DNA of 64,000 nt from a virus (Duplodnaviria > Caudoviricetes), in the IMG/VR virus record IMGVR_UViG_3300037067_013660, positions 32,001-96,000 of that record, one strand, 5' to 3'. The position numbers and the translations under genes are program-made. This document shows positions 1 to 64,000 of the stretch, in pieces. Each line of letters begins with the position of its first letter. The stretch's first letter is position 1. The notes beneath the pieces are model-generated. The model was given only the letters and a program-made list of their open reading frames with translations. It was not told the origin of the DNA and ran no database searches.

Positions 1-87
1 GAAATCCCACGTAAGCGTCTGCTCCCCACCAAACTGTTGGATCCGCCCAGTACTGTTTTTGAACGTCGGGGCAAAACTGTCGGACAT
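1..87 (-). CDS. Partial CDS (5' end only), probable virion protein paralogous to the next gene
   Basis: ATG at 87 preceded by GGGAG RBS; reads MSDSFAPTFKNSTGRIQQF..., similar to MANFPPVFKNNIGRMERL of 116..1177; runs off the window edge. Confidence 0.6.
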   Translation of the reverse strand, partial: MSDSFAPTFKNSTGRIQQFGGEQTLTWDF

Positions 88-115
88 AGGAATAGCTCCC
101 TAGGGAGGGCTTATG

Positions 116-1177
116 CTAAATCGTGATGGGCCCGAACATCTGTACGATGATCTCAGCGACACCAGCACCACCAGACTTCGTCACGGTACCGATGATTTGG
201 CTCGTATGTCCAGATGTCGATGGAGGCGTAAGCGTTACGCCGCCTGTAGTCGTAAGGTACGCGGGTGCTCCCTCGGTCGTAGCACCAATGACGCTATTGA
301 CTACTACGTTTTGACCTTGCGTCGCGATGTAAATATCGGCACCGATGATGCCACCATTGATCGCAACACCAATGGGATTCTGTTTTCCTGGTGCTGTATT
401 ATCTGCAATGTACACGCCAACGCGAGCATTGCCTGCGTCCCAATCAACGTACAGAACTTGACCCGCCGTGATGATTTCACTGGCAGCAAACACCGGCGTA
501 GAGTTACCAGCGTTCGCGGTCTTGACCTCGTTGATGGCGCCGATCAAGCTGGTGGCCGTGAACAAAGCATCGAGCGTCGTGTTGGCCGCGTCGTTCAGCG
601 TAATGGTAGTGGCGCGAGCACCAAGCGTTAGGTCAGCAGCAGCACCCGAGACCGTAAAGTTACTGGCCGTCACGGCATCGATCGCCACGGCGCCCGTGGC
701 GTTTACGTCAATGGCCAAACCGTTGAGTTCAACTTCACTGGCGCCGTCGAGCTGAAGCTTTCCGACGGTCGTGACCTCAATCGTTAGGGTCTGGCTGTCG
801 AGCGTGATGTTGCGAGCACCTGAGTTCTCGAACACAATGTCGGTGTCTACGGAACCGACGATCGAAATGTCGTCACCCGCACCATCACCAAGGTCTACGT
901 CACCACGTAATATCGTGTTGGTCGTGACGGTTAAGTTAGTCGCGACCGTAACGCTACCACCAAACGCAAACGTAGATCCCGCGATCCCGACGGCTGCAGT
1001 ACCGTTCCACGCACCAAACAGTGATAGCGAACCAGTATTATCGACCGTCGAGAACAAACTGACGGCCGACGTGGCACCAGCACAATCGATGACGTCGATC
1101 TCTAGTCCACCGTCAGACGGAAGCAGACGCTCCATTCGACCGATGTTGTTCTTAAAAACTGGAGGAAAGTTTGCCAT
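116..1177 (-). CDS. Virion structural/fibre protein with C-terminal capsid-cement (DUF2190-like) beta domain
   Basis: 353 aa, Thr/Gly/Ala/Val-rich; C-terminal 'ASEIITAGQVLYV...PIGVA...G.P.YL...GG.T...P...Q.IG' pattern shared with 1193..2314. Confidence 0.55.
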   Translation of the reverse strand: MANFPPVFKNNIGRMERLLPSDGGLEIDVIDCAGATSAVSLFSTVDNTGSLSLFGAWNGTAAVGIAGSTFAFGGSVTVATNLTVTTNTILRGDVDLGDGAGDDISIVGSVDTDIVFENSGARNITLDSQTLTIEVTTVGKLQLDGASEVELNGLAIDVNATGAVAIDAVTASNFTVSGAAADLTLGARATTITLNDAANTTLDALFTATSLIGAINEVKTANAGNSTPVFAASEIITAGQVLYVDWDAGNARVGVYIADNTAPGKQNPIGVAINGGIIGADIYIATQGQNVVVNSVIGATTEGAPAYLTTTGGVTLTPPSTSGHTSQIIGTVTKSGGAGVAEIIVQMFGPITI

Positions 1178-1192
1178 GCTAAAACCTCGCGG

Positions 1193-2314
1193 TTAGACGC
1201 TGAAAGGTTCACCAATCCGAACCACCAACGTGGTGGTGTTTTTCGCTACCCCGACCGTAATCATGGTGTCGCCCGTAATGAACGCCGATACGTCGGTCGT
1301 GATGGCGCCAGTCGTACGGGACAAGAAATACAGAGCACCAGGATTCAGTCCAACGAACACCGAAGCCTCGCCCGCGTACTTCACGTTGGCGGTCGTGGCG
1401 GTCGGCTTCGACACCACAACGCCCGCAACCGTATTGCCCGCCAACGTCGATGCCGACGCCTGTACGACGTAGTCAACGCCGATGATGTAGACGACCTCCC
1501 CGACCACTACACCGGCAGGACAATCGAAAAGTCCGGTGGTATCGGACGTGGTGCCAGCGACTAAAGTGGTTTCGCTACTACCGTCCCAATACCGTAGACT
1601 CGCGTCCGTAGAGTTGACGTAGAGGTGTTGGTTCGTCGGCGTGGTGTCGGGATTAACTGCCTGGCCGGTGAAACGGTAGTGCGTCCCGACCACGTAGGTA
1701 CCGAACGTGCCGCTACCCGTTACCACGGCATTGCGCCCCGCCTGAACATCGCGACTAAGCCAAAGGTCCCGAGGTCGCCGTAGCGTTACGCCCTCGTCGG
1801 GTGTACCGATGTCGTACGTAGCGTCCAAATAATATTCGTGGTGACCTCCCCACCTAACGACGCTACCTTGCTGAATGTAGAAAATGTCCCGCGCCGTTGT
1901 ACCCAGATCAGTGCGGACCCGCAGGTAATCGACGGTTGTGTCGTCCGCCGCCGTAATGGCGACGGGACCGAGCGTCGCGTCCAGATCAATGGTGGTGCCG
2001 TCGCGGTAAGACTCGCGCAGCGGGAACGTCAGGGTCGTGTAGTCGTGCGTATGGGTCGTGGTGTTGGTCGGGGTATCGCCGTAAACCACCAGCAGGTTGT
2101 AGTAATAGGTGGTGCCGATCGTCGTGGTGGATTGAATCGTGGCACTGACGAACGTCAGGTCCGCAGACAAACCAGCGCGTGCTAGAATTTCGGCCGCTAC
2201 CAAAGACGTCTGTACATAAGCGACGGGATCAGAAATCACAGCCGTCGACGTAATCGTCACATCGACTTGTGTGGTTTCGGAACTAGCGTGAACGACGGCG
2301 GTAATGGTGGCCAT
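1193..2314 (-). CDS. Virion structural/fibre protein with C-terminal cement-like domain
   Basis: 373 aa; C-terminal 'GVVVGEVVYI...VAGVV...GLNPGALYFLS.TTG.IT...VGVAKNTTTL' module; N-terminal domain resembles 2318..2593. Confidence 0.55.
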   Translation of the reverse strand: MATITAVVHASSETTQVDVTITSTAVISDPVAYVQTSLVAAEILARAGLSADLTFVSATIQSTTTIGTTYYYNLLVVYGDTPTNTTTHTHDYTTLTFPLRESYRDGTTIDLDATLGPVAITAADDTTVDYLRVRTDLGTTARDIFYIQQGSVVRWGGHHEYYLDATYDIGTPDEGVTLRRPRDLWLSRDVQAGRNAVVTGSGTFGTYVVGTHYRFTGQAVNPDTTPTNQHLYVNSTDASLRYWDGSSETTLVAGTTSDTTGLFDCPAGVVVGEVVYIIGVDYVVQASASTLAGNTVAGVVVSKPTATTANVKYAGEASVFVGLNPGALYFLSRTTGAITTDVSAFITGDTMITVGVAKNTTTLVVRIGEPFSV

Positions 2315-2317
2315 GCG

Positions 2318-2593
2318 CTAACTCACGGTCGCGTCAACGACGTACACAAATGAATCGTCGTACGTATCGGTACGGATCAACGTGTAGGTCGAAAACTCAG
2401 TATCCTCGGACAAGCCAGCGTGACTCACGACCTCATGCTCCAGCGCGTAGGTCGTGATGAATGTGGTGGGCGACACAACCGCCGTCTTGGACCTGATGTA
2501 TATCCTGACGGTCGTGACGGTACCGGAAGTCGTGGCGGTCGCGACCGCAACCTCGACGGCTAAATTACCGACGGGACGATATTGCTGCGTCAT
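2318..2593 (-). CDS. Small virion protein (stand-alone copy of the N-terminal domain of 1193..2314)
   Basis: 91 aa, tightly packed in the operon; shares 'E(I/V)..(R/H)AGLS.D..F' with 1193..2314. Confidence 0.6.
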   Translation of the reverse strand: MTQQYRPVGNLAVEVAVATATTSGTVTTVRIYIRSKTAVVSPTTFITTYALEHEVVSHAGLSEDTEFSTYTLIRTDTYDDSFVYVVDATVS

Positions 2594-2594
2594 G

Positions 2595-4136
2595 CTATGC
2601 CTGTTTCCCGTGTACCAAGAGTTTGTCCACCACCCAATCGGTCTTGATGAACTTCCTAGTGTCGAGCGTAACGGCCAAACGAAACTGAACCCTGCTGGTC
2701 GCGGGCAACACAGTGTTGGATGCCATGCGCCTGAACTGTTCCGTCACGGCAAACCGGTACCACACCGACACCATGTCGAGTGGAATGTTGCCCGTGATGG
2801 ACCAACCATCGAAAACAACCGGCACGGAAAACGTCTGCTCCGCAAAATTGACGAAGTTGTCTTCCGTGTAAGCGTCGAGGTTGAAGCGGTGGATCCGTTT
2901 GTTCGCAGGGTCCGTCACGATCAGCACGTTGGTCGCCTGGTCATCAATCGTCACGGTATCGACCACAATGCCGTAGGGCTGACCGACGGCACCGTAGACG
3001 TCGGATGACAATCGAGTATAGCCTACGGGTGTCGCGTCCTCAGACGATCTAATTCCGTAGGTCGCGAGATGTTGGTACGTCGTGGCATCGAATTCTTCGA
3101 TGGTACCGGTATCGCCATTCGCGATGTACAGGTGTTCAAAATCACCAACGACGGAACGGAAGTAAATCTGCTGCGGTCCGCGAAGCGTGTAGTCAGCACC
3201 AGCCGATTCAATGAAGCGCGTACAGATGGGCGCGGCGCCCGACACGTCGAATGCCCCGACCGTATCGTTCCCGTTGTTGGAAATCCACAGAAGTGTTCCG
3301 TCGTAAACCAAATCGACGGGCGTGTAGACCTGTGCGTCCAGCAAGGAGCCGGTGCCCGCGTAGAAAAACGGAATTGAATCAAATACCGGTACCGCGATGG
3401 TGCTGAGGTCGTAGACGGCGACGAAACCGTTCGATGCCGTGGCACCGGCGGGCTGTCCCGTCGGGCACGAAACGTACAATACCTCGTTGACGGTATCGAC
3501 GGCCAAGCCGTTGGGAGCCGTCAGCAGGTCGGCATCGGCTCCGGGCGTATCGACGGTCCCGATGGTCGCGACGAGCGTGTAGGGCGCGGCGTAAAGATAA
3601 ATGTGGACGACGTGGTGCGTCGCGTCCGCCACCGCCACGTACTCGATGGTCGAGATCGTAAACGTGATGGCGCAAGCAGGATCCTCATAATCGCCAGCCG
3701 CCGTGTTGGGGCCGTAGTGTGGTAGGCGCCGAATTACGTCCAGCTTGTTGTTCAGCAGAAATACGCCCGAGCCCGTAGCCCCGATGCCGCCGTCGGACAA
3801 CAAATAATAGATGCCGTCCGTCACGGTAGCGCGTCGAAACAGTCGGCGCGGCTCCGACGTGAGTCCCTCACGATAAGCCGACAACGTCGTCTGAAAACCC
3901 TTGGGCTTGAACGCAATGGTACGGTTGGCGCTGTCCTGTAGCAGTAGTCCGAGGCCACTCTCGAAATCCGCGTACGTCTGTGCGACCGCAATGTCGGGCG
4001 TCAGTGCCTCGACCCTCGCCAACAAATTCTGCACGTAGGTAGCGTCCTGTAGGATCGTGTTCTTTCGCACGAAGTCCACGTCCTGCAACGCGGTCGCGAG
4101 AAAGTCCTTGAACTGATCAAACTGAGATATACTCAT
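2595..4136 (-). CDS. NHL-repeat beta-propeller protein, probably virion-associated
   Basis: 513 aa; repeated NHL-like units (LTAPNGLAVD...LYVS; YTPVDLVYD..LWISNNGND; QPYGIVVD...VTDPANKRIHRF). Confidence 0.7.
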   Translation of the reverse strand: MSISQFDQFKDFLATALQDVDFVRKNTILQDATYVQNLLARVEALTPDIAVAQTYADFESGLGLLLQDSANRTIAFKPKGFQTTLSAYREGLTSEPRRLFRRATVTDGIYYLLSDGGIGATGSGVFLLNNKLDVIRRLPHYGPNTAAGDYEDPACAITFTISTIEYVAVADATHHVVHIYLYAAPYTLVATIGTVDTPGADADLLTAPNGLAVDTVNEVLYVSCPTGQPAGATASNGFVAVYDLSTIAVPVFDSIPFFYAGTGSLLDAQVYTPVDLVYDGTLLWISNNGNDTVGAFDVSGAAPICTRFIESAGADYTLRGPQQIYFRSVVGDFEHLYIANGDTGTIEEFDATTYQHLATYGIRSSEDATPVGYTRLSSDVYGAVGQPYGIVVDTVTIDDQATNVLIVTDPANKRIHRFNLDAYTEDNFVNFAEQTFSVPVVFDGWSITGNIPLDMVSVWYRFAVTEQFRRMASNTVLPATSRVQFRLAVTLDTRKFIKTDWVVDKLLVHGKQA

Positions 4137-4297
4137 GGCGTAAACCTATGGCGTGGGTACGTTACGACGCCAGGATCGTCGGCCTTTTGGTCCGTTGATG
4201 CCAAGACGTGGCAAAACAGAGGTCCTACTAGAAAATAACGTCTTTTCGCGCGATACTGGATTCAAAATTTTGTGGCGAGACAGTGACGTAAAATGTA

Positions 4298-4326
4298 TTG
4301 ACAAACAAAACCACGTGTAGTACGCT
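4298..4326 (+). promoter_or_regulatory. Sigma70-type promoter for the plus-strand lipoprotein gene
   Basis: TTGACA (4298-4303), 17-nt spacer, TACGCT (4321-4326); about 60 nt upstream of GGAGGAG RBS and ATG 4389. Confidence 0.6.
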
Positions 4327-4388
4327 GTGGGCATGGTGGCGAATTTCAAATGTACGAAAACAACCGGTACGACCGGGAAGGAGGAGTC

Positions 4389-6350
4389 ATGCGACATTTT
4401 GTGATGTTGGCGTCATTGCTTTGTGCGTGCGGCACGACGGGCGTCGGGCTGCACAACGACAACCAAGATAGTGGTACCGAGGACGCGTCGGTGTTGCCCG
4501 ATAGCGTTGTGCCAGATGATTCGGCGCCCGACAGCGTCGTGCCGCCTACCTGCGGCAACGGTTCCATTGACACAGGCGAACAGTGCGACGGGCAGAACCT
4601 GGGGATCGCGACGTGCGAGATCGTCGGCAACTACGTGGGCGGTGTGCTCGGCTGCACCGACGCCTGTACGTTCGACACGACGGCGTGTGAGCCCCCGGCG
4701 AACTGCGGCAACGGGTCCATCGACTCAGGTGAACAGTGCGACGGGCTAAACCTGGACCAGCAGGACTGCACGACCGTCGGCAACTACGTGGGCGGTGTGC
4801 TGACGTGTGCGGGCGACTGTACGTTCAACCTCAGCGCCTGCACGACCTCGACGGCGGTGTGTGGCAACAGCGTGGTGGAGCCGGGGGAGGACTGCGACCG
4901 CGCCCAGCTCGCGGGTGCTACGTGCGAGACCGCTGGTAATTTCGTCGGCGGGGTGTTGACGTGTGCGGGCGACTGTACGTTCGATACTTCGGCCTGTACG
5001 CCGCCGCCCGACTGCGGTAACTACGTGATCGATCCCGGTGAGCAGTGCGACGACTTCAACCTGAACCTAGCGAACTGCACGTCCCTCGGCTACTACGGCG
5101 GCGTGCTGGCGTGTCGTCCTGACTGTACGTACGATGAGAGCGGCTGCACGATGTGCGGCAACGGCGTCATCAACGTCGGGGAGCAGTGCGATGGCGCGGC
5201 ACTGAATCAACAAGACTGTCAGAGCCGAGGATATACCAGTGGTACGCTCACGTGTGCGACCGACTGCACGTTCGACGAATCCCAGTGCGACATGGACGGC
5301 TTCACCATGATCTCAGCAGGCTTTGGTAACTCCTGCGCCGTGAAGCCCGATGGCACGGCCTACTGTTGGGGACGGTTGAACGGCGCGGACTACGCTACGC
5401 CTGTGCTCGTTCAGGGCGTCGCGGGCGTCGCGACCATCAGTACTGGTCGTTTTTCATTTGTCTGTGTCGGCAAGACCGATGGAACAGTGTGGTGCTGGGG
5501 AAATAACGAAGCAGGACAATTGGGTGACGGTACCTTCGTAGACAGCATGACTCCTGTACAGGTACTGAACCTGACGAACGTCGTCAAAGTATCGGCAGGC
5601 AGCACACATGCCTGCGCCGTCAAAGCCAACGGTACGGCATGGTGCTGGGGAGAAGGAACCAGCGGACAGTTGGGCAATGGTGCGATCGTCAACAGCAACG
5701 TACCAGTCCAAGTCACTGGCTTGACCGACGTCAACGACATCGTCGCTGGGAATAATCACTCCTGTGCCGTCAAAACCGATGGAACGGTGTGGTGCTGGGG
5801 ACATAATAATAACGGACGCCTTGGTGACGGCACGACAGTGCTGCGATCCTTAGTGCCCGTACAGGCCAACATCTTGGGTGTCGTGGCAGTGTCGGCAAGT
5901 TCGAGCCACGTCTGTGCCGTCAAGACCGATGGAACGGTGTGGTGCTGGGGAAATAATCTCTACGGCGCCATCGGTGACGGTACCGTGGTGGACCGCCCCC
6001 TCCCGACCCAAGTGCTGAACCTGACGAGCGTCGTGAGCGTGACGGCCGGGACGTCGTTCTCGTGCGCCCGTCAGAGCAACGGTACGGCGTGGTGCTGGGG
6101 CATCAATAACCTCAGACAATTGGGTGACGGCGTCGCAAATCACCAGATGTGCGGTAGCGGCGACTGTTCCCCCGTGCCCGTCACGGTCTCGAACATCGCG
6201 AACGTTATGGTGATTGACGCGGGCTACCAGCACGCGTGCGCCGTGTTGGCGAACCGCACGGCGTGGTGCTGGGGCGCCAATTTCAACGGACAACTCGGCG
6301 ACGGCAGCGAGCTGAACAGCATCGTGCCGGTCGCGGTACAGATGCCGTAG
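4389..6350 (+). CDS. Lipoprotein with five myxobacterial-type Cys-rich repeats and an RCC1/BLIP-II beta-propeller (accessory 'moron' gene)
   Basis: RBS GGAGGAG before ATG 4389; signal peptide and lipobox MRHFVMLASLLCA-C; five CGNG..D.GEQCDG repeats; seven '(C)AVK.DGT.WCWG.N..GQLG.G' RCC1 repeats; opposite strand to neighbours. Confidence 0.85.
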   Translation: MRHFVMLASLLCACGTTGVGLHNDNQDSGTEDASVLPDSVVPDDSAPDSVVPPTCGNGSIDTGEQCDGQNLGIATCEIVGNYVGGVLGCTDACTFDTTACEPPANCGNGSIDSGEQCDGLNLDQQDCTTVGNYVGGVLTCAGDCTFNLSACTTSTAVCGNSVVEPGEDCDRAQLAGATCETAGNFVGGVLTCAGDCTFDTSACTPPPDCGNYVIDPGEQCDDFNLNLANCTSLGYYGGVLACRPDCTYDESGCTMCGNGVINVGEQCDGAALNQQDCQSRGYTSGTLTCATDCTFDESQCDMDGFTMISAGFGNSCAVKPDGTAYCWGRLNGADYATPVLVQGVAGVATISTGRFSFVCVGKTDGTVWCWGNNEAGQLGDGTFVDSMTPVQVLNLTNVVKVSAGSTHACAVKANGTAWCWGEGTSGQLGNGAIVNSNVPVQVTGLTDVNDIVAGNNHSCAVKTDGTVWCWGHNNNGRLGDGTTVLRSLVPVQANILGVVAVSASSSHVCAVKTDGTVWCWGNNLYGAIGDGTVVDRPLPTQVLNLTSVVSVTAGTSFSCARQSNGTAWCWGINNLRQLGDGVANHQMCGSGDCSPVPVTVSNIANVMVIDAGYQHACAVLANRTAWCWGANFNGQLGDGSELNSIVPVAVQMP

Positions 6351-6361
6351 CGAGGTATCCC

Positions 6362-6625
6362 ATGCTGTACCAAGACCTCAAGTTCATTCCCGTGCCTGCA
6401 CTCGACCTCGAAGAAGCCGCCGTCATGTTCCCCAACGGCTGGGGCTGTTCGGTGCACCGGAGGGATCAACATCTCCACGTCGTTATTGTAATGTGTTGTC
6501 AAACGCCACACTACCATAACCCCGTAGCCCAAGGAGAGGTTCTACGTTGTTGGTCGGTTCAGGAAGTCCAGGACGCCATGGATCAGATCGAAGCCTTCGA
6601 CCTGTCGCCGATGTTGGCTCAGTAG
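6362..6625 (+). CDS. Small phage protein of unknown function
   Basis: GAGG RBS, ATG 6362, 87 aa; 'FPNGWGCSV...EVQDAMDQIE' resembles a common small phage protein pattern (recalled, not searched). Confidence 0.55.
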   Translation: MLYQDLKFIPVPALDLEEAAVMFPNGWGCSVHRRDQHLHVVIVMCCQTPHYHNPVAQGEVLRCWSVQEVQDAMDQIEAFDLSPMLAQ

Positions 6626-6647
6626 CCCCAGCCTAATTTTCTACGTC

Positions 6648-8597
6648 TTAGTATTCGATGCGGATCAGGTAGAACGACGCGGTGTTGTCGTGGCGGGTCT
6701 GACAGGGGTGGTGGACCAACGCGTAGAGGAAGTAGGTACCGATCTCCGCTGGAATGGGCGACCACAGGATCTCGGCCCACAGACCCATTTCCCCGATGCC
6801 GCCCTTCGCAACCTCGCGGGGCACGCGGCACCAATAATCCACGGTCCAGGGGGTCGAGAGTCCGTCGTACTCCAGCCACGAGATGTTGGCACGGTAGATC
6901 TCGGCTGCCAACGTGGTGTCGGCCGTCGCGACCGCTGAAATGAGGTACGGAGCCGTGGGGTCGTAGCCATCGGTCCCGACGGAGAATTGCGTCACGGCAA
7001 ATATGGTGCCGTCCACGAGGAATCTGGGCAGGTACGTGACGGTCGCGGCGTCGGTCAACTGGATGTCGGTGGCGGCCGGGGTACCACGATAGTCGTAGAT
7101 GGTCTGGATCTGCACCCGCTGGCGACTCAGCAGCACCGCCCCTTCCAACGCGACGAACCCCCACTCCGCTGCCTTGACGTCCGCCTCGTCAACCCACGGG
7201 TCGCCAGTATCGGGGTTCCGGTGGAAGTCCCACCGGACATCAAACCACAGGCCCCCAGTGCCCTCGATCTTCTGGGGGCGACCCACGTATGTCTCGCCCG
7301 ATATCCGCACGACAGGGGCCACCAGGGCCTCGCTGTGGGGCAGGTTTGCCAAGCGTATGCGGTACCGAGCCTCCACGTTGTGGACCCGCTCCCCCACCGC
7401 TATGGCGCCGCCCGCGACCGTGAAGGACGCGAACGCCGATGTGCCGGTTGCGTCAGCATCGAGCGTCACGTAGCTGGCGATGTCGTCGGGTGGATCCTCG
7501 TTGACGGCCGCCCAGGCGTTTGGTCCCGGCACCACGGCGCTCCAGTCCTGATGGAACCCATCGACCGTCGGAAAGCAATCGATGGTGTCGGCGGGCGTAG
7601 GCGTGAGCCACACCTCAGTACTGATGCTCGTGCAACGGAAATCCCCGCCGCCCGAATTCTCGACGCCCACCTGAATGGCGTTGACCTCCAGGTCGGTCCA
7701 GGCGGTCGCGGCAGCTAAACCGGAAGGCCACCCGACGTTTGGATCGTTTAGGTAGTCATCGCGGATCAGATGCCACTCATCATCCGGTGGAATCAAGATG
7801 CCGAGGGTTTCGGAACCACCACGATAGTTCGTCGCGTTGGACCGCAGCATCGTGGCGGCGTAGTCTGCGACGGTACCGCGATTTTTGACCAACGCCTTGA
7901 TGGCGACGCGATCGATGTTGGGCGGCGTCAACATCGCGGCCAACGATGGGTTGGTGAAGAGCGAGACATGGTTGACGGTAGTGTCGTGCACGTAACTGAG
8001 GTCGCCATCGAACGCACCCGATACCGTCATGTAGGCGGGAGACGTCGAAGGTTGTGCCGCCCAATTCTGTGTCGCGCCGTTGCCGTCCGGCACCATCACG
8101 ATGGTGGGGACGGGCTCCTCGTGAATAAAGACCTCCAGCTTGGTGCAGCGAAATTCCCCGTCCGTCGAAATCAAATCCAGCCCGACTTCCATCCGATTGA
8201 TGGTCGCGAGATCCCAGTCCCACGCCGTGGGGCACTGGTCGTACGTCAGCCCTATTTCTGTGTAGACGGCGGACGTGGTGGTCAGGACATCGGAATCGTA
8301 GTCGGTGCCTAAGCTTCTTATGCGAAAACGAAACGAAGCAGTCGTGCCAGTCGTCCTAACAGTAGCAACGACACGGATACTGGAAGTTCGGAAAGCAACG
8401 GGCCAATTTCCTCCCGCAGCGCTACCGAGCCCAACCGTAAAGCTTGCTGGATCAGAAGTCCAAACGTACTGATCATCCCCATTGGCATCAGCCTCGTCAA
8501 TTAGGTCGAAGGCGGTGACGTGCACGACACCAAACGAAATACCCTGCCATCCGTGGTACTGGCCGTCGGCGGAAGGTCGTAGGATTAGGTTCGCCAT
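6648..8597 (-). CDS. Tail-associated protein: three internal repeats plus a C-terminal DUF3751-like (tail collar/fibre) domain
   Basis: 649 aa; repeated 'L.P..DG....W...A...V.E...D.D..YV' units; C-terminus 'VTQFSVGTDG...GGIGEMGLWA...LYALVHHP'. Confidence 0.55.
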   Translation of the reverse strand: MANLILRPSADGQYHGWQGISFGVVHVTAFDLIDEADANGDDQYVWTSDPASFTVGLGSAAGGNWPVAFRTSSIRVVATVRTTGTTASFRFRIRSLGTDYDSDVLTTTSAVYTEIGLTYDQCPTAWDWDLATINRMEVGLDLISTDGEFRCTKLEVFIHEEPVPTIVMVPDGNGATQNWAAQPSTSPAYMTVSGAFDGDLSYVHDTTVNHVSLFTNPSLAAMLTPPNIDRVAIKALVKNRGTVADYAATMLRSNATNYRGGSETLGILIPPDDEWHLIRDDYLNDPNVGWPSGLAAATAWTDLEVNAIQVGVENSGGGDFRCTSISTEVWLTPTPADTIDCFPTVDGFHQDWSAVVPGPNAWAAVNEDPPDDIASYVTLDADATGTSAFASFTVAGGAIAVGERVHNVEARYRIRLANLPHSEALVAPVVRISGETYVGRPQKIEGTGGLWFDVRWDFHRNPDTGDPWVDEADVKAAEWGFVALEGAVLLSRQRVQIQTIYDYRGTPAATDIQLTDAATVTYLPRFLVDGTIFAVTQFSVGTDGYDPTAPYLISAVATADTTLAAEIYRANISWLEYDGLSTPWTVDYWCRVPREVAKGGIGEMGLWAEILWSPIPAEIGTYFLYALVHHPCQTRHDNTASFYLIRIEY

Positions 8598-8600
8598 GAT

Positions 8601-9092
8601 CTACGCCTGTACCGTCACGCGCAACACGTACTGCATGCTGGAGTTCTTCGCGATCAACGGAAAATGTCCAATCGCCATCAACACGACCGATGCGTCCGCT
8701 GGGTCACCTGGTGAATTCATCACGACGGCCCGGATGCCTATTTCCCCAAGCGTCGCGTTGGCCTCGGCAGCTTCTAGCAAACAGTAGAACGCGACGGCCT
8801 CGTCGTTGGGCCACTCGACGTGGTCTATGTCGGACGAAAACGTCTCTTCCGTGAGGGCGTAGACGTCAGGATTTACTGGAATGGCGGCCAGGTAATTGTA
8901 GGGGTCAAAGCCACCGCGTCCAACAGCAAACTCAGTAGCGCGGAGGCTCGTGCCATCGGTATGACCTCGTGCGATCAAACGCCTCGCCTCCATCGTCAGG
9001 ATGGCGCGTACGTCTAGGTACGTGGTGGTGACGCGTCCACGCGGATCGGGAGCCAGCGGAAACGCGTACCACGCTGGGATGAAGGGAGGCAT
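8601..9092 (-). CDS. DUF3751-like tail-collar/fibre attachment protein
   Basis: 163 aa; 'AILT.EARRLIA...ATEFAVGRGG...TLGEIGI...LMAIGHFP.IAK' pattern. Confidence 0.6.
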   Translation of the reverse strand: MPPFIPAWYAFPLAPDPRGRVTTTYLDVRAILTMEARRLIARGHTDGTSLRATEFAVGRGGFDPYNYLAAIPVNPDVYALTEETFSSDIDHVEWPNDEAVAFYCLLEAAEANATLGEIGIRAVVMNSPGDPADASVVLMAIGHFPLIAKNSSMQYVLRVTVQA

Positions 9093-9095
9093 TGA

Positions 9096-9416
9096 TTACT
9101 TCTTGGGCGGGGCGATCACGCCGGTCGCGATATCGACTTGCCAGCCTTCCGGCACCGCGTAGTCTACGCGGATCTTCTCCATCAGGTGCTTCAGCTTGGT
9201 CTGCTTTTCCTCCGCTTCCTTCTCGACCTCAACCTTTTGGTTTTGCGTCAACTGCGCCTCGGCCATCATCTGCTTGACGCGACTGTCTAGCGCGACGACC
9301 GCGTTCTTGGCTGCGGCGGCGTCGAGGTAGGCGACGTGTGCGTTCAAGCGGTCCATCTCGTCGAGCTTTGTCTTGGGCTCCGTGGCTTTCTCGGGTGCGG
9401 TGTTTTCGTTTTCCAT
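9096..9416 (-). CDS. Small coiled-coil protein, putative fibre assembly chaperone
   Basis: AAGGAG RBS before ATG 9416; 106 aa; paralog of 31101..31421. Confidence 0.6.
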   Translation of the reverse strand: MENENTAPEKATEPKTKLDEMDRLNAHVAYLDAAAAKNAVVALDSRVKQMMAEAQLTQNQKVEVEKEAEEKQTKLKHLMEKIRVDYAVPEGWQVDIATGVIAPPKK

Positions 9417-9484
9417 AGTTTTCTCCTTTTGGGGTGTAGCGTAAACCAAATCGTCAAAGTGGAACGCGCCTAAGAGGCCCATCG

Positions 9485-12400
9485 TTATTGTCCTGTCTTC
9501 AGGATCGGGCGGCGGCTCGGCCAGAAGGCGTCGAGAGCCGTACCATCCACTACGTCGGAAGAAAAAGCAGCACCTGTAACTCCACCCATGCCCATGAACG
9601 GACCGCCAGAAATTTGCATTACGGCTTGTCCGTGATGTTGGTCATCCGATGGATTGATGACCAAGCCATAGAAACAATAGCCAATGGGTCCACCGTGATC
9701 GTACGTCATGTAGTGTTTTGGACTCGTGGCAAACGGGGAAACCCCTGGGCCTACGGGGAACAGATCAGGTGCTTGCGTAGCAGAGCTAAACAATACACCC
9801 GCGTTTGTCAGCAACGCCAGCGTCGTGCCACTGCCCGGTACCAATACCGGCATACTGGTACGAGCAGAATCATTCCCTAAATAAATACCACGTCCGTAAT
9901 TAGCATGAATCGACGTAGACGGTACGTAGAAGTTCTCTAACGCCGTAATAGTAGGAACATCCCACGACGCTGGATACGCTATGGTGCGTCCGCGTAGACT
10001 AGAGTTGCCCACGGCGTAAGATTGAGTATATTGGTAGGTAGCGAAAACTCCGCCGAACAGACTGGACGACCCCATGGGAATACGGATCAGATCGGTACTT
10101 ACGTTTGCTATGTAGGCAAGTCCTGCGTTATACGTAGTTCGGGGGGATTCTTGAATTACAAACGTATTTTTGACTGTACCGCCGAAATTTCCAAAGTCCG
10201 CTGTATGCAAATAAACACTGGCGTCGACTGAGTCTGCTGCATGCGACAAATACATCAAAACAGTTCCTGGATTGTAGCACAAAAGTACAGGAATATTAGG
10301 ATTAGGCGCACCAGGAAAAGCTACAGGAGACGTAAATTCTGGTGGCGGCGTTTCTAAGTAACTATGGATGCCAGGGGCAACTGTAGGGAAAAAAGAGTTC
10401 CAACACGTAACCGCGTAATCGGCGGCAACTGCGTATTGTGACATACCGGCAAGCGTAGCGATCAAACCAATAATATGATTTCTATTTTGACGTAAAGGAA
10501 TTGCCGCGTAAAATGTATCTGCTGTATTGGGAATTACCCAAGCGTACGTATGCGCTAATACAGCACCGCTGGCGTCTGAATCAGTAGTTTGATATTCACA
10601 CGCCCATACTTCGTGTGAATAATCTGCTTGTCTGGGCTCGCCTGGCAAGCACAAACGAGAAACACCATTAACGAACTGACTGTACTGTACGCCATTAGCA
10701 TTTTCGACAACGAATTTGTTGTGATACCCAGGCGCATAACCAAAGAAACCAACGCTAGCGCCCTCACGACCTGGATCAATATCGAAGTCAAACGTACCTT
10801 CGTGGTAAATGCCGCCCAACAACATGTTGGGGTGCATGGGGAAAGGCATTCGTAGGATCGCGGCGGCGTAGAGGGTTTGTGATGCACCGGCAGCGATGTG
10901 TAAATCTTGTGCCCCCGTGGCCTTCGTTTCCTTTACCAACTGCGTAGCATTGTAGACGCCGAAACGGTCAGACCCCATGGAACCGACGGACGGTACACGT
11001 GCGGGCATACCGGACCAAGTATCGACACCACCAAAAATACTGCACGCGCCTGACTGCGATACGTAGTGGTCGCTGTTGGCCACGATGGTGCCGTGAAGCA
11101 AGTCCTTGAGTTTCGGTACGGCGGTAACGGGATCTGCAATCGCGCCTTCGCCACTAAGACCTTGGTACGGCGTATAGGTGTAATGGATCAACAGTTCGTC
11201 TGCCAACGCGTTGGTCGGTGCCGTCCACTTCGGTACGATGACGAGAAAATAATCATCTGACCCATAGGCAGAAGGATCGAACGATACCATGTTGCTATTA
11301 AGGTATCCGACGGCATTGGAGATGGAGATCAAAGACTGATCCCAAGGATCCGTCGCGACGCCCGTTGCACTCGTCAACATTATGGGCATGTTGAAGAACA
11401 CGCCTGCGTGTTCAGCGTTGTGCCAGGTACCGCGACCCAAATCAAACGCGTAGTCGGCGGGCGGGCCCCCATCAGCACTAAAGTCCAGCAACTCCTCGTG
11501 CCATTCGTAGTACGCCCTGACGGACTTGCCACCACGTCCAACCTCAATCCAGCGCGTTACTTCATCCGTGTAGTAGTAGACGACGACATCTATGTCCATG
11601 GCGATGGGGGCCGTAAACGTAATGGTAGCGGTGTCGCGTTCCGTCGCCGTCGCCGTCAACCGAATGGCCGATACCGTTGGTGCCGCACCATCGTAAGCGA
11701 TGTGTCCGATCCCCGCGATGACAACCGTCGTACCCGACGTGCCGCTGGAAGCCAAAATATTGGCGGAGGTAATTTGGGTCGACGCCCCCGCCACCGTCTT
11801 GCGTACGATGGTGTAGAGCGTCCCGATGTTTATTTCTTCTGGAGTACCGGTCGCAGGTCCCGCGATGGCTGCATGTACCTCGTCGGGAATTTCGGCTAAC
11901 CCGTAGTTTACCGCGTATGCCCCCGTGGTGCTACGGTCGTAATGTACCCAATACGAAACGCACAAAATGTCGGCGTCTGCGTAATGACCCAAATTTGTTG
12001 TAATCTGCATACTGGTAGCGCGATCCAAAGCGTCACGCGCCGCTATCGTAAAGGCTGGATCTGTACTCGGTACAATGCTGAATACGTCACCCTCTACGTG
12101 AGCACCAGAAGCAGCATTAATCCACTTAAGCGTCGCGGGTGTTGGATACGCTTCAAGTGACTCTTGCGTGGTCCAACACGGCTGCCCCATAAAATCCAAG
12201 TACGTAGTATTGGTAGTAGTGGCGTCGACGATGTAGGCTGAAGGTAGATTTCGCACCAAATGTGCGCCTGAGGGGGCCAGTATGGTTAGGACGCCGGTCG
12301 CCTTATCCCACGTAACCAGACCACCCGGAACATTGTAGTCGGCGTTCAAAGGGAAGGACTCAGCCACGGGCTGAAACTCACGTGCGTCTGAGTATATTTT

Positions 12401-14722
12401 TCTGTGGTCGTTCTGTACGATCTCGTAACCGCCGCCGCCACCCTTGGTAATGAGGTCGGACTGTAGGATCCTGGTGCCCGCGACCACACCGCCCAGTCCG
12501 AATCCTGCCCACTTGTTGGCCATGCGGGTACGTAGTTGTCCCCGCATCAACTTGTCGATGTCTTCCTCCAACATGAGTTGAAGACGAGCTTCGTCAACGT
12601 CTACGAGACGGCGGAGATCCAAAATGTCGTCAGGGTGAACAGTCGTAGCACTGGTTTTGCCATCAGGTCGCGTCGCGCCAGTACCGTTCGGATTCGTCGA
12701 ATAGTTCCATGCGCCAGAATTACGTCGATGCACCAGGCACACGGGAATAGCCCACTCGTACTCAAACGGATGAACACGGTCATCTTCCGTAACGGTTACG
12801 GTTCGAGACCAAACGCCACCATCAACGTATTCCTTACCCGCCGATCCACTGTACATATCGCCTTTGGTCCAACCAGCCGCCACCATGGCGTCGTCTTCGT
12901 CCAGCACGTTGGTCGCGTTGAACGCGTTGACCACCACCTCGAAGTTAACGTACCCACGCTTCCATCCTTGCCCTCGTACCGTAGCGACAGAACTGGACGG
13001 AATCCACGGACGATGTTGGCTACTGATATGTACGTTAGGACGATTGACGTGGTCCGCGTAGAGCGTGACCGACATCTTGATGTAGACGAGCGTGCGATCG
13101 TACGAACCGACACCTGCCGGTGGCGTGCCCAAATCAGCCGTTACTTTACGACATATTTCTTCGTAGCCTCGAATCCGTAGCTTAACGACGTCATCGCCAA
13201 ACTTAATTGTATTGGCAGCACCCGTCGGTCCGACGTCTACGTCTAGATCGAGGAAGCCACTAGCTTTATCATAGGGAGGTATGTTTTCGTACGTCCAGTG
13301 TTTCCTGACTTCAGTATCGAGTGCCAAACGACCCGCGTGGCTGACGTCCACGACTGGATAGACAGGGAAAACGTAGCGGACGAAATTGCGGAACTCCATG
13401 ATGGCCATGCCCATGCCAGGATCTTCCGCTGCGGTACGTCGCACGACAAACAGGGGAATCGCGTAAGAGAAACCATCGGCCGACGTAGCCGATACGGCAC
13501 GCCAAACACGAAAGTCGATACCAGTGCCAGGTGTTGCGGCGAAAGCATTTCCGTCTACGTTCATGGCTAACGCGGCAGACGTTGTATTATTGTACAGTGC
13601 TGTATCGGCTACGCCTTCGACAGTACCGAATCGGTACTTCGTCACGAGCCAGCCGTGATCGTCGGCCTGAAGTTCGTTTAGGTCGAAGTTGTCGCCGCCA
13701 GTACCGGCCTGCCACGACAAAGTCTCGACATTATCAGACACCTGAGAAATCGTATACGTCAGGGCACCGTCTGGGTTACGAGGAAAATCCCAGTTCTCAG
13801 GCGTCGTAATGGCCTCACGATATACTTCCAAGAAAATGAGGTCGTAGCGGTCCCCAGGACCAAGTGGCTGCGGCGGCATCGCGATGTTACGTGCATATGG
13901 CTGTACGTAGTGTCCGTTCACGATGGCGCTGAACGTATTGATACCGATCTGACTATCGACCGTAGGGGTCTCGATGATCGAGACGTCGATGTTGCTGGCG
14001 TACGCGTTGTGTGGAGAACCCGTCGTAGGCCGTGTACCTGCAATGACGCCAGACCCCTGTTCAATACGATTGCGTTCACCATCATGGATCACGTCGTACA
14101 TGGACGTGGTTTCGTTGTTGTAGCTGCCGGTCGCGAGCGTCTCCCACGTCAACGTGCCGGACTCCCAGAAATAGAACGTCTGGCCCGGCAGGCCGCCGCC
14201 GCTATTCAGCACGAAGTAGAAATCGCCATCGTGGTTTTGAACCGGTGGGTGCGACGGCAGCAGCAGGGGATTGTCGAGCGAGCCACGGAACGGACTCCGC
14301 TGCATCGGATCTACAGCGTCACGGTCCAGCGTGCTGATGTCCGCATTCGTCACCACCACAACGGCCCCGAGCTTCACGGTACCGAAAACGATCAGGTAGT
14401 TCTTGTCGGGATCCGCGTTGTACTGTACCGACGACTTCACCTCCCACTGAAGCGTAGGAGTCGTGCCCGTCACGTACTTGGCCCGCACCAGGATGTAGTT
14501 CGTCTGGCTCGCCACGACCGCGAGGGTCTGGACGGCGTCGTCGTAGCACAGCATCCCGTCGTAGCTGATGGCCTTGAAAGGCGAGACCACGACCGACAAG
14601 CCAGCACCAGGCGTAACTTGCCCGCCGTCGAAAATGGCGCGGGGGACAAGCGTCTGGAGCCGCTTGTTCATGTCTAAAGTGGAATCGGGGTGCTTCCAAC
14701 GAAGAACAGCATTCAACGTCAT
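9485..14722 (-). CDS. Large baseplate/tail fibre protein
   Basis: 1745 aa uninterrupted ORF in the tail operon; repeated 'R.DL(I/V)(F/Y)(L/I)...YAIP(L/V)..V.RR' baseplate-type modules; AT-richer C-terminal part. Confidence 0.65.
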   Translation of the reverse strand: MTLNAVLRWKHPDSTLDMNKRLQTLVPRAIFDGGQVTPGAGLSVVVSPFKAISYDGMLCYDDAVQTLAVVASQTNYILVRAKYVTGTTPTLQWEVKSSVQYNADPDKNYLIVFGTVKLGAVVVVTNADISTLDRDAVDPMQRSPFRGSLDNPLLLPSHPPVQNHDGDFYFVLNSGGGLPGQTFYFWESGTLTWETLATGSYNNETTSMYDVIHDGERNRIEQGSGVIAGTRPTTGSPHNAYASNIDVSIIETPTVDSQIGINTFSAIVNGHYVQPYARNIAMPPQPLGPGDRYDLIFLEVYREAITTPENWDFPRNPDGALTYTISQVSDNVETLSWQAGTGGDNFDLNELQADDHGWLVTKYRFGTVEGVADTALYNNTTSAALAMNVDGNAFAATPGTGIDFRVWRAVSATSADGFSYAIPLFVVRRTAAEDPGMGMAIMEFRNFVRYVFPVYPVVDVSHAGRLALDTEVRKHWTYENIPPYDKASGFLDLDVDVGPTGAANTIKFGDDVVKLRIRGYEEICRKVTADLGTPPAGVGSYDRTLVYIKMSVTLYADHVNRPNVHISSQHRPWIPSSSVATVRGQGWKRGYVNFEVVVNAFNATNVLDEDDAMVAAGWTKGDMYSGSAGKEYVDGGVWSRTVTVTEDDRVHPFEYEWAIPVCLVHRRNSGAWNYSTNPNGTGATRPDGKTSATTVHPDDILDLRRLVDVDEARLQLMLEEDIDKLMRGQLRTRMANKWAGFGLGGVVAGTRILQSDLITKGGGGGYEIVQNDHRKIYSDAREFQPVAESFPLNADYNVPGGLVTWDKATGVLTILAPSGAHLVRNLPSAYIVDATTTNTTYLDFMGQPCWTTQESLEAYPTPATLKWINAASGAHVEGDVFSIVPSTDPAFTIAARDALDRATSMQITTNLGHYADADILCVSYWVHYDRSTTGAYAVNYGLAEIPDEVHAAIAGPATGTPEEINIGTLYTIVRKTVAGASTQITSANILASSGTSGTTVVIAGIGHIAYDGAAPTVSAIRLTATATERDTATITFTAPIAMDIDVVVYYYTDEVTRWIEVGRGGKSVRAYYEWHEELLDFSADGGPPADYAFDLGRGTWHNAEHAGVFFNMPIMLTSATGVATDPWDQSLISISNAVGYLNSNMVSFDPSAYGSDDYFLVIVPKWTAPTNALADELLIHYTYTPYQGLSGEGAIADPVTAVPKLKDLLHGTIVANSDHYVSQSGACSIFGGVDTWSGMPARVPSVGSMGSDRFGVYNATQLVKETKATGAQDLHIAAGASQTLYAAAILRMPFPMHPNMLLGGIYHEGTFDFDIDPGREGASVGFFGYAPGYHNKFVVENANGVQYSQFVNGVSRLCLPGEPRQADYSHEVWACEYQTTDSDASGAVLAHTYAWVIPNTADTFYAAIPLRQNRNHIIGLIATLAGMSQYAVAADYAVTCWNSFFPTVAPGIHSYLETPPPEFTSPVAFPGAPNPNIPVLLCYNPGTVLMYLSHAADSVDASVYLHTADFGNFGGTVKNTFVIQESPRTTYNAGLAYIANVSTDLIRIPMGSSSLFGGVFATYQYTQSYAVGNSSLRGRTIAYPASWDVPTITALENFYVPSTSIHANYGRGIYLGNDSARTSMPVLVPGSGTTLALLTNAGVLFSSATQAPDLFPVGPGVSPFATSPKHYMTYDHGGPIGYCFYGLVINPSDDQHHGQAVMQISGGPFMGMGGVTGAAFSSDVVDGTALDAFWPSRRPILKTGQ

Positions 14723-14757
14723 GACGAAAACTCCCGCCTGGACCTACGTCCAAACGA

Positions 14758-15201
14758 TCAAAGGAACGGGGTCATGCGAAAAATCGTAGGACCATCCGTA
14801 CTGGTCAAGATCAATCTCGGCCGGTTGTACACGGCGTAGAGAAACTGTGTCCCAACGACCGGTGGATCTGGATCCGTGGGATCCACGTAAACGAACTCCG
14901 CGATCAACCCAATGGAACTCAACTCACCCGCGTACTCGCCCTGCTCGATCGTACAGATGAACACCGGGCACGTAATGGAATCCCACTCGATGGAATCGAT
15001 GATCTCGGGACCAAACAATATGGTACCGGACAACGTCGTGGCGCTAGGGTCCGGTGCCAACGCGGTGGTGTCGTCGCCGGGGTCGTGGCCACCGGCCGAA
15101 AACTCAAAGTACTTGACGCGGAAACTCGTCCCGTAGGCCCACATACGCGCTGTGTGCTGTTTCGCCAACGTGGTGCAGAGGGCTCGTGATTCGTAAGCCA
15201 T
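14758..15201 (-). CDS. DUF3751-like tail-collar protein (third copy)
   Basis: 147 aa; 'ALCTTLAKQH.AR...VKYFEFSAGGHDP...GELSSIGL.AE...FLYAVYN.P'. Confidence 0.55.
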   Translation of the reverse strand: MAYESRALCTTLAKQHTARMWAYGTSFRVKYFEFSAGGHDPGDDTTALAPDPSATTLSGTILFGPEIIDSIEWDSITCPVFICTIEQGEYAGELSSIGLIAEFVYVDPTDPDPPVVGTQFLYAVYNRPRLILTSTDGPTIFRMTPFL

Positions 15202-15202
15202 A

Positions 15203-15754
15203 TCAATCTCGCATGTCCACTTTGTAGACGTAGAGGTTATGGGTCGTGGGCGCCATGGCGGTGTTGTTCAAAATCGTGATGATGAGCTTGTCCGTCACGG
15301 CGGTCTGGACATTCGTCACGAAGGTGGTGCGCGTTCGACTCACTACGTTGGGTAGTGTGACGAGTGAGGCGGCCGCTTGCCACGCCTGCGCTCCCTCGTT
15401 CCAATAGAAATGATCGCTGGTCCGCTGCACAGACAACGACGCCGTCACGACCGCGACGTCAAACCGGTAGTCCAACGAAATGTCGTACGTGTGGGCTGCG
15501 TCCAAGACTTCCGCGTACGTACGGATCAAACAAACTTCCGCTGGGTCCAACATCGAAAGTTGAGCACAGGAATTACTCTGGCCCGCCATGATGTTGATGG
15601 GCGGGATCTGCCGCATCGTCACGATGGACGTGTCGGTCGTGTTGACCAGTACGACGTTGGTGCCCAGCTCCTCGACGTACCAGTGACGCCACCCACTACC
15701 GAGGCGTCGGTAGTGTCGCCATCCAACGTAGTCTATGTCGATCGTTACGGCCAT
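15203..15754 (-). CDS. Hypothetical virion protein
   Basis: Start revised to ATG 15754 (TAATG overlap with the upstream stop); 183 aa, beta-rich. Confidence 0.6.
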   Translation of the reverse strand: MAVTIDIDYVGWRHYRRLGSGWRHWYVEELGTNVVLVNTTDTSIVTMRQIPPINIMAGQSNSCAQLSMLDPAEVCLIRTYAEVLDAAHTYDISLDYRFDVAVVTASLSVQRTSDHFYWNEGAQAWQAAASLVTLPNVVSRTRTTFVTNVQTAVTDKLIITILNNTAMAPTTHNLYVYKVDMRD

Positions 15755-17823
15755 TAGTTTGTCGTAATGGTCCAGGCCCAAGGAGCCGTTTGCAAAGCAA
15801 GCAGACAAGCGGCCTTGACGGCGGGCGTCGGAACCGCGTTGGTGCCGCCACTCAGGTCAATCGTACCGCCCAACGGTCGAGCCGCCGCATTGAACGTGAA
15901 GTCCGCTAGGATCTGATCCACGGCAGCTAAATCCAGTGCATTGTTCTGTGCCTGAAAATCATTCAACGTGATGGATATGGTAGACGCTACATACCCAGTC
16001 AGTTGATTATCGTAACAATAAAAATCCTCCAACGCTACGTTGGCAGACAGATCGGGTATATTACCAGTCAGTTGATTATCGTATAGATGGCAAATCGTCA
16101 TTGCCACGTTGGCAGACAGATCGGGTATATTACCAGTCAACTGATTTGTATGGGCGTCAATATACTGCAACGCCACGTTAGTCGTAAGGCTAGGAATTAC
16201 GCCGGTCAACTGGTTGTCGTGAACATGAATGTGAGTCAACGCCACGTTGGTAGTCAAGTCAGGAATTGAACCGGTCAGTAGATTGCTATATACACTGAAT
16301 GTTGTGAGTGCCACGTTAGTCGTAAGGTTAGGAATTACGCCGGTCAACTGATTATCGCTTACGTTAAATTCAAGCAACGCTACGTTGGTCGCGATGCTGG
16401 GGATCGTACCGGTCAACTGGTTGGTTCTAACGATAAAATACTGCAGTGCAACGTTAGATGATAAATCAGGAATTGATCCGGTCAACAGATTGTTAGAATT
16501 AGAGAAAATGGTTATGGCAGTATTGCGGGACAAATCAGGAAGTGTGCCGACCAACGCATTATTGTACGCTCTCAGGTCCAGCAGCTCAACCGGATCCTCT
16601 ACGTACACCTTGATGGCGTAGGTACCGGCGCCACCGTAATTGTAGTTATGGGTTTGCAGTACGCCCGTGCCCGTAAACACGTCCACCGTACCATCACCCC
16701 AATCAACAACATAATCGACGCCGGTCGTCACGATGAAATGCCACGCTTGCGTTATGTCGGCAGTCGTGACGGCCCATAGCGGAGCGTACTCGTCAGCGCC
16801 TGAGCCAAACCACAGCACCACATTGTCGTACAATTCGCCAAACTCTGTATAGCGAACGTCTAGTACGGGCACATCATCGTAATCTACGTAAACCCGTACG
16901 TTGCTGGACGAACTCACGTCTGCGTCGCGGTCCACAACGAGACGGTAGTGATGGCTCAGTGTCCAGTCAACATCCGTAGACGCAAAATACTGAGCTTCGT
17001 CACTAGCGTTCAAAGTGCCGTCAATAAGACCAATACGACGGTTCAGTAATGCAGAAAAAGCGCACAGTTTGATGTTGCGAGCACCATCGTCTACACACGC
17101 GATGCATTGGGCAAAACCTGCAGGTGCGCCAGTTATGTGCAGTCTCGTACATACCTCAGTATTGTACTGATGGCCGTACCGCCGACTCGCCAGCATGTAG
17201 TTACGCCAACCCGTCGGTACCGTGTTGGTGATTTGTAAACGATCACTTACCAACGCGACGGTCTGGGCACCGAGTGCCGACCACGCCAACTCGCCCGTCA
17301 CGGCGTCGGGCAACGCGCCGTCAACCGGATCGTAATGCTCGGGCGTCGCGACCCACTCGACCTCCAACCACAATTCACTGATGCGGATCTCTCCGGTCGT
17401 CGGGGCCGTCGTGACGACGACGCCGATGCCCAGGTCCGCGAGGTCAGCGCCTACGAACCTGATGGCGCTGACGGGATCGGTGGTAAGGCGAACCTCGCCG
17501 TATTGCCACGAGGTCGTGGGCGTCACGGTCGTGACGGTGAGACCAACGCCGCCACGAAACAGCCCTATGGTAAAATCCGGAGCCCCTGCGGTATCGTCTA
17601 CAGAACAGCGGTAGTGGAGCGTCACGGCCCCGACGAACCCAAGGAATGGAACAGGGCCGTCGCCGCACGTAAACGTACTGGCGGCATTGAGCACACCACT
17701 GCCGATGTGGTAGACGTCACCAGAACCACGCAGCACCGCCGCCGTGCCGGTAGGCCGGTAGTAAACGGTCCAGTCGGCCGTCGCGGTGTCGGCCGATACG
17801 TCTACGTAGTGACGGAGGTTCAA
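15754..17823 (-). CDS. Tail-module protein with a PKD-like domain and C-terminal leucine-rich repeats
   Basis: 689 aa; 'VDWGDGT...HNY...GTYAIKV' PKD motif; about nine 23-aa repeats 'L..F....NQLTG.IP.L..NVAL'. Confidence 0.8.
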   Translation of the reverse strand: MNLRHYVDVSADTATADWTVYYRPTGTAAVLRGSGDVYHIGSGVLNAASTFTCGDGPVPFLGFVGAVTLHYRCSVDDTAGAPDFTIGLFRGGVGLTVTTVTPTTSWQYGEVRLTTDPVSAIRFVGADLADLGIGVVVTTAPTTGEIRISELWLEVEWVATPEHYDPVDGALPDAVTGELAWSALGAQTVALVSDRLQITNTVPTGWRNYMLASRRYGHQYNTEVCTRLHITGAPAGFAQCIACVDDGARNIKLCAFSALLNRRIGLIDGTLNASDEAQYFASTDVDWTLSHHYRLVVDRDADVSSSSNVRVYVDYDDVPVLDVRYTEFGELYDNVVLWFGSGADEYAPLWAVTTADITQAWHFIVTTGVDYVVDWGDGTVDVFTGTGVLQTHNYNYGGAGTYAIKVYVEDPVELLDLRAYNNALVGTLPDLSRNTAITIFSNSNNLLTGSIPDLSSNVALQYFIVRTNQLTGTIPSIATNVALLEFNVSDNQLTGVIPNLTTNVALTTFSVYSNLLTGSIPDLTTNVALTHIHVHDNQLTGVIPSLTTNVALQYIDAHTNQLTGNIPDLSANVAMTICHLYDNQLTGNIPDLSANVALEDFYCYDNQLTGYVASTISITLNDFQAQNNALDLAAVDQILADFTFNAAARPLGGTIDLSGGTNAVPTPAVKAACLLALQTAPWAWTITTN
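15960..16580 (-). repeat. 69-bp tandem repeats encoding the LRR units
   Basis: e.g. ACGTTGGCAGACAGATCGGGTATATTACCAGTCA at ~16037 and ~16106; GCCACGTTAGTCGTAAGGYTAGGAATTACGCCGGTCAACTG at ~16172 and ~16310. Confidence 0.85.
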
Positions 17824-18011
17824 TCCAATTCCTGTTCAGCACGCTCACGAAGAACGTGCAGGATCATGAGGCCCAGCTCCAGCAAAGCGTCGCGATCATA
17901 CCGCAACGTTACGACGTCGTCACACTCGGCGTCAGCAGCGAACTGCACGACCGTACGGCCGAAGTTGTTCAGCACAGTATCGACCGTAGCGTTGTCAAGA
18001 GCGAATTGCAT
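17820..18011 (-). CDS. Small hypothetical protein
   Basis: 63 aa; start and stop overlap both neighbours (translational coupling). Confidence 0.55.
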   Translation of the reverse strand: MQFALDNATVDTVLNNFGRTVVQFAADAECDDVVTLRYDRDALLELGLMILHVLRERAEQELD

Positions 18012-19303
18012 CAGCCTAATATACCGAAGTATGGATCCGGCAGGTAGCCGGGGTCATCACCACCGTACAGTGGATGGTTTGGTTTTACAGGCGACACGAC
18101 GGTCGCGTCACACCTCATGGTCGTCAGGATCTTGGTGTCGGGACCTTCATAGCAGCAGTCCTGGTTCTGCGGCAGCACCACGCTGGTAGTCGCGATATCG
18201 AAGCAGTGGCCGCCATCAAACGTAGTGGACAACGAAGTCCCGACCCAGTAGTCGGTCTTGAGGTCGATGTCGTAGATGTTGTCGAACTCGACCCACCCGC
18301 CATCAAACTCTTCACCTGAATCAAAGAACGTACCGCCGATCCCAGGGTACTCTACGGACGAATCAAACGAGTGGGCCCAGAAACAAAACGACGGCTGGCT
18401 CGACAACGACATGGAGCCGGAAAATACCAACCGGTCCATGCAGCCCAAGCGGCTGATCATATCGAGGAACGAACAGCCCTTGCCCGTGTTGTCGAATACG
18501 TGCTGCTGATAGTACTCGGTGTCGTGTTGCCGCAGCATCACGACGTTTTCGTCAAAACGGACGAAATCCCACTTGTCGTTGTTGGCGATGTAGCCGATGA
18601 GTGCGGTCCAACGGTTAATGCACAGGTTTGGGATCCACACGTGGAAATCCCACCCGAACATATCGTCGCCCGACGTGTAGGGTTGGTAAAGCTCAGGCTG
18701 CCACGTCGTCGGGTTGTGACTGCGGTGTACTACCGGCGTCGAGGACGAGAACGCCGACACCACAGCCTTGACGGCTCCGTCACTACCACTGAGACCGAAC
18801 AACGCGTTGGCCACGGCCTTCAACGCGATGATCCGCATGGAACGGACGTCGGGTAGCTGACGACTAAACGGTAACAACCAATCGACAAAGAACGAGGCCC
18901 AAGGTGACGTCGTGAGCGCCAGGTACCGTTCGTTAATCCTCCCCGCTACCTCGTACTGTTGTTCCGCCAGCGCGTCCATCAAGGTGGTGATGTAGGTCGC
19001 GACGATCGTCAAGCTGACGGGAGCGTCGATTCCGTTCGTCACGAAAATGTCGTTGGTGCCGATTACTGGCAGTTCAATGACGTCGCGCTCACTATGGGGC
19101 AGATGCGTCCAGACCAGTCGGTTGCCTACGTAGATCTTGACCGGTGCCTTGGTGCTGGTCTCCAAGACAAACCGCTGAGGCGAGGACGACAGCGGCACCA
19201 TGTCGAACGACTGCAGATAGAAATTACCCGCCGGGATGGCATCGTCGGTCATGCCGTCCCGTATGTAGTCGTGGGGCTTTGGTTCGACGTAGAATTTGAG
19301 CAT
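18011..19303 (-). CDS. Baseplate wedge protein (positional analogue of P2 gpI)
   Basis: 430 aa directly after the J-like gene; 'GSDGAVKAVVSAF' resembles the gpI-type 'GT..A.......' motif. Confidence 0.5.
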   Translation of the reverse strand: MLKFYVEPKPHDYIRDGMTDDAIPAGNFYLQSFDMVPLSSSPQRFVLETSTKAPVKIYVGNRLVWTHLPHSERDVIELPVIGTNDIFVTNGIDAPVSLTIVATYITTLMDALAEQQYEVAGRINERYLALTTSPWASFFVDWLLPFSRQLPDVRSMRIIALKAVANALFGLSGSDGAVKAVVSAFSSSTPVVHRSHNPTTWQPELYQPYTSGDDMFGWDFHVWIPNLCINRWTALIGYIANNDKWDFVRFDENVVMLRQHDTEYYQQHVFDNTGKGCSFLDMISRLGCMDRLVFSGSMSLSSQPSFCFWAHSFDSSVEYPGIGGTFFDSGEEFDGGWVEFDNIYDIDLKTDYWVGTSLSTTFDGGHCFDIATTSVVLPQNQDCCYEGPDTKILTTMRCDATVVSPVKPNHPLYGGDDPGYLPDPYFGILG

Positions 19304-20730
19304 TACGTTACGTCAAAGTTTACCGCGAGCGACGGATACTCATTGCGCCCGTTCAGTGAAATACGTTCGATCGGCAGCGTTGCGACGTCCAGGCGAGCAA
19401 AACGCGTGAGACGAAACTGCTGTACGCCATCAACACTCGCCTCGACAGCCCGTTGGTATTCGTACGGATCCAATACCGTGACGAACGTACGGGTCGAGGT
19501 CGATGGGTTGTCTGGACTTCGCAGATAACCTTCGGTGAAGGTACGGATGTCGTTGATGACGGAACTGGAATCGGCAGAGGAGAAAACTCTGGTCTCGCCC
19601 GCCACGTAAATGTCGACCGGGTTGGCCAACCGAACCAATACGTCGCTGTCGAACAACCGAACTCTGCCTTGCAGTACTTGGTCGGCCTCGTAGACCGTGT
19701 TGTAGTACTGATAGCTTAACTCCCAGGTCTGGCCTGGCTGCAACGCCGTCGCCAACGTGACGCGGTCGTTTGCTTTCGGCGACCCACGAAACGCTACGTT
19801 GGTATCGACGTCTAGGGAAAATGGAACCGACACACCGTCGACCGCCACGTACTGAACCGACAGCACGGGCTTTCGTTCAAACGTCAGGAACGTTTCGCCG
19901 CCGTCGGCGGTCCCACGCTCTGCTCGGGACAGTACATTATCTGTGATGAGGTAAACGTCGTAACCGAACTTGCCCGACACGTTGGTCAGGCGTTCGAAGT
20001 TAAAGAAATCAGCAGACGACACGATGTTGAAACTGTCGATCCCGGTTGGCGCTACGGTCGCCAGAATTGAATTGACGTGCCCAACGATGTCGGAGTTCAA
20101 CCCCATCATGGAGTTCCAAAGAACGTCGCGTACCTGGAAGGCGTCGGGCGGGTCGTCGCCATTCCGCATGTAGTCGGTATTGACGCAACCATCAAAATCA
20201 TCTTGGAACGTCTGAATCGTCTTGATGGTGTTGGGTGGCAAATTGTAGTCGATACCCGACGCCGTCGCCTCGACGGTTACGGGTATTTCGTAACGGCTGG
20301 CCGTCGTGTTGAAGTACACGTCGGCGATGTCGCCGTTCATTTCATTGCCTTCCGTCACGATGTAATTATAACGCCCATCAGACGTCGACACGACGGTTCC
20401 GACCTCAGCCCTGTAGGTCTGGCCTGCCTCTGGACGAGTACTGCGGAAAAAGTAAACCGTGCCCTGTGCTAACTTCGCGACGTTGGGATCCTTGCCGAAA
20501 TTCAACGCCAACTGAAACAGGTCGTCCTCTCGAATTTGCGACGGGTCGGACAACTGGTAAAGCTGCTGAAGATATGACGAAAGATTCTCGGTGCGGGATC
20601 CCTCGATCGCCATCGCGTAGAACAGGACGGACAGCGGACCTTTCGTTACGTCGATGTTGGGATTGATCCGCTGTAACGACTGCGTCATGGCCGTAAGGTA
20701 GGCGTCGATGTCTCGTGGTGAAGTAGGCAT
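19303..20730 (-). CDS. Baseplate J-like protein
   Basis: 475 aa; 'NPNIDVTKG...L.QLA.NFG...A.GTVYF.R...GTVVST...VEA...G.DYN.PPNTI' J-family pattern. Confidence 0.8.
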   Translation of the reverse strand: MPTSPRDIDAYLTAMTQSLQRINPNIDVTKGPLSVLFYAMAIEGSRTENLSSYLQQLYQLSDPSQIREDDLFQLALNFGKDPNVAKLAQGTVYFFRSTRPEAGQTYRAEVGTVVSTSDGRYNYIVTEGNEMNGDIADVYFNTTASRYEIPVTVEATASGIDYNLPPNTIKTIQTFQDDFDGCVNTDYMRNGDDPPDAFQVRDVLWNSMMGLNSDIVGHVNSILATVAPTGIDSFNIVSSADFFNFERLTNVSGKFGYDVYLITDNVLSRAERGTADGGETFLTFERKPVLSVQYVAVDGVSVPFSLDVDTNVAFRGSPKANDRVTLATALQPGQTWELSYQYYNTVYEADQVLQGRVRLFDSDVLVRLANPVDIYVAGETRVFSSADSSSVINDIRTFTEGYLRSPDNPSTSTRTFVTVLDPYEYQRAVEASVDGVQQFRLTRFARLDVATLPIERISLNGRNEYPSLAVNFDVT

Positions 20731-21215
20731 TAGAGCGGCGTCCCTGTACCTGGCGTACCACCACCAGAAGTTTCGATTTCGGACGGCAACTGGTGGCTCA
20801 GGTCAATGTCGAAACTTACGTCTACGTTTTCGTCGCTGTCCGTCACGCACGCGGCGTAGAACGCAAACGACAAGTCACCCACGGCCCATACGTCAACCGA
20901 CTTGGTCTCGACGATCAATTCTTCGTCGTCGACGTAAGGATCGTCTGCCTGTGCCTCCATCAAACGTTCGATCGCAGATTCCGCCATCGAGCGAATGACG
21001 GTTTCCATTCCCATTTGGTTGTACGCGTAGACGTTGTCATCGATGGTGTAGAACTCACTACCGGTTGGGTACCACGGAGGATCCAAAGGATCGTAGTTGT
21101 TGAGCAACGCCTCGGCCAAATCCTGATTGGATTTTTCAAGACCCGACGCCTGCTGAAACTGTCCGTTGGACATCAGCACCAAATCACCCGCCGCCATTTT
21201 CAACGTAACGCTCAT
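20730..21215 (-). CDS. gp25/GPW-like baseplate wedge (sheath initiator)
   Basis: ATG 21215 (ATGA overlap); 'GDLVL..NG....SG.EK..QDL...LL...YP.GS' pattern; immediately upstream of J. Confidence 0.65.
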   Translation of the reverse strand: MSVTLKMAAGDLVLMSNGQFQQASGLEKSNQDLAEALLNNYDPLDPPWYPTGSEFYTIDDNVYAYNQMGMETVIRSMAESAIERLMEAQADDPYVDDEELIVETKSVDVWAVGDLSFAFYAACVTDSDENVDVSFDIDLSHQLPSEIETSGGGTPGTGTPL

Positions 21216-21745
21216 GGGTAAGACAACAGCACTCGCTTCCAACTACGCCATTCCTTCGTCTGGGCGTCCGTCAATTTGGAAGCGTACTTAGCTCCGGCGA
21301 CGCGATTGATTTTACGCGCCAGTTTGGCACTCGCGACCCTGTTGAGCATCGAGGCGACGCCCCGCGTAAGAGAACTGAGCAACGGGTACATACCGTCAAC
21401 GTACGTGGAGTCGATACCGCCGGACCCGAGGAGGTTATCGCGAAATGAATCAAAGTTGGACACGATGGGTTCCAACTCCGCGATGACCATGTCGAGGTTT
21501 GACACCTGCGTCGCCGCCGCCCTCGCGGTAATGACATCGTAGTCACTCTTGCTCGGGTTGGCGTCCAGCAACAGATCAAGGTAACGGACGGCCTTGCGCT
21601 TTACCTCGCTGCCCGCCAAAATGATGGCGGCCTCGGTGTCGCCCGAGATGGTTTCTTGTTCACCCGTAAGGGCGTTGAAGAATGACGGAGGACTACGTTT
21701 CCGTCCATTGCTGATTTTTCTTGACTGTTCTGCCGTAATGGACAT
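21212..21745 (-). CDS. Hypothetical protein in the baseplate operon
   Basis: 177 aa, GGGGAAG upstream, coupled to the next gene. Confidence 0.6.
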   Translation of the reverse strand: MSITAEQSRKISNGRKRSPPSFFNALTGEQETISGDTEAAIILAGSEVKRKAVRYLDLLLDANPSKSDYDVITARAAATQVSNLDMVIAELEPIVSNFDSFRDNLLGSGGIDSTYVDGMYPLLSSLTRGVASMLNRVASAKLARKINRVAGAKYASKLTDAQTKEWRSWKRVLLSYP

Positions 21746-21768
21746 GCTTCCCCTAAAGAGTAACGATT

Positions 21769-24129
21769 TTAGATGTAGTTTGATATTTCATCGGTAAAGA
21801 AGCCCAGGACAGGCGGCATACAGCCCGATGATTTTGCATCATTTTCGTCAATATTTTCCTTTATGTCCTTGACGTCGCGGAACAATTCCTTAATTGCCTT
21901 CTCCAGTTTGTCCACCATTTCAAGCTTGGCATCGACCGATTTGCTGATGTCGTCCATGACCTGCTGGATCCCCCGCGTTACCGTCGAGGTCGTGGACGTG
22001 ATGGTCTTCTGCAACGTGCCGGTAAATTGTTGTACTGACTCGACCGTTTCCTCCACCGCCTCGGTAGTGGGAAGGTCGTCGAGACTCGGGATACTGTCGA
22101 GTGCGTCGGTCAACGTCGTGGACGCGTCTACGACGCCCTGGGTTTCCTCTGGCGGGCATTTGGTGTTGGCGTCCTTACCCGCACCACAAGGGTTCAGGAT
22201 GCCGCCCAAATCAAAACCCGACAGGCTCTTGAGCAGCGATTGAATGACGCACAGGGGGATCTGCAGCAGCTTCATGGCGGTTTCGAGTGCCGACGTAATG
22301 GTTTCGTCCAGCTCGATCGCCATCTTCTTGAAAAAATCCTTGAGCATCGAGACCGGAATCGCTAGGCCCCCGACCACGTCCTTGATGCTGGGGATCGAGT
22401 TGCCGCCTCCAATACCCAGCCCTTCGCCCACACCAGAAAATACAGCGGCGCCGGTAGACCCTACGCCCGTACCCAACAGACACTTGACCATATCGTTGTC
22501 GAATACGTTGTCGGCTAACGACGCGGCGCTCTGGACCTTGTTCAAGATACTCTTGACGGTCTTTTCAAGCGTCCCCAGCATGGAATCAAACGTGCGGGTC
22601 GCGAACGCCACGCCAGAACTCAAGGCACCGTAGGCCGACTCGATCTTCTTGGCGGGATCAGGCAATCGATCAAACGGTAGGTTAGGCAGATCCGGTACGT
22701 CCGGCATGTTGGGCATATCGAGCTTCAACCGAGAGGACGAGCGGGCGCACGCCTTACCCCTGGTGGCCAACTCTTTGGCGAGCCCGTCGTCGTCCATGGT
22801 TTTCGATACGCTCAACGCCTGCATCGATGCGATCGGTGCTTTGACGCTGTGCCGCATCCCGTTGTCCCGAACCGGTGGCTTCGTCATCATGCGGCGCATC
22901 GCAACGGTACGATCCGTAATCGAAACCTTGTATGGAATTTTGATACCGTCGACCGACAGGTTCAGCAACTCTGTGATCTCGGCGTCCGTGAATTTCAGTA
23001 CGTCCAACAGGTCCAGTTGTTCTACCGTGTAGATGGTAGGGGCGTTGGCGTCGAGCCAGGGTTCTTGCGTCGCTTCACCACCACCCAACACATCGCCTAC
23101 GTACTCCTCAGGTAATCCCCATTTGGCAACGCGCTCGTATGCCACACGCGTCGCCACAATGTTCTCGCCCCAGAATACATAGTGGTTGAAGGAATCGACG
23201 GTGCCGCCGTACTTGATCTGTAAGGCGGCATCGCTGGTATTGACGGCGCGGTAGGTTTCGGTGATGGTAGTGATGGGTTGTAGGGTACCGCATACCCGTT
23301 CGTACGTCGTGCTGGTGATGTTCTGCGTCGTCACGAGCGTCGGCAAATTCAACGAAATCTGTGCAAGGATTTCTCTGAATTTCGTGATGTCCTTGCCCGC
23401 GATGACCCACAGTTTATTCATCGCCACCAAGTTGGTGCCCGACACCACCAGGAGCTTGCTGTTTACGATGACGTACTTGCCACCCTCTTGCAGAAACTTA
23501 GCAGCGTCGGCCGCCGTCTCGATCACCGGAATATCAACGGCCTTGAGGAGATCGCGATAATCTCGATACCCCAGTGGTTTCGCCACGTCGTTGGCGGCCG
23601 ACTCCACCAACGTGATGGACCTGTCTTTACCACCCGACAGATACGTGGTGGCCTGTCCAACCGGAACATCGCCGCCCGTGCCTACCAACGTACCGGTTAC
23701 CAGAGCCGCGACCGCTGGATTGAACATCCAGAAAAACATGTGCCAGTCGGTCGTCAACGTGATGTTGCCGTTCACGTCAGACGCGAGGTACATGTTAATG
23801 GTGTTGCCCGACACTTCGGCCGACGGCCACCGTGCGTTCAGCGACATAGTGGCGGGATTGTAGAGGGGTCCTAGGTAAATATACGATATGTTGATTCGAT
23901 TGCCTGCCCGTCCTGTCGTGACGGCCGTCCATTTGATTTGCGAATCAACCGTAGGCCCGATCGTCACGGACGCCGCGACAGGACTACCTTCAAGGTCCGT
24001 CATGGCGGCCGCGACGTCAACCATCTGCGCTTCGAAATCCTGGCGTACACCATCGAGGTGCTGCTTCAACTGTGCCAGAGCTTCGGCGGCTTCATCACGA
24101 ATTGAACAACTTTGGTAGACAGACGGCAT
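21769..24129 (-). CDS. Hypothetical virion protein
   Basis: 786 aa; N-terminal sheath-like insert 'WTAVTTGRAGNRINISY'; helical/coiled-coil C-terminal half. Confidence 0.55.
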   Translation of the reverse strand: MPSVYQSCSIRDEAAEALAQLKQHLDGVRQDFEAQMVDVAAAMTDLEGSPVAASVTIGPTVDSQIKWTAVTTGRAGNRINISYIYLGPLYNPATMSLNARWPSAEVSGNTINMYLASDVNGNITLTTDWHMFFWMFNPAVAALVTGTLVGTGGDVPVGQATTYLSGGKDRSITLVESAANDVAKPLGYRDYRDLLKAVDIPVIETAADAAKFLQEGGKYVIVNSKLLVVSGTNLVAMNKLWVIAGKDITKFREILAQISLNLPTLVTTQNITSTTYERVCGTLQPITTITETYRAVNTSDAALQIKYGGTVDSFNHYVFWGENIVATRVAYERVAKWGLPEEYVGDVLGGGEATQEPWLDANAPTIYTVEQLDLLDVLKFTDAEITELLNLSVDGIKIPYKVSITDRTVAMRRMMTKPPVRDNGMRHSVKAPIASMQALSVSKTMDDDGLAKELATRGKACARSSSRLKLDMPNMPDVPDLPNLPFDRLPDPAKKIESAYGALSSGVAFATRTFDSMLGTLEKTVKSILNKVQSAASLADNVFDNDMVKCLLGTGVGSTGAAVFSGVGEGLGIGGGNSIPSIKDVVGGLAIPVSMLKDFFKKMAIELDETITSALETAMKLLQIPLCVIQSLLKSLSGFDLGGILNPCGAGKDANTKCPPEETQGVVDASTTLTDALDSIPSLDDLPTTEAVEETVESVQQFTGTLQKTITSTTSTVTRGIQQVMDDISKSVDAKLEMVDKLEKAIKELFRDVKDIKENIDENDAKSSGCMPPVLGFFTDEISNYI

Positions 24130-24135
24130 CGTGAC

Positions 24136-25356
24136 CTACTTCGTTAACTTTACTTCGGTGCTCAAGATGGTGCTGCTGATCGTCGGGACCAAGGCCCCGA
24201 GCGATGCCGATAATCCCGTGAGCGTCGTGATGGTCGCGGGGGCTATGGCGGGGTTCGCCAAGACCGCGATCATTGCGGTCGTGATGGCCTGCACCATCGT
24301 GATGACGGGAACCAACACGTTGGTCGCGAGCGGCGTGCCCAGCACCGCTGGGATCACGGGAGCGGCACCAAACCCAACATCAGCACTGCTGATCCTGATC
24401 TTCGGCGTCGTGATGGTAAGGGACTGGGTAAAGCTTTGGTTACTGGTTTGGGAGATCGTAAGGTCCAGCTTCTTACTCGCGATCTTGACCTCGCCCTGTG
24501 CACCGAAATCCAAGTCAACCAACACCTTGTTGGGATTGGAATTGACCAGCACGGTGTTGAGTTCCTCGTCTACGTCCAGCGTCAATTCACCACGATTCGT
24601 CGCCTCACCGATGACCTTCTGGTAACGAATACGTCGGTTAGTTTTGCCGCTCTTGACTTCATTGCCGCCGTCGTCATAAACATGCCCCTCCCGCGTATGG
24701 ACCATGACGCGGGCTTGGTCGTCGGTCAGGAGGCGCAAATATTCGTACTGGTATTCGTCGTTCTGTTTGATGTATCGTTGTAGTGCGTAGGGTTTCTGTT
24801 GATCTGGCCGTTTCACCAGACCAAAGCGCTCTTCCCGATCCAACGTGTTGGGTACGTGCTGGTCGAGTTGTCGCTTGTGCGTCGGCGCTCGTTGTACCGC
24901 CTCCAGTTCCGTCTGCATCAAGCTCAACTCTACGACGCCGCCGTGAAACTCTATGTTGCCCTCCTCGCTCCAGTGCGTGTAGGCACGGCCCGACGACATA
25001 ATCTCGATCTCACCGGGGCGAAGCTCGCGGTACACTACGGAGTTGTCGTCTTCCTTGGCTCGGCGCGCTAGGTTGCCCAACACGTGCGAAACGTAGCCCC
25101 AGATTTCTCGCTGGGCGGGATCCCGTAACTTCTGCGTCACGACCGACGTGCCGGTCTCGGGCATGCACCGGATCCACGAGTTCACGCCGACGTAGGGGTG
25201 ACGGATCGCGATCGTCGAGGTACCGGCAGAACTCGCAACCTCGATCTTGAGCGTCTCTTTGCCAGGCAACACAGAACGAACGACACCACGCTCTGGTGCC
25301 GCGATGCTCTGGATTTCTTCCTCGCGTTTTGCTGCTTCGCGCAGATCAATCGTCAT
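24136..25356 (-). CDS. Baseplate central spike (gp5/gpV/Mu gp45-like)
   Basis: 406 aa; N-terminal OB-like 'GVVRSV.P....V...P..G..WIRCMPE.GT.V', 'LRPGEIEI.SSG', beta-strand repeats, C-terminal 'PAVLG..L'. Confidence 0.65.
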   Translation of the reverse strand: MTIDLREAAKREEEIQSIAAPERGVVRSVLPGKETLKIEVASSAGTSTIAIRHPYVGVNSWIRCMPETGTSVVTQKLRDPAQREIWGYVSHVLGNLARRAKEDDNSVVYRELRPGEIEIMSSGRAYTHWSEEGNIEFHGGVVELSLMQTELEAVQRAPTHKRQLDQHVPNTLDREERFGLVKRPDQQKPYALQRYIKQNDEYQYEYLRLLTDDQARVMVHTREGHVYDDGGNEVKSGKTNRRIRYQKVIGEATNRGELTLDVDEELNTVLVNSNPNKVLVDLDFGAQGEVKIASKKLDLTISQTSNQSFTQSLTITTPKIRISSADVGFGAAPVIPAVLGTPLATNVLVPVITMVQAITTAMIAVLANPAIAPATITTLTGLSASLGALVPTISSTILSTEVKLTK

Positions 25357-28300
25357 CAGGCACCTGAGGTCTTTTCATTTCCGCGTTTCCGTGGACCTTG
25401 TACTTTACGTTTGGTCTTGGCGTCTAACTTGCGATCAACACGTTCCGCCACCGCCGTATTGTTCGACGCCTTGCCCTGTATCGCCGCCAACGCGGTATCG
25501 TACGCTGTGCGACAATCCTTGATTTGTTTCTTCTTCGTATTGTAACCGTTTGTTTTGCTGGCCTTGAGGCGACAAATCGTGTGGTCGAGGTAGATGCGTT
25601 GTTTCTGTACTGCGTTCGCGACACCACATACAGACGCCCCAGAGTTCTTCGGATCGAAATACACGTAATCGAATTTGTTATGCCAGTCTTCGTAGCGTCG
25701 AGCGTAGTCCTTTATGATCTGCTCCGGCTTGAAAAAGAAAAGTGGATTCGTGTAGACGGACTTACCCTTACCGGGCTCTGTAAAATTCTTGTACTTCTCC
25801 GAAACACTCAGCATGTAATCGGTCGCCTGGTCTACGGTCGTGATGTTTTGTCCCGTCTTATTGTTGATCGTATTGAAGTATGCTTGCCACTGAGACGACA
25901 GTTTGGCACCGTTAGGCGTAGCGCCCGGCCCAGACGTAAGTTTCAACCGCATGGATGTTCGGAGAAACGCCTCGTTGGCGCTTAGGATTTCTTTCCAAGC
26001 AGAAGCATCGGTTTCACCGTGCGTCCTGAGAATCGCGGGTTCCTTCCCAGGTGGGTAAACCTCCAGTTCGTAGTGCAGGTGCACGTTGCTGGTCCCGCTC
26101 TGCCCTACCAGCGCCACGACCTCGTCGGCTGGTGCATCGGCCTCGTTCGGGTAAAATCTACCGTCTCCGTACCAACCACCAGCAGGACGTGGAGCCAGAT
26201 CACCACAGTGCAGATAAGAAACACGACACGCTACCCTGACGTCCGGGCTGTGCGGTAGCGTAACGAAACCGAAACCATGGATCGACAACCCCATGTTGGA
26301 ATTGGACGTACTGATCGGAACGATTACGGACTTGCCCTTGTACTTGTGGGTCGAGAGCTTGTAGTTAAGTCCATACGCTACGTTTTCAACATAATACGTA
26401 ACGTACTTGTTTCCAACACGAGCTTCGTACGTAACGTAAGGGGTTCCGTCGCTATTTCGTTTACATAGATTCAATATGTAGCTTGGTATGGTAGAACCTA
26501 ACTGGTATTCCCATTTTTCGTACCGTTCCTTGGCGTTCAAGTGATTGGAACCAGTATGGTGAACCGCATGAATACCAACCAACGGAATGGGCGTATAGGC
26601 TTTGGTCAAGTTCTTCAGGTTATTGAAATCGACGCCATTATGCCAACGTCCTATTTTGCCGCTGTGGGGTCTGTAGACAACGTACCCATTCTTACCCTTC
26701 ATGCCATCGGTGTGGTTGTGCACATCACCGGTATCGGTCATGAGGCGGAAAAACCCCCATTGGTTGAACGACGCGGGAGAACCAGAGCCAGAGCCCTGGA
26801 CATTAGCGTCGTACACACCGTAGGGCCAAGGATTATGCAGGCGACCGTAAGCGGATTTGGTCGTCTTGTCTTGTTTGCCGTCCGTTGGTCCACTGGCGAC
26901 CTGTACGCCCGTGCCGCTCAACTGTACGGCGCTAATGGGCTGGCCTTTGTTCTCGACCCTGCGGACCGTACGGGATCCTATGAGGCCCTGACTCGGATCG
27001 TTAGGTCTCTCGATGACGTCGCCCGCGACACCAGAGGTCTGTACGTTGTACTTGGCGGCACCAGTAAACGAGGCGTCAATCTGATCCCCGTAACTATTGG
27101 CTGCCTCAAGATAGCGGTCCTGTATGTAGGTGCCGCACGCGTAATTCGTCTTGGTCTTGGGGAAACCGCCGATTATGTCCTTCACGTTTCGGTTTAACTC
27201 TCCTGACAGGACTTTGGTGCCCATGGCGGCCGATACTTTGCCCTCCTGTGGTCCGTACTTGACGTCTTGCTTAACGTCGCCGGAATACCAACTGCTGTAG
27301 TCAACGGGCATCCGTACGCCGCCGATCCCCATGAAACTGAAGGCGCCGTCACGTCGTATCCCCCGAATGTAGTGCAGTTCGCTTTGAGAACTGCACTCAC
27401 CCCCGACCGACATCGAGTAGTTGATGGTCCGAGTAAGACCGATGCGCTGACGATGCAACACATGGATGGGACGATTGGGCAGTAGGTAAGGCCGAAACTC
27501 GTGCGTTACCGACATGGTTTCGATCTTGCCCAACTCCCGCTGCATCTGTAGCAAACCAAACGCCAGCAGGGCGCTCAGGGGTTTGCCTGGACCTCGGTCA
27601 TCATACACGGCACCAACGCCCGGCAGCGACATCTTGATCTTCTTGACCTTGGCGCCGATACGACTCGTCAGCATCGGCGCCACCAACACCGCCTTCTTGA
27701 ATATGTTTTCCGCGAAAAACTCATTCGTCACATCGTCGACGATACGTTCGTTCTCACTGCCGGTCAAAACCCACGCGGTATTGATCTGTGACTCATTCGT
27801 AGACACACGACAGTTGCGAAGTCCCCGCGCCACCGTGTAGGCGCCGGAGAACACACCACCAAAGTCGCTAGGAACCGCGTTGTAGTGCGGAAACTCAAAC
27901 GCTAGGTCGCCGACGGGCGTGACGAAGAACTGGTAGTCCAGTAGTTCGCAGATTTCGTTCAGCAGGGCAAGACGGGAGCTATACTCGAAGCTCCTGACTT
28001 CTCCGGCGTTATGGGTGATGTCCTGCTGCACGATGGTGCTGGCACCAGTTCCGTTTTCTGGCAGGAGTAAGTGAACGAAACAATGGGACGGAGAGAACGG
28101 ACCTTTGTTAACGTCGAACTCCGTGATGGTGCCGTTCCCCATCTCCGTGACTTCCTCGTACGTCATGGGGCGGCCCAACACACCAAACACCATCGCGTGG
28201 TTCCACGATTCCAACTTACTGGTATTGTAGAGACCGACGTTCCACTCGTACCCAGGGCTCGTGAGCAGGTGCGTCAGCGTCAACCACATGACCGCGTTCT

Positions 28301-30638
28301 CGAACGACATACCGGCGAGTGGGTGAGCGTCGCGCTCCTGGGCCCGGACCAATTCCTGAAACATCCCGGCCGTGATGGTGGTAAAGTGTACGTCCTTCAC
28401 GACCAACCCGGCCATCGAGGCGTCGCCACCCTCGTTACCCTTCTTGTCCTTGGTGCCCGCACCTTCGGTATGGCGCTTCAGATATTCGTCGCGCAGACGT
28501 AATCTTTGGGCGTGTTCGCGCAGATTGTTTGCCCGCTGCGCAGCCGACAATGCGCCCTGTACGGCACCTAGCAACTGTGCCTGCAACAAAGGCAACAACG
28601 CGTTGATGGCTTCGATGGCGTCGGTGGTTCCCTTGTGGGCGTTGTCGTACAGTACTAAGTTCTGCTTCTGCGCTGTCTGCAAAGCATCGATAAGTTTATC
28701 GACCTTGCCCTTTGGGTAAAACTTAAAGCTACCGGCACCGGCCTGAGCTTGTGCTGTCTTGGTATTGAATAAAATCTGACCAAACGCACTTTGAGATAAT
28801 TTGTCCAATTCTTTTTTATACTTATCGGTAATGTTTTTCAAAGCACTATCTATCAAAGAATTTAGATAGGCGTTGAGTATGAAAATTCTATTGATGCTTG
28901 TATCGGATGGTATTTTAGCAGCATCGTATATTGTTTCATATTTAGCAGAAAAATCGGTGTCTACGAGCAAAACTTCCGCCGAAAACGTAACACCTGTTGT
29001 AAAACTGTTGTCTATTTTGGGTGGAACAGATGACCCATCATCTCCATTCGGTATATGCTTTTCGCTTGTCTGTACGGATCCTGCGGTACGAACAGAACCA
29101 CCGACAGCAGCACCAACCGTAATTACTGTGTCTCGATACAGTTGTGCATATTTTTCAATATACTGTTCTACGACTTTGCCCGTAGCCTTCAGGATACCGA
29201 CCGCTTTGGGCGTCGCCTCGCGTACGTCATCAGCGACAGACTTGGCTTGCGCCAGCTTGACGGAAAAATCATTCACACGCTGTAGGCTGTGCTTCTTTCC
29301 TGTCAGATCATTTAACTCTTCCATCGCTTTGTTGGCGTTACGTAACGCCAATTCTAACGGAGTTATAAACTGTTGAATTTCTTGCTTTATGGCGTCTACG
29401 GTTTTGGCGATACATTCCTTGTCATAGCTGTTATCCTTCTTAGGGCAATTCTTAGCCACGTCGGCGTCGGCTCGGTGCGTAAACCAACCCTGCAATTCAT
29501 CGGACAAACCCAAAGCTATCAAATCTTTGATGAATTGATCGTCGTACTTGCCTTTGTCGTTTCCCCCTGCCTGACGCGCTTGTGCCGCTTTCCTTCGTGC
29601 TCGCTGTTTACCAAACAACGGACTCGTTTCCGTTACATCCTTTTCCCCGATGGTCGCGATGCTGGCGTTTAGGACACGGACGCGCATACGGTCCAAGAGG
29701 CCACGAAAATCGTAGCACCGAATGTTGACAAAACGATCACCCGTTACAGGGTCGTCTTCAAAATCGTGGTCAGAAATAAAACCTGTGAATGCAGGCGCCC
29801 ACAATTCTTTGGCTTTGATGGTCTTACCATTCTTTTTATCTTTAAGCGCAACGCCGGAAACGTGAGGAAGTCGATAGAATACGCGAACGCAATCGTGCGT
29901 ATGAAAAATGGACTTGTAGGGGTCCAGTGGGTAAAGCCAGATGCCGTCTTCGTCGATACGCCAAGACTTAGAATCGCTGGGATTGACGAATACGCGGTTA
30001 TACTTATGCCAATAGATGATGTACTTGGCCAGTTCGTCCACGCCCTGGGAGCCACGGCCCTGATGTCGCACGACCTCGCCATTGCGTCGCGCCAAACGCC
30101 ACCCAGGATTCCTACGATCAGGACCGGCGCAAATGTTCGCTGGCGTAATGATGAAAACGTCTTGGTTGTTATTTAGTGTGAAGCTACAGGTATTCATCCC
30201 GCCGGTCGTTTGGTATGACCACTGTACCGAACCGCGTACATGGTTCGTAACCTCGGCACCCTCGATGAAAATCCTAACCTCTGCCTCCTGTACGGCGTAG
30301 TTTTTCTCCCTAAACTGGTACTGCGATCTTGCCGCACAGATCCAAGACTCGTCAGACTTACCAATACCCCCGACGATCTTTGTGCTAGGAAAGCACGCGA
30401 TCTTGCCGTTCTGTGTTTCGTTGATGGAGAACCTTCTGCGTCCCAATATGGCGGCGCGTTGGCGTTCTTTCTTTTGCTTCGCTAAGTCTGCCCGTCGCTT
30501 GGCGTCGGCTGCAGCACGCTGCGACATGCTGGCGCGTAGCCGATCGCGTGCCTGCGCATTGGATGCACGTACGGTACCATTTTCTTTGGCCGCCGTCTTG
30601 GCCGCAGGTGGTTTATTAGGCGTAGTGGTATCGGCCAT
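25356..30638 (-). CDS. Baseplate hub protein fused to a C-terminal M23 peptidase (tail lysin)
   Basis: 1760 aa; hub-like motifs (C.D.RG.L; SRL.LL..I...LDYQFF....GDL.FE.P); M23 motifs HNGVDF, YLH, VGQSG...HLHYE. Confidence 0.7.
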   Translation of the reverse strand: MADTTTPNKPPAAKTAAKENGTVRASNAQARDRLRASMSQRAAADAKRRADLAKQKKERQRAAILGRRRFSINETQNGKIACFPSTKIVGGIGKSDESWICAARSQYQFREKNYAVQEAEVRIFIEGAEVTNHVRGSVQWSYQTTGGMNTCSFTLNNNQDVFIITPANICAGPDRRNPGWRLARRNGEVVRHQGRGSQGVDELAKYIIYWHKYNRVFVNPSDSKSWRIDEDGIWLYPLDPYKSIFHTHDCVRVFYRLPHVSGVALKDKKNGKTIKAKELWAPAFTGFISDHDFEDDPVTGDRFVNIRCYDFRGLLDRMRVRVLNASIATIGEKDVTETSPLFGKQRARRKAAQARQAGGNDKGKYDDQFIKDLIALGLSDELQGWFTHRADADVAKNCPKKDNSYDKECIAKTVDAIKQEIQQFITPLELALRNANKAMEELNDLTGKKHSLQRVNDFSVKLAQAKSVADDVREATPKAVGILKATGKVVEQYIEKYAQLYRDTVITVGAAVGGSVRTAGSVQTSEKHIPNGDDGSSVPPKIDNSFTTGVTFSAEVLLVDTDFSAKYETIYDAAKIPSDTSINRIFILNAYLNSLIDSALKNITDKYKKELDKLSQSAFGQILFNTKTAQAQAGAGSFKFYPKGKVDKLIDALQTAQKQNLVLYDNAHKGTTDAIEAINALLPLLQAQLLGAVQGALSAAQRANNLREHAQRLRLRDEYLKRHTEGAGTKDKKGNEGGDASMAGLVVKDVHFTTITAGMFQELVRAQERDAHPLAGMSFENAVMWLTLTHLLTSPGYEWNVGLYNTSKLESWNHAMVFGVLGRPMTYEEVTEMGNGTITEFDVNKGPFSPSHCFVHLLLPENGTGASTIVQQDITHNAGEVRSFEYSSRLALLNEICELLDYQFFVTPVGDLAFEFPHYNAVPSDFGGVFSGAYTVARGLRNCRVSTNESQINTAWVLTGSENERIVDDVTNEFFAENIFKKAVLVAPMLTSRIGAKVKKIKMSLPGVGAVYDDRGPGKPLSALLAFGLLQMQRELGKIETMSVTHEFRPYLLPNRPIHVLHRQRIGLTRTINYSMSVGGECSSQSELHYIRGIRRDGAFSFMGIGGVRMPVDYSSWYSGDVKQDVKYGPQEGKVSAAMGTKVLSGELNRNVKDIIGGFPKTKTNYACGTYIQDRYLEAANSYGDQIDASFTGAAKYNVQTSGVAGDVIERPNDPSQGLIGSRTVRRVENKGQPISAVQLSGTGVQVASGPTDGKQDKTTKSAYGRLHNPWPYGVYDANVQGSGSGSPASFNQWGFFRLMTDTGDVHNHTDGMKGKNGYVVYRPHSGKIGRWHNGVDFNNLKNLTKAYTPIPLVGIHAVHHTGSNHLNAKERYEKWEYQLGSTIPSYILNLCKRNSDGTPYVTYEARVGNKYVTYYVENVAYGLNYKLSTHKYKGKSVIVPISTSNSNMGLSIHGFGFVTLPHSPDVRVACRVSYLHCGDLAPRPAGGWYGDGRFYPNEADAPADEVVALVGQSGTSNVHLHYELEVYPPGKEPAILRTHGETDASAWKEILSANEAFLRTSMRLKLTSGPGATPNGAKLSSQWQAYFNTINNKTGQNITTVDQATDYMLSVSEKYKNFTEPGKGKSVYTNPLFFFKPEQIIKDYARRYEDWHNKFDYVYFDPKNSGASVCGVANAVQKQRIYLDHTICRLKASKTNGYNTKKKQIKDCRTAYDTALAAIQGKASNNTAVAERVDRKLDAKTKRKVQGPRKRGNEKTSGA

Positions 30639-31192
30639 CAGGGTCCTCGGCGTTGTCGGCGTGACGCCAACGCCTTCATGTACTGCTGCTGTTGGATCTC
30701 GGCGTCACCGATTTGGATTTGTTTGACTGTTGGCTTGGCGCCCGGTGCGGGGGCGGGCGGTGCCATCACAGCCTTGATGCGCTCCCGCATGATTTCCTTT
30801 TCGTAGTCTTCGAGGCCCAGCAGCTTGGTCATGCGGCGGTCTAGGCGCAGGCGCAGGAACTTGCGGAACGAGTCGCTGAAATCACGGGCGTCGAAAATCT
30901 TACCGATTTTACCGGCGTCGGCTTCGTCGTAGCCATCGGCTACGCGGGCCGCTACGTACTTGTCGTGGACCTCGACCTCGAAACGAGCCGACGCCCTAGA
31001 CGCCGCCTCCATGCGACCGTACTCGGCCCACAGCATCGTGAGGATCTTTTGCTCGTATGGGCCTGGCGGATCCGGTGGCTTCCGTACCTTCAGTTTGGGG
31101 TCACGGGGTTTCGGTCGTGGGGGCCGGTGTGACGGCAGCGTTCGGCTGCGCCTTGATGATTTGTCCGTCCTCGAAGTTGATTTGGTCGCCAT
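30638..31192 (-). CDS. Hypothetical protein upstream of the hub (start uncertain)
   Basis: Stop coupled to the hub ATG (TGATG); the 5' part overlaps 31101..31421 and lacks a clear RBS. Confidence 0.5.
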   Translation of the reverse strand: MATKSTSRTDKSSRRSRTLPSHRPPRPKPRDPKLKVRKPPDPPGPYEQKILTMLWAEYGRMEAASRASARFEVEVHDKYVAARVADGYDEADAGKIGKIFDARDFSDSFRKFLRLRLDRRMTKLLGLEDYEKEIMRERIKAVMAPPAPAPGAKPTVKQIQIGDAEIQQQQYMKALASRRQRRGP

Positions 31193-31421
31193 CGGTTAAC
31201 CCATATTTCCCACTGAGCGTTTGGGCGAAGTCGGACAGTGCGGCGTCCGCGTCTTTCGCCTTGGTCGTGACGTCCGTTAGGTCGCGGCGCAGGAGTTCGT
31301 GTTGCATGCGAATGGTTTCGATCTGCGCCTCGATCTTGGTCTTGCGTTCGTTCAGCAGCATGGCGATGGCGCCGAGCGTTCGGGCCTCTTGCCAATCGTT
31401 GGTATCGAGCTTCTGTGTCAT
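31101..31421 (-). CDS. Small coiled-coil protein, putative fibre assembly chaperone
   Basis: GAGG RBS; 106 aa; paralog of 9096..9416. Confidence 0.65.
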   Translation of the reverse strand: MTQKLDTNDWQEARTLGAIAMLLNERKTKIEAQIETIRMQHELLRRDLTDVTTKAKDADAALSDFAQTLSGKYGLTDGDQINFEDGQIIKAQPNAAVTPAPTTETP

Positions 31422-31427
31422 GGTTCC

Positions 31428-33143
31428 TCACTGTAGTGCGACCAGCGCGTTCACAGTACCGTATTCAACAACAGATTCGTCACCATCTGGTGCGAGTAGT
31501 GGGGAAAACGCTTTACCCAAGATGGTGCCGGGCGCGGGGGGATCCGGCGCCAAAACGGCATAGCCGTTTGGTCCCGATACCAACAGATCGCCGTCACCCG
31601 TTATGTCGCCGTACTCTGTAGAGCAGCGTACGGGTACAAAACCACAGACAGCCAACGACACGTAGTGGTTGGCCTGCACGACGCCAGCGTATAACGTAGC
31701 ACCAGGATCAACTGACTCGGCCAGATGGATCGTAGTGACGTTTCCGCTGGCCGAAATAGAAACAATACGAACAAACTCGCTACGTCCGACCCAAACATGC
31801 GTACCCAACATATCGGCCGTATAGGACTGATCCGTCATGACCGTTTGGGTCACGGTGTCGAACGGATGAACCGTTAGAGCGAAGATGTTCTTGGTGTTGT
31901 AGATGTTTTCCTGTCCGATCTCAACACCCGGTTTGGTCGAGACAACCCCTACGACAGACGTCTGTGCCCGCGTAGTAGACGCGGTACACGTACCATTGTT
32001 CACCGTCATGACGGTACCAGCGGCGTAGTCTTGGTCTGAAGGAAACAATTCAGCGACGTCACCAGACCCAGGCGTCAGGGCACCCAGACAATATATATTG
32101 CCAGCGGACGTTACACGAAATACACTACCCTGAGTTTCAGTATAGCACCTGATGTGGTTATACGCAGTAGTGATGGGTGTGTTGCTCTTAGTAGTAAAGA
32201 TATTGGACGAGGCTACTCGCGTAGTATTGCGATCATACACGTACACCACGTTAGCCGAATTGGACCACGTACTACCCACGGCAGCCAACGCTGCGTACCC
32301 CAGGTTAGCAGGATTACCGTAAGCCTGGGTTTCGTGGCCGCCAACAATCGTGTGGATCGCGTAGGTAGTCGCTTCAGACCCACGAAAGTAAATACACTTG
32401 ATGTGACCACTGGGTGCACTACTTTCGGTTCTGATGACGTAGTCTTCTTCGTACGGCGCTCCAGTGCTGTAGGTTTCGATCGCGAGCGCGTTGGTACTGG
32501 TAAAATCGCCAACGTGTAGACGTGCAGTCGTATCGGTGGCGGCCCATCCACCCCGTACCGTCATGCCGGTCGGATCATAGACTCTAACTTGGGTTGCTCG
32601 TAACGCCAAGTTAGTGTAGCCCTTGACCGTCATGCCCTCGTCGCCGTTTACTTGTGTGGACCCTGCGAAAATAGAACCGTAGGGAAGGGTTCCGTTGGTT
32701 CCGATGTTGATGCGGGCCGCGTGAGTACCGCCAAGCGACGCCCGAGGTCCGACCGTCAAGGTAGTGCCCTGTAACGTGAAATCGAATATGTCGCGCCCCA
32801 CGGTCATGAGTTCCCGCGTCGCGACCGTTACGGGCGGATCCGTCTGGTCTTGTGCGACGCGGAAATAGCGTACGAATCCCAGAGCGGTATCGCCATTGTC
32901 TGAGTCGACGAATACGTTGACGTCGTCTGTACCTCGAATGATGTCGGACGTGAGAACCGGGGTGCTGGGCGTCGCGGTCGTGAACGCGATGGTGCTGAGG
33001 ACGGCATCAATTTGCGCGTCCGAGTAATTGGCGGGAATGGCCTCGATCTTCGCGGTGTCGGTGTAGGACGGAATAATACCCGCGTGTACGAACGAACGTA
33101 AAATAGCGCGAACCACGCGCTCCACCATCAGGGGAGACGGCAT
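31428..33143 (-). CDS. Tail fibre/spike with C-terminal Peptidase G2-like intramolecular chaperone domain
   Basis: 571 aa; 'GDVAELF...GTV...VVGVVSTKPG..IG...VA.CG.VPV.....G....GDLLVSG..G.A...GTILGKA'. Confidence 0.7.
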   Translation of the reverse strand: MPSPLMVERVVRAILRSFVHAGIIPSYTDTAKIEAIPANYSDAQIDAVLSTIAFTTATPSTPVLTSDIIRGTDDVNVFVDSDNGDTALGFVRYFRVAQDQTDPPVTVATRELMTVGRDIFDFTLQGTTLTVGPRASLGGTHAARINIGTNGTLPYGSIFAGSTQVNGDEGMTVKGYTNLALRATQVRVYDPTGMTVRGGWAATDTTARLHVGDFTSTNALAIETYSTGAPYEEDYVIRTESSAPSGHIKCIYFRGSEATTYAIHTIVGGHETQAYGNPANLGYAALAAVGSTWSNSANVVYVYDRNTTRVASSNIFTTKSNTPITTAYNHIRCYTETQGSVFRVTSAGNIYCLGALTPGSGDVAELFPSDQDYAAGTVMTVNNGTCTASTTRAQTSVVGVVSTKPGVEIGQENIYNTKNIFALTVHPFDTVTQTVMTDQSYTADMLGTHVWVGRSEFVRIVSISASGNVTTIHLAESVDPGATLYAGVVQANHYVSLAVCGFVPVRCSTEYGDITGDGDLLVSGPNGYAVLAPDPPAPGTILGKAFSPLLAPDGDESVVEYGTVNALVALQ

Positions 33144-33185
33144 CGTAGACTCCTGACCGTAAACGGGTCCTACTATAGATTAACC

Positions 33186-33686
33186 CTAGCCAGGGGCACG
33201 TTCCTGCGCCCAGCGTAGGTTATCGTCTAGTTTGGCCTGGAGTTTCAGGGAATCACGTGCCGACGCCAAACGCTGTTGTGCCTGAGTACACAGGATGTCC
33301 AAGGTGGTCCATTGGATCCGTACCTTCACGAGCGTCGGGGCGTACTGGTTTAGTTTCTGTTGTTGCGCTGGACCCGTGGCCTTGTCGGGCAGGTCACCAG
33401 ACCGCGACATGAAACTAAGGAGATGGTGTTCCACGGCCGCGACGACCTGCAGGACACGCTTGGCGTCGTGGTGCAGCGTCACGATGCGGTCCAACCGTGC
33501 CTCGATGGTCGAGACGGCCCGTTGGGCCTGCCGGATGGACTTCGGCTTGTTGAAGTCGATGGTGGTGGGCAAGAGGTCACCAACCGTAAGGTACTGGCGG
33601 ATCTCGTCCAGTTTGGCGTCGTGGTCAGGGTCCCGCAGGTCGTTGGCCCGCGCCTTGATGACGATCAAGAGTTCCGGTAGCTTCAT
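33186..33686 (-). CDS. Hypothetical helical protein
   Basis: 166 aa ORF, first gene downstream of the non-coding region. Confidence 0.6.
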   Translation of the reverse strand: MKLPELLIVIKARANDLRDPDHDAKLDEIRQYLTVGDLLPTTIDFNKPKSIRQAQRAVSTIEARLDRIVTLHHDAKRVLQVVAAVEHHLLSFMSRSGDLPDKATGPAQQQKLNQYAPTLVKVRIQWTTLDILCTQAQQRLASARDSLKLQAKLDDNLRWAQERAPG

Positions 33687-34066
33687 GGTAGTGTTTTACC
33701 ACTGTTTCGCGGCAGTTTTGTATGGACAATCGGGCGGCCGAAACGCCGTTTTCGCGCGCCCTTTCTTTAAGAATTCCGGGCGGGCTCTTCTTAAGAAATT
33801 CCTTCCAAATCCTTCCGCTCTTAATTTTTCTCTTCTTCTCTTCTACCTATCAACAACCTAGCGCCCTCTTTTCTTCTTTCCCTTCCTACTTTCTCAAATT
33901 TTCGTAGAAAATTTCCACCTCACCCCCTACAACAGATTATCTGTTTTCCATTTCCGCCGTATCTAAAATGACGTAGCATCGAATCAGAAACGGCAAAGGC
34001 AACAGGACACAGCCTATTGCACATATCGCGTCAGCGGTTACGGTATACAGACAATGACTTGTTAGT

Positions 34067-34095
34067 ATTATATAGCCAGTCTTATTAGAAGTCAA
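34067..34095 (-). promoter_or_regulatory. Near-consensus sigma70 promoter
   Basis: Minus strand TTGACT (34095-34090), 17-nt spacer, TATAAT (34072-34067). Confidence 0.8.
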
Positions 34096-34104
34096 GAAGT
34101 ATTT

Positions 34105-34182
34105 TCAAGAAAATTTAGCCCCAAAAAGCGTCCCCCAGTCCCCTGGTTTCACGTCGTTGTCCTCGGTTTTGTCCGTAGGCAT
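34105..34182 (-). CDS. Possible 25-aa micro-ORF (MPTDKTEDNDVKPGDWGRFFGAKFS)
   Basis: GAGG 9 nt upstream of ATG 34182; ends just before the promoter. Confidence 0.25.
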   Translation of the reverse strand: MPTDKTEDNDVKPGDWGTLFGAKFS

Positions 34183-34272
34183 GGTTTTCGTCCTCGTGGT
34201 TGGTTCTGATGGTAAACTACTACGGTACGGGTCTGAACGACACGTCAGGATGGACTAGATTTTGGCAGGAGA

Positions 34273-35901
34273 CTAGGCAAACAGGTGAGCAGGAGGACCA
34301 CGTACCAATAGGTTTGACAGCACTACGGGGTTCTTGATCATTATGAAGTCACGGACGACCCATTCGCGATCTTCTTTGGCACGACGCTTTCGCCACTTCG
34401 TCAACATCAGCGCGACGAATAGTCCGACGACGTGACTCAGGCGCTGACTCCACATCCGCGTAGTCTTGGCCTTATTGACGTACTGTGCGGCTTCTTCTTC
34501 CGACAGGGACCAGAATGGACTCCATCGCACGAGACCTTCGTCGTACAGAGCCATCCGGAGGAAGAAATCCTTGGACTCTGGTTCAATGCCTGACGTCCAC
34601 GGAACCAAGAACATGCCGTGCGCAGGCTTGGATTGATCCAGTGCTTTCTTGATGATCGTGCTCGTAAGTTTTAGGAAGTCGGGATGGAACTTTGTACGGT
34701 ATGGCATCCGTGCGATCGATGGCGTACCTTCCACATAGTTCCATTCGTCTTTCGGTTGTCTCCAGTGGCGCCTTACTGCCCAATATTTGCACGACATGAA
34801 CAGTTTGCGACAACGAGACTCTTTACGCGTAGAGCGATCTTTTATGATCTGTACGGCAGCGTCCCACCAGTTAGCCAAATACCTGTCCATGCACTCGACC
34901 GCGTGGATCGGGATGTCGAACTCGTGGGCGTCGTTTAGGTACCACGCGCGTTCTTCTTGTCCGTTTTGGTCGTGAACAATACGTCGTAACTTGAGACCGA
35001 TGCGCTTTTTCCCATAGCGCATGCCGTCTTCCCAACACCGTAATACATGATCGTAGTGGGCCGCGAGCTTGGGGTCTTTCGGTCGCTCTCCCATGCACTC
35101 CCATGGTCGCTTGGGCTTAATGCCTGCGTCGCATACGACGTCCAACACCTCCCACCCATCGCCCCGGTAGGTACAGTCTTTCCACTGCTCGTTGTACACC
35201 ACGAGACCCGACATAGGCCAGCGGGCCAGCTCCCGACGTTCCCCGATGTCCATGATGTACAGATCGGTAAAGACGCCAGGATTCTTCTGCCCCGCCACGT
35301 AGCTGCCGCAGTAGTTCAGAAGGTTGTAGTAGGCACGGATGTGGTCTGGGTTGTCCATGCAGTAGCGCCATGGACGTGTATGCTGAATGAAAAAGTCGGG
35401 CTTGCGTTTATGTCCCGAGATGCCGGACAATGCACGCATGTCTTGGTCGAGGGCGTCGTGCCAATCCTCGTCTGCTTCCTGTACGTCCAGCTCGTCGGCT
35501 ATGCCTTCTTTCCGCTGCTCAAGAACGTCGAAGTATGCCTCCAGCGCCCCCTCCAGCTCCTCCAGTGAATCGTGCGGATCCATGGCCATGCGGTAGTAGT
35601 AGGGACGGAACCCCTTGGGCGCACGGATCGTATGCGCCATCTCTAGCAAGAGCGTGTGTCCTTGGTGCGTCCTAAACCCCGTATTCATTTGTTCTGGGCA
35701 CCGTTGGAACCAGCGCTCTGTACCGAAGGACTGGAGGATCGGTAGCTCTCGGATGGATCCGAACTCGTACTTGAGTTTCAGGAGGGAGCCGCTGAGTTTG
35801 GCGTTGATGCGGACGTCTGCCCCTTGAGATCGCAACTGTGACTTGTGCAGTGGCGACCAGACAGGTTTGGCCTGTGACGGGCAGTAGTCGTAGCGCGGCA
35901 T
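34273..35901 (-). CDS. Hypothetical protein
   Basis: 542 aa, AAGGAA RBS; no family recognised; ends ...RGPPAHLFA. Confidence 0.7.
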   Translation of the reverse strand: MPRYDYCPSQAKPVWSPLHKSQLRSQGADVRINAKLSGSLLKLKYEFGSIRELPILQSFGTERWFQRCPEQMNTGFRTHQGHTLLLEMAHTIRAPKGFRPYYYRMAMDPHDSLEELEGALEAYFDVLEQRKEGIADELDVQEADEDWHDALDQDMRALSGISGHKRKPDFFIQHTRPWRYCMDNPDHIRAYYNLLNYCGSYVAGQKNPGVFTDLYIMDIGERRELARWPMSGLVVYNEQWKDCTYRGDGWEVLDVVCDAGIKPKRPWECMGERPKDPKLAAHYDHVLRCWEDGMRYGKKRIGLKLRRIVHDQNGQEERAWYLNDAHEFDIPIHAVECMDRYLANWWDAAVQIIKDRSTRKESRCRKLFMSCKYWAVRRHWRQPKDEWNYVEGTPSIARMPYRTKFHPDFLKLTSTIIKKALDQSKPAHGMFLVPWTSGIEPESKDFFLRMALYDEGLVRWSPFWSLSEEEAAQYVNKAKTTRMWSQRLSHVVGLFVALMLTKWRKRRAKEDREWVVRDFIMIKNPVVLSNLLVRGPPAHLFA

Positions 35902-35914
35902 GGTTCCTTAGAGA

Positions 35915-36685
35915 CTAACCATCTTCTTCGGGGTCCAGCATTTGCTCCATCATGACGCCCACGAGGTCGTGCTCGGGGTTGAGTTTCACGGCCTTGACGA
36001 CGTTACCTTCATCGTCCTGGTGGTCGTAGAAGTAGAGGATACCTTCTTGTTCTGCTTCCGACACGAATTTGCGGGCGTCGTCCGAGTTGCAGACCTTCAT
36101 CTGTATCGGTAGTGCCGTGCGGGTCAGGTAACTGAGGCCAACGTAAGGGATCGAGGTCGTCGCGATGAACTTGATGACGGCACGATAGACTTCTGACGCG
36201 TCGACCGTAACGTCTGGTTCAATGATGTGTTCGAGCGGCACGTACACGTTGGCGTTGCGTTTTAGTGGTTCTGTTGCCGTATGCGGACTGATCAATACCA
36301 TCATCCGTACCCAGTACTTTAATCGACGCATTACGCCAATACGATCTGGATTATTGGTCGCGATGATGACGACGTCTGGTGTGTTGCCCGATACAATGTT
36401 TCGATCCAGTATGTCCATGTTGATGTCGGCCCCGCAGATTGAACTAACGTCAAAGCCCAGCCGCTGCCATCCATTGTTTTGTGCGTCGCTTTGGTACAAT
36501 ACGGATTGTTGTATGCGACCAAAATTCATTATCGTCTTAATGATTTGATTTGGTAGGTCTGGTTGTCGCAATACCTCGGGTGGCAAGTCTACGAAGGTGT
36601 TCACGCCGGGCAGCACGTAGATCTTCTTGGCTTTGTCCCTCACTGAGATTCTGGGTTCTGTTTCGTATGACCGCATTTGCTCCAC
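35915..36685 (-). CDS. Degenerate NYN/LabA (PIN-fold) protein with a C-terminal winged-helix-like domain
   Basis: 'GADINMDI.D...PDVVIIAT.NPD...MRRLK......IS..TATEPLKRNANVYVPLE' follows the NYN pattern; start uncertain, overlaps the UvrD 3' end. Confidence 0.55.
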   Translation of the reverse strand: MEQMRSYETEPRISVRDKAKKIYVLPGVNTFVDLPPEVLRQPDLPNQIIKTIMNFGRIQQSVLYQSDAQNNGWQRLGFDVSSICGADINMDILDRNIVSGNTPDVVIIATNNPDRIGVMRRLKYWVRMMVLISPHTATEPLKRNANVYVPLEHIIEPDVTVDASEVYRAVIKFIATTSIPYVGLSYLTRTALPIQMKVCNSDDARKFVSEAEQEGILYFYDHQDDEGNVVKAVKLNPEHDLVGVMMEQMLDPEEDG

Positions 36686-39600
36686 CGTCTTTTCTTTTCA
36701 CTTCAGTTTTCGGTTGCCTGGTTATTCCATAAATTCTGATTCCATCGCCTGCATCTATGGCGTTTTCGTCATCGTAGCGTTTTTGCTTCTTCTCCTTTTT
36801 AACTTGTATATCATGAACTAAACTTTCTTCTAAGAAACGAGACGGTGACGACATCGATAAACTACCGTCGCGAGATCTGCGGGCACGCGGCCACGTGAGC
36901 CATAGGCGTTCTTGTGCCCGCGTCACCGCAACGAAAAATATGCGACGTTCTTCTTCGTAGTGCTGTCGTATGTCGTCTGACGTCATTGTTTGCCCAGGTT
37001 CTCCCCTTGGGTATAGAGGAGTCGCACCTTCAACGCAGCCGATTACGAATACGTTTTTGAACTCCAGTCCTTTGGCAGCGTGTGCTGTCAATAACGTCAC
37101 ACTGTTGGGGTCTTTGTCTTTTTCGTCCTGCTGCATTAGTTGTGTATGCTCAAGGAAACCTCGTAAACCTTTGTGTCGTTTCTTCTTGTCTTTGGTATCG
37201 TCGAACTGATTGGCTGCATTGACCAATTCATATAGGTCTTCGATCACACGGTCGCGATATTTTTCGTCTCTGATGTTTTCGGCGTAACCAAGGTATCCGC
37301 TGTTTTTGAGAATCGCCTCGATGATGGGACCGGCTTTACGTTGGTCCATACGACGCCATTGTGCGAACACATCTCGTAGGCGGCGGAATCCATCGGCTGC
37401 CGACGCCAGCATACCGCATTTATCATAGAGTCGTTTGCCCAGCGCGACGAACAGTCTTGTGTCCTCGACTTCAGCCGCACGATTGAACGCAGCGAAACTA
37501 ACGGCTCCGATGCCCCGCGTTGGTTTATTGACGATGCGGGTAAAGGACGTATCCTCCTGTGGGTTTACAAGGAGACGAGCGTATGCTAAGATATCTTTGA
37601 TGGCGGCACGGTTGTAGAACGACAGTGAGCCAACGACGCGGTATGGTATGTTGCGTCCAACCGCCTCGTCTTCGATGGCACGACTTAGACTACGGATCCT
37701 ATAGATAATGGCGAAGTCACGCCAGTCGTCTTTACCTAGCTTTACCATGTCGCGGATCGTATTGATGACGAATCGTGTTTCGTCTTCCGTTGTTTTCAGT
37801 CCGTAGGATTTAGGTGTTTCGCCCTTTTGTTTGTGCGTCACGATGGTTTTGTCGGGACGATTAGTATTGTGCGCGATCAGTGCGTTCGCGACGGCCGCGA
37901 TGCCCGGCACACTACGGAAATTGGTCTGTAGCGTATAGGTCTTGGTTTCTGGAAATACTTTGTAGAAACGTTCTGTGTTGAGAATGTCGGCACCGCGCCA
38001 CCCATAAATAGAATTGTGTACTAGAACATTATTCGCACAGTAGTTCCGCAACTCTGGTATAGATAAATCATACACGTAACCATCGTAATGCACCCTTTTG
38101 ACGGATATTATTTTTTCGTCTCGTACTTTACTGTCTAGCTGTACCACTGGTACGGTAATCCCTGGAAAAGCGTTACCTATGGGCATAAAATCATACGTTT
38201 TATCCTCAGTAAATTTAGCAGTACGCATAATATTTGCGTTTACGTTTTCTGCGACATGTCGTACCTCTTCGTATAACTTATCATAGTCTTTTAGTGATTT
38301 TTGTATTTTCCATCGAAATCTTGGATTTCTATTCGTTACGTGCCCGCCTAGGCGTTTACCAGCACTTACCCACAGATTTTTACTTGAACTGTGTAGTGAT
38401 AATGTATGTCCATGCACAACAGTTCCATACTCACCCTTACATTTGCGTCCTTGTGCAAACATAGAAAAATGTGCTGTGGTTCTGTGCGCCGTACTGCCGC
38501 CACTCGCTGTGTAGTGCGGATACTCAAATGACAGTCCAAGTTGTTCAAGACATTTACTTGCTCTGTATTTTGTGTCTATATTTGCGAATAGGTGATCTAT
38601 ACCTTCCTGTGTTATATTTATGTTTCTACCGCTACTGTAAAAGCATACAAGAGGTATTCCATAGCGTGTAGCTAAAGTTGCTTCCCATTCGGCCGCTTCA
38701 TTTTTATCGTTACATACGCGAAGAATCCAAGTTCGATCTGCGTGCTCTTGCCGCATACGTACAATGGGACCAAACGCTGATTTACCATTACCCTGACTAC
38801 GATACGATTTACACCATCCAATACGACAACCTACGTCTTCTTTGTACATTAGGTACACGTAGAACTTGTCGTCAGCATTTGTCGGTAGTTTGCCAAAAAT
38901 GCAGTGTTCAGGTGTGCCTCGTACGACCCTGTTTGATTCTGTTATTATTTCAATCAAATCGCCAACATATTTTCGTTTTGCCACTGCAGCAACTTTACCG
39001 TATGCAGTGTATCCATATCCGCTACCACCCAATACCCAATCTTTCTTTCTGATGGTTTCAATTGGGCGCGTACCATTGTTCGTGGTAATTGGCGTACCTG
39101 CAGGTAAGCATTGATCAGTATCCCCAACGATAAACACGTTGCCTCGCTGTTGCGTCAACAGCCGAACCAATTCAAACTGTGAGAAGTTCGTATCCTGCCA
39201 CTCGTCTACCAGCATGTGGTGAATATTATGATTGTAGAACTTCTGTAATGATTCGTTGCGCCGCAACCCCAACACCGTCTTCATGATGAGGTCGTCGAAG
39301 TCCAGCATACCGTCGTGTACCAGTCGTCGCTGGTACTCTCGGTAGTACGGGATGTACTCGGGAAACCGAGTATTGGATTCATTCAGGTCGTCTGGGGTTC
39401 GAACGTAGTCTTTGTGTCCAGAGATCCAACTGCGAACGTACCGTACGTTCTCCTCGTTTTCTTCTGGGTTCCGCCGCATTTGTCGCGCTACCGTCGCGAT
39501 CGCAATTTTCGTCAACTCGTTGGCGTCGCCTTCGTCTGCGATCGTAAAGTTGCGCGGTACGCCGTACTGTTTGAAGTTGGCACGCAGTAGCGTAGCGCAA

Positions 39601-39881
39601 AACGAATGGAACGTCGAGAGCCAGACGTGGCGACCCGCACCCCCGACGAGACGCTGGACCCGCTCCTTCATTTCGCCCGCCGCCTTGTTCGTGAACGTCA
39701 CGCCCACGATGTTGGTAGGGCTGACGCCGTGCTTGATCAGGTAGGCGATGCGCTTCGTGATGGTCGAGGTTTTGCCCGAACCTGCGCAACTCATCACCAT
39801 GGCGGGGCCCGCGAGATGCAGGACCGCGACACGCTGCTCTGGCGTCAGCCCTTTTAGGATGTCTAGGCATTCCAGACTCAA
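36537..39881 (-). CDS. uvrD: UvrD/PcrA SF1 helicase containing an intein
   Basis: TTG start with GGGAGG RBS; AGSGKT, VTFTNKAA, STFHS, VDEWQDTN, VGD.DQ|SIYGWRGA, NFRS, T.H.AKGLEF, EERR.F.VA.TRA. Confidence 0.95.
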   Translation of the reverse strand: MSLECLDILKGLTPEQRVAVLHLAGPAMVMSCAGSGKTSTITKRIAYLIKHGVSPTNIVGVTFTNKAAGEMKERVQRLVGGAGRHVWLSTFHSFCATLLRANFKQYGVPRNFTIADEGDANELTKIAIATVARQMRRNPEENEENVRYVRSWISGHKDYVRTPDDLNESNTRFPEYIPYYREYQRRLVHDGMLDFDDLIMKTVLGLRRNESLQKFYNHNIHHMLVDEWQDTNFSQFELVRLLTQQRGNVFIVGDTDQCLPAGTPITTNNGTRPIETIRKKDWVLGGSGYGYTAYGKVAAVAKRKYVGDLIEIITESNRVVRGTPEHCIFGKLPTNADDKFYVYLMYKEDVGCRIGWCKSYRSQGNGKSAFGPIVRMRQEHADRTWILRVCNDKNEAAEWEATLATRYGIPLVCFYSSGRNINITQEGIDHLFANIDTKYRASKCLEQLGLSFEYPHYTASGGSTAHRTTAHFSMFAQGRKCKGEYGTVVHGHTLSLHSSSKNLWVSAGKRLGGHVTNRNPRFRWKIQKSLKDYDKLYEEVRHVAENVNANIMRTAKFTEDKTYDFMPIGNAFPGITVPVVQLDSKVRDEKIISVKRVHYDGYVYDLSIPELRNYCANNVLVHNSIYGWRGADILNTERFYKVFPETKTYTLQTNFRSVPGIAAVANALIAHNTNRPDKTIVTHKQKGETPKSYGLKTTEDETRFVINTIRDMVKLGKDDWRDFAIIYRIRSLSRAIEDEAVGRNIPYRVVGSLSFYNRAAIKDILAYARLLVNPQEDTSFTRIVNKPTRGIGAVSFAAFNRAAEVEDTRLFVALGKRLYDKCGMLASAADGFRRLRDVFAQWRRMDQRKAGPIIEAILKNSGYLGYAENIRDEKYRDRVIEDLYELVNAANQFDDTKDKKKRHKGLRGFLEHTQLMQQDEKDKDPNSVTLLTAHAAKGLEFKNVFVIGCVEGATPLYPRGEPGQTMTSDDIRQHYEEERRIFFVAVTRAQERLWLTWPRARRSRDGSLSMSSPSRFLEESLVHDIQVKKEKKQKRYDDENAIDAGDGIRIYGITRQPKTEVKRKDGGANAVIRNRTQNLSEGQSQEDLRAARREHLRRLATRGIATTRPTKSNH
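38013..39110 (-). mobile_element. Intein (366 aa) with a GIY-YIG-like endonuclease in UvrD
   Basis: Starts CLPAGTPIT, ends VYDL...NY.ANNVLVHN before the extein Ser; 'FYVYLM......RIG' GIY-YIG-like motif; AT-rich relative to flanks. Confidence 0.9.
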
Positions 39882-40036
39882 ACTGCCAACCTCCCGGTTA
39901 ACGAGTTGCTGGATTTCCGTCGTCGTTGATCCCGCTGGTGTGTCATCACGACAGTATTAGTCTTACTAGATCTCTTACGGTAGCTCGTAGCCTCGGGCTT
40001 GTGTATTCTCATTGCTTCTCGCTCTAAAAAGTATGT

Positions 40037-40297
40037 CTACTGGCTTCGCCACTGTCGCTCCGCTTCTTCCACCAGGGCCCGCAGTTTAGTTAAGTCGCGT
40101 TCGGTTGGCTTGTAACCGAAGATCGATTTGTAGCGTTGCTGCAGGGCTCGGCGCTGCAACTCCGTTTCGGAAATCTCGCGCTTGGGCACAGGTTTTTCCT
40201 CTTCGATCTTGACGACGAAATGTTGGTCCGTGACGTTGACGTGCTGCTGGTACGCCTCTTCGTACTGCTCGTCAAACTGTTGCTTCTTCTTAGCCAT
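40037..40297 (-). CDS. Small hypothetical protein
   Basis: ATG 40297 just after the upstream stop; 86 aa, charged. Confidence 0.6.
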   Translation of the reverse strand: MAKKKQQFDEQYEEAYQQHVNVTDQHFVVKIEEEKPVPKREISETELQRRALQQRYKSIFGYKPTERDLTKLRALVEEAERQWRSQ

Positions 40298-40302
40298 GGA
40301 AC

Positions 40303-40854
40303 TCAAATCCCTTGCTTCCAGAGTTTCGCGTAAAATTCGTACGCGGCGTGGTCGGCCACTGGGGCCGAGTGTTGTTGATCCATCTTGTGTCGTACGATCC
40401 ATAAATAGTCAAAGACGCCAACGCCAAAGCGTAGGAGCCGAACGGCAGCGTCGTCGTACAGCACTTTCATTTGTCGAAACTTGACGTCCGTGGGCTCCGA
40501 ATAACTCAACGACACGTACCGCGTGTAGCCGTGAATTATGGGGGCGCCACTAAACATCAATACGTAACCTACGGGACGATTGCGTCCACCTTCCTGGCCA
40601 TTCACGCAGAACAGTACCACATTTTCGTGCTCGTGCAAAGAGGCTAGGTGTGGCTTCTCTTTACCAACGAATCGTTTCTGCAAAACCGCATAGGAACTCT
40701 GCCCCACGGTCGTGACGATGTTGTCGTGGAGCTGATTCCAATGTTTGCGGAGATGGCGTGTTAGTCGGCCGACTGGTCCCCCAGCATCATCGCCACGTAC
40801 TCGATCTGGCTGTCGTCCGTCTTGACGAGGATTCGGAGAAACTCTTTGTTCCAT
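40303..40854 (-). CDS. Hypothetical protein, weakly GNAT-like (start uncertain)
   Basis: 'RPVGYVL...GVG...AYEFYAKL' recalls GNAT motifs; fills the gap between the clamp gene and the next gene. Confidence 0.4.
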   Translation of the reverse strand: MEQRVSPNPRQDGRQPDRVRGDDAGGPVGRLTRHLRKHWNQLHDNIVTTVGQSSYAVLQKRFVGKEKPHLASLHEHENVVLFCVNGQEGGRNRPVGYVLMFSGAPIIHGYTRYVSLSYSEPTDVKFRQMKVLYDDAAVRLLRFGVGVFDYLWIVRHKMDQQHSAPVADHAAYEFYAKLWKQGI

Positions 40855-41897
40855 GATTCTACCGTCAGGGGCACCGACTTGGGCGCCACCTTGATGAATT
40901 CCTCAAAGTAACTAGACCGCACGATAATTTGAGCCGTCCCCCTGGCCTTGAGGTTCGCGACCTCCATTCTGTAGACGGCGGCGTTGTCTTGCGCGTACTG
41001 TTTTAGGATCGCGCCCTTTTCCTTGTTGGCCAGGATCTCCATCTTGGCCTTGACGTCCTTGCGGCTACTCACGGGCTTGACGGACTCGATCGCCTTCTTG
41101 GCCTCGGCCTGCATGATGTCGAAACGGCAGTCAAGTTTCTTCTTATCCGCCGTGATGGTTTCGATCATCTTGTCGGTGTCCATGTGTTCTTTATCGACGG
41201 TCGGGTGGTAGCAGTCGAAGTCCTTGGTCGCCAACTGCACGATGCTCCCGTCCTTCGATAACCCGATCGTTACGACGTCACCCGCCACCTCCGTGATGAT
41301 TTTGCTGAGGAGCGTGTCGCCCAGCGTGAAGTGGAACTTCTGCTTGGCCTTGATGGCGTCGGACGTCATGCAGAAACGCCCGCACGACAAATGGTCGATG
41401 CCCGCGTACTCGAAAGAATTGGCGTCGATGGAGATCTGGACGGTGTAGCCGTCCTTGATCTCACTCTTGTACGTCGCGAACTCAGCACCCGATTGCAGGG
41501 CGGTTCGGGGGATTTTCGCCAACGCCGAAATCTTTGCGACGGCACCACGCTGTTCCTTGATTTCAGCCTCGGCACTTTCGTGCAGGGCCCAGACGTACGA
41601 CGCCTTGCCGTCTGAAAACTTTACCTTGTCCTTGGCGGCGTCGATCGTGACGTTGCCCGTCAATTTCATGCGGGCCAAATCTTGGATGTTGATGCCGAAG
41701 GATCCTTCCCGCAGCAGTTGTGCGGGACAACGCTTCGCCACGTAGGCACCCATGCGGGCCGATACGATCTCTAGCGATTCTTCCGAGATCGACAGCATGC
41801 CGGGCTGTAGGTCATCGTCGCCTTGGCCGAAACCCTGTACTGCCCCCACGGTCTTGATGGCGGACATCAAGAGACCAGCGTCTACTTTTGCCTTCAT
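40761..41897 (-). CDS. dnaN: DNA polymerase III beta sliding clamp-like protein
   Basis: ATG 41897 with GGGAG RBS; 378 aa; three-domain periodicity 'MKAKVD...L..AI..V', 'KIPR..L', 'F.I...E.KKAI..V'; ends YVAMML; in the replication cluster. Confidence 0.65.
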   Translation of the reverse strand: MKAKVDAGLLMSAIKTVGAVQGFGQGDDDLQPGMLSISEESLEIVSARMGAYVAKRCPAQLLREGSFGINIQDLARMKLTGNVTIDAAKDKVKFSDGKASYVWALHESAEAEIKEQRGAVAKISALAKIPRTALQSGAEFATYKSEIKDGYTVQISIDANSFEYAGIDHLSCGRFCMTSDAIKAKQKFHFTLGDTLLSKIITEVAGDVVTIGLSKDGSIVQLATKDFDCYHPTVDKEHMDTDKMIETITADKKKLDCRFDIMQAEAKKAIESVKPVSSRKDVKAKMEILANKEKGAILKQYAQDNAAVYRMEVANLKARGTAQIIVRSSYFEEFIKVAPKSVPLTVESWNKEFLRILVKTDDSQIEYVAMMLGDQSAD

Positions 41898-42730
41898 TTT
41901 TTCTCTCCCACCAGTGTCGTGACGTCTTTGATTTCGGTACCGCGTGCCCCTAACCAAGCGGTTAGGGCTTTGACGTCGCCGACGCGTTGATCGATTTCAA
42001 GTTCCAAGTCGGTCCTCAGTTTGGTCAGGCGTTCGTATAGTTTTACAACCGATATTTTGTCATGGATCCGTTCCTTTTCTTTGGGTGTAAGCCAGTCGGC
42101 CGTCTTGATGATGTGGCGGATCCGACCAGCCGTCTGGGCTTCGGTCGCCAACCGCAGGAGCTTGTCCTTGGGTACCCGCTGGATCGCCCGAGGGATTTGA
42201 TCCGATGCGTCACCCATCAACGCCTTGGCCAGCGGGATGACGGCGGGGTCGGCGCCGAAGAGTCGGCGGCAGGCAAAGCGGTCGATCGCGAGGGTCGAGT
42301 TCTTGACTTTTGCCTGGACGGAAACGCGTGAGCAAATCATCTGCCACACGTCGCGGTCGTTCGACAGGATCGTGTGGTCGCCAGGACGTTGCACGAACGT
42401 CGCGATGGCGTCGTCGGCCTCGCCGTGTTGCGCCCGTATGATCCAGCATGTAGTATGGTGTAGCATACCGACGACTTCGGTGCGGGCGGCGTTGAATTCA
42501 GGTGATGGAATACGGTCGGCTTTGTAGCAGGGCAGCAAAGCTCTGCGTTCCGCCGTTCCTTTGCCTTCGAGCGCGTAGACCATGCGGGCAAACGGGTGTT
42601 GGCGGCGTTGTCGCACCATCATGGTGCCGACGAGGTGCAGGTAATGCTGGTCCGCGACGGCGGCGGCCCGTGCCACCACGTTCGACAAATCCACCACCAG
42701 GAACTGATCACGCTGCTGCAAAAAACGCAT
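41894..42730 (-). CDS. 5'-3' exonuclease/flap endonuclease (Pol I N-terminal domain family)
   Basis: VVD.SN...R, YKADR, EADDAIAT, ILSNDRD..Q, KALMGD.SD.IP motifs. Confidence 0.9.
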   Translation of the reverse strand: MRFLQQRDQFLVVDLSNVVARAAAVADQHYLHLVGTMMVRQRRQHPFARMVYALEGKGTAERRALLPCYKADRIPSPEFNAARTEVVGMLHHTTCWIIRAQHGEADDAIATFVQRPGDHTILSNDRDVWQMICSRVSVQAKVKNSTLAIDRFACRRLFGADPAVIPLAKALMGDASDQIPRAIQRVPKDKLLRLATEAQTAGRIRHIIKTADWLTPKEKERIHDKISVVKLYERLTKLRTDLELEIDQRVGDVKALTAWLGARGTEIKDVTTLVGEKK

Positions 42731-42890
42731 ATTTCAACTTTTGTCGTCAACTACCCCTAGCTAAAGCAAGGGGCTTGTGAGATCCAGTCTCATGTTTTTC
42801 CGAGTTCGTCGAAGATGCTTACGTTTAACCCAAAGGCTAAAAGCAGAGGCAACCTCTCCCTCGGCGTAACTTCCTGGCGTTGCACCGGTA
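42726..42890 (-). ncRNA. Putative TnpB omega/reRNA (scaffold overlapping the tnpB 3' end, plus a ~20-nt flank-derived guide)
   Basis: Inferred from the known TnpB architecture; right-end hairpin present; boundaries approximate. Confidence 0.5.
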
Positions 42891-44011
42891 GATTTACAAA
42901 ACAGATAAAGGTTGACAAGGTTTTGTGCGGCGGTTTGATCTCGATCATGTTGAGCACCACACTCTGGACAAGTCCATTGCCTTATGGACAGGTCTTTGGT
43001 GTTTTTATTTCGGTACCCACAGCAGCTACACAATTGGGAGCTAGGGAACCATCTGGAAACCTTGATGAACAACTTTCCTTGCCGTTCAGCACAAGTCTTC
43101 AACATGGTTCTCAGCTCACCGAAACCCAACCGACCGATGGATTTGCCATAGCGTCTGCGTTTACCCCTCTTCATCATGGAGACGAGATCAATATCCTCCA
43201 CCACGACGACATCGTAACGCTTAAACAACTTACAGCAAATCAGCCTCAGAAGGTTGTTCCTTTTGTTCCTTGTCTTTTCGTGGATCAACGCAACCTTTAT
43301 CTTTTGTTTTTCGTATCCTCTGGATCCGATCTTCCTCCTACTGAGAATTCGCTGGGCTCGGGACAATTTCTTTTCCTGACTTCGTATCCACTCCAGGTGT
43401 TTGGCTTTCGCGCCTTCGTTGGTCACGATCAGGTCATGAAAAGAAAAGTCCAAGCCAACTACGTTGGTGGGGTTGATCTCATCAAGGATGGGATCTGCTT
43501 GTTCCGTCAGAATAGAAACAAAGTATTTACCTGTAGGTTCTTGCGTGATGGTCGCGCTCTTAACCTTACCCTCTACCCTACGGTAGAGCACCACGTCCAA
43601 GAGCCCAACTTTGGGCAGCCTGAGTTTACCGCATTCAATCCTGACCTGTTGCCCTGCACCAGTTGGATTGGTCGTGTAACTCTTCTTTGTTTTGTGCTTG
43701 GACTTAAACTTAGGGAATCTGGTCTTACGTTTCTTAGGGAGTTTTCTGTCTTTGAGAAAACGAGCTAACGATTGTTTAAGATTCATCTGAACGTTACACA
43801 GTGCCATGCTATCTACGTCAGACAGAAATGGGTAAGCTTCTTTGTAGTAAGCGGGCGTCGGGTAAGTAAACTTCTTGGTTTTCTCGTAGGAGACTTTAAG
43901 ATCATGCAGCATCAGGTTCCAAACGAATCGAACACAGCCAAACGTCTGGTTCAGCAGATCGGCTTGCTGATCATCTGGGTAAGCTCGAAATCTGTAGGCT
44001 TTATTCAGCAT
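42761..44011 (-). CDS. tnpB: TnpB RNA-guided endonuclease
   Basis: KAYRFRAYP/FGCVRFVWN HTH; RuvC-I VGLD, RuvC-II VVVED, zinc finger SSQLCSCCG..WTCPECG, RuvC-III HDRD..AA.N. Confidence 0.95.
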   Translation of the reverse strand: MLNKAYRFRAYPDDQQADLLNQTFGCVRFVWNLMLHDLKVSYEKTKKFTYPTPAYYKEAYPFLSDVDSMALCNVQMNLKQSLARFLKDRKLPKKRKTRFPKFKSKHKTKKSYTTNPTGAGQQVRIECGKLRLPKVGLLDVVLYRRVEGKVKSATITQEPTGKYFVSILTEQADPILDEINPTNVVGLDFSFHDLIVTNEGAKAKHLEWIRSQEKKLSRAQRILSRRKIGSRGYEKQKIKVALIHEKTRNKRNNLLRLICCKLFKRYDVVVVEDIDLVSMMKRGKRRRYGKSIGRLGFGELRTMLKTCAERQGKLFIKVSRWFPSSQLCSCCGYRNKNTKDLSIRQWTCPECGAQHDRDQTAAQNLVNLYLFCKSTGATPGSYAEGEVASAFSLWVKRKHLRRTRKNMRLDLTSPLL

Positions 44012-44019
44012 AACTAGGG

Positions 44020-44047
44020 ATTATACCTAATGTTTTACTAAAATCAA
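44020..44047 (-). promoter_or_regulatory. Sigma70-type promoter for tnpB
   Basis: TTGATT, 16-nt spacer, TATAAT, 8 nt before the ATG (near-leaderless). Confidence 0.55.
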
Positions 44048-44125
44048 CAGCTAACTATTGTTTTTCTTCAAAATAAACGATCCTGGTAATTTTTTGTCTT
44101 GACAACCGTGTTTTGATGCCGCACC

Positions 44126-44392
44126 TTATAGATAAGGGCAAGGTTTTGCCCAGGAGCAAAAGAGGTGCAACACCTCAGTAGACAGCAGTTGCGGCAGTTG
44201 CAGCGGTATCCACGAGCCGCTTCCGTTTGGAAGCGCCGTGGCGTGCATCTGGCGTCCACGACCCGCGTAGAGGTCGTGAACGGTCAGGTGCGGATCGTCC
44301 GCCAGGGCACCTGACCGCTTGACCCGGCAGGCTACAGCCCCGCGCCCAAGTAGCCGGCCACGGGTTTGCCCAACGGTTTTGAACCGTAACAT
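44126..44392 (-). CDS. Possible small hypothetical protein
   Basis: 88-aa ORF filling the gap between dnaB and tnpB; a competing ORF exists at 44175..44408. Confidence 0.3.
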   Translation of the reverse strand: MLRFKTVGQTRGRLLGRGAVACRVKRSGALADDPHLTVHDLYAGRGRQMHATALPNGSGSWIPLQLPQLLSTEVLHLFCSWAKPCPYL

Positions 44393-44417
44393 GCCGTTTT
44401 TGTTTCATTTTCCCGCA

Positions 44418-45959
44418 TCAATCCAGTCCACCGGCCCCAACGGCGCGTTTCTTCCGCTTCTTCGCCTTCCCTGAGCCCCTTGGTTTGCCCGTCCTGGCCT
44501 TCCGTTTCGTGCCCTTGTCCCCACTACCCCGCCGCCCCTTCTTCGCGCCACGGGGGCGTTTCGTGCGCCTGGCGGCCGGTAGGGCGTCGAGGGGGGAGTC
44601 AAGGGGTGAATCGAGGTCCTGGGGGTACTGGCGTGTCACGGCCGAACCCCCGCCACCACCTCCACCGCCCGCGTAGTCCGTGACGCCCAAGCACTCGACC
44701 CTCATCTGGTCCATTCTGAAGTACGTGTTGAGCGTCACGGCCCTGCCGTGCCGTGCCTTCGCCAGCTCGATCTGCACCTGTCCCGACTGTTTCTCCTCCT
44801 CGCCGTATCGCCACCGCAGCCACCAGTCCGCGTCCTCCTCGGGGCCGGATCCATATTTGACGCCGTCGTCCTTGTTCATCTGCGTCAGGATCACGATCAC
44901 GCAGTTCAGGCGCCCCGCCAGTTGCTTCAGGTAGCGGCCGATTTCTTTCTGCACCATCCACATGTCGTTCGACCCCATGGCCAAGAGCGAGATGTAGTCG
45001 ATGACGATGACGTCGTATCCGAAGGGGCCGAGGTCCAGCTCGATGTTTTCGGCCCGGTACGTCGGGTCCTTCACGTCCCACGGGGTAAAGCGATTTTGGT
45101 ACTTCGCTGCCGTCTCCATCTCAAACGCGACCCAAGCACGTTGCACCGCGTAGCGTTCGGCTTTGGTGAGGCGCCGCGCCCTGACTTTGCTGGCATCCAT
45201 TTCTCCGATGTTGGCGACGAGCCGTTCCTTGATCTGTTCCTCGGCCATTTCTAACGACAGGAACCCGACGTTGCACCCAGCCTTGAACTGGTTGACCATC
45301 ATCTGGAGGGCCAACGCGGTCTTGCCGCCGCCGCGCGGTGCCGTCACGACGACCAAGTCACCGCGCGAGAACCCGACGATTTGTTCGTCCAGGGAACTGA
45401 GGCCCGTTGAAACGAACTTGCGGTCGTTTCGTTTGAAGAACTTTTTGAAGTCGGCCTTGATGTCCGCGAGGGTACGGCCTTGCCCGTAGTGGACCACGTG
45501 TTTGGAGCGGTCCTCTTGCAACTCCTTGAGGATTTGGATCAAGGCGCTTTGGGCCTGCTGGATCGTCTGTTCCGACCGCTTACCCGTACAGATGCCGTAA
45601 AGCCGTTTGGATCCTTGCAGGAGCACGCGGGCTTGCCGGTGCGAATGGAGGATCTGAACCAGGCGCTTGGCCTTCGCGAGTGAGTAGCGGCTGGCGGCCA
45701 CGCGGGTCCTGTGCTTGACCTTCAGCAGTTCTTTGGTGTCGTCGCTTAGGGCGCCGTCTTCGCGAAACAACGTGACGTCGCCGAACGTGCGGCCGTACTT
45801 GATCAGCGCGTCCATGCGGCGCCGAATTTCTTTTCCCTCGTCGGAGCCGAAATCCTCGACGCGCGTTTCCGCCAGCAGGTAATTGCGGACCTTGCGGTTG
45901 CGACTCTCAAGGATCCCCAGCACGACCTTGAGTTCAACGTTTTGGTTGATGGTCTTCAA
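44418..45959 (-). CDS. dnaB: DnaB-like replicative helicase
   Basis: Probable TTG start 45959 (TTGA overlap, GAGG RBS); STG...LD, TAPRGGGKT, LSLEM, IDYISL, LTQMN, EEDAD, AKARHG. Confidence 0.9.
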   Translation of the reverse strand: MKTINQNVELKVVLGILESRNRKVRNYLLAETRVEDFGSDEGKEIRRRMDALIKYGRTFGDVTLFREDGALSDDTKELLKVKHRTRVAASRYSLAKAKRLVQILHSHRQARVLLQGSKRLYGICTGKRSEQTIQQAQSALIQILKELQEDRSKHVVHYGQGRTLADIKADFKKFFKRNDRKFVSTGLSSLDEQIVGFSRGDLVVVTAPRGGGKTALALQMMVNQFKAGCNVGFLSLEMAEEQIKERLVANIGEMDASKVRARRLTKAERYAVQRAWVAFEMETAAKYQNRFTPWDVKDPTYRAENIELDLGPFGYDVIVIDYISLLAMGSNDMWMVQKEIGRYLKQLAGRLNCVIVILTQMNKDDGVKYGSGPEEDADWWLRWRYGEEEKQSGQVQIELAKARHGRAVTLNTYFRMDQMRVECLGVTDYAGGGGGGGGSAVTRQYPQDLDSPLDSPLDALPAARRTKRPRGAKKGRRGSGDKGTKRKARTGKPRGSGKAKKRKKRAVGAGGLD

Positions 45960-46507
45960 GTAAAGTCGTCCTCGACGTAACAACAGAGGTCGGGGCGTAG
46001 GTGAAGGCGTGTCGTGACGAAACCGAACGGGTCTTTCGTGCCCGCGACGACCAGTAACCTGGCACGAAACCGCTGGTGGTACAGGGTGTCGCGTACCGAC
46101 TGAAGCCGGGGTCCCGTCGCCTCGGCCATGAGGTTGTGGATCATGATGCAGCGCATTCGTTTGGCGTCTTCTTTATCCTGCTTGTCGATGCGCCACAATT
46201 GATCCGCAGTCGTCAAGCAAAATGGTAGTTTTGCTTTTTGCATTTCCGCCAGACAGAAACAAGCGATCCGCAACGCCGCTTCCTCGACCAACGAGGCCAG
46301 CACTACCAATTGACCGCCGGGATCAACGCACAATTGCTTCAGGCCGCTGCGCTGCTGCGCTGGCGTCACCTTGGTTTTACCGATGGCGATCTGACGGAAT
46401 TTCAGTTGCTTTAGATCCGTGTGCCAATAATCCGCCGGTACGCCCGCCCGCAAGAGGAAGCGTTCGTCTGGCGTGGTGGCGCGGACGTAATCAGGTATTT
46501 TTCGCAT
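45956..46507 (-). CDS. DnaC/IstB-like helicase-loader homolog with degenerate Walker motifs
   Basis: ATG 46507; 'RAGVP..YW...L..L' N-terminus, 'CIMIHNL' at the Walker B position; adjacent to dnaB. Confidence 0.5.
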   Translation of the reverse strand: MRKIPDYVRATTPDERFLLRAGVPADYWHTDLKQLKFRQIAIGKTKVTPAQQRSGLKQLCVDPGGQLVVLASLVEEAALRIACFCLAEMQKAKLPFCLTTADQLWRIDKQDKEDAKRMRCIMIHNLMAEATGPRLQSVRDTLYHQRFRARLLVVAGTKDPFGFVTTRLHLRPDLCCYVEDDFT

Positions 46508-47651
46508 GCTTTTTGCGTTTGTTTTTCTTGGTTTTAGAAAGATTCCATATGGACTTTTGTATTTTGTTGCTTTTGTGTAGGCAGTGCGGACTGAGCCATA
46601 GCCGCTCGCGCGCCTGCTGGTGGCCGTTCTTGCCAATGTTGGCCATCCCGCCGCGCAGGAAACCCGCCTGGAACCACTCTTGGGCCGTCCATCCTGCGTC
46701 AATGAATCTAGTGCCATGCTCCCCGTCGAAACCGGCGACGACGATCCGGTATTGCGGATCCTCGCCGTGCTCGATTGCCCATGCGGCCACGTCGTGTGCA
46801 ACTGATAGGTCCTCGCATGCGTAAAGATCATCCGAGCGCCCGGCCGAGGCAGCATAGGGCGGGTCGAGGAACACGCCACACGGTCCGTGTCCCTGACGCA
46901 CGGCGAGGATCTTGGACGCGCCTCCCGTTACGCATCGCTTCCAGTCCCCGTTGAGGATCCGGACGTGACGCAAGCGTGCCGAGAGGTAGGCGAACCAACG
47001 CCGGACCTCGGGCATGGTGACAGGGTGATAGCACTCCTCGGGCACGGAAGGATCCCAGAGCGACGATCCGGCCGACTCAACCCCGGGCTCCCTCGCCCCG
47101 GCGTGGTTCACGCCCAGGCCGTTGTTACCCAGGTGCGGGCGCTGGCGCGAGACGCCTGGCTCCCTCTTGTCGCTGCGCTTGGTCAGCCGGTCGCCGTCAC
47201 CGAGCACCCACGCATGATCACCTGAGCACCACCCACTCCCGATCCAGCATGAGCATCCCCAGATCCACCATCCGGCCATCACAGGATCGCACCACAGCGG
47301 ATCGCCCATGAGATGCTCCAGCTCGTGCTCGGCACGCCAGCGCACAAGGGCCAGATGGCGAGCGTGCAGGTCCGCCTCGGACACGGGGTTGCTCGCAGCC
47401 TCAGCCGTGGCGTCAGGCTGTAGCTGGATCCCCCGCCATGCGTTCACTAACAGGCCGTCCAGATCGTTGACGGTCTCGGAGAAGTAGGGCCGGTTGGCCA
47501 GGTGGGGCCGGTTGAGCAGGACTGCCAACGACCCGGCGAAAGGCTCGACATAGTGGAGAACGTCGCCGAGGGCTTCCCATACCACGGGCGCGGCCTGGCT
47601 CTTACCGCCGAACCAGGGCCAAGGGCACTTGTCCAAGTTCTTTAGCGTCAT
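46491..47651 (-). CDS. Dam-like (D12 class) N6-adenine DNA methyltransferase
   Basis: PWFGGKS, YVEPFAGS, ETVNDLD, FLDPPY; C-terminal KSIWN tag. Confidence 0.9.
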   Translation of the reverse strand: MTLKNLDKCPWPWFGGKSQAAPVVWEALGDVLHYVEPFAGSLAVLLNRPHLANRPYFSETVNDLDGLLVNAWRGIQLQPDATAEAASNPVSEADLHARHLALVRWRAEHELEHLMGDPLWCDPVMAGWWIWGCSCWIGSGWCSGDHAWVLGDGDRLTKRSDKREPGVSRQRPHLGNNGLGVNHAGAREPGVESAGSSLWDPSVPEECYHPVTMPEVRRWFAYLSARLRHVRILNGDWKRCVTGGASKILAVRQGHGPCGVFLDPPYAASAGRSDDLYACEDLSVAHDVAAWAIEHGEDPQYRIVVAGFDGEHGTRFIDAGWTAQEWFQAGFLRGGMANIGKNGHQQARERLWLSPHCLHKSNKIQKSIWNLSKTKKNKRKKHAKNT

Positions 47652-48931
47652 GTTGTTTTTTCCCAGATTGACTCGTTAGCCTTGATGTCTTCCGCGATCC
47701 TACGTTTCGCCATCTTGACGTATTCAGGATTCAGTTCAATCGAGATACAACGCCGCCGTAAGCGCGCCGCCACCATCGCGGTGGTACCGGCCCCCCCAAA
47801 AGGATCCAACACGACGCAGGGTTTGGTTTTGTTAACATCGCAATCACAGGTGCGTTGCCAACCCACCGTACGGGTTATGTCGATGTGACCACCGCCAGGC
47901 GCCGATACTTTACCGTCTGTGCGGCCAGTCCTGGCCGCACAGGCTCGACGGTCTGCTTCGACGTCACGATTAGGGTTTTTGATTCGTTCTAACTGTCGTT
48001 CCATTGGAGCACCACACGCAGCACAACAACCCTTTTCCGACGTAGCCGACTTAATAATCGGTTCGACCAGTGTTTCGGGCCATACGGCAAAGTGGGCTTC
48101 TGCGAACGGGTGTGGGTTGATGGTCCAGACGGAACGCGGGTTACGAGTTTCTGTTATCTGCCTGATACCCACGACGTGGGTATCATATCCTTTGATCGGT
48201 TTGTTGTCTTTGCCTAAGAATTTACCTTGTGCCGTATGTGTCTCGTTCGCGTGACGACTTGGTTCTTTAATGGCGTCGATGTCGTAGAAGTACTTGGGTG
48301 ATTTAGCAAAGTGGAACAAGTATTCGTGTGCTTTGGTGCAGCGGTCTCGCGTAGACTCCGGCATGGTTTGTCCACAGTACACCGGATTGAAACTCACGGC
48401 TTTGGCCCAGATGATGTCTTGCCGCAAATACCAACCATCGGCTTGCAACGCAAATGCTACGCGCCAAGGAATACCTATCAGGTCTTTAGGCTTTAGATCT
48501 AGGTTGGCTCTGATGCGATCTTGTTGCCTGCTCTGGTATTGTTCTCCTCCGTGTTGTTCTTTCCACTCTTCGCCATTTATCTTATGGTTAGCATAACCAC
48601 CACCAAAATAACTATCACCTAGATTCAGATAGAATGTACCGTCGGGTCTAAGGATACGTTTGACCTCGCGAAAGATCTGAATCAAATGTCCAACATAGCT
48701 CCACAAATCTTTTTCGTTGCCTAGTGACGCTGTCTGTTGTTTGACCTTGATCTTGTCTAGCCCAGGCATCGGTCGAAACGCAACACGATCCCATTCGACT
48801 GGATCGATTCCATAATTCCTTAACCCAAAATAAGGAGGTGACGTCATGACGGCGTGGACAGACTCGTCGGGCAAATCTCTGAGTACGTCCAAAACGTGTC
48901 CTTGCAGGAACTTGACGTACTGGTTTGTCAT
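47648..48931 (-). CDS. N4/N6 DNA methyltransferase (beta class, SPPY, probably m4C)
   Basis: ATG 48931; TSPPY, NLGDSY, IIWAK, HE..F, LDPFGGAGTT, IELN; in-frame G7 at 47791-47797; C-terminal ESIWE tag. Confidence 0.9.
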   Translation of the reverse strand: MTNQYVKFLQGHVLDVLRDLPDESVHAVMTSPPYFGLRNYGIDPVEWDRVAFRPMPGLDKIKVKQQTASLGNEKDLWSYVGHLIQIFREVKRILRPDGTFYLNLGDSYFGGGYANHKINGEEWKEQHGGEQYQSRQQDRIRANLDLKPKDLIGIPWRVAFALQADGWYLRQDIIWAKAVSFNPVYCGQTMPESTRDRCTKAHEYLFHFAKSPKYFYDIDAIKEPSRHANETHTAQGKFLGKDNKPIKGYDTHVVGIRQITETRNPRSVWTINPHPFAEAHFAVWPETLVEPIIKSATSEKGCCAACGAPMERQLERIKNPNRDVEADRRACAARTGRTDGKVSAPGGGHIDITRTVGWQRTCDCDVNKTKPCVVLDPFGGAGTTAMVAARLRRRCISIELNPEYVKMAKRRIAEDIKANESIWEKTT

Positions 48932-49107
48932 CAGTTCGTGACCTTCGCCAGCATGAGGGCGATCTTTTCTTCCAGGTCGTCCAGCCGTTTGTGCAGCTCG
49001 CGATCTAGGTCGTCGAGTCGCTGTATCACGCCGGTCTCGTGGATCGCGATGTAGACGACGCGCTTGATTTGCTCTTCGGTTGTGCTCCACGTTGGTTTGT
49101 CGCTCAT
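48931..49107 (-). CDS. Small coiled-coil protein
   Basis: ATG 49107 (ATGA overlap); 58 aa; coupled on both sides. Confidence 0.55.
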   Translation of the reverse strand: MSDKPTWSTTEEQIKRVVYIAIHETGVIQRLDDLDRELHKRLDDLEEKIALMLAKVTN

Positions 49108-50627
49108 TTCTTTTTCCATTTCGTCATCGTGAGGTTCGCGAGGTTGCGGGACCGTTGGTGGATGGTCCAGCCTTCGGCCTGGCACACCTTCGTCACGTTG
49201 TTGAACGCACCAGACAGTTGACCACCGGTGTCCTTGTAGTAGTAGACCAACGGCATGGGCTTGTTTTTGTCGGGGCGTCGCGTACGGCCGAAAATCTGCA
49301 TGATGCGGTGGCGCGCGTTCACGGGTGTGACCAAATGCAAACAGTTCAACGGCTTGATCGACACCATCGCGTCCATGACCTTTAGGCCAGCACAGATACA
49401 TCGGTATTTACCAGCAGCTAACTCGTGGTACAGGGTTTCGCGTCGCTTGTTCGGCACGGCACCATCGACGTAGCAGACGTCGTAACCGTTTTGCTTCAGG
49501 CGACGGAAAATCTCTTTCGCCAGAATCAATCGCTCGGCCAGCACGGCGACGAGACGACCGTCGTCGATCGAATCCATGACGGTCCGGACGATTAAATCGA
49601 TGCGCGACTGATCCGTCGACATCATCTGGAGCAACCGACCCCATTTCCACTGGGCAGAAAATGGCTTGCGTCCCTCCATCCACGCCGGTACCGAGAAGTT
49701 GGTCTCGATGAAGTGGACCTCGGGCTTCATTTGGTCGGCCCCGAGGCGCGCGACAACCGGCCCGATGATCTTGTACGCCAGGAACTCGCGTTTATCCAGT
49801 CGTTCGATCGTGGCGGTCAGGCCCAACCAACTGAGCGGTGCCCACAGACTGAAGACCCGGACAAACTCGGGCGATACTAGCTCGTGGATCTCGTCCGCCA
49901 CGACCAAACCAAAACGGAACTGGTCATCAATCAGGCGACCATAACCTTTGGGGTGTAGAAATGTCTGGACCGTCGCGACGCTGATGGGGTAGGCACCTTT
50001 ATGCCGGTAGGGACCGACGAGTCGTCTGCCCATCTGTTTTTCTAGCCGTTCAACGTTGGTGTGTTCGCGGAACTCCGCTTCCCAGTGTTTCTCGCCGTCG
50101 CCTCGCTTCGACAGGATCAACGTCTGGAGGCCCAGACGTGCGACGCACCCCATCCCGATGATGGTTTTGCCCGCACCCGTTTGCCCCAGGATGATGCCGG
50201 TACCGGCGTCCAGCCACGCGTCCACACATTTGTTTTGATCGGGCCATCGGGCGTCATCCAAAACGTGATGACGGAGCCGTAGTCTAAAACCCAAGGGGTT
50301 GATGGTGCGGAGATCGAGGGCGCGACGTAGTAGGTGTTGGATACCGGCGTCGTCACCACGCGGCAACCCGATCCACGTTTGCTTTGCCGTCAGGAGTTCA
50401 CGGTACGCTTCAATCACGTGGACGATTTCGACGCGCTCGGTCTTTTGCTTGCCGTTCGACAGCATGACGACGCGGTCGTTTTCGTCCACGACCAAACGGT
50501 ACTGCTGTTCTATCCATCGCAAGCGGAACCGTTCCAACAGGTCGTCTGTGACCAACTGTTCCGGTACGTACAGACGGTTCGCCAGGATGGGACGCGGCGT
50601 ACCGTCGTTTTGTTTAGACCCAAGCAT
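49104..50627 (-). CDS. SF2 helicase (UvsW/ResIII-like)
   Basis: TGAGKT, DEIH, GLTAT..R.D, QIFGR..R motifs. Confidence 0.9.
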   Translation of the reverse strand: MLGSKQNDGTPRPILANRLYVPEQLVTDDLLERFRLRWIEQQYRLVVDENDRVVMLSNGKQKTERVEIVHVIEAYRELLTAKQTWIGLPRGDDAGIQHLLRRALDLRTINPLGFRLRLRHHVLDDARWPDQNKCVDAWLDAGTGIILGQTGAGKTIIGMGCVARLGLQTLILSKRGDGEKHWEAEFREHTNVERLEKQMGRRLVGPYRHKGAYPISVATVQTFLHPKGYGRLIDDQFRFGLVVADEIHELVSPEFVRVFSLWAPLSWLGLTATIERLDKREFLAYKIIGPVVARLGADQMKPEVHFIETNFSVPAWMEGRKPFSAQWKWGRLLQMMSTDQSRIDLIVRTVMDSIDDGRLVAVLAERLILAKEIFRRLKQNGYDVCYVDGAVPNKRRETLYHELAAGKYRCICAGLKVMDAMVSIKPLNCLHLVTPVNARHRIMQIFGRTRRPDKNKPMPLVYYYKDTGGQLSGAFNNVTKVCQAEGWTIHQRSRNLANLTMTKWKKK

Positions 50628-50629
50628 AA

Positions 50630-52698
50630 CTATTTGTCACGTATCCATTTGTGATCCAAATCCCATAATGACTTCTGCTTTATTTCGGCGGTTGTGCGGG
50701 CATGTCCTTTTGCTGGCAAGGAATCGCGGCCGTATGCTGCCGCTTGCTTGATCCGTTGGACTGCGTGTCGATACCAATGTTCATCCAGTTCAATGCCGAT
50801 GAATCGTCTACCCGTCAACACGGCCGCCACGCCAGTGGATCCAGATCCCATGAATGGATCCAACACGATGTCTCCTGGTTTCGTATGGAGCTGGATAAAA
50901 TGGGCGGCCAACCGCCACGATTTTTCTGTTGGATGTTGTGTAGCACTCGGGATAATCTTCTTGATGCCGTAGTCGCCAGGCCGAATGATGTTTTCAACGT
51001 CGTGTGCCTCGCTATGCCAACGGGCTTTACCTTTACGGTGTGCCACCAGTACGAATTCGTAACTACGGCGGTATCGCCAACCCATTCCTATTGAATTGTG
51101 TCCAAGTGCACCATTGCCGACATAGAACAGATGTTTTGGATGATCAACCGTGATGTCGTAAACTTTCCCCTTGTACTTTCTGTGCGAAATATCTACTACG
51201 TCAACCCATGCAATTGTTCCATCGTTTGTGGCAAAAACGTTATTGTAGTGTCCGAGAGGGCTGTACCTCAGCTTCCAGTGTTCCGCCAATTTACCATTCT
51301 TCTTGACGTAGGTAGAAACGTTATGGTGTACAGCGCACGGCTGACTGCGCATCTTCAGTAGCCAAGACATTTGTTCGATCAATTTGGAAGATGCCGATAC
51401 ACCCTCAAATTGGTTGCAGCTTTTTCGGAAGTGCCCGTCACCATCCATCCATCCGTCGAGTACACCGGCTAAGAATTCAGGACAACCCTGTAGTACTGTT
51501 TGTGATAGTTGTTTATTGACGGCTATTCCTGGAACTAATTTGTGAAAAATAGTTGCCAGCGTTTTTCCATTGATCCGGGTTCTCGCTTTTTCCCCAGATA
51601 CGGTTTCTGTCTTCACCTGTATGCCGTAATTACCACACCATGTATGGATTCTAGCCACGTATTCAGCTTCTTTTGCGTGGTGTGTTAATTGAATAGAGTT
51701 ATGGTGAACGTCGCCCTCTGCTGCATAAAAGCCGACCATCCACCCAAAATCGTAGTCCATTGGGATGCGTAATGGTAGCCAACTATGTGCAAAGTGTGCC
51801 CGTACCGCGATCAGACGATTTTCTGGGATCGGAAATTTCAAGGGAACTTGGTGTTTACTCAACCACCAATGCGCTTTGTTGTAGCGCAAACCCAAATGCT
51901 CTGCTAAGGTGCACGTGCTGACGTCTTTCCTACTCTTCAGCTTTCCTACTAGGTAGTCACGACCGAGCAAGTCAACTACCGACAAAAATGTTTTGCCTGT
52001 GTCCTTGCGTTTGGCCATCAGCGTTGGAACCTTATCACCCAGCTTAATTTCATCAGCACGCCTGCACCCGTCTACGCATTCTATTGGATGATTTGGCGTC
52101 ACTTTTAATTTTGTACCGTCTCGTAATTTAAGAATGACGAGATCACCACGAAAAGATCTGATGCTTGTATCGACAACGGCTGACCACTTTCCTTCAGCGT
52201 CAACTACTTCGACATACTTGTCTGATGATTGTTGTCGAACAACATCAGCTATGTTCGTGAATTCGACCATACCATCAATACGGCATGGAAGCCGCGTAGA
52301 AGGATGGTAGCAACCTTTGTCCCACACGACCGCCTGTTCCCAGACAAACGTTTGGTTAATGGCATCGGCCCATCGAACGAATTGTATGCCTTTGTGCCCG
52401 CCCCCCCTCCACAGCAACACGCTACGTAGCCGCCAGGCTTCAGGATGTTGCGCCATAACGGCAAAGACGAAAGAAACAAATCATTAGCTTGGTCAAAATC
52501 ATCATTTTGGATAGGACGTCCTTCGTCATGTCGGTCTCTGTTTTTGCACGCGTGTCCAACGCGTCTGATGAGGTCATCGTTGTTGTTGTTGTGCCCATAG
52601 GGCGGATCCGTAAAAATGAAGTGTACGGGCTTTAGCTTAGGCAAAATGTCCAAACTATTCCCTCGGTACAGTCGGGCCTTATCATCGATGCGGATCAT
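50630..52698 (-). CDS. N4/N6 DNA methyltransferase (DPPY) with an intein; frameshifted at a G7 tract (OFF state or error)
   Basis: The 5' ORF has FTDPPY and the 3' ORF has VWDK, HPTEK, LDPFMGSGST; G8 instead of G7 at 52401-52407 joins them into CCCGGGGGHKGIQF, collinear with paralog 57888..58724; KSLWD tag. Confidence 0.85.
51095..52312 (-). mobile_element. LAGLIDADG intein (406 aa) in the methyltransferase
   Basis: Starts CYHPSTRL; VTPNHP block B; GFYAAEGD and GWMDGDG motifs; ends VYDI.V...HLFYVGNGALGHN before Ser. Confidence 0.92.
52401..52407 (-). repeat. G7 homopolymer at the MTase frameshift
   Basis: Plus strand CCCCCCC; adding 1 nt restores the frame. Confidence 0.85.
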
Positions 52699-54728
52699 CG
52701 GTCCCATAGCGTTTTCTCCGGCTTCTTTGGTTCGTCGTGTTGTTTCGTTTGTTTGGTCTTGACGCGGAATGCCTTGGGGTGACGGCGGGCGAAACGAATA
52801 CGGTGGCGTGCGATCTCGGCGTATTCTTCCTCTCGCTCGACACCGAAGAAATCAAAGCCCTCCAACATGCACGCGATGCCGGTGGTACCGCTGCCCGTAA
52901 ACGGATCCAATACCATGCCGTTGGGTGGCGTGACGAGTCGTACTAGGTAGCGCATCAGGTCCACGGGCTTGACGGTTGTGTGGGTATTGTGCCGAACCGT
53001 ATCACCGCGCTGGTATGGGTTGTCGATGGAGGTGCCGCGTCCGTCGTTGACGTTTTTGCTAGGGAAATCGTGTAACCCGAGTTCGCGTTCTCGACGTGAC
53101 GCTTTAGCGCAATACTTAAATCTTGCCAAAGCCTGATCCCCATGTACCATATTCTGCGACGTGATTTTTAATGTGACAGGCACGGCAGAGCCATTTAATT
53201 TCAAATGGTTTATCATAATTTTCATGGTGCCTGTCTGCGCGCAAAGATCCACAAACTTCACAAGGCATTTGTTTTGGGAATGCTTTTCGCGCCCGCACTC
53301 TGGCCAGTACCCGTTTTCTAAACTCAGGATCGTCGCGATAGCGATTGCGGAGATTATTTTTAATTCTGGCTGAGTTACGTGAATAGAATGTTCCTTCAAA
53401 TCGCTTGATAGATTGACCCCTGGGACTACCGAGGTTACTACAGCGTTTAGAACAGAATCTACGTGTTTTTCGATTTGGTTTGAATACTTTGCCACAGTAC
53501 TCGCAATTTCTTGGTTCCATTTGTTTATTACCTCCATAGTAGTATGAAGAATTAAATCATCATTGTGTGTAAATTGTTCGAAAAACCGGCTGGCTGTCCC
53601 CGCGTCACCATGTTGAGGACCTGCTGGTTTGCCTGTTGACGGTGCCCATATTCCGCCGCTGCCGCTGCCGCTGTGAGAGTAGCCGCTTTGCTCGTCCAAC
53701 ATTTTGACTGGACACCCATCAACGCATTCCCATTGTTCTGTTGTTTCGGTACCGTCAGGATCAGCGTATCCTCTCCTTGTCTGGGCTGTCGGTCGGAATC
53801 TCCATTGAGTTTTGTCACCCCTACCTGCATCTCCCTCTGGCCTTGTATCAGTGCGTCCACCATCAATCTTCTTTGTCCCCGCGCAACGACACCCATCTGA
53901 ATGCTGGAGCACCACGTTTGACGGCCACCGACCAGTTGTTTGCCTGCCGGTGTAGGGATGACCCGCGCCACCCCCGAACGGCTTAGAGCCGTCATCCCAC
54001 GTATTAATCGTAACGGTGTCGGTACCGACGCGACACCCATCAATGTTTAGACCACCAGTTCCCCATTTGAGGACATTCTCCGCAACCGTGCCATCCAGGG
54101 GTTTGCGCGCAAGGATGATGGGTTCATGTGCAGGTTTAAGTGCTACGTTGAAGCCCTGCCAGTCAAAAGCCTTTTGACTGGCAGGTAGTGTTACGTCGAC
54201 AGGTGTATTGGGTTTCAATCCCCACTTACCACGATCATTAGGAATGTTGCCTTGTCCTCTACGCTGCCCTATGACTTTTCGTTTCTTTTTAAGTTTTCGA
54301 TCTATAGCTTTTGATATGTCGTGTCCCTTTGGAAATCCTGACCCAAAAAGGTAACTAATGGTATCGCGTAGCTCAAACCCCGCCAACCGGATCGCGATGG
54401 CCATCAGGTCCATGGTTCTGGTACCTGCAAACGCCAACACGTAGCCGCCGGGCTTCAGGACACGCCGACACGCCCGCCACGTTTCGGGACCGGGGACAAA
54501 CCCGTCCCACTCTTTTCCCATGAAACCCTTTTTCTTGGTCTTGTGTCGTTTCCTAGATAACCACGCCGTCAACGCCGCTTCGATGTCCTCGGTCGTGTGG
54601 GCTGCTAATCCATAGGGTGGGTCGCACACGATCGCGTCGATGCTGTTGGCCGGTAGGTCGCGCAGTACATCGCGGCAATCGCCCGTCACGACTCGGAACC
54701 TTAGCTTTTTCTTTTCGTTATTTCCCAA
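52695..54728 (-). CDS. N4/N6 DNA methyltransferase (DPPY) carrying a ~145-codon in-frame insertion
   Basis: CDPPYG, GSGFPK, LKPAHEPI..ARKP, GRWP.N, H.TVKP, LDPFTGSGTT; KTLWD tag. Confidence 0.9.
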   Translation of the reverse strand: MGNNEKKKLRFRVVTGDCRDVLRDLPANSIDAIVCDPPYGLAAHTTEDIEAALTAWLSRKRHKTKKKGFMGKEWDGFVPGPETWRACRRVLKPGGYVLAFAGTRTMDLMAIAIRLAGFELRDTISYLFGSGFPKGHDISKAIDRKLKKKRKVIGQRRGQGNIPNDRGKWGLKPNTPVDVTLPASQKAFDWQGFNVALKPAHEPIILARKPLDGTVAENVLKWGTGGLNIDGCRVGTDTVTINTWDDGSKPFGGGAGHPYTGRQTTGRWPSNVVLQHSDGCRCAGTKKIDGGRTDTRPEGDAGRGDKTQWRFRPTAQTRRGYADPDGTETTEQWECVDGCPVKMLDEQSGYSHSGSGSGGIWAPSTGKPAGPQHGDAGTASRFFEQFTHNDDLILHTTMEVINKWNQEIASTVAKYSNQIEKHVDSVLNAVVTSVVPGVNLSSDLKEHSIHVTQPELKIISAIAIATILSLENGYWPECGREKHSQNKCLVKFVDLCAQTGTMKIMINHLKLNGSAVPVTLKITSQNMVHGDQALARFKYCAKASRRERELGLHDFPSKNVNDGRGTSIDNPYQRGDTVRHNTHTTVKPVDLMRYLVRLVTPPNGMVLDPFTGSGTTGIACMLEGFDFFGVEREEEYAEIARHRIRFARRHPKAFRVKTKQTKQHDEPKKPEKTLWDR
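53116..53520 (-). CDS. HNH endonuclease nested out of frame within the MTase gene
   Basis: Own GGAGG RBS; N-terminal CEYCGK.F...FCS..C zinc finger; CEVCG...HHENY.KP....WLC..CH...H HNH core. Confidence 0.85.
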   Translation of the reverse strand: MEPRNCEYCGKVFKPNRKTRRFCSKRCSNLGSPRGQSIKRFEGTFYSRNSARIKNNLRNRYRDDPEFRKRVLARVRARKAFPKQMPCEVCGSLRADRHHENYDKPFEIKWLCRACHIKNHVAEYGTWGSGFGKI

Positions 54729-55241
54729 ATCGACACCGATGGTTTCGATGGTTCTGGCGTGTACTTAGGTCTATTGCGTTTTACCGTCAAATCAACTTCG
54801 CCCGCGACCCAACATTTCTTAGGACAGGTTGGTGCTTTGTCTTGTCGCGGACGAGCAGCGCAGTTCCAAGAACCGCCAGAAGTGGTGTGTGTGTGTCCAT
54901 CCAACAGCACGTAACGACGTACCTGATTCCTCGTCCAGCGTATAGGTGATGACGCGGTGGTACCCCATGGCTTTGGCGGTACGCCACGCTGCAGCATAAA
55001 GAAATGATGGCACGTTGGGAGTTCCGTCGCTACAAAGTCGGTTGACCTCTAACGTAAGATCGTCGTAACTTTTGGCGACGGGACGTCCGACGGTCACGAC
55101 ACCCACGAGTTTGTCGTCGACCCAGCAGGCAAGAGAAAATTTATGGCCAACGACTGGTTGGTGGTGTCGATGATGGCGTGCTATAAAAGCGTTGGCCTCG
55201 ACTAACGAAATGGGAAACAAACGTAGGTCAGCGTACCGCAT
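54701..55241 (-). CDS. Mom-like/XF1762-family GNAT DNA-modification protein; frameshifted at (AC)6
   Basis: AN.FI..HHRHH, VGRPVA, LEVNRLC, SFLY.A, ITYTL..ESG.SLRA.GW; the expected tail GGSW...RPR.DK.P...K..W and a VSIWE tag lie in another frame joined by (AC)7. Confidence 0.8.
54885..54896 (-). repeat. (AC)6 dinucleotide repeat at the frameshift of the Mom-like gene
   Basis: Plus strand (GT)6; (AC)7 or (AC)4 restores the frame. Confidence 0.85.
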
Positions 55242-61916: not shown

Positions 61917-64000
61917 TGCGTGTATCCACAGGTACGGCAGCACGGACACTTGCCCGGTATGATGACGAGCGTACAGTTACCGCACCCCGGACAATAATCG
62001 TACGGTAGCTTGATGCCGTCTTGCTCTGCCTTTTTGATTTCGGTTTCGATTTCGGTACGGTATTCGTCTACGTCGTGACCGTTGCCAGGATCGCCCTCCA
62101 GCACGTAGCGACTGATTTGATCCAGTTTCGTAACGTCGCCGCCGCAGGTCCGCAACTCGTCGAGCAACTCTTTCATCGGCTGAATACCAAACGGTAGGTT
62201 CGCGACGGGGAAATCGGCTTCAAGGTACCGGTTCAGTATCTTCGCGATGGCGTCAGGCATCGACCGTTTGGCCTCGGGTCCAAACCCTACTTGACCACGG
62301 CCCAAGATGTCGATCAATTGATCGCGGATCAATTCGAGCCGCATCTGCTGATTGATCTTCTGGTCGTTGGGGAACCGTAGGATCATGCTCATGAGGCGAC
62401 CGATTGCTTCGCCGTCGGCCGACGCATCACCCTTACCCGTGATGACGAAGACGTCGATGGGGTCACCAGTTTGTGGATCGTGTCGGATCGTTAGGTGGAT
62501 GGTACCGATGGGCGACTCTTCCGAGAACGTTACGCTCATGCCTGCGTTGGGACGTGGGCGTACGACGGCGGTTTCGGATGACGCTTCAACCACTTGCACG
62601 GGTACGGGCTTGTCGGTGTAGAGGACCTGTACGTCGCGGCTGCTGTCGCGGTAAACGGTTCCGCCCTTACACCCTAGTTCCCACATCAACATGTAGGTAT
62701 AGGCTACGTCCTTGACGGTCGCGTTGGCGGGCAAATTCGCAGTTTTTGATATCGCCGAATCAACCCACCGTTGCATCGCGGCTTGGGTTTTGACGTGGTG
62801 CTCGGGCGTGATGCCCCGCTGTGCCGTCACGACGTACAGAGGCCATTTTTGTGGTTCCGTACCGAACTGTTGGAAGATTTGATCGACGACCCCAGCTTTT
62901 TCTTTCACGATGCCGATGCGTGTCGTGCTGGTATACTGGAGGTCGAAGAACGGTTCGCATCCCGTCGACGTATTCATGATGGCGGCTGTACTTCCAGTCG
63001 GCGCAATGGTGGTGACGGTGACGTTACGGATGCCATGCTTGCGAACCAACGCCCGTACGTCTTTGGGCATCTGCTTCATGAAGCCGCTGTTGAGGAAATG
63101 GTCCACTTGAAACCGTGGGAACGCACCGCGTTCTTTTGCCAACTGGACCGACGCCTTGTACGCCGTCGTCGTGAAGACCCGCATCAACTCGTCGGTAAAC
63201 GCGAGGGCGTCGGCAGATCCGTAGCACAGACCTAACCGCATCAAGGCGTCGCCGTAACCGAGGATCCCGAGTCCTATGCGCCGTTCCGACAACTGTTGCT
63301 TCTTTACGGCGTCGTCGTGGTAGACGTTCAGGTCGTTGACGTTGTCGAGGAACCGGACGCCCATCTGTACGTCAGACTTTAGGGTTTCCCAATCAAACGC
63401 TTGCTTGGCTTGCTCGGTTGTCTGGACGGTGTGGGGCAATGTCGTGGTCGTGACGTAACGCCCGAGGTTCAGGTGTGCTAAATTGCACACTGCGTTGTCC
63501 GGAAGTACCTGTTCGCTGCAGTTCGACAATATGATGCCGTTGCCGATGAACGTACTGGTCGTGGTATTGACGACATCGTACACGTCGGCGTCTCCGGCAA
63601 ATTCGCACGATACCATTTTCGCGGTACCGCCGGCTACCTGTACGATAGATTCTTTCGTCAGGTCTTTAATCGCTACCTTCCCTGTATTCGTCAGTACTCT
63701 GTGGTCGGGTGTGGCTTGTAGCGTGTACGTCTGTCCTTCGGGTTGGTCTGCGCGCAGTACCAACGTTACGGTTGGTTTATGTCCAGTGAAGACGACTCGT
63801 TCTGCTTTATCGGATCGGTGTTGTGGCGAAATTGTGGTCAGTAATTTGTCTGCTCCGTGCTGTCGCGCGTCTACGGCGACCAGACAGTTTTGTTCCCCTG
63901 CCATATCTTTTACGCGGCGGTGGTACAGATTTCCGTCGGGCCGCGCGCACGTCACCATGGTATCGCCCGTAACGCAGGGATTAGTTCCGATCAACGGTGC
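61910..64000 (-). CDS. nrdJ: Class II (B12-dependent) ribonucleotide reductase, 3' part, with a mini-intein
   Basis: TNP|CSEQ, CNL, RRIGLG, TIAPTG, SAISKT.N, KG.TVYRD.SR, C-terminal TSCPD-like domain and zinc ribbon; 5' end outside the window. Confidence 0.92.
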   Translation of the reverse strand, partial: APLIGTNPCVTGDTMVTCARPDGNLYHRRVKDMAGEQNCLVAVDARQHGADKLLTTISPQHRSDKAERVVFTGHKPTVTLVLRADQPEGQTYTLQATPDHRVLTNTGKVAIKDLTKESIVQVAGGTAKMVSCEFAGDADVYDVVNTTTSTFIGNGIILSNCSEQVLPDNAVCNLAHLNLGRYVTTTTLPHTVQTTEQAKQAFDWETLKSDVQMGVRFLDNVNDLNVYHDDAVKKQQLSERRIGLGILGYGDALMRLGLCYGSADALAFTDELMRVFTTTAYKASVQLAKERGAFPRFQVDHFLNSGFMKQMPKDVRALVRKHGIRNVTVTTIAPTGSTAAIMNTSTGCEPFFDLQYTSTTRIGIVKEKAGVVDQIFQQFGTEPQKWPLYVVTAQRGITPEHHVKTQAAMQRWVDSAISKTANLPANATVKDVAYTYMLMWELGCKGGTVYRDSSRDVQVLYTDKPVPVQVVEASSETAVVRPRPNAGMSVTFSEESPIGTIHLTIRHDPQTGDPIDVFVITGKGDASADGEAIGRLMSMILRFPNDQKINQQMRLELIRDQLIDILGRGQVGFGPEAKRSMPDAIAKILNRYLEADFPVANLPFGIQPMKELLDELRTCGGDVTKLDQISRYVLEGDPGNGHDVDEYRTEIETEIKKAEQDGIKLPYDYCPGCGNCTLVIIPGKCPCCRTCGYTQC
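63521..63976 (-). mobile_element. Mini-intein (152 aa, no endonuclease) at the RNR active-site Cys
   Basis: Starts CVTGDTMV; ATPDHRV block B; ends VYDV...F.GNGIILSN before Cys. Confidence 0.9.

What the first reader, a model, noticed from the sequence alone, without database searches (positions are those of the whole stretch)
53116..53560. HNH endonuclease hidden out of frame inside an MTase that stays open across it (no intron, no intein)
Seen: a 134-aa zinc finger+HNH ORF with its own GGAGG RBS lies wholly inside the 677-aa MTase on the same strand in another frame. The MTase frame has no stop over about 145 codons of AT-rich DNA. The HNH stop falls exactly where MTase conservation resumes (RFKYCAKAS). 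The related MTase at 60405 has only a short linker at this position. There are no intein termini and no room for an intron core. Inference: a homing element that avoids harming its host gene by dual coding. I recall a similar out-of-frame HNH insertion described in actinobacteriophage methylases (ShiLan domain), so this may be an independent instance rather than wholly new.
Basis: partly seen in the sequence, partly recalled or inferred. Interest (0 to 1): 0.75.

Follow-up and report, generated by a model that had tools for sequence, protein, structure and literature searches.

The report
Hidden HNH nuclease inside methyltransferase gene
A selfish HNH nuclease gene sits in a shifted reading frame inside a jumbo-phage DNA methyltransferase gene, and selection keeps the methyltransferase frame stop-free so it is read straight through; the design was published in 2025, and this is a new, widespread lineage of it at a different site.

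Summary
A 134-aa zinc-ribbon + HNH ORF (53116-53520, minus strand) has GGAGG 10 nt before its ATG. It lies at offset +2 inside a 677-aa beta-class N6/N4 MTase (52695-54728) whose frame has no stop.

In this one sequence the open frame is weak evidence. Given the HNH protein, the chance of it is 0.03-0.34. The family settles the matter:
- All about 64 embedded relatives sit at the same SRFF|YCAKAS motif and have 0 host-frame stops.
- All 19 free-standing relatives have 2-14 such stops (Fisher p = 3e-18).
- The HNH frame is conserved (63% identity). The host-frame peptide (34%) is no better conserved than the unused frame, except a duplicated Arg-Phe at the 3' junction and a short 5' peptide.

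No intron or intein signal was found. One sub-lineage carries a 100% identical element in three divergent MTase alleles, which indicates recent transfer.

This is the kind of element published as the ShiLan/Pacc40 hidden HNH (Arsenault et al. 2025). It uses a different insertion site and a different HNH clade, and it occurs well beyond actinophages. This scan has already noted the kind many times, including this same family on other DNA. I class it as a new member of a known kind. Expression, cleavage and MTase activity are untested.

The parts
52695..54728 (-). Host gene: beta-class N6/N4 DNA methyltransferase, one open frame of 677 codons (alternative GTG start at 54689 gives 664 aa)
   Evidence: ORF list. 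PF01555 E = 1e-28 in two stretches and phrog_67 E = 6e-64. The DPPY motif and the DPFxGSGTT motif are present, and every column invariant across 32 homologs is kept.
53580..54728 (-). MTase part upstream of the insert (residues 1-383), ending in the motif T-A-S-R-F-F (SRFF codons 53580-53591)
   Evidence: Empty alleles read SRFF directly followed by YCAKAS.
53115..53579 (-). The insertion relative to empty alleles: 465 nt = 155 host-frame codons (E-Q-F ... A-R-F-K); GC 0.41 versus 0.57 in the exons; the last four bases are TAAG (HNH stop plus 1 nt)
   Evidence: Boundaries come from 64 empty alleles with a contiguous SRFF|Y.AK motif and from the junction alignment. GC. AF2 pLDDT is below 50 across the insert.
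53521..53579 (-). 59-nt leader of the element, read only in the MTase frame. It holds the Shine-Dalgarno GGAGG (53531-53535) 10 nt before the HNH ATG. It is a degenerate copy of a leader peptide (E-L-L-F-C-R-A-K-A-I-M/L) conserved in a subgroup of relatives.
   Evidence: Sequence. Leader alignment with most variation at the third position of the MTase frame (diversity 0.32/0.19/0.47). No sigma-70-like promoter on this strand.
53116..53520 (-). Hidden gene: 134-aa nuclease with an N-terminal FCS-type zinc ribbon (C6, C9, C23, C27) and a C-terminal zinc-knuckle HNH / His-Me finger (C87, C90, H98, H99, C112, H116, H120); offset +2 relative to the MTase frame
   Evidence: Translation. phrog_2340 'endonuclease' E = 1e-9. 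13 database homologs at 48-66% identity. Invariant columns. AF2 pLDDT 89.5 with beta-beta-alpha at residues 96-124. Weak structural matches to the GVE2 and Gme HNH nucleases, Z 3.5-3.7.
53115..53123 (-). 3' junction codons R-F-K: a second copy of the host R-F-F motif carried at the end of the insert; the HNH stop TAA overlaps the F-K codons
   Evidence: Across 45 occupied alleles, Arg is at -3 in 41 (five different Arg codons) and Phe at -2 in 32. In most of them these codons lie beyond the HNH stop.
52695..53114 (-). MTase part downstream of the insert (Y539 onward: YCAKAS, HxTVKP, DPFTGSGTT SAM-binding motif)
   Evidence: PF01555 best stretch at residues 567-640. AF2 pLDDT 82-96 for residues 540-650. 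Matches to the solved DpnA and CcrM structures at residues 580-650.
60405..61949 (-). Paralogous MTase in the same phage without the element (SRYF, a 22-aa linker, then FLYVAKPS); used as a comparator, not part of the element
   Evidence: It groups near the host MTase on a long branch.

Best explanation
A mobile, homing-type nuclease gene has inserted into the conserved SRFF|YCAKAS motif of a phage beta-class N6/N4 DNA methyltransferase. This motif lies between the variable target-recognition region and the SAM-binding half of the enzyme. The element is 465 nt long: a 59-nt leader, a 134-codon zinc-ribbon + HNH ORF, and one base.

It is not removed by RNA or protein splicing. It is written so that the host frame, one base ahead of the HNH frame, contains no stop codon. 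Ribosomes that translate the MTase read through it and produce a 155-residue, largely unstructured loop. The HNH is made separately, by internal initiation at its own GGAGG-ATG on the same mRNA.

Selection acts on the HNH sequence, on the absence of host-frame stops, and on short host-frame pieces at both ends of the insert. Those pieces are a duplicated Arg-Phe before the Tyr and, in a subgroup, a leader helix. They probably let the two MTase halves still fold together.

The nuclease presumably cuts or nicks empty SRFFYCAKAS-coding alleles in co-infecting relatives, and the element is copied in during repair.

Shown here: the anatomy, the family-wide selection on the open frame, conservation confined to the HNH frame, and recent lateral spread in one sub-lineage. 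Inferred: HNH expression and cleavage, retained MTase activity, and absence of splicing.
For: Anatomy.

Family and site:
- About 57 relatives of the HNH (49-72% identity) and 7 of a shorter sub-lineage (about 32% identity) all lie at the same SRFF|Y.AK site of homologous MTases.
- All share the +2 offset and have 0 host-frame stops. The third frame has up to 25 stops, and only L053 has none.
- All 19 free-standing relatives have 2-14 stops in the equivalent frame. Fisher p = 2.6e-18.
- Synonymous permutation expects 0.92 stops per embedded copy, and none is observed in 49. The combined log10 P is -28.7 if the copies are treated as independent.

Which frame is selected:
- Mean pairwise identity is 0.63 in the HNH frame, 0.34 in the host frame and 0.35 in the third frame.
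- Nucleotide diversity peaks at HNH codon position 3.

Host-frame pieces and empty alleles:
- 64 of 65 empty alleles read SRFF|YCAKAS.
- Arg-Phe is duplicated at the 3' junction, with varied Arg codons.
- The leader peptide varies most at the third position of the host frame.

Against splicing: no Rfam intron in the window or in 18 relatives, and no intein domain in this MTase although the neighbouring MTase scores one.

Host and nuclease integrity:
- The MTase core motifs are intact, with AF2 pLDDT above 90. The insert is below 50.
- The HNH model is confident.

Mobility:
- A 100% identical element plus its flanks sits in three MTase alleles that diverge sharply 22 nt upstream.
- Occupied and empty alleles are interspersed on the MTase tree.
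- L022 is incongruent between the HNH and MTase trees.

Precedent: PMC11855218.
Against: - For this copy alone the open frame is not statistically unusual once the HNH coding is considered (P 0.03-0.34).
- No expression, cleavage or methylation data exist.
- Pfam's HNH model does not reach threshold, and structural matches to solved HNH nucleases are weak (Z at most 3.7). The nuclease assignment therefore rests on motifs, PHROGs and annotated phage homologs.
- The AF2 model of the MTase is also poor for the native region 236-383, so a surface-loop position for the insert is not shown.
- Evidence for horizontal movement is mixed. The Mantel test is not significant (r = 0.13, p = 0.12). Two of four post-hoc AU tests do not reject congruence, and WIN-L012 co-descent is not rejected.
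- No closely related empty allele of this phage's own MTase was found; the best is 55% identical.
- The relatives are not phylogenetically independent, so the combined P is an overstatement.
Confidence: 0.8

Rival explanations
1. The insert is removed by an unrecognised form of RNA splicing (a degenerate or novel intron whose core overlaps the HNH ORF), and the open host frame is incidental.
For: Group I introns with HNH genes are common in phage genes. The insert length is a multiple of 3 either way. Rfam holds only described families. The ShiLan authors could not exclude splicing experimentally.
Against: Only 59 nt at the 5' end and 1 nt at the 3' end lie outside the ORF. No Intron_gpI or gpII match was found at E up to 10 in the window, or at gathering score in 18 relatives. 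If the RNA were spliced there would be no selection for a stop-free host frame, yet all about 64 embedded copies are open and all 19 free-standing ones are closed. Host-frame protein-level selection at both insert ends would also be unexplained.
Confidence: 0.05
2. The element is a fixed, no longer mobile relic in this phage. The HNH is retained for another use, such as cutting the DNA of competing phages that carry empty alleles, or it is simply not yet decayed. The MTase loop is now an ordinary domain insertion.
For: No close empty allele was found for this MTase. WIN and L012 may have co-descended with their hosts. The window's leader has lost the conserved peptide, and position 101 is N where at least 90% of the family has D. 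The family is old, with MTase branches of 0.4-1 changes per site.
Against: All 18 invariant residues of the family are intact in this copy, and it has a good Shine-Dalgarno sequence. The insert GC is 16 points below its exons, the largest gap among the five loci listed individually (41 of 44 inserts are lower, mean gap 6.7 points), which suggests fairly recent arrival. Relatives show recent lateral spread.
Confidence: 0.1
3. The insertion has inactivated the MTase. The gene is a dispensable casualty, one of several MTases in this phage, and the open frame is luck.
For: The single-copy probability of an open frame is 0.17-0.34. The phage carries at least three other N6/N4 MTase genes and a C5 MTase nearby, some visibly broken. 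The insert splits a motif that is contiguous in 64 of 65 homologs.
Against: The open frame holds in every embedded relative down to about 30% HNH identity. Both MTase halves keep all family-invariant residues. The Arg-Phe duplication is under host-frame selection.
Confidence: 0.04

Closest known systems
ShiLan domain: hidden out-of-frame HNH endonuclease in mycobacteriophage DNA methylases (Arsenault, Gosselin & Gogarten 2025, Genes 16:178, PMC11855218)
   Same: The host enzyme family is the same: PF01555, and Pollywog gp67 aligns with this MTase. The host frame is stop-free across the insert. The HNH lies in the third frame, with the same +2 offset. An N-terminal CxxCG...[FY]CSxxCS zinc ribbon is shared. 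[quoted passage not shown] A host motif is duplicated at a junction. No intron or intein signature is present. The in-frame peptide gives a low-confidence model.
   Different: The insertion site differs: ALKP|xEPxxxARKP there, SRFF|YCAKAS here, about 160 residues downstream. The nuclease clade differs: 195 aa, Pfam HNH_3 (I-HmuI-like) with zinc fingers on both sides there, against 134 aa with a CxxC...CxxH zinc-knuckle HNH and no Pfam hit here. ShiLan has a GTG start with no RBS, and leaderless initiation was proposed; this copy has ATG with GGAGG. ShiLan is known from about ten actinophages, whereas this lineage is in 60+ uncultivated phage contigs of GC 35-67% and in a jumbo phage.
Pacc40 gp60 hidden HNH-like insertion (same paper)
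   Same: An out-of-frame DNA-binding or nuclease ORF inside a read-through insertion in a phage methylase. Free-standing relatives of the nuclease exist elsewhere, as they do here.
   Different: The methylase family (helicase-methylase fusion), the site and the nuclease (AP2/HNH-like, 160 aa) are all different.
Free-standing homing endonucleases that split a host gene (for example mobE splitting nrdA in Aeromonas phage Aeh1; from my own knowledge, not checked here)
   Same: A homing endonuclease gene without an intron or intein inserted inside a conserved phage enzyme gene.
   Different: In those cases the host gene is broken into two separately translated pieces. Here the host frame stays continuous. 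Gene callers did split relatives into an HNH plus an 81-aa C-terminal piece, but the frame is open in all of them.
Group I intron-encoded HNH endonucleases (for example I-HmuI; I-PfoP3I, PMC3428280)
   Same: An HNH nuclease gene carried inside a conserved phage gene, expected to home into empty alleles.
   Different: There is no intron core, no Rfam match and no room outside the ORF, and the host frame is under selection to stay open.

Membership tests
Hidden out-of-frame HNH insertion element (ShiLan/Pacc40 kind) | The insert interrupts a conserved motif of a phage DNA methylase, and the host frame has no stop across it | tested here: met
   SRFF|YCAKAS is contiguous in 64 of 65 empty alleles. 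There are 0 stops over 155 codons in the window and in all about 64 embedded relatives.
Hidden out-of-frame HNH insertion element (ShiLan/Pacc40 kind) | A complete HNH/zinc-finger ORF in another frame of the same strand, ending at the very 3' end of the insert | tested here: met
   134-aa ORF at offset +2. The stop lies 1 nt before the Tyr codon, and 1, 7, 10 or 13 nt before it in 42 of the 48 relatives with a locatable junction. Pollywog's ShiLan-type ORF has the same offset.
Hidden out-of-frame HNH insertion element (ShiLan/Pacc40 kind) | No self-splicing intron and no intein | tested here: met
   Rfam searches were negative. No Hint or intein Pfam hit was found in this MTase, although the neighbouring MTase scores PF14890. 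The insert starts with Glu and is followed by Tyr, so it lacks intein termini. Splicing was not tested experimentally.
Hidden out-of-frame HNH insertion element (ShiLan/Pacc40 kind) | Disjunct distribution indicating mobility | tested here: inconclusive
   At least 9 changes (2 forced by strongly supported branches) on the MTase tree. Mantel r = 0.13. AU tests were mixed. There is clear recent spread in the L003/L004/L005 sub-lineage, but nothing for this copy.
ShiLan domain proper (orthologous element) | Same insertion site and homologous nuclease | tested here: not met
   The site is about 160 residues away. Identity is 29% over 125 aa, driven by the zinc ribbon. Pfam gives HNH_3 for ShiLan and no hit for this protein.
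HNH / His-Me finger nuclease | Beta-beta-alpha metal finger with a conserved His-His, a distal His, and flanking CxxC pairs | tested here: inconclusive
   Family-invariant residues are C87, C90, H98, H99, C112, H116 and H120. The AF2 model has strand 96-99, strand 108-111 and helix 113-124 at pLDDT above 90. phrog_2340 'endonuclease' scores E = 1e-9. Against this, Pfam HNH is below threshold and solved HNH structures match only at Z 2.4-3.7.
Beta-class N6/N4 DNA methyltransferase (PF01555) | DPPY catalytic motif N-terminal to the FxGxG SAM-binding motif; Pfam gathering score | tested here: met
   PF01555 scores 101 bits against a cut-off of 26.7. D36-P-P-Y and D608-P-F-x-G-S-G are present. The protein matches the solved DpnA, CcrM and RsrI structures.
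Group I intron with homing endonuclease gene | Conserved P3-P9 catalytic core flanking or overlapping the ORF | tested here: not met
   No Intron_gpI hit at E up to 10 in 52400-54900, and none at gathering score in 18 relatives. Only 59 + 1 nt lie outside the ORF.
Intein | Hint domain; Cys/Ser/Thr at the first residue; His-Asn at the end followed by Cys/Ser/Thr | tested here: not met
   No Hint or intein family was found in the 677-aa protein. The insert begins E-Q-F, ends R-F-K, and is followed by Tyr.

The most novel reading that the evidence does not exclude
The element is not merely tolerated. It carries dedicated host-frame adaptor pieces: a duplicated Arg-Phe(-x) copy of the split motif at its 3' end and, in a subgroup, a conserved E-L-L-F-C-R-A-K-A-I helix in its leader. 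These are under MTase-frame protein selection and actively restore folding of the interrupted enzyme. Together with the shared +2 offset, which is the only offset in which an HNH ORF is intrinsically poor in overlapping stops, this would define general design rules for a third, splicing-free way for homing endonuclease genes to be phenotypically silent. The design is widespread in phages of all GC contents.
Probability: 0.35. Interest if true: 0.6.

Novelty: new member of a known kind. Interest (0 to 1): 0.4.

Why it matters
Homing endonuclease genes were long thought to need an intron or an intein to avoid destroying the gene they invade. The 2025 ShiLan report proposed a third route, in-frame read-through of an out-of-frame nuclease gene, from a handful of mycobacteriophages and without a test for selection.

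This lineage shows the same design at another site of the same enzyme family, with another HNH clade, in dozens of uncultivated phages from 35% to 67% GC. It also supplies a natural control: embedded copies are always open in the host frame, and free-standing relatives never are. That control shows the open frame is selected.

For annotation, gene callers either miss the nuclease or wrongly split the methyltransferase. In practical terms, the insertion point marks a place in beta-class MTases that tolerates a loop of about 150 residues. The finding is not new in kind.

Tried and rejected
- Intron search: Rfam at E up to 10 on the region, and at gathering score on 18 relatives, found no intron.
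- Homologs of the host-frame insert peptide: only the window's own protein was found, so the loop is not a conserved domain.
- Pfam and NCBIfam on the HNH: nothing above threshold.
- Foldseek against the PDB: no match at E up to 1e-3. The wider structural search gave only weak HNH matches.
- AF2 of the whole MTase to place the insert in 3D: the native variable region 236-383 is also low-confidence, so the position remains unresolved.
- Internal promoter for the HNH in the window: none on the minus strand.
- A -1 frameshift fusion of the MTase N-terminus to the HNH: rejected. The HNH frame has two stops 13-14 codons upstream of the ATG, and there is no slippery heptamer in between.
- A close empty allele of this MTase, to fix the boundaries by nucleotide alignment: none above 55% protein identity in IMG/VR. 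Boundaries were taken from the motif instead.
- Genome collection: only 3 hits, all in MAGs.
- Co-phylogeny: the Mantel test was not significant and the AU tests were mixed. The quick MTase tree was suboptimal, because a constrained tree scored higher.
- Chance as an explanation was rejected at family level only.
Full report
**Observation.** On the minus strand, an ORF of 677 codons (52695-54728) encodes a beta-class N6/N4 DNA methyltransferase.
- Its family scores are PF01555 E = 1e-28 in two stretches and phrog_67 E = 6e-64.
- Wholly inside it, starting 1208 nt (2 mod 3) downstream, lies a 134-codon ORF (53116-53520) with GGAGG at 53531-53535, 10 nt before its ATG.
- Across this stretch the MTase frame has no stop. 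The third frame has 18 within the HNH ORF.
- The stretch is AT-richer than its surroundings, GC 0.41 against 0.57.
- The window belongs to an IMG/VR virus record of 196,895 nt, estimated 56% complete, so this is a jumbo phage. The HNH is single-copy in that record.

**How unusual is the open frame?** From base composition alone, 153 open codons have a probability of about 4e-5. That figure is misleading.
- With this offset, a host-frame stop can arise only where an HNH codon ends in TA or TG and the next codon starts with A or G (TA) or A (TG).
- Keeping the HNH protein fixed, the chance of no stop is 0.03 with uniform synonymous codons, 0.17 with this phage's codon usage, and 0.34 when the gene's own codons are permuted.
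- Taken alone, this copy therefore proves little.

**The family settles it.** The HNH has 13 close homologs in the protein collection (48-66% identity) and about 57 loci in IMG/VR, other metagenomes and one MAG.
- In every one that has flanks, the HNH lies between the same two MTase motifs and at the same +2 offset.
- The MTase frame has 0 stops in all of them. The third frame has up to 25, and only L053 has none.
- A shorter sub-lineage (109-113 aa, about 32% identical, 7 loci) sits at the same site and is also open.
- By contrast, all 19 more distant relatives that are free-standing, with no MTase flanks, have 2-14 stops in the equivalent frame. These include L092, which is 53% identical.
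- Zero of 57 against 19 of 19 gives Fisher p = 2.6e-18.
- Permutation expects 0.92 stops per embedded copy and none is seen in 49. The copies are related, so the combined P is an upper bound on significance. Synonymous sites at 50-70% protein identity are largely saturated, however.

**Which frame is selected?** On 104 codon pairs taken from the 113 ungapped columns across 48 sequences:
- Mean pairwise amino-acid identity is 0.63 in the HNH frame, 0.34 in the MTase frame and 0.35 in the unused frame.
- Nucleotide diversity is highest at HNH codon position 3 (0.57, against 0.32 and 0.28).

The body of the host-frame peptide is therefore filler. It is Ser/Thr/Pro/Ala-rich in high-GC relatives and more hydrophobic here. 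It has no homolog beyond itself, and AF2 models it at pLDDT below 50.

**Boundaries and junctions.** 64 of 65 insert-free homologs read S-R-F-F directly followed by Y-C-A-K-A-S.
- The window reads S-R-F-F, then 155 codons, then Y-C-A-K-A-S. The insert is therefore 53115-53579 (465 nt).
- Its last four bases are TAAG, which is the HNH stop plus one base. This matches the TAAC end described for ShiLan.
- The final three host-frame codons of the insert, R-F-K, repeat the R-F-F that precedes it.
- Across 45 occupied alleles, Arg is at -3 in 41, using five different Arg codons, and Phe is at -2 in 32. In most of them these codons lie beyond the HNH stop. This looks like MTase-frame protein selection.
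- In a subgroup with a 62-nt leader, the host frame encodes a conserved E-L-L-F-C-R-A-K-A-I-(M/L). Its variation is concentrated at host-frame third positions (0.32/0.19/0.47). The window has a degenerate version.
- The element thus appears to carry short adaptor pieces at both ends, read in the host frame. This is inference.

**Not an intron, not an intein.**
- Only 59 nt at the 5' end and 1 nt at the 3' end lie outside the HNH ORF.
- Rfam finds no intron in the window at E up to 10, nor in 18 relatives at gathering score.
- The MTase has no Hint or intein hit, whereas the neighbouring MTase scores PF14890. The insert's ends (E-Q-F ... R-F-K, followed by Tyr) are not intein termini.
- The strongest argument is evolutionary: a spliced insert would not need an open host frame.
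- A frameshift fusion of MTase and HNH is unlikely, because two stops lie 13-14 codons upstream of the ATG in the HNH frame.

**The two proteins.**
- The MTase keeps DPPY, the DPFxGSGTT motif and every column invariant in 32 homologs. Its core models at pLDDT above 90. Solved relatives are DpnA, CcrM and RsrI.
- The insertion lies between the variable region and the C-terminal SAM-binding half. Its 3D position could not be resolved, because residues 236-383 also model poorly.
- The HNH has an FCS-type zinc ribbon (C6, C9, C23, C27) and a zinc-knuckle His-Me finger (C87, C90, H98, H99, C112, H116, H120). All of these residues are family-invariant.
- Its AF2 model is confident (pLDDT 89.5), with a beta-beta-alpha unit at residues 96-124.
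- Support for the nuclease assignment comes from phrog_2340 (E = 1e-9), from phage homologs annotated as endonuclease, and from weak matches to the GVE2 and Gme HNH structures (Z 3.5-3.7).
- Pfam HNH does not reach threshold.

**Mobility.**
- Occupied and empty alleles are interspersed on the MTase tree. Parsimony needs 9 changes, of which 2 are forced by strongly supported branches.
- HNH and MTase distances are barely correlated (Mantel r = 0.13, p = 0.12).
- The HNH is on average more conserved than its host (58% against 46%).
- Post-hoc AU tests reject congruence for L022 in both directions (p = 0.043 and 0.009). They do not reject it for WIN-L012 or for L016-L053.
- The clearest case is in a high-GC sub-lineage. 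L003, L004 and L005 carry a 100% (or 99.8%) identical element, identical from 22 nt upstream of the insert through about 350-450 nt downstream. The roughly 130 nt just upstream are three unrelated alleles with indels. This is the pattern expected from recent transfer with co-conversion.
- For the window's copy, only the low GC of the insert (0.41 vs 0.57) hints at recent arrival.

**Comparison with what is known.** Arsenault, Gosselin and Gogarten (2025; PMC11855218) described the ShiLan domain and the Pacc40 gp60 insert as out-of-frame HNH genes inside read-through insertions in mycobacteriophage methylases.
- Pollywog gp67, a homolog of this MTase, carries the ShiLan-type insert at ALKP|xEP, about 160 residues upstream of the site used here.
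- That insert encodes an HNH_3-type nuclease, also at offset +2.
- The two nucleases share the N-terminal zinc ribbon but little else (29% identity).
- This lineage is therefore the same kind of element, but a separate one.
- I found no paper that describes this lineage.
- This scan has noted the kind 74 times in at least 62 genomes, and this same family once on other DNA (e1-5952665).

**Verdict.** The feature is real, is under selection and is well explained, but it is not new in kind. HNH expression, cleavage specificity, absence of splicing and MTase activity all remain to be tested.

Noticed in passing
window 50630-52707 (-): The adjacent N6/N4 MTase carries an intein (PF14890 E = 1e-13, weak LAGLIDADG_3). 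It is also read in two frames that switch at a homopolymer run near 52400-52410. The N-terminal 152-aa ORF (52249-52707) and the 608-aa ORF (50630-52456) overlap.
   Followed up: no
window 61910-64000 (-): In the ribonucleotide reductase large subunit, the barrel-domain match starts at residue 140. The preceding 139 residues begin C-V-T-G-D-T and end I-L-S-N followed by Cys, which looks like an intein or intein remnant. The ORF runs off the window.
   Followed up: no
window 55228-56915 (-): The C5 cytosine MTase appears in two overlapping ORFs. ORF 56493-56915 hits PF00145 at positions 3-102 only. The 459-aa ORF 55228-56607 has no Pfam hit and contains repeated W-P-T-P modules.
   Followed up: no
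window 54819-55241 (-): A Mom-family protein (PF25680, E = 2.4e-5, just below the cut-off) lies immediately downstream of the host MTase's start region. It matches only profile positions 2-133 of 202, so it may be truncated.
   Followed up: no
L003:1-420, L004:440-907, L005:1-276: Three metagenome contigs carry the same element at 99.8-100% nucleotide identity. Identity starts 22 nt upstream of the insert, while the preceding roughly 130 nt are three unrelated MTase alleles. This is a sharp recombination boundary at the element's 5' flank.
   Followed up: partly
L010:761-1366: A 201-aa variant of the hidden HNH has two extra zinc-ribbon modules inserted after the first. It sits at the same MTase site with the host frame still open.
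   Followed up: no
L016, L017, L040 (about 45 nt before the HNH ATG at 3001): The conserved leader reads TTGCTT (TTGTTT in L016), 17 nt, TATAAT, ending 6 nt before the ATG. This is a sigma-70-like promoter placed to give a leaderless HNH mRNA. The same bases also encode the conserved host-frame peptide, so it may be coincidence. The window's leader lacks it.
   Followed up: partly
L013, L035, L058: In these relatives the MTase N- and C-parts are not in one continuous frame, or lie far apart. This suggests additional insertions or breaks elsewhere in the same host gene.
   Followed up: no
L001:1106-1462 (Mycobacterium phage Pollywog gp66): An annotated free-standing HNH endonuclease gene lies immediately upstream of the ShiLan-type methylase gp67. 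Several other mycobacteriophages have an endonuclease VII gene next to the homologous methylase.
   Followed up: no
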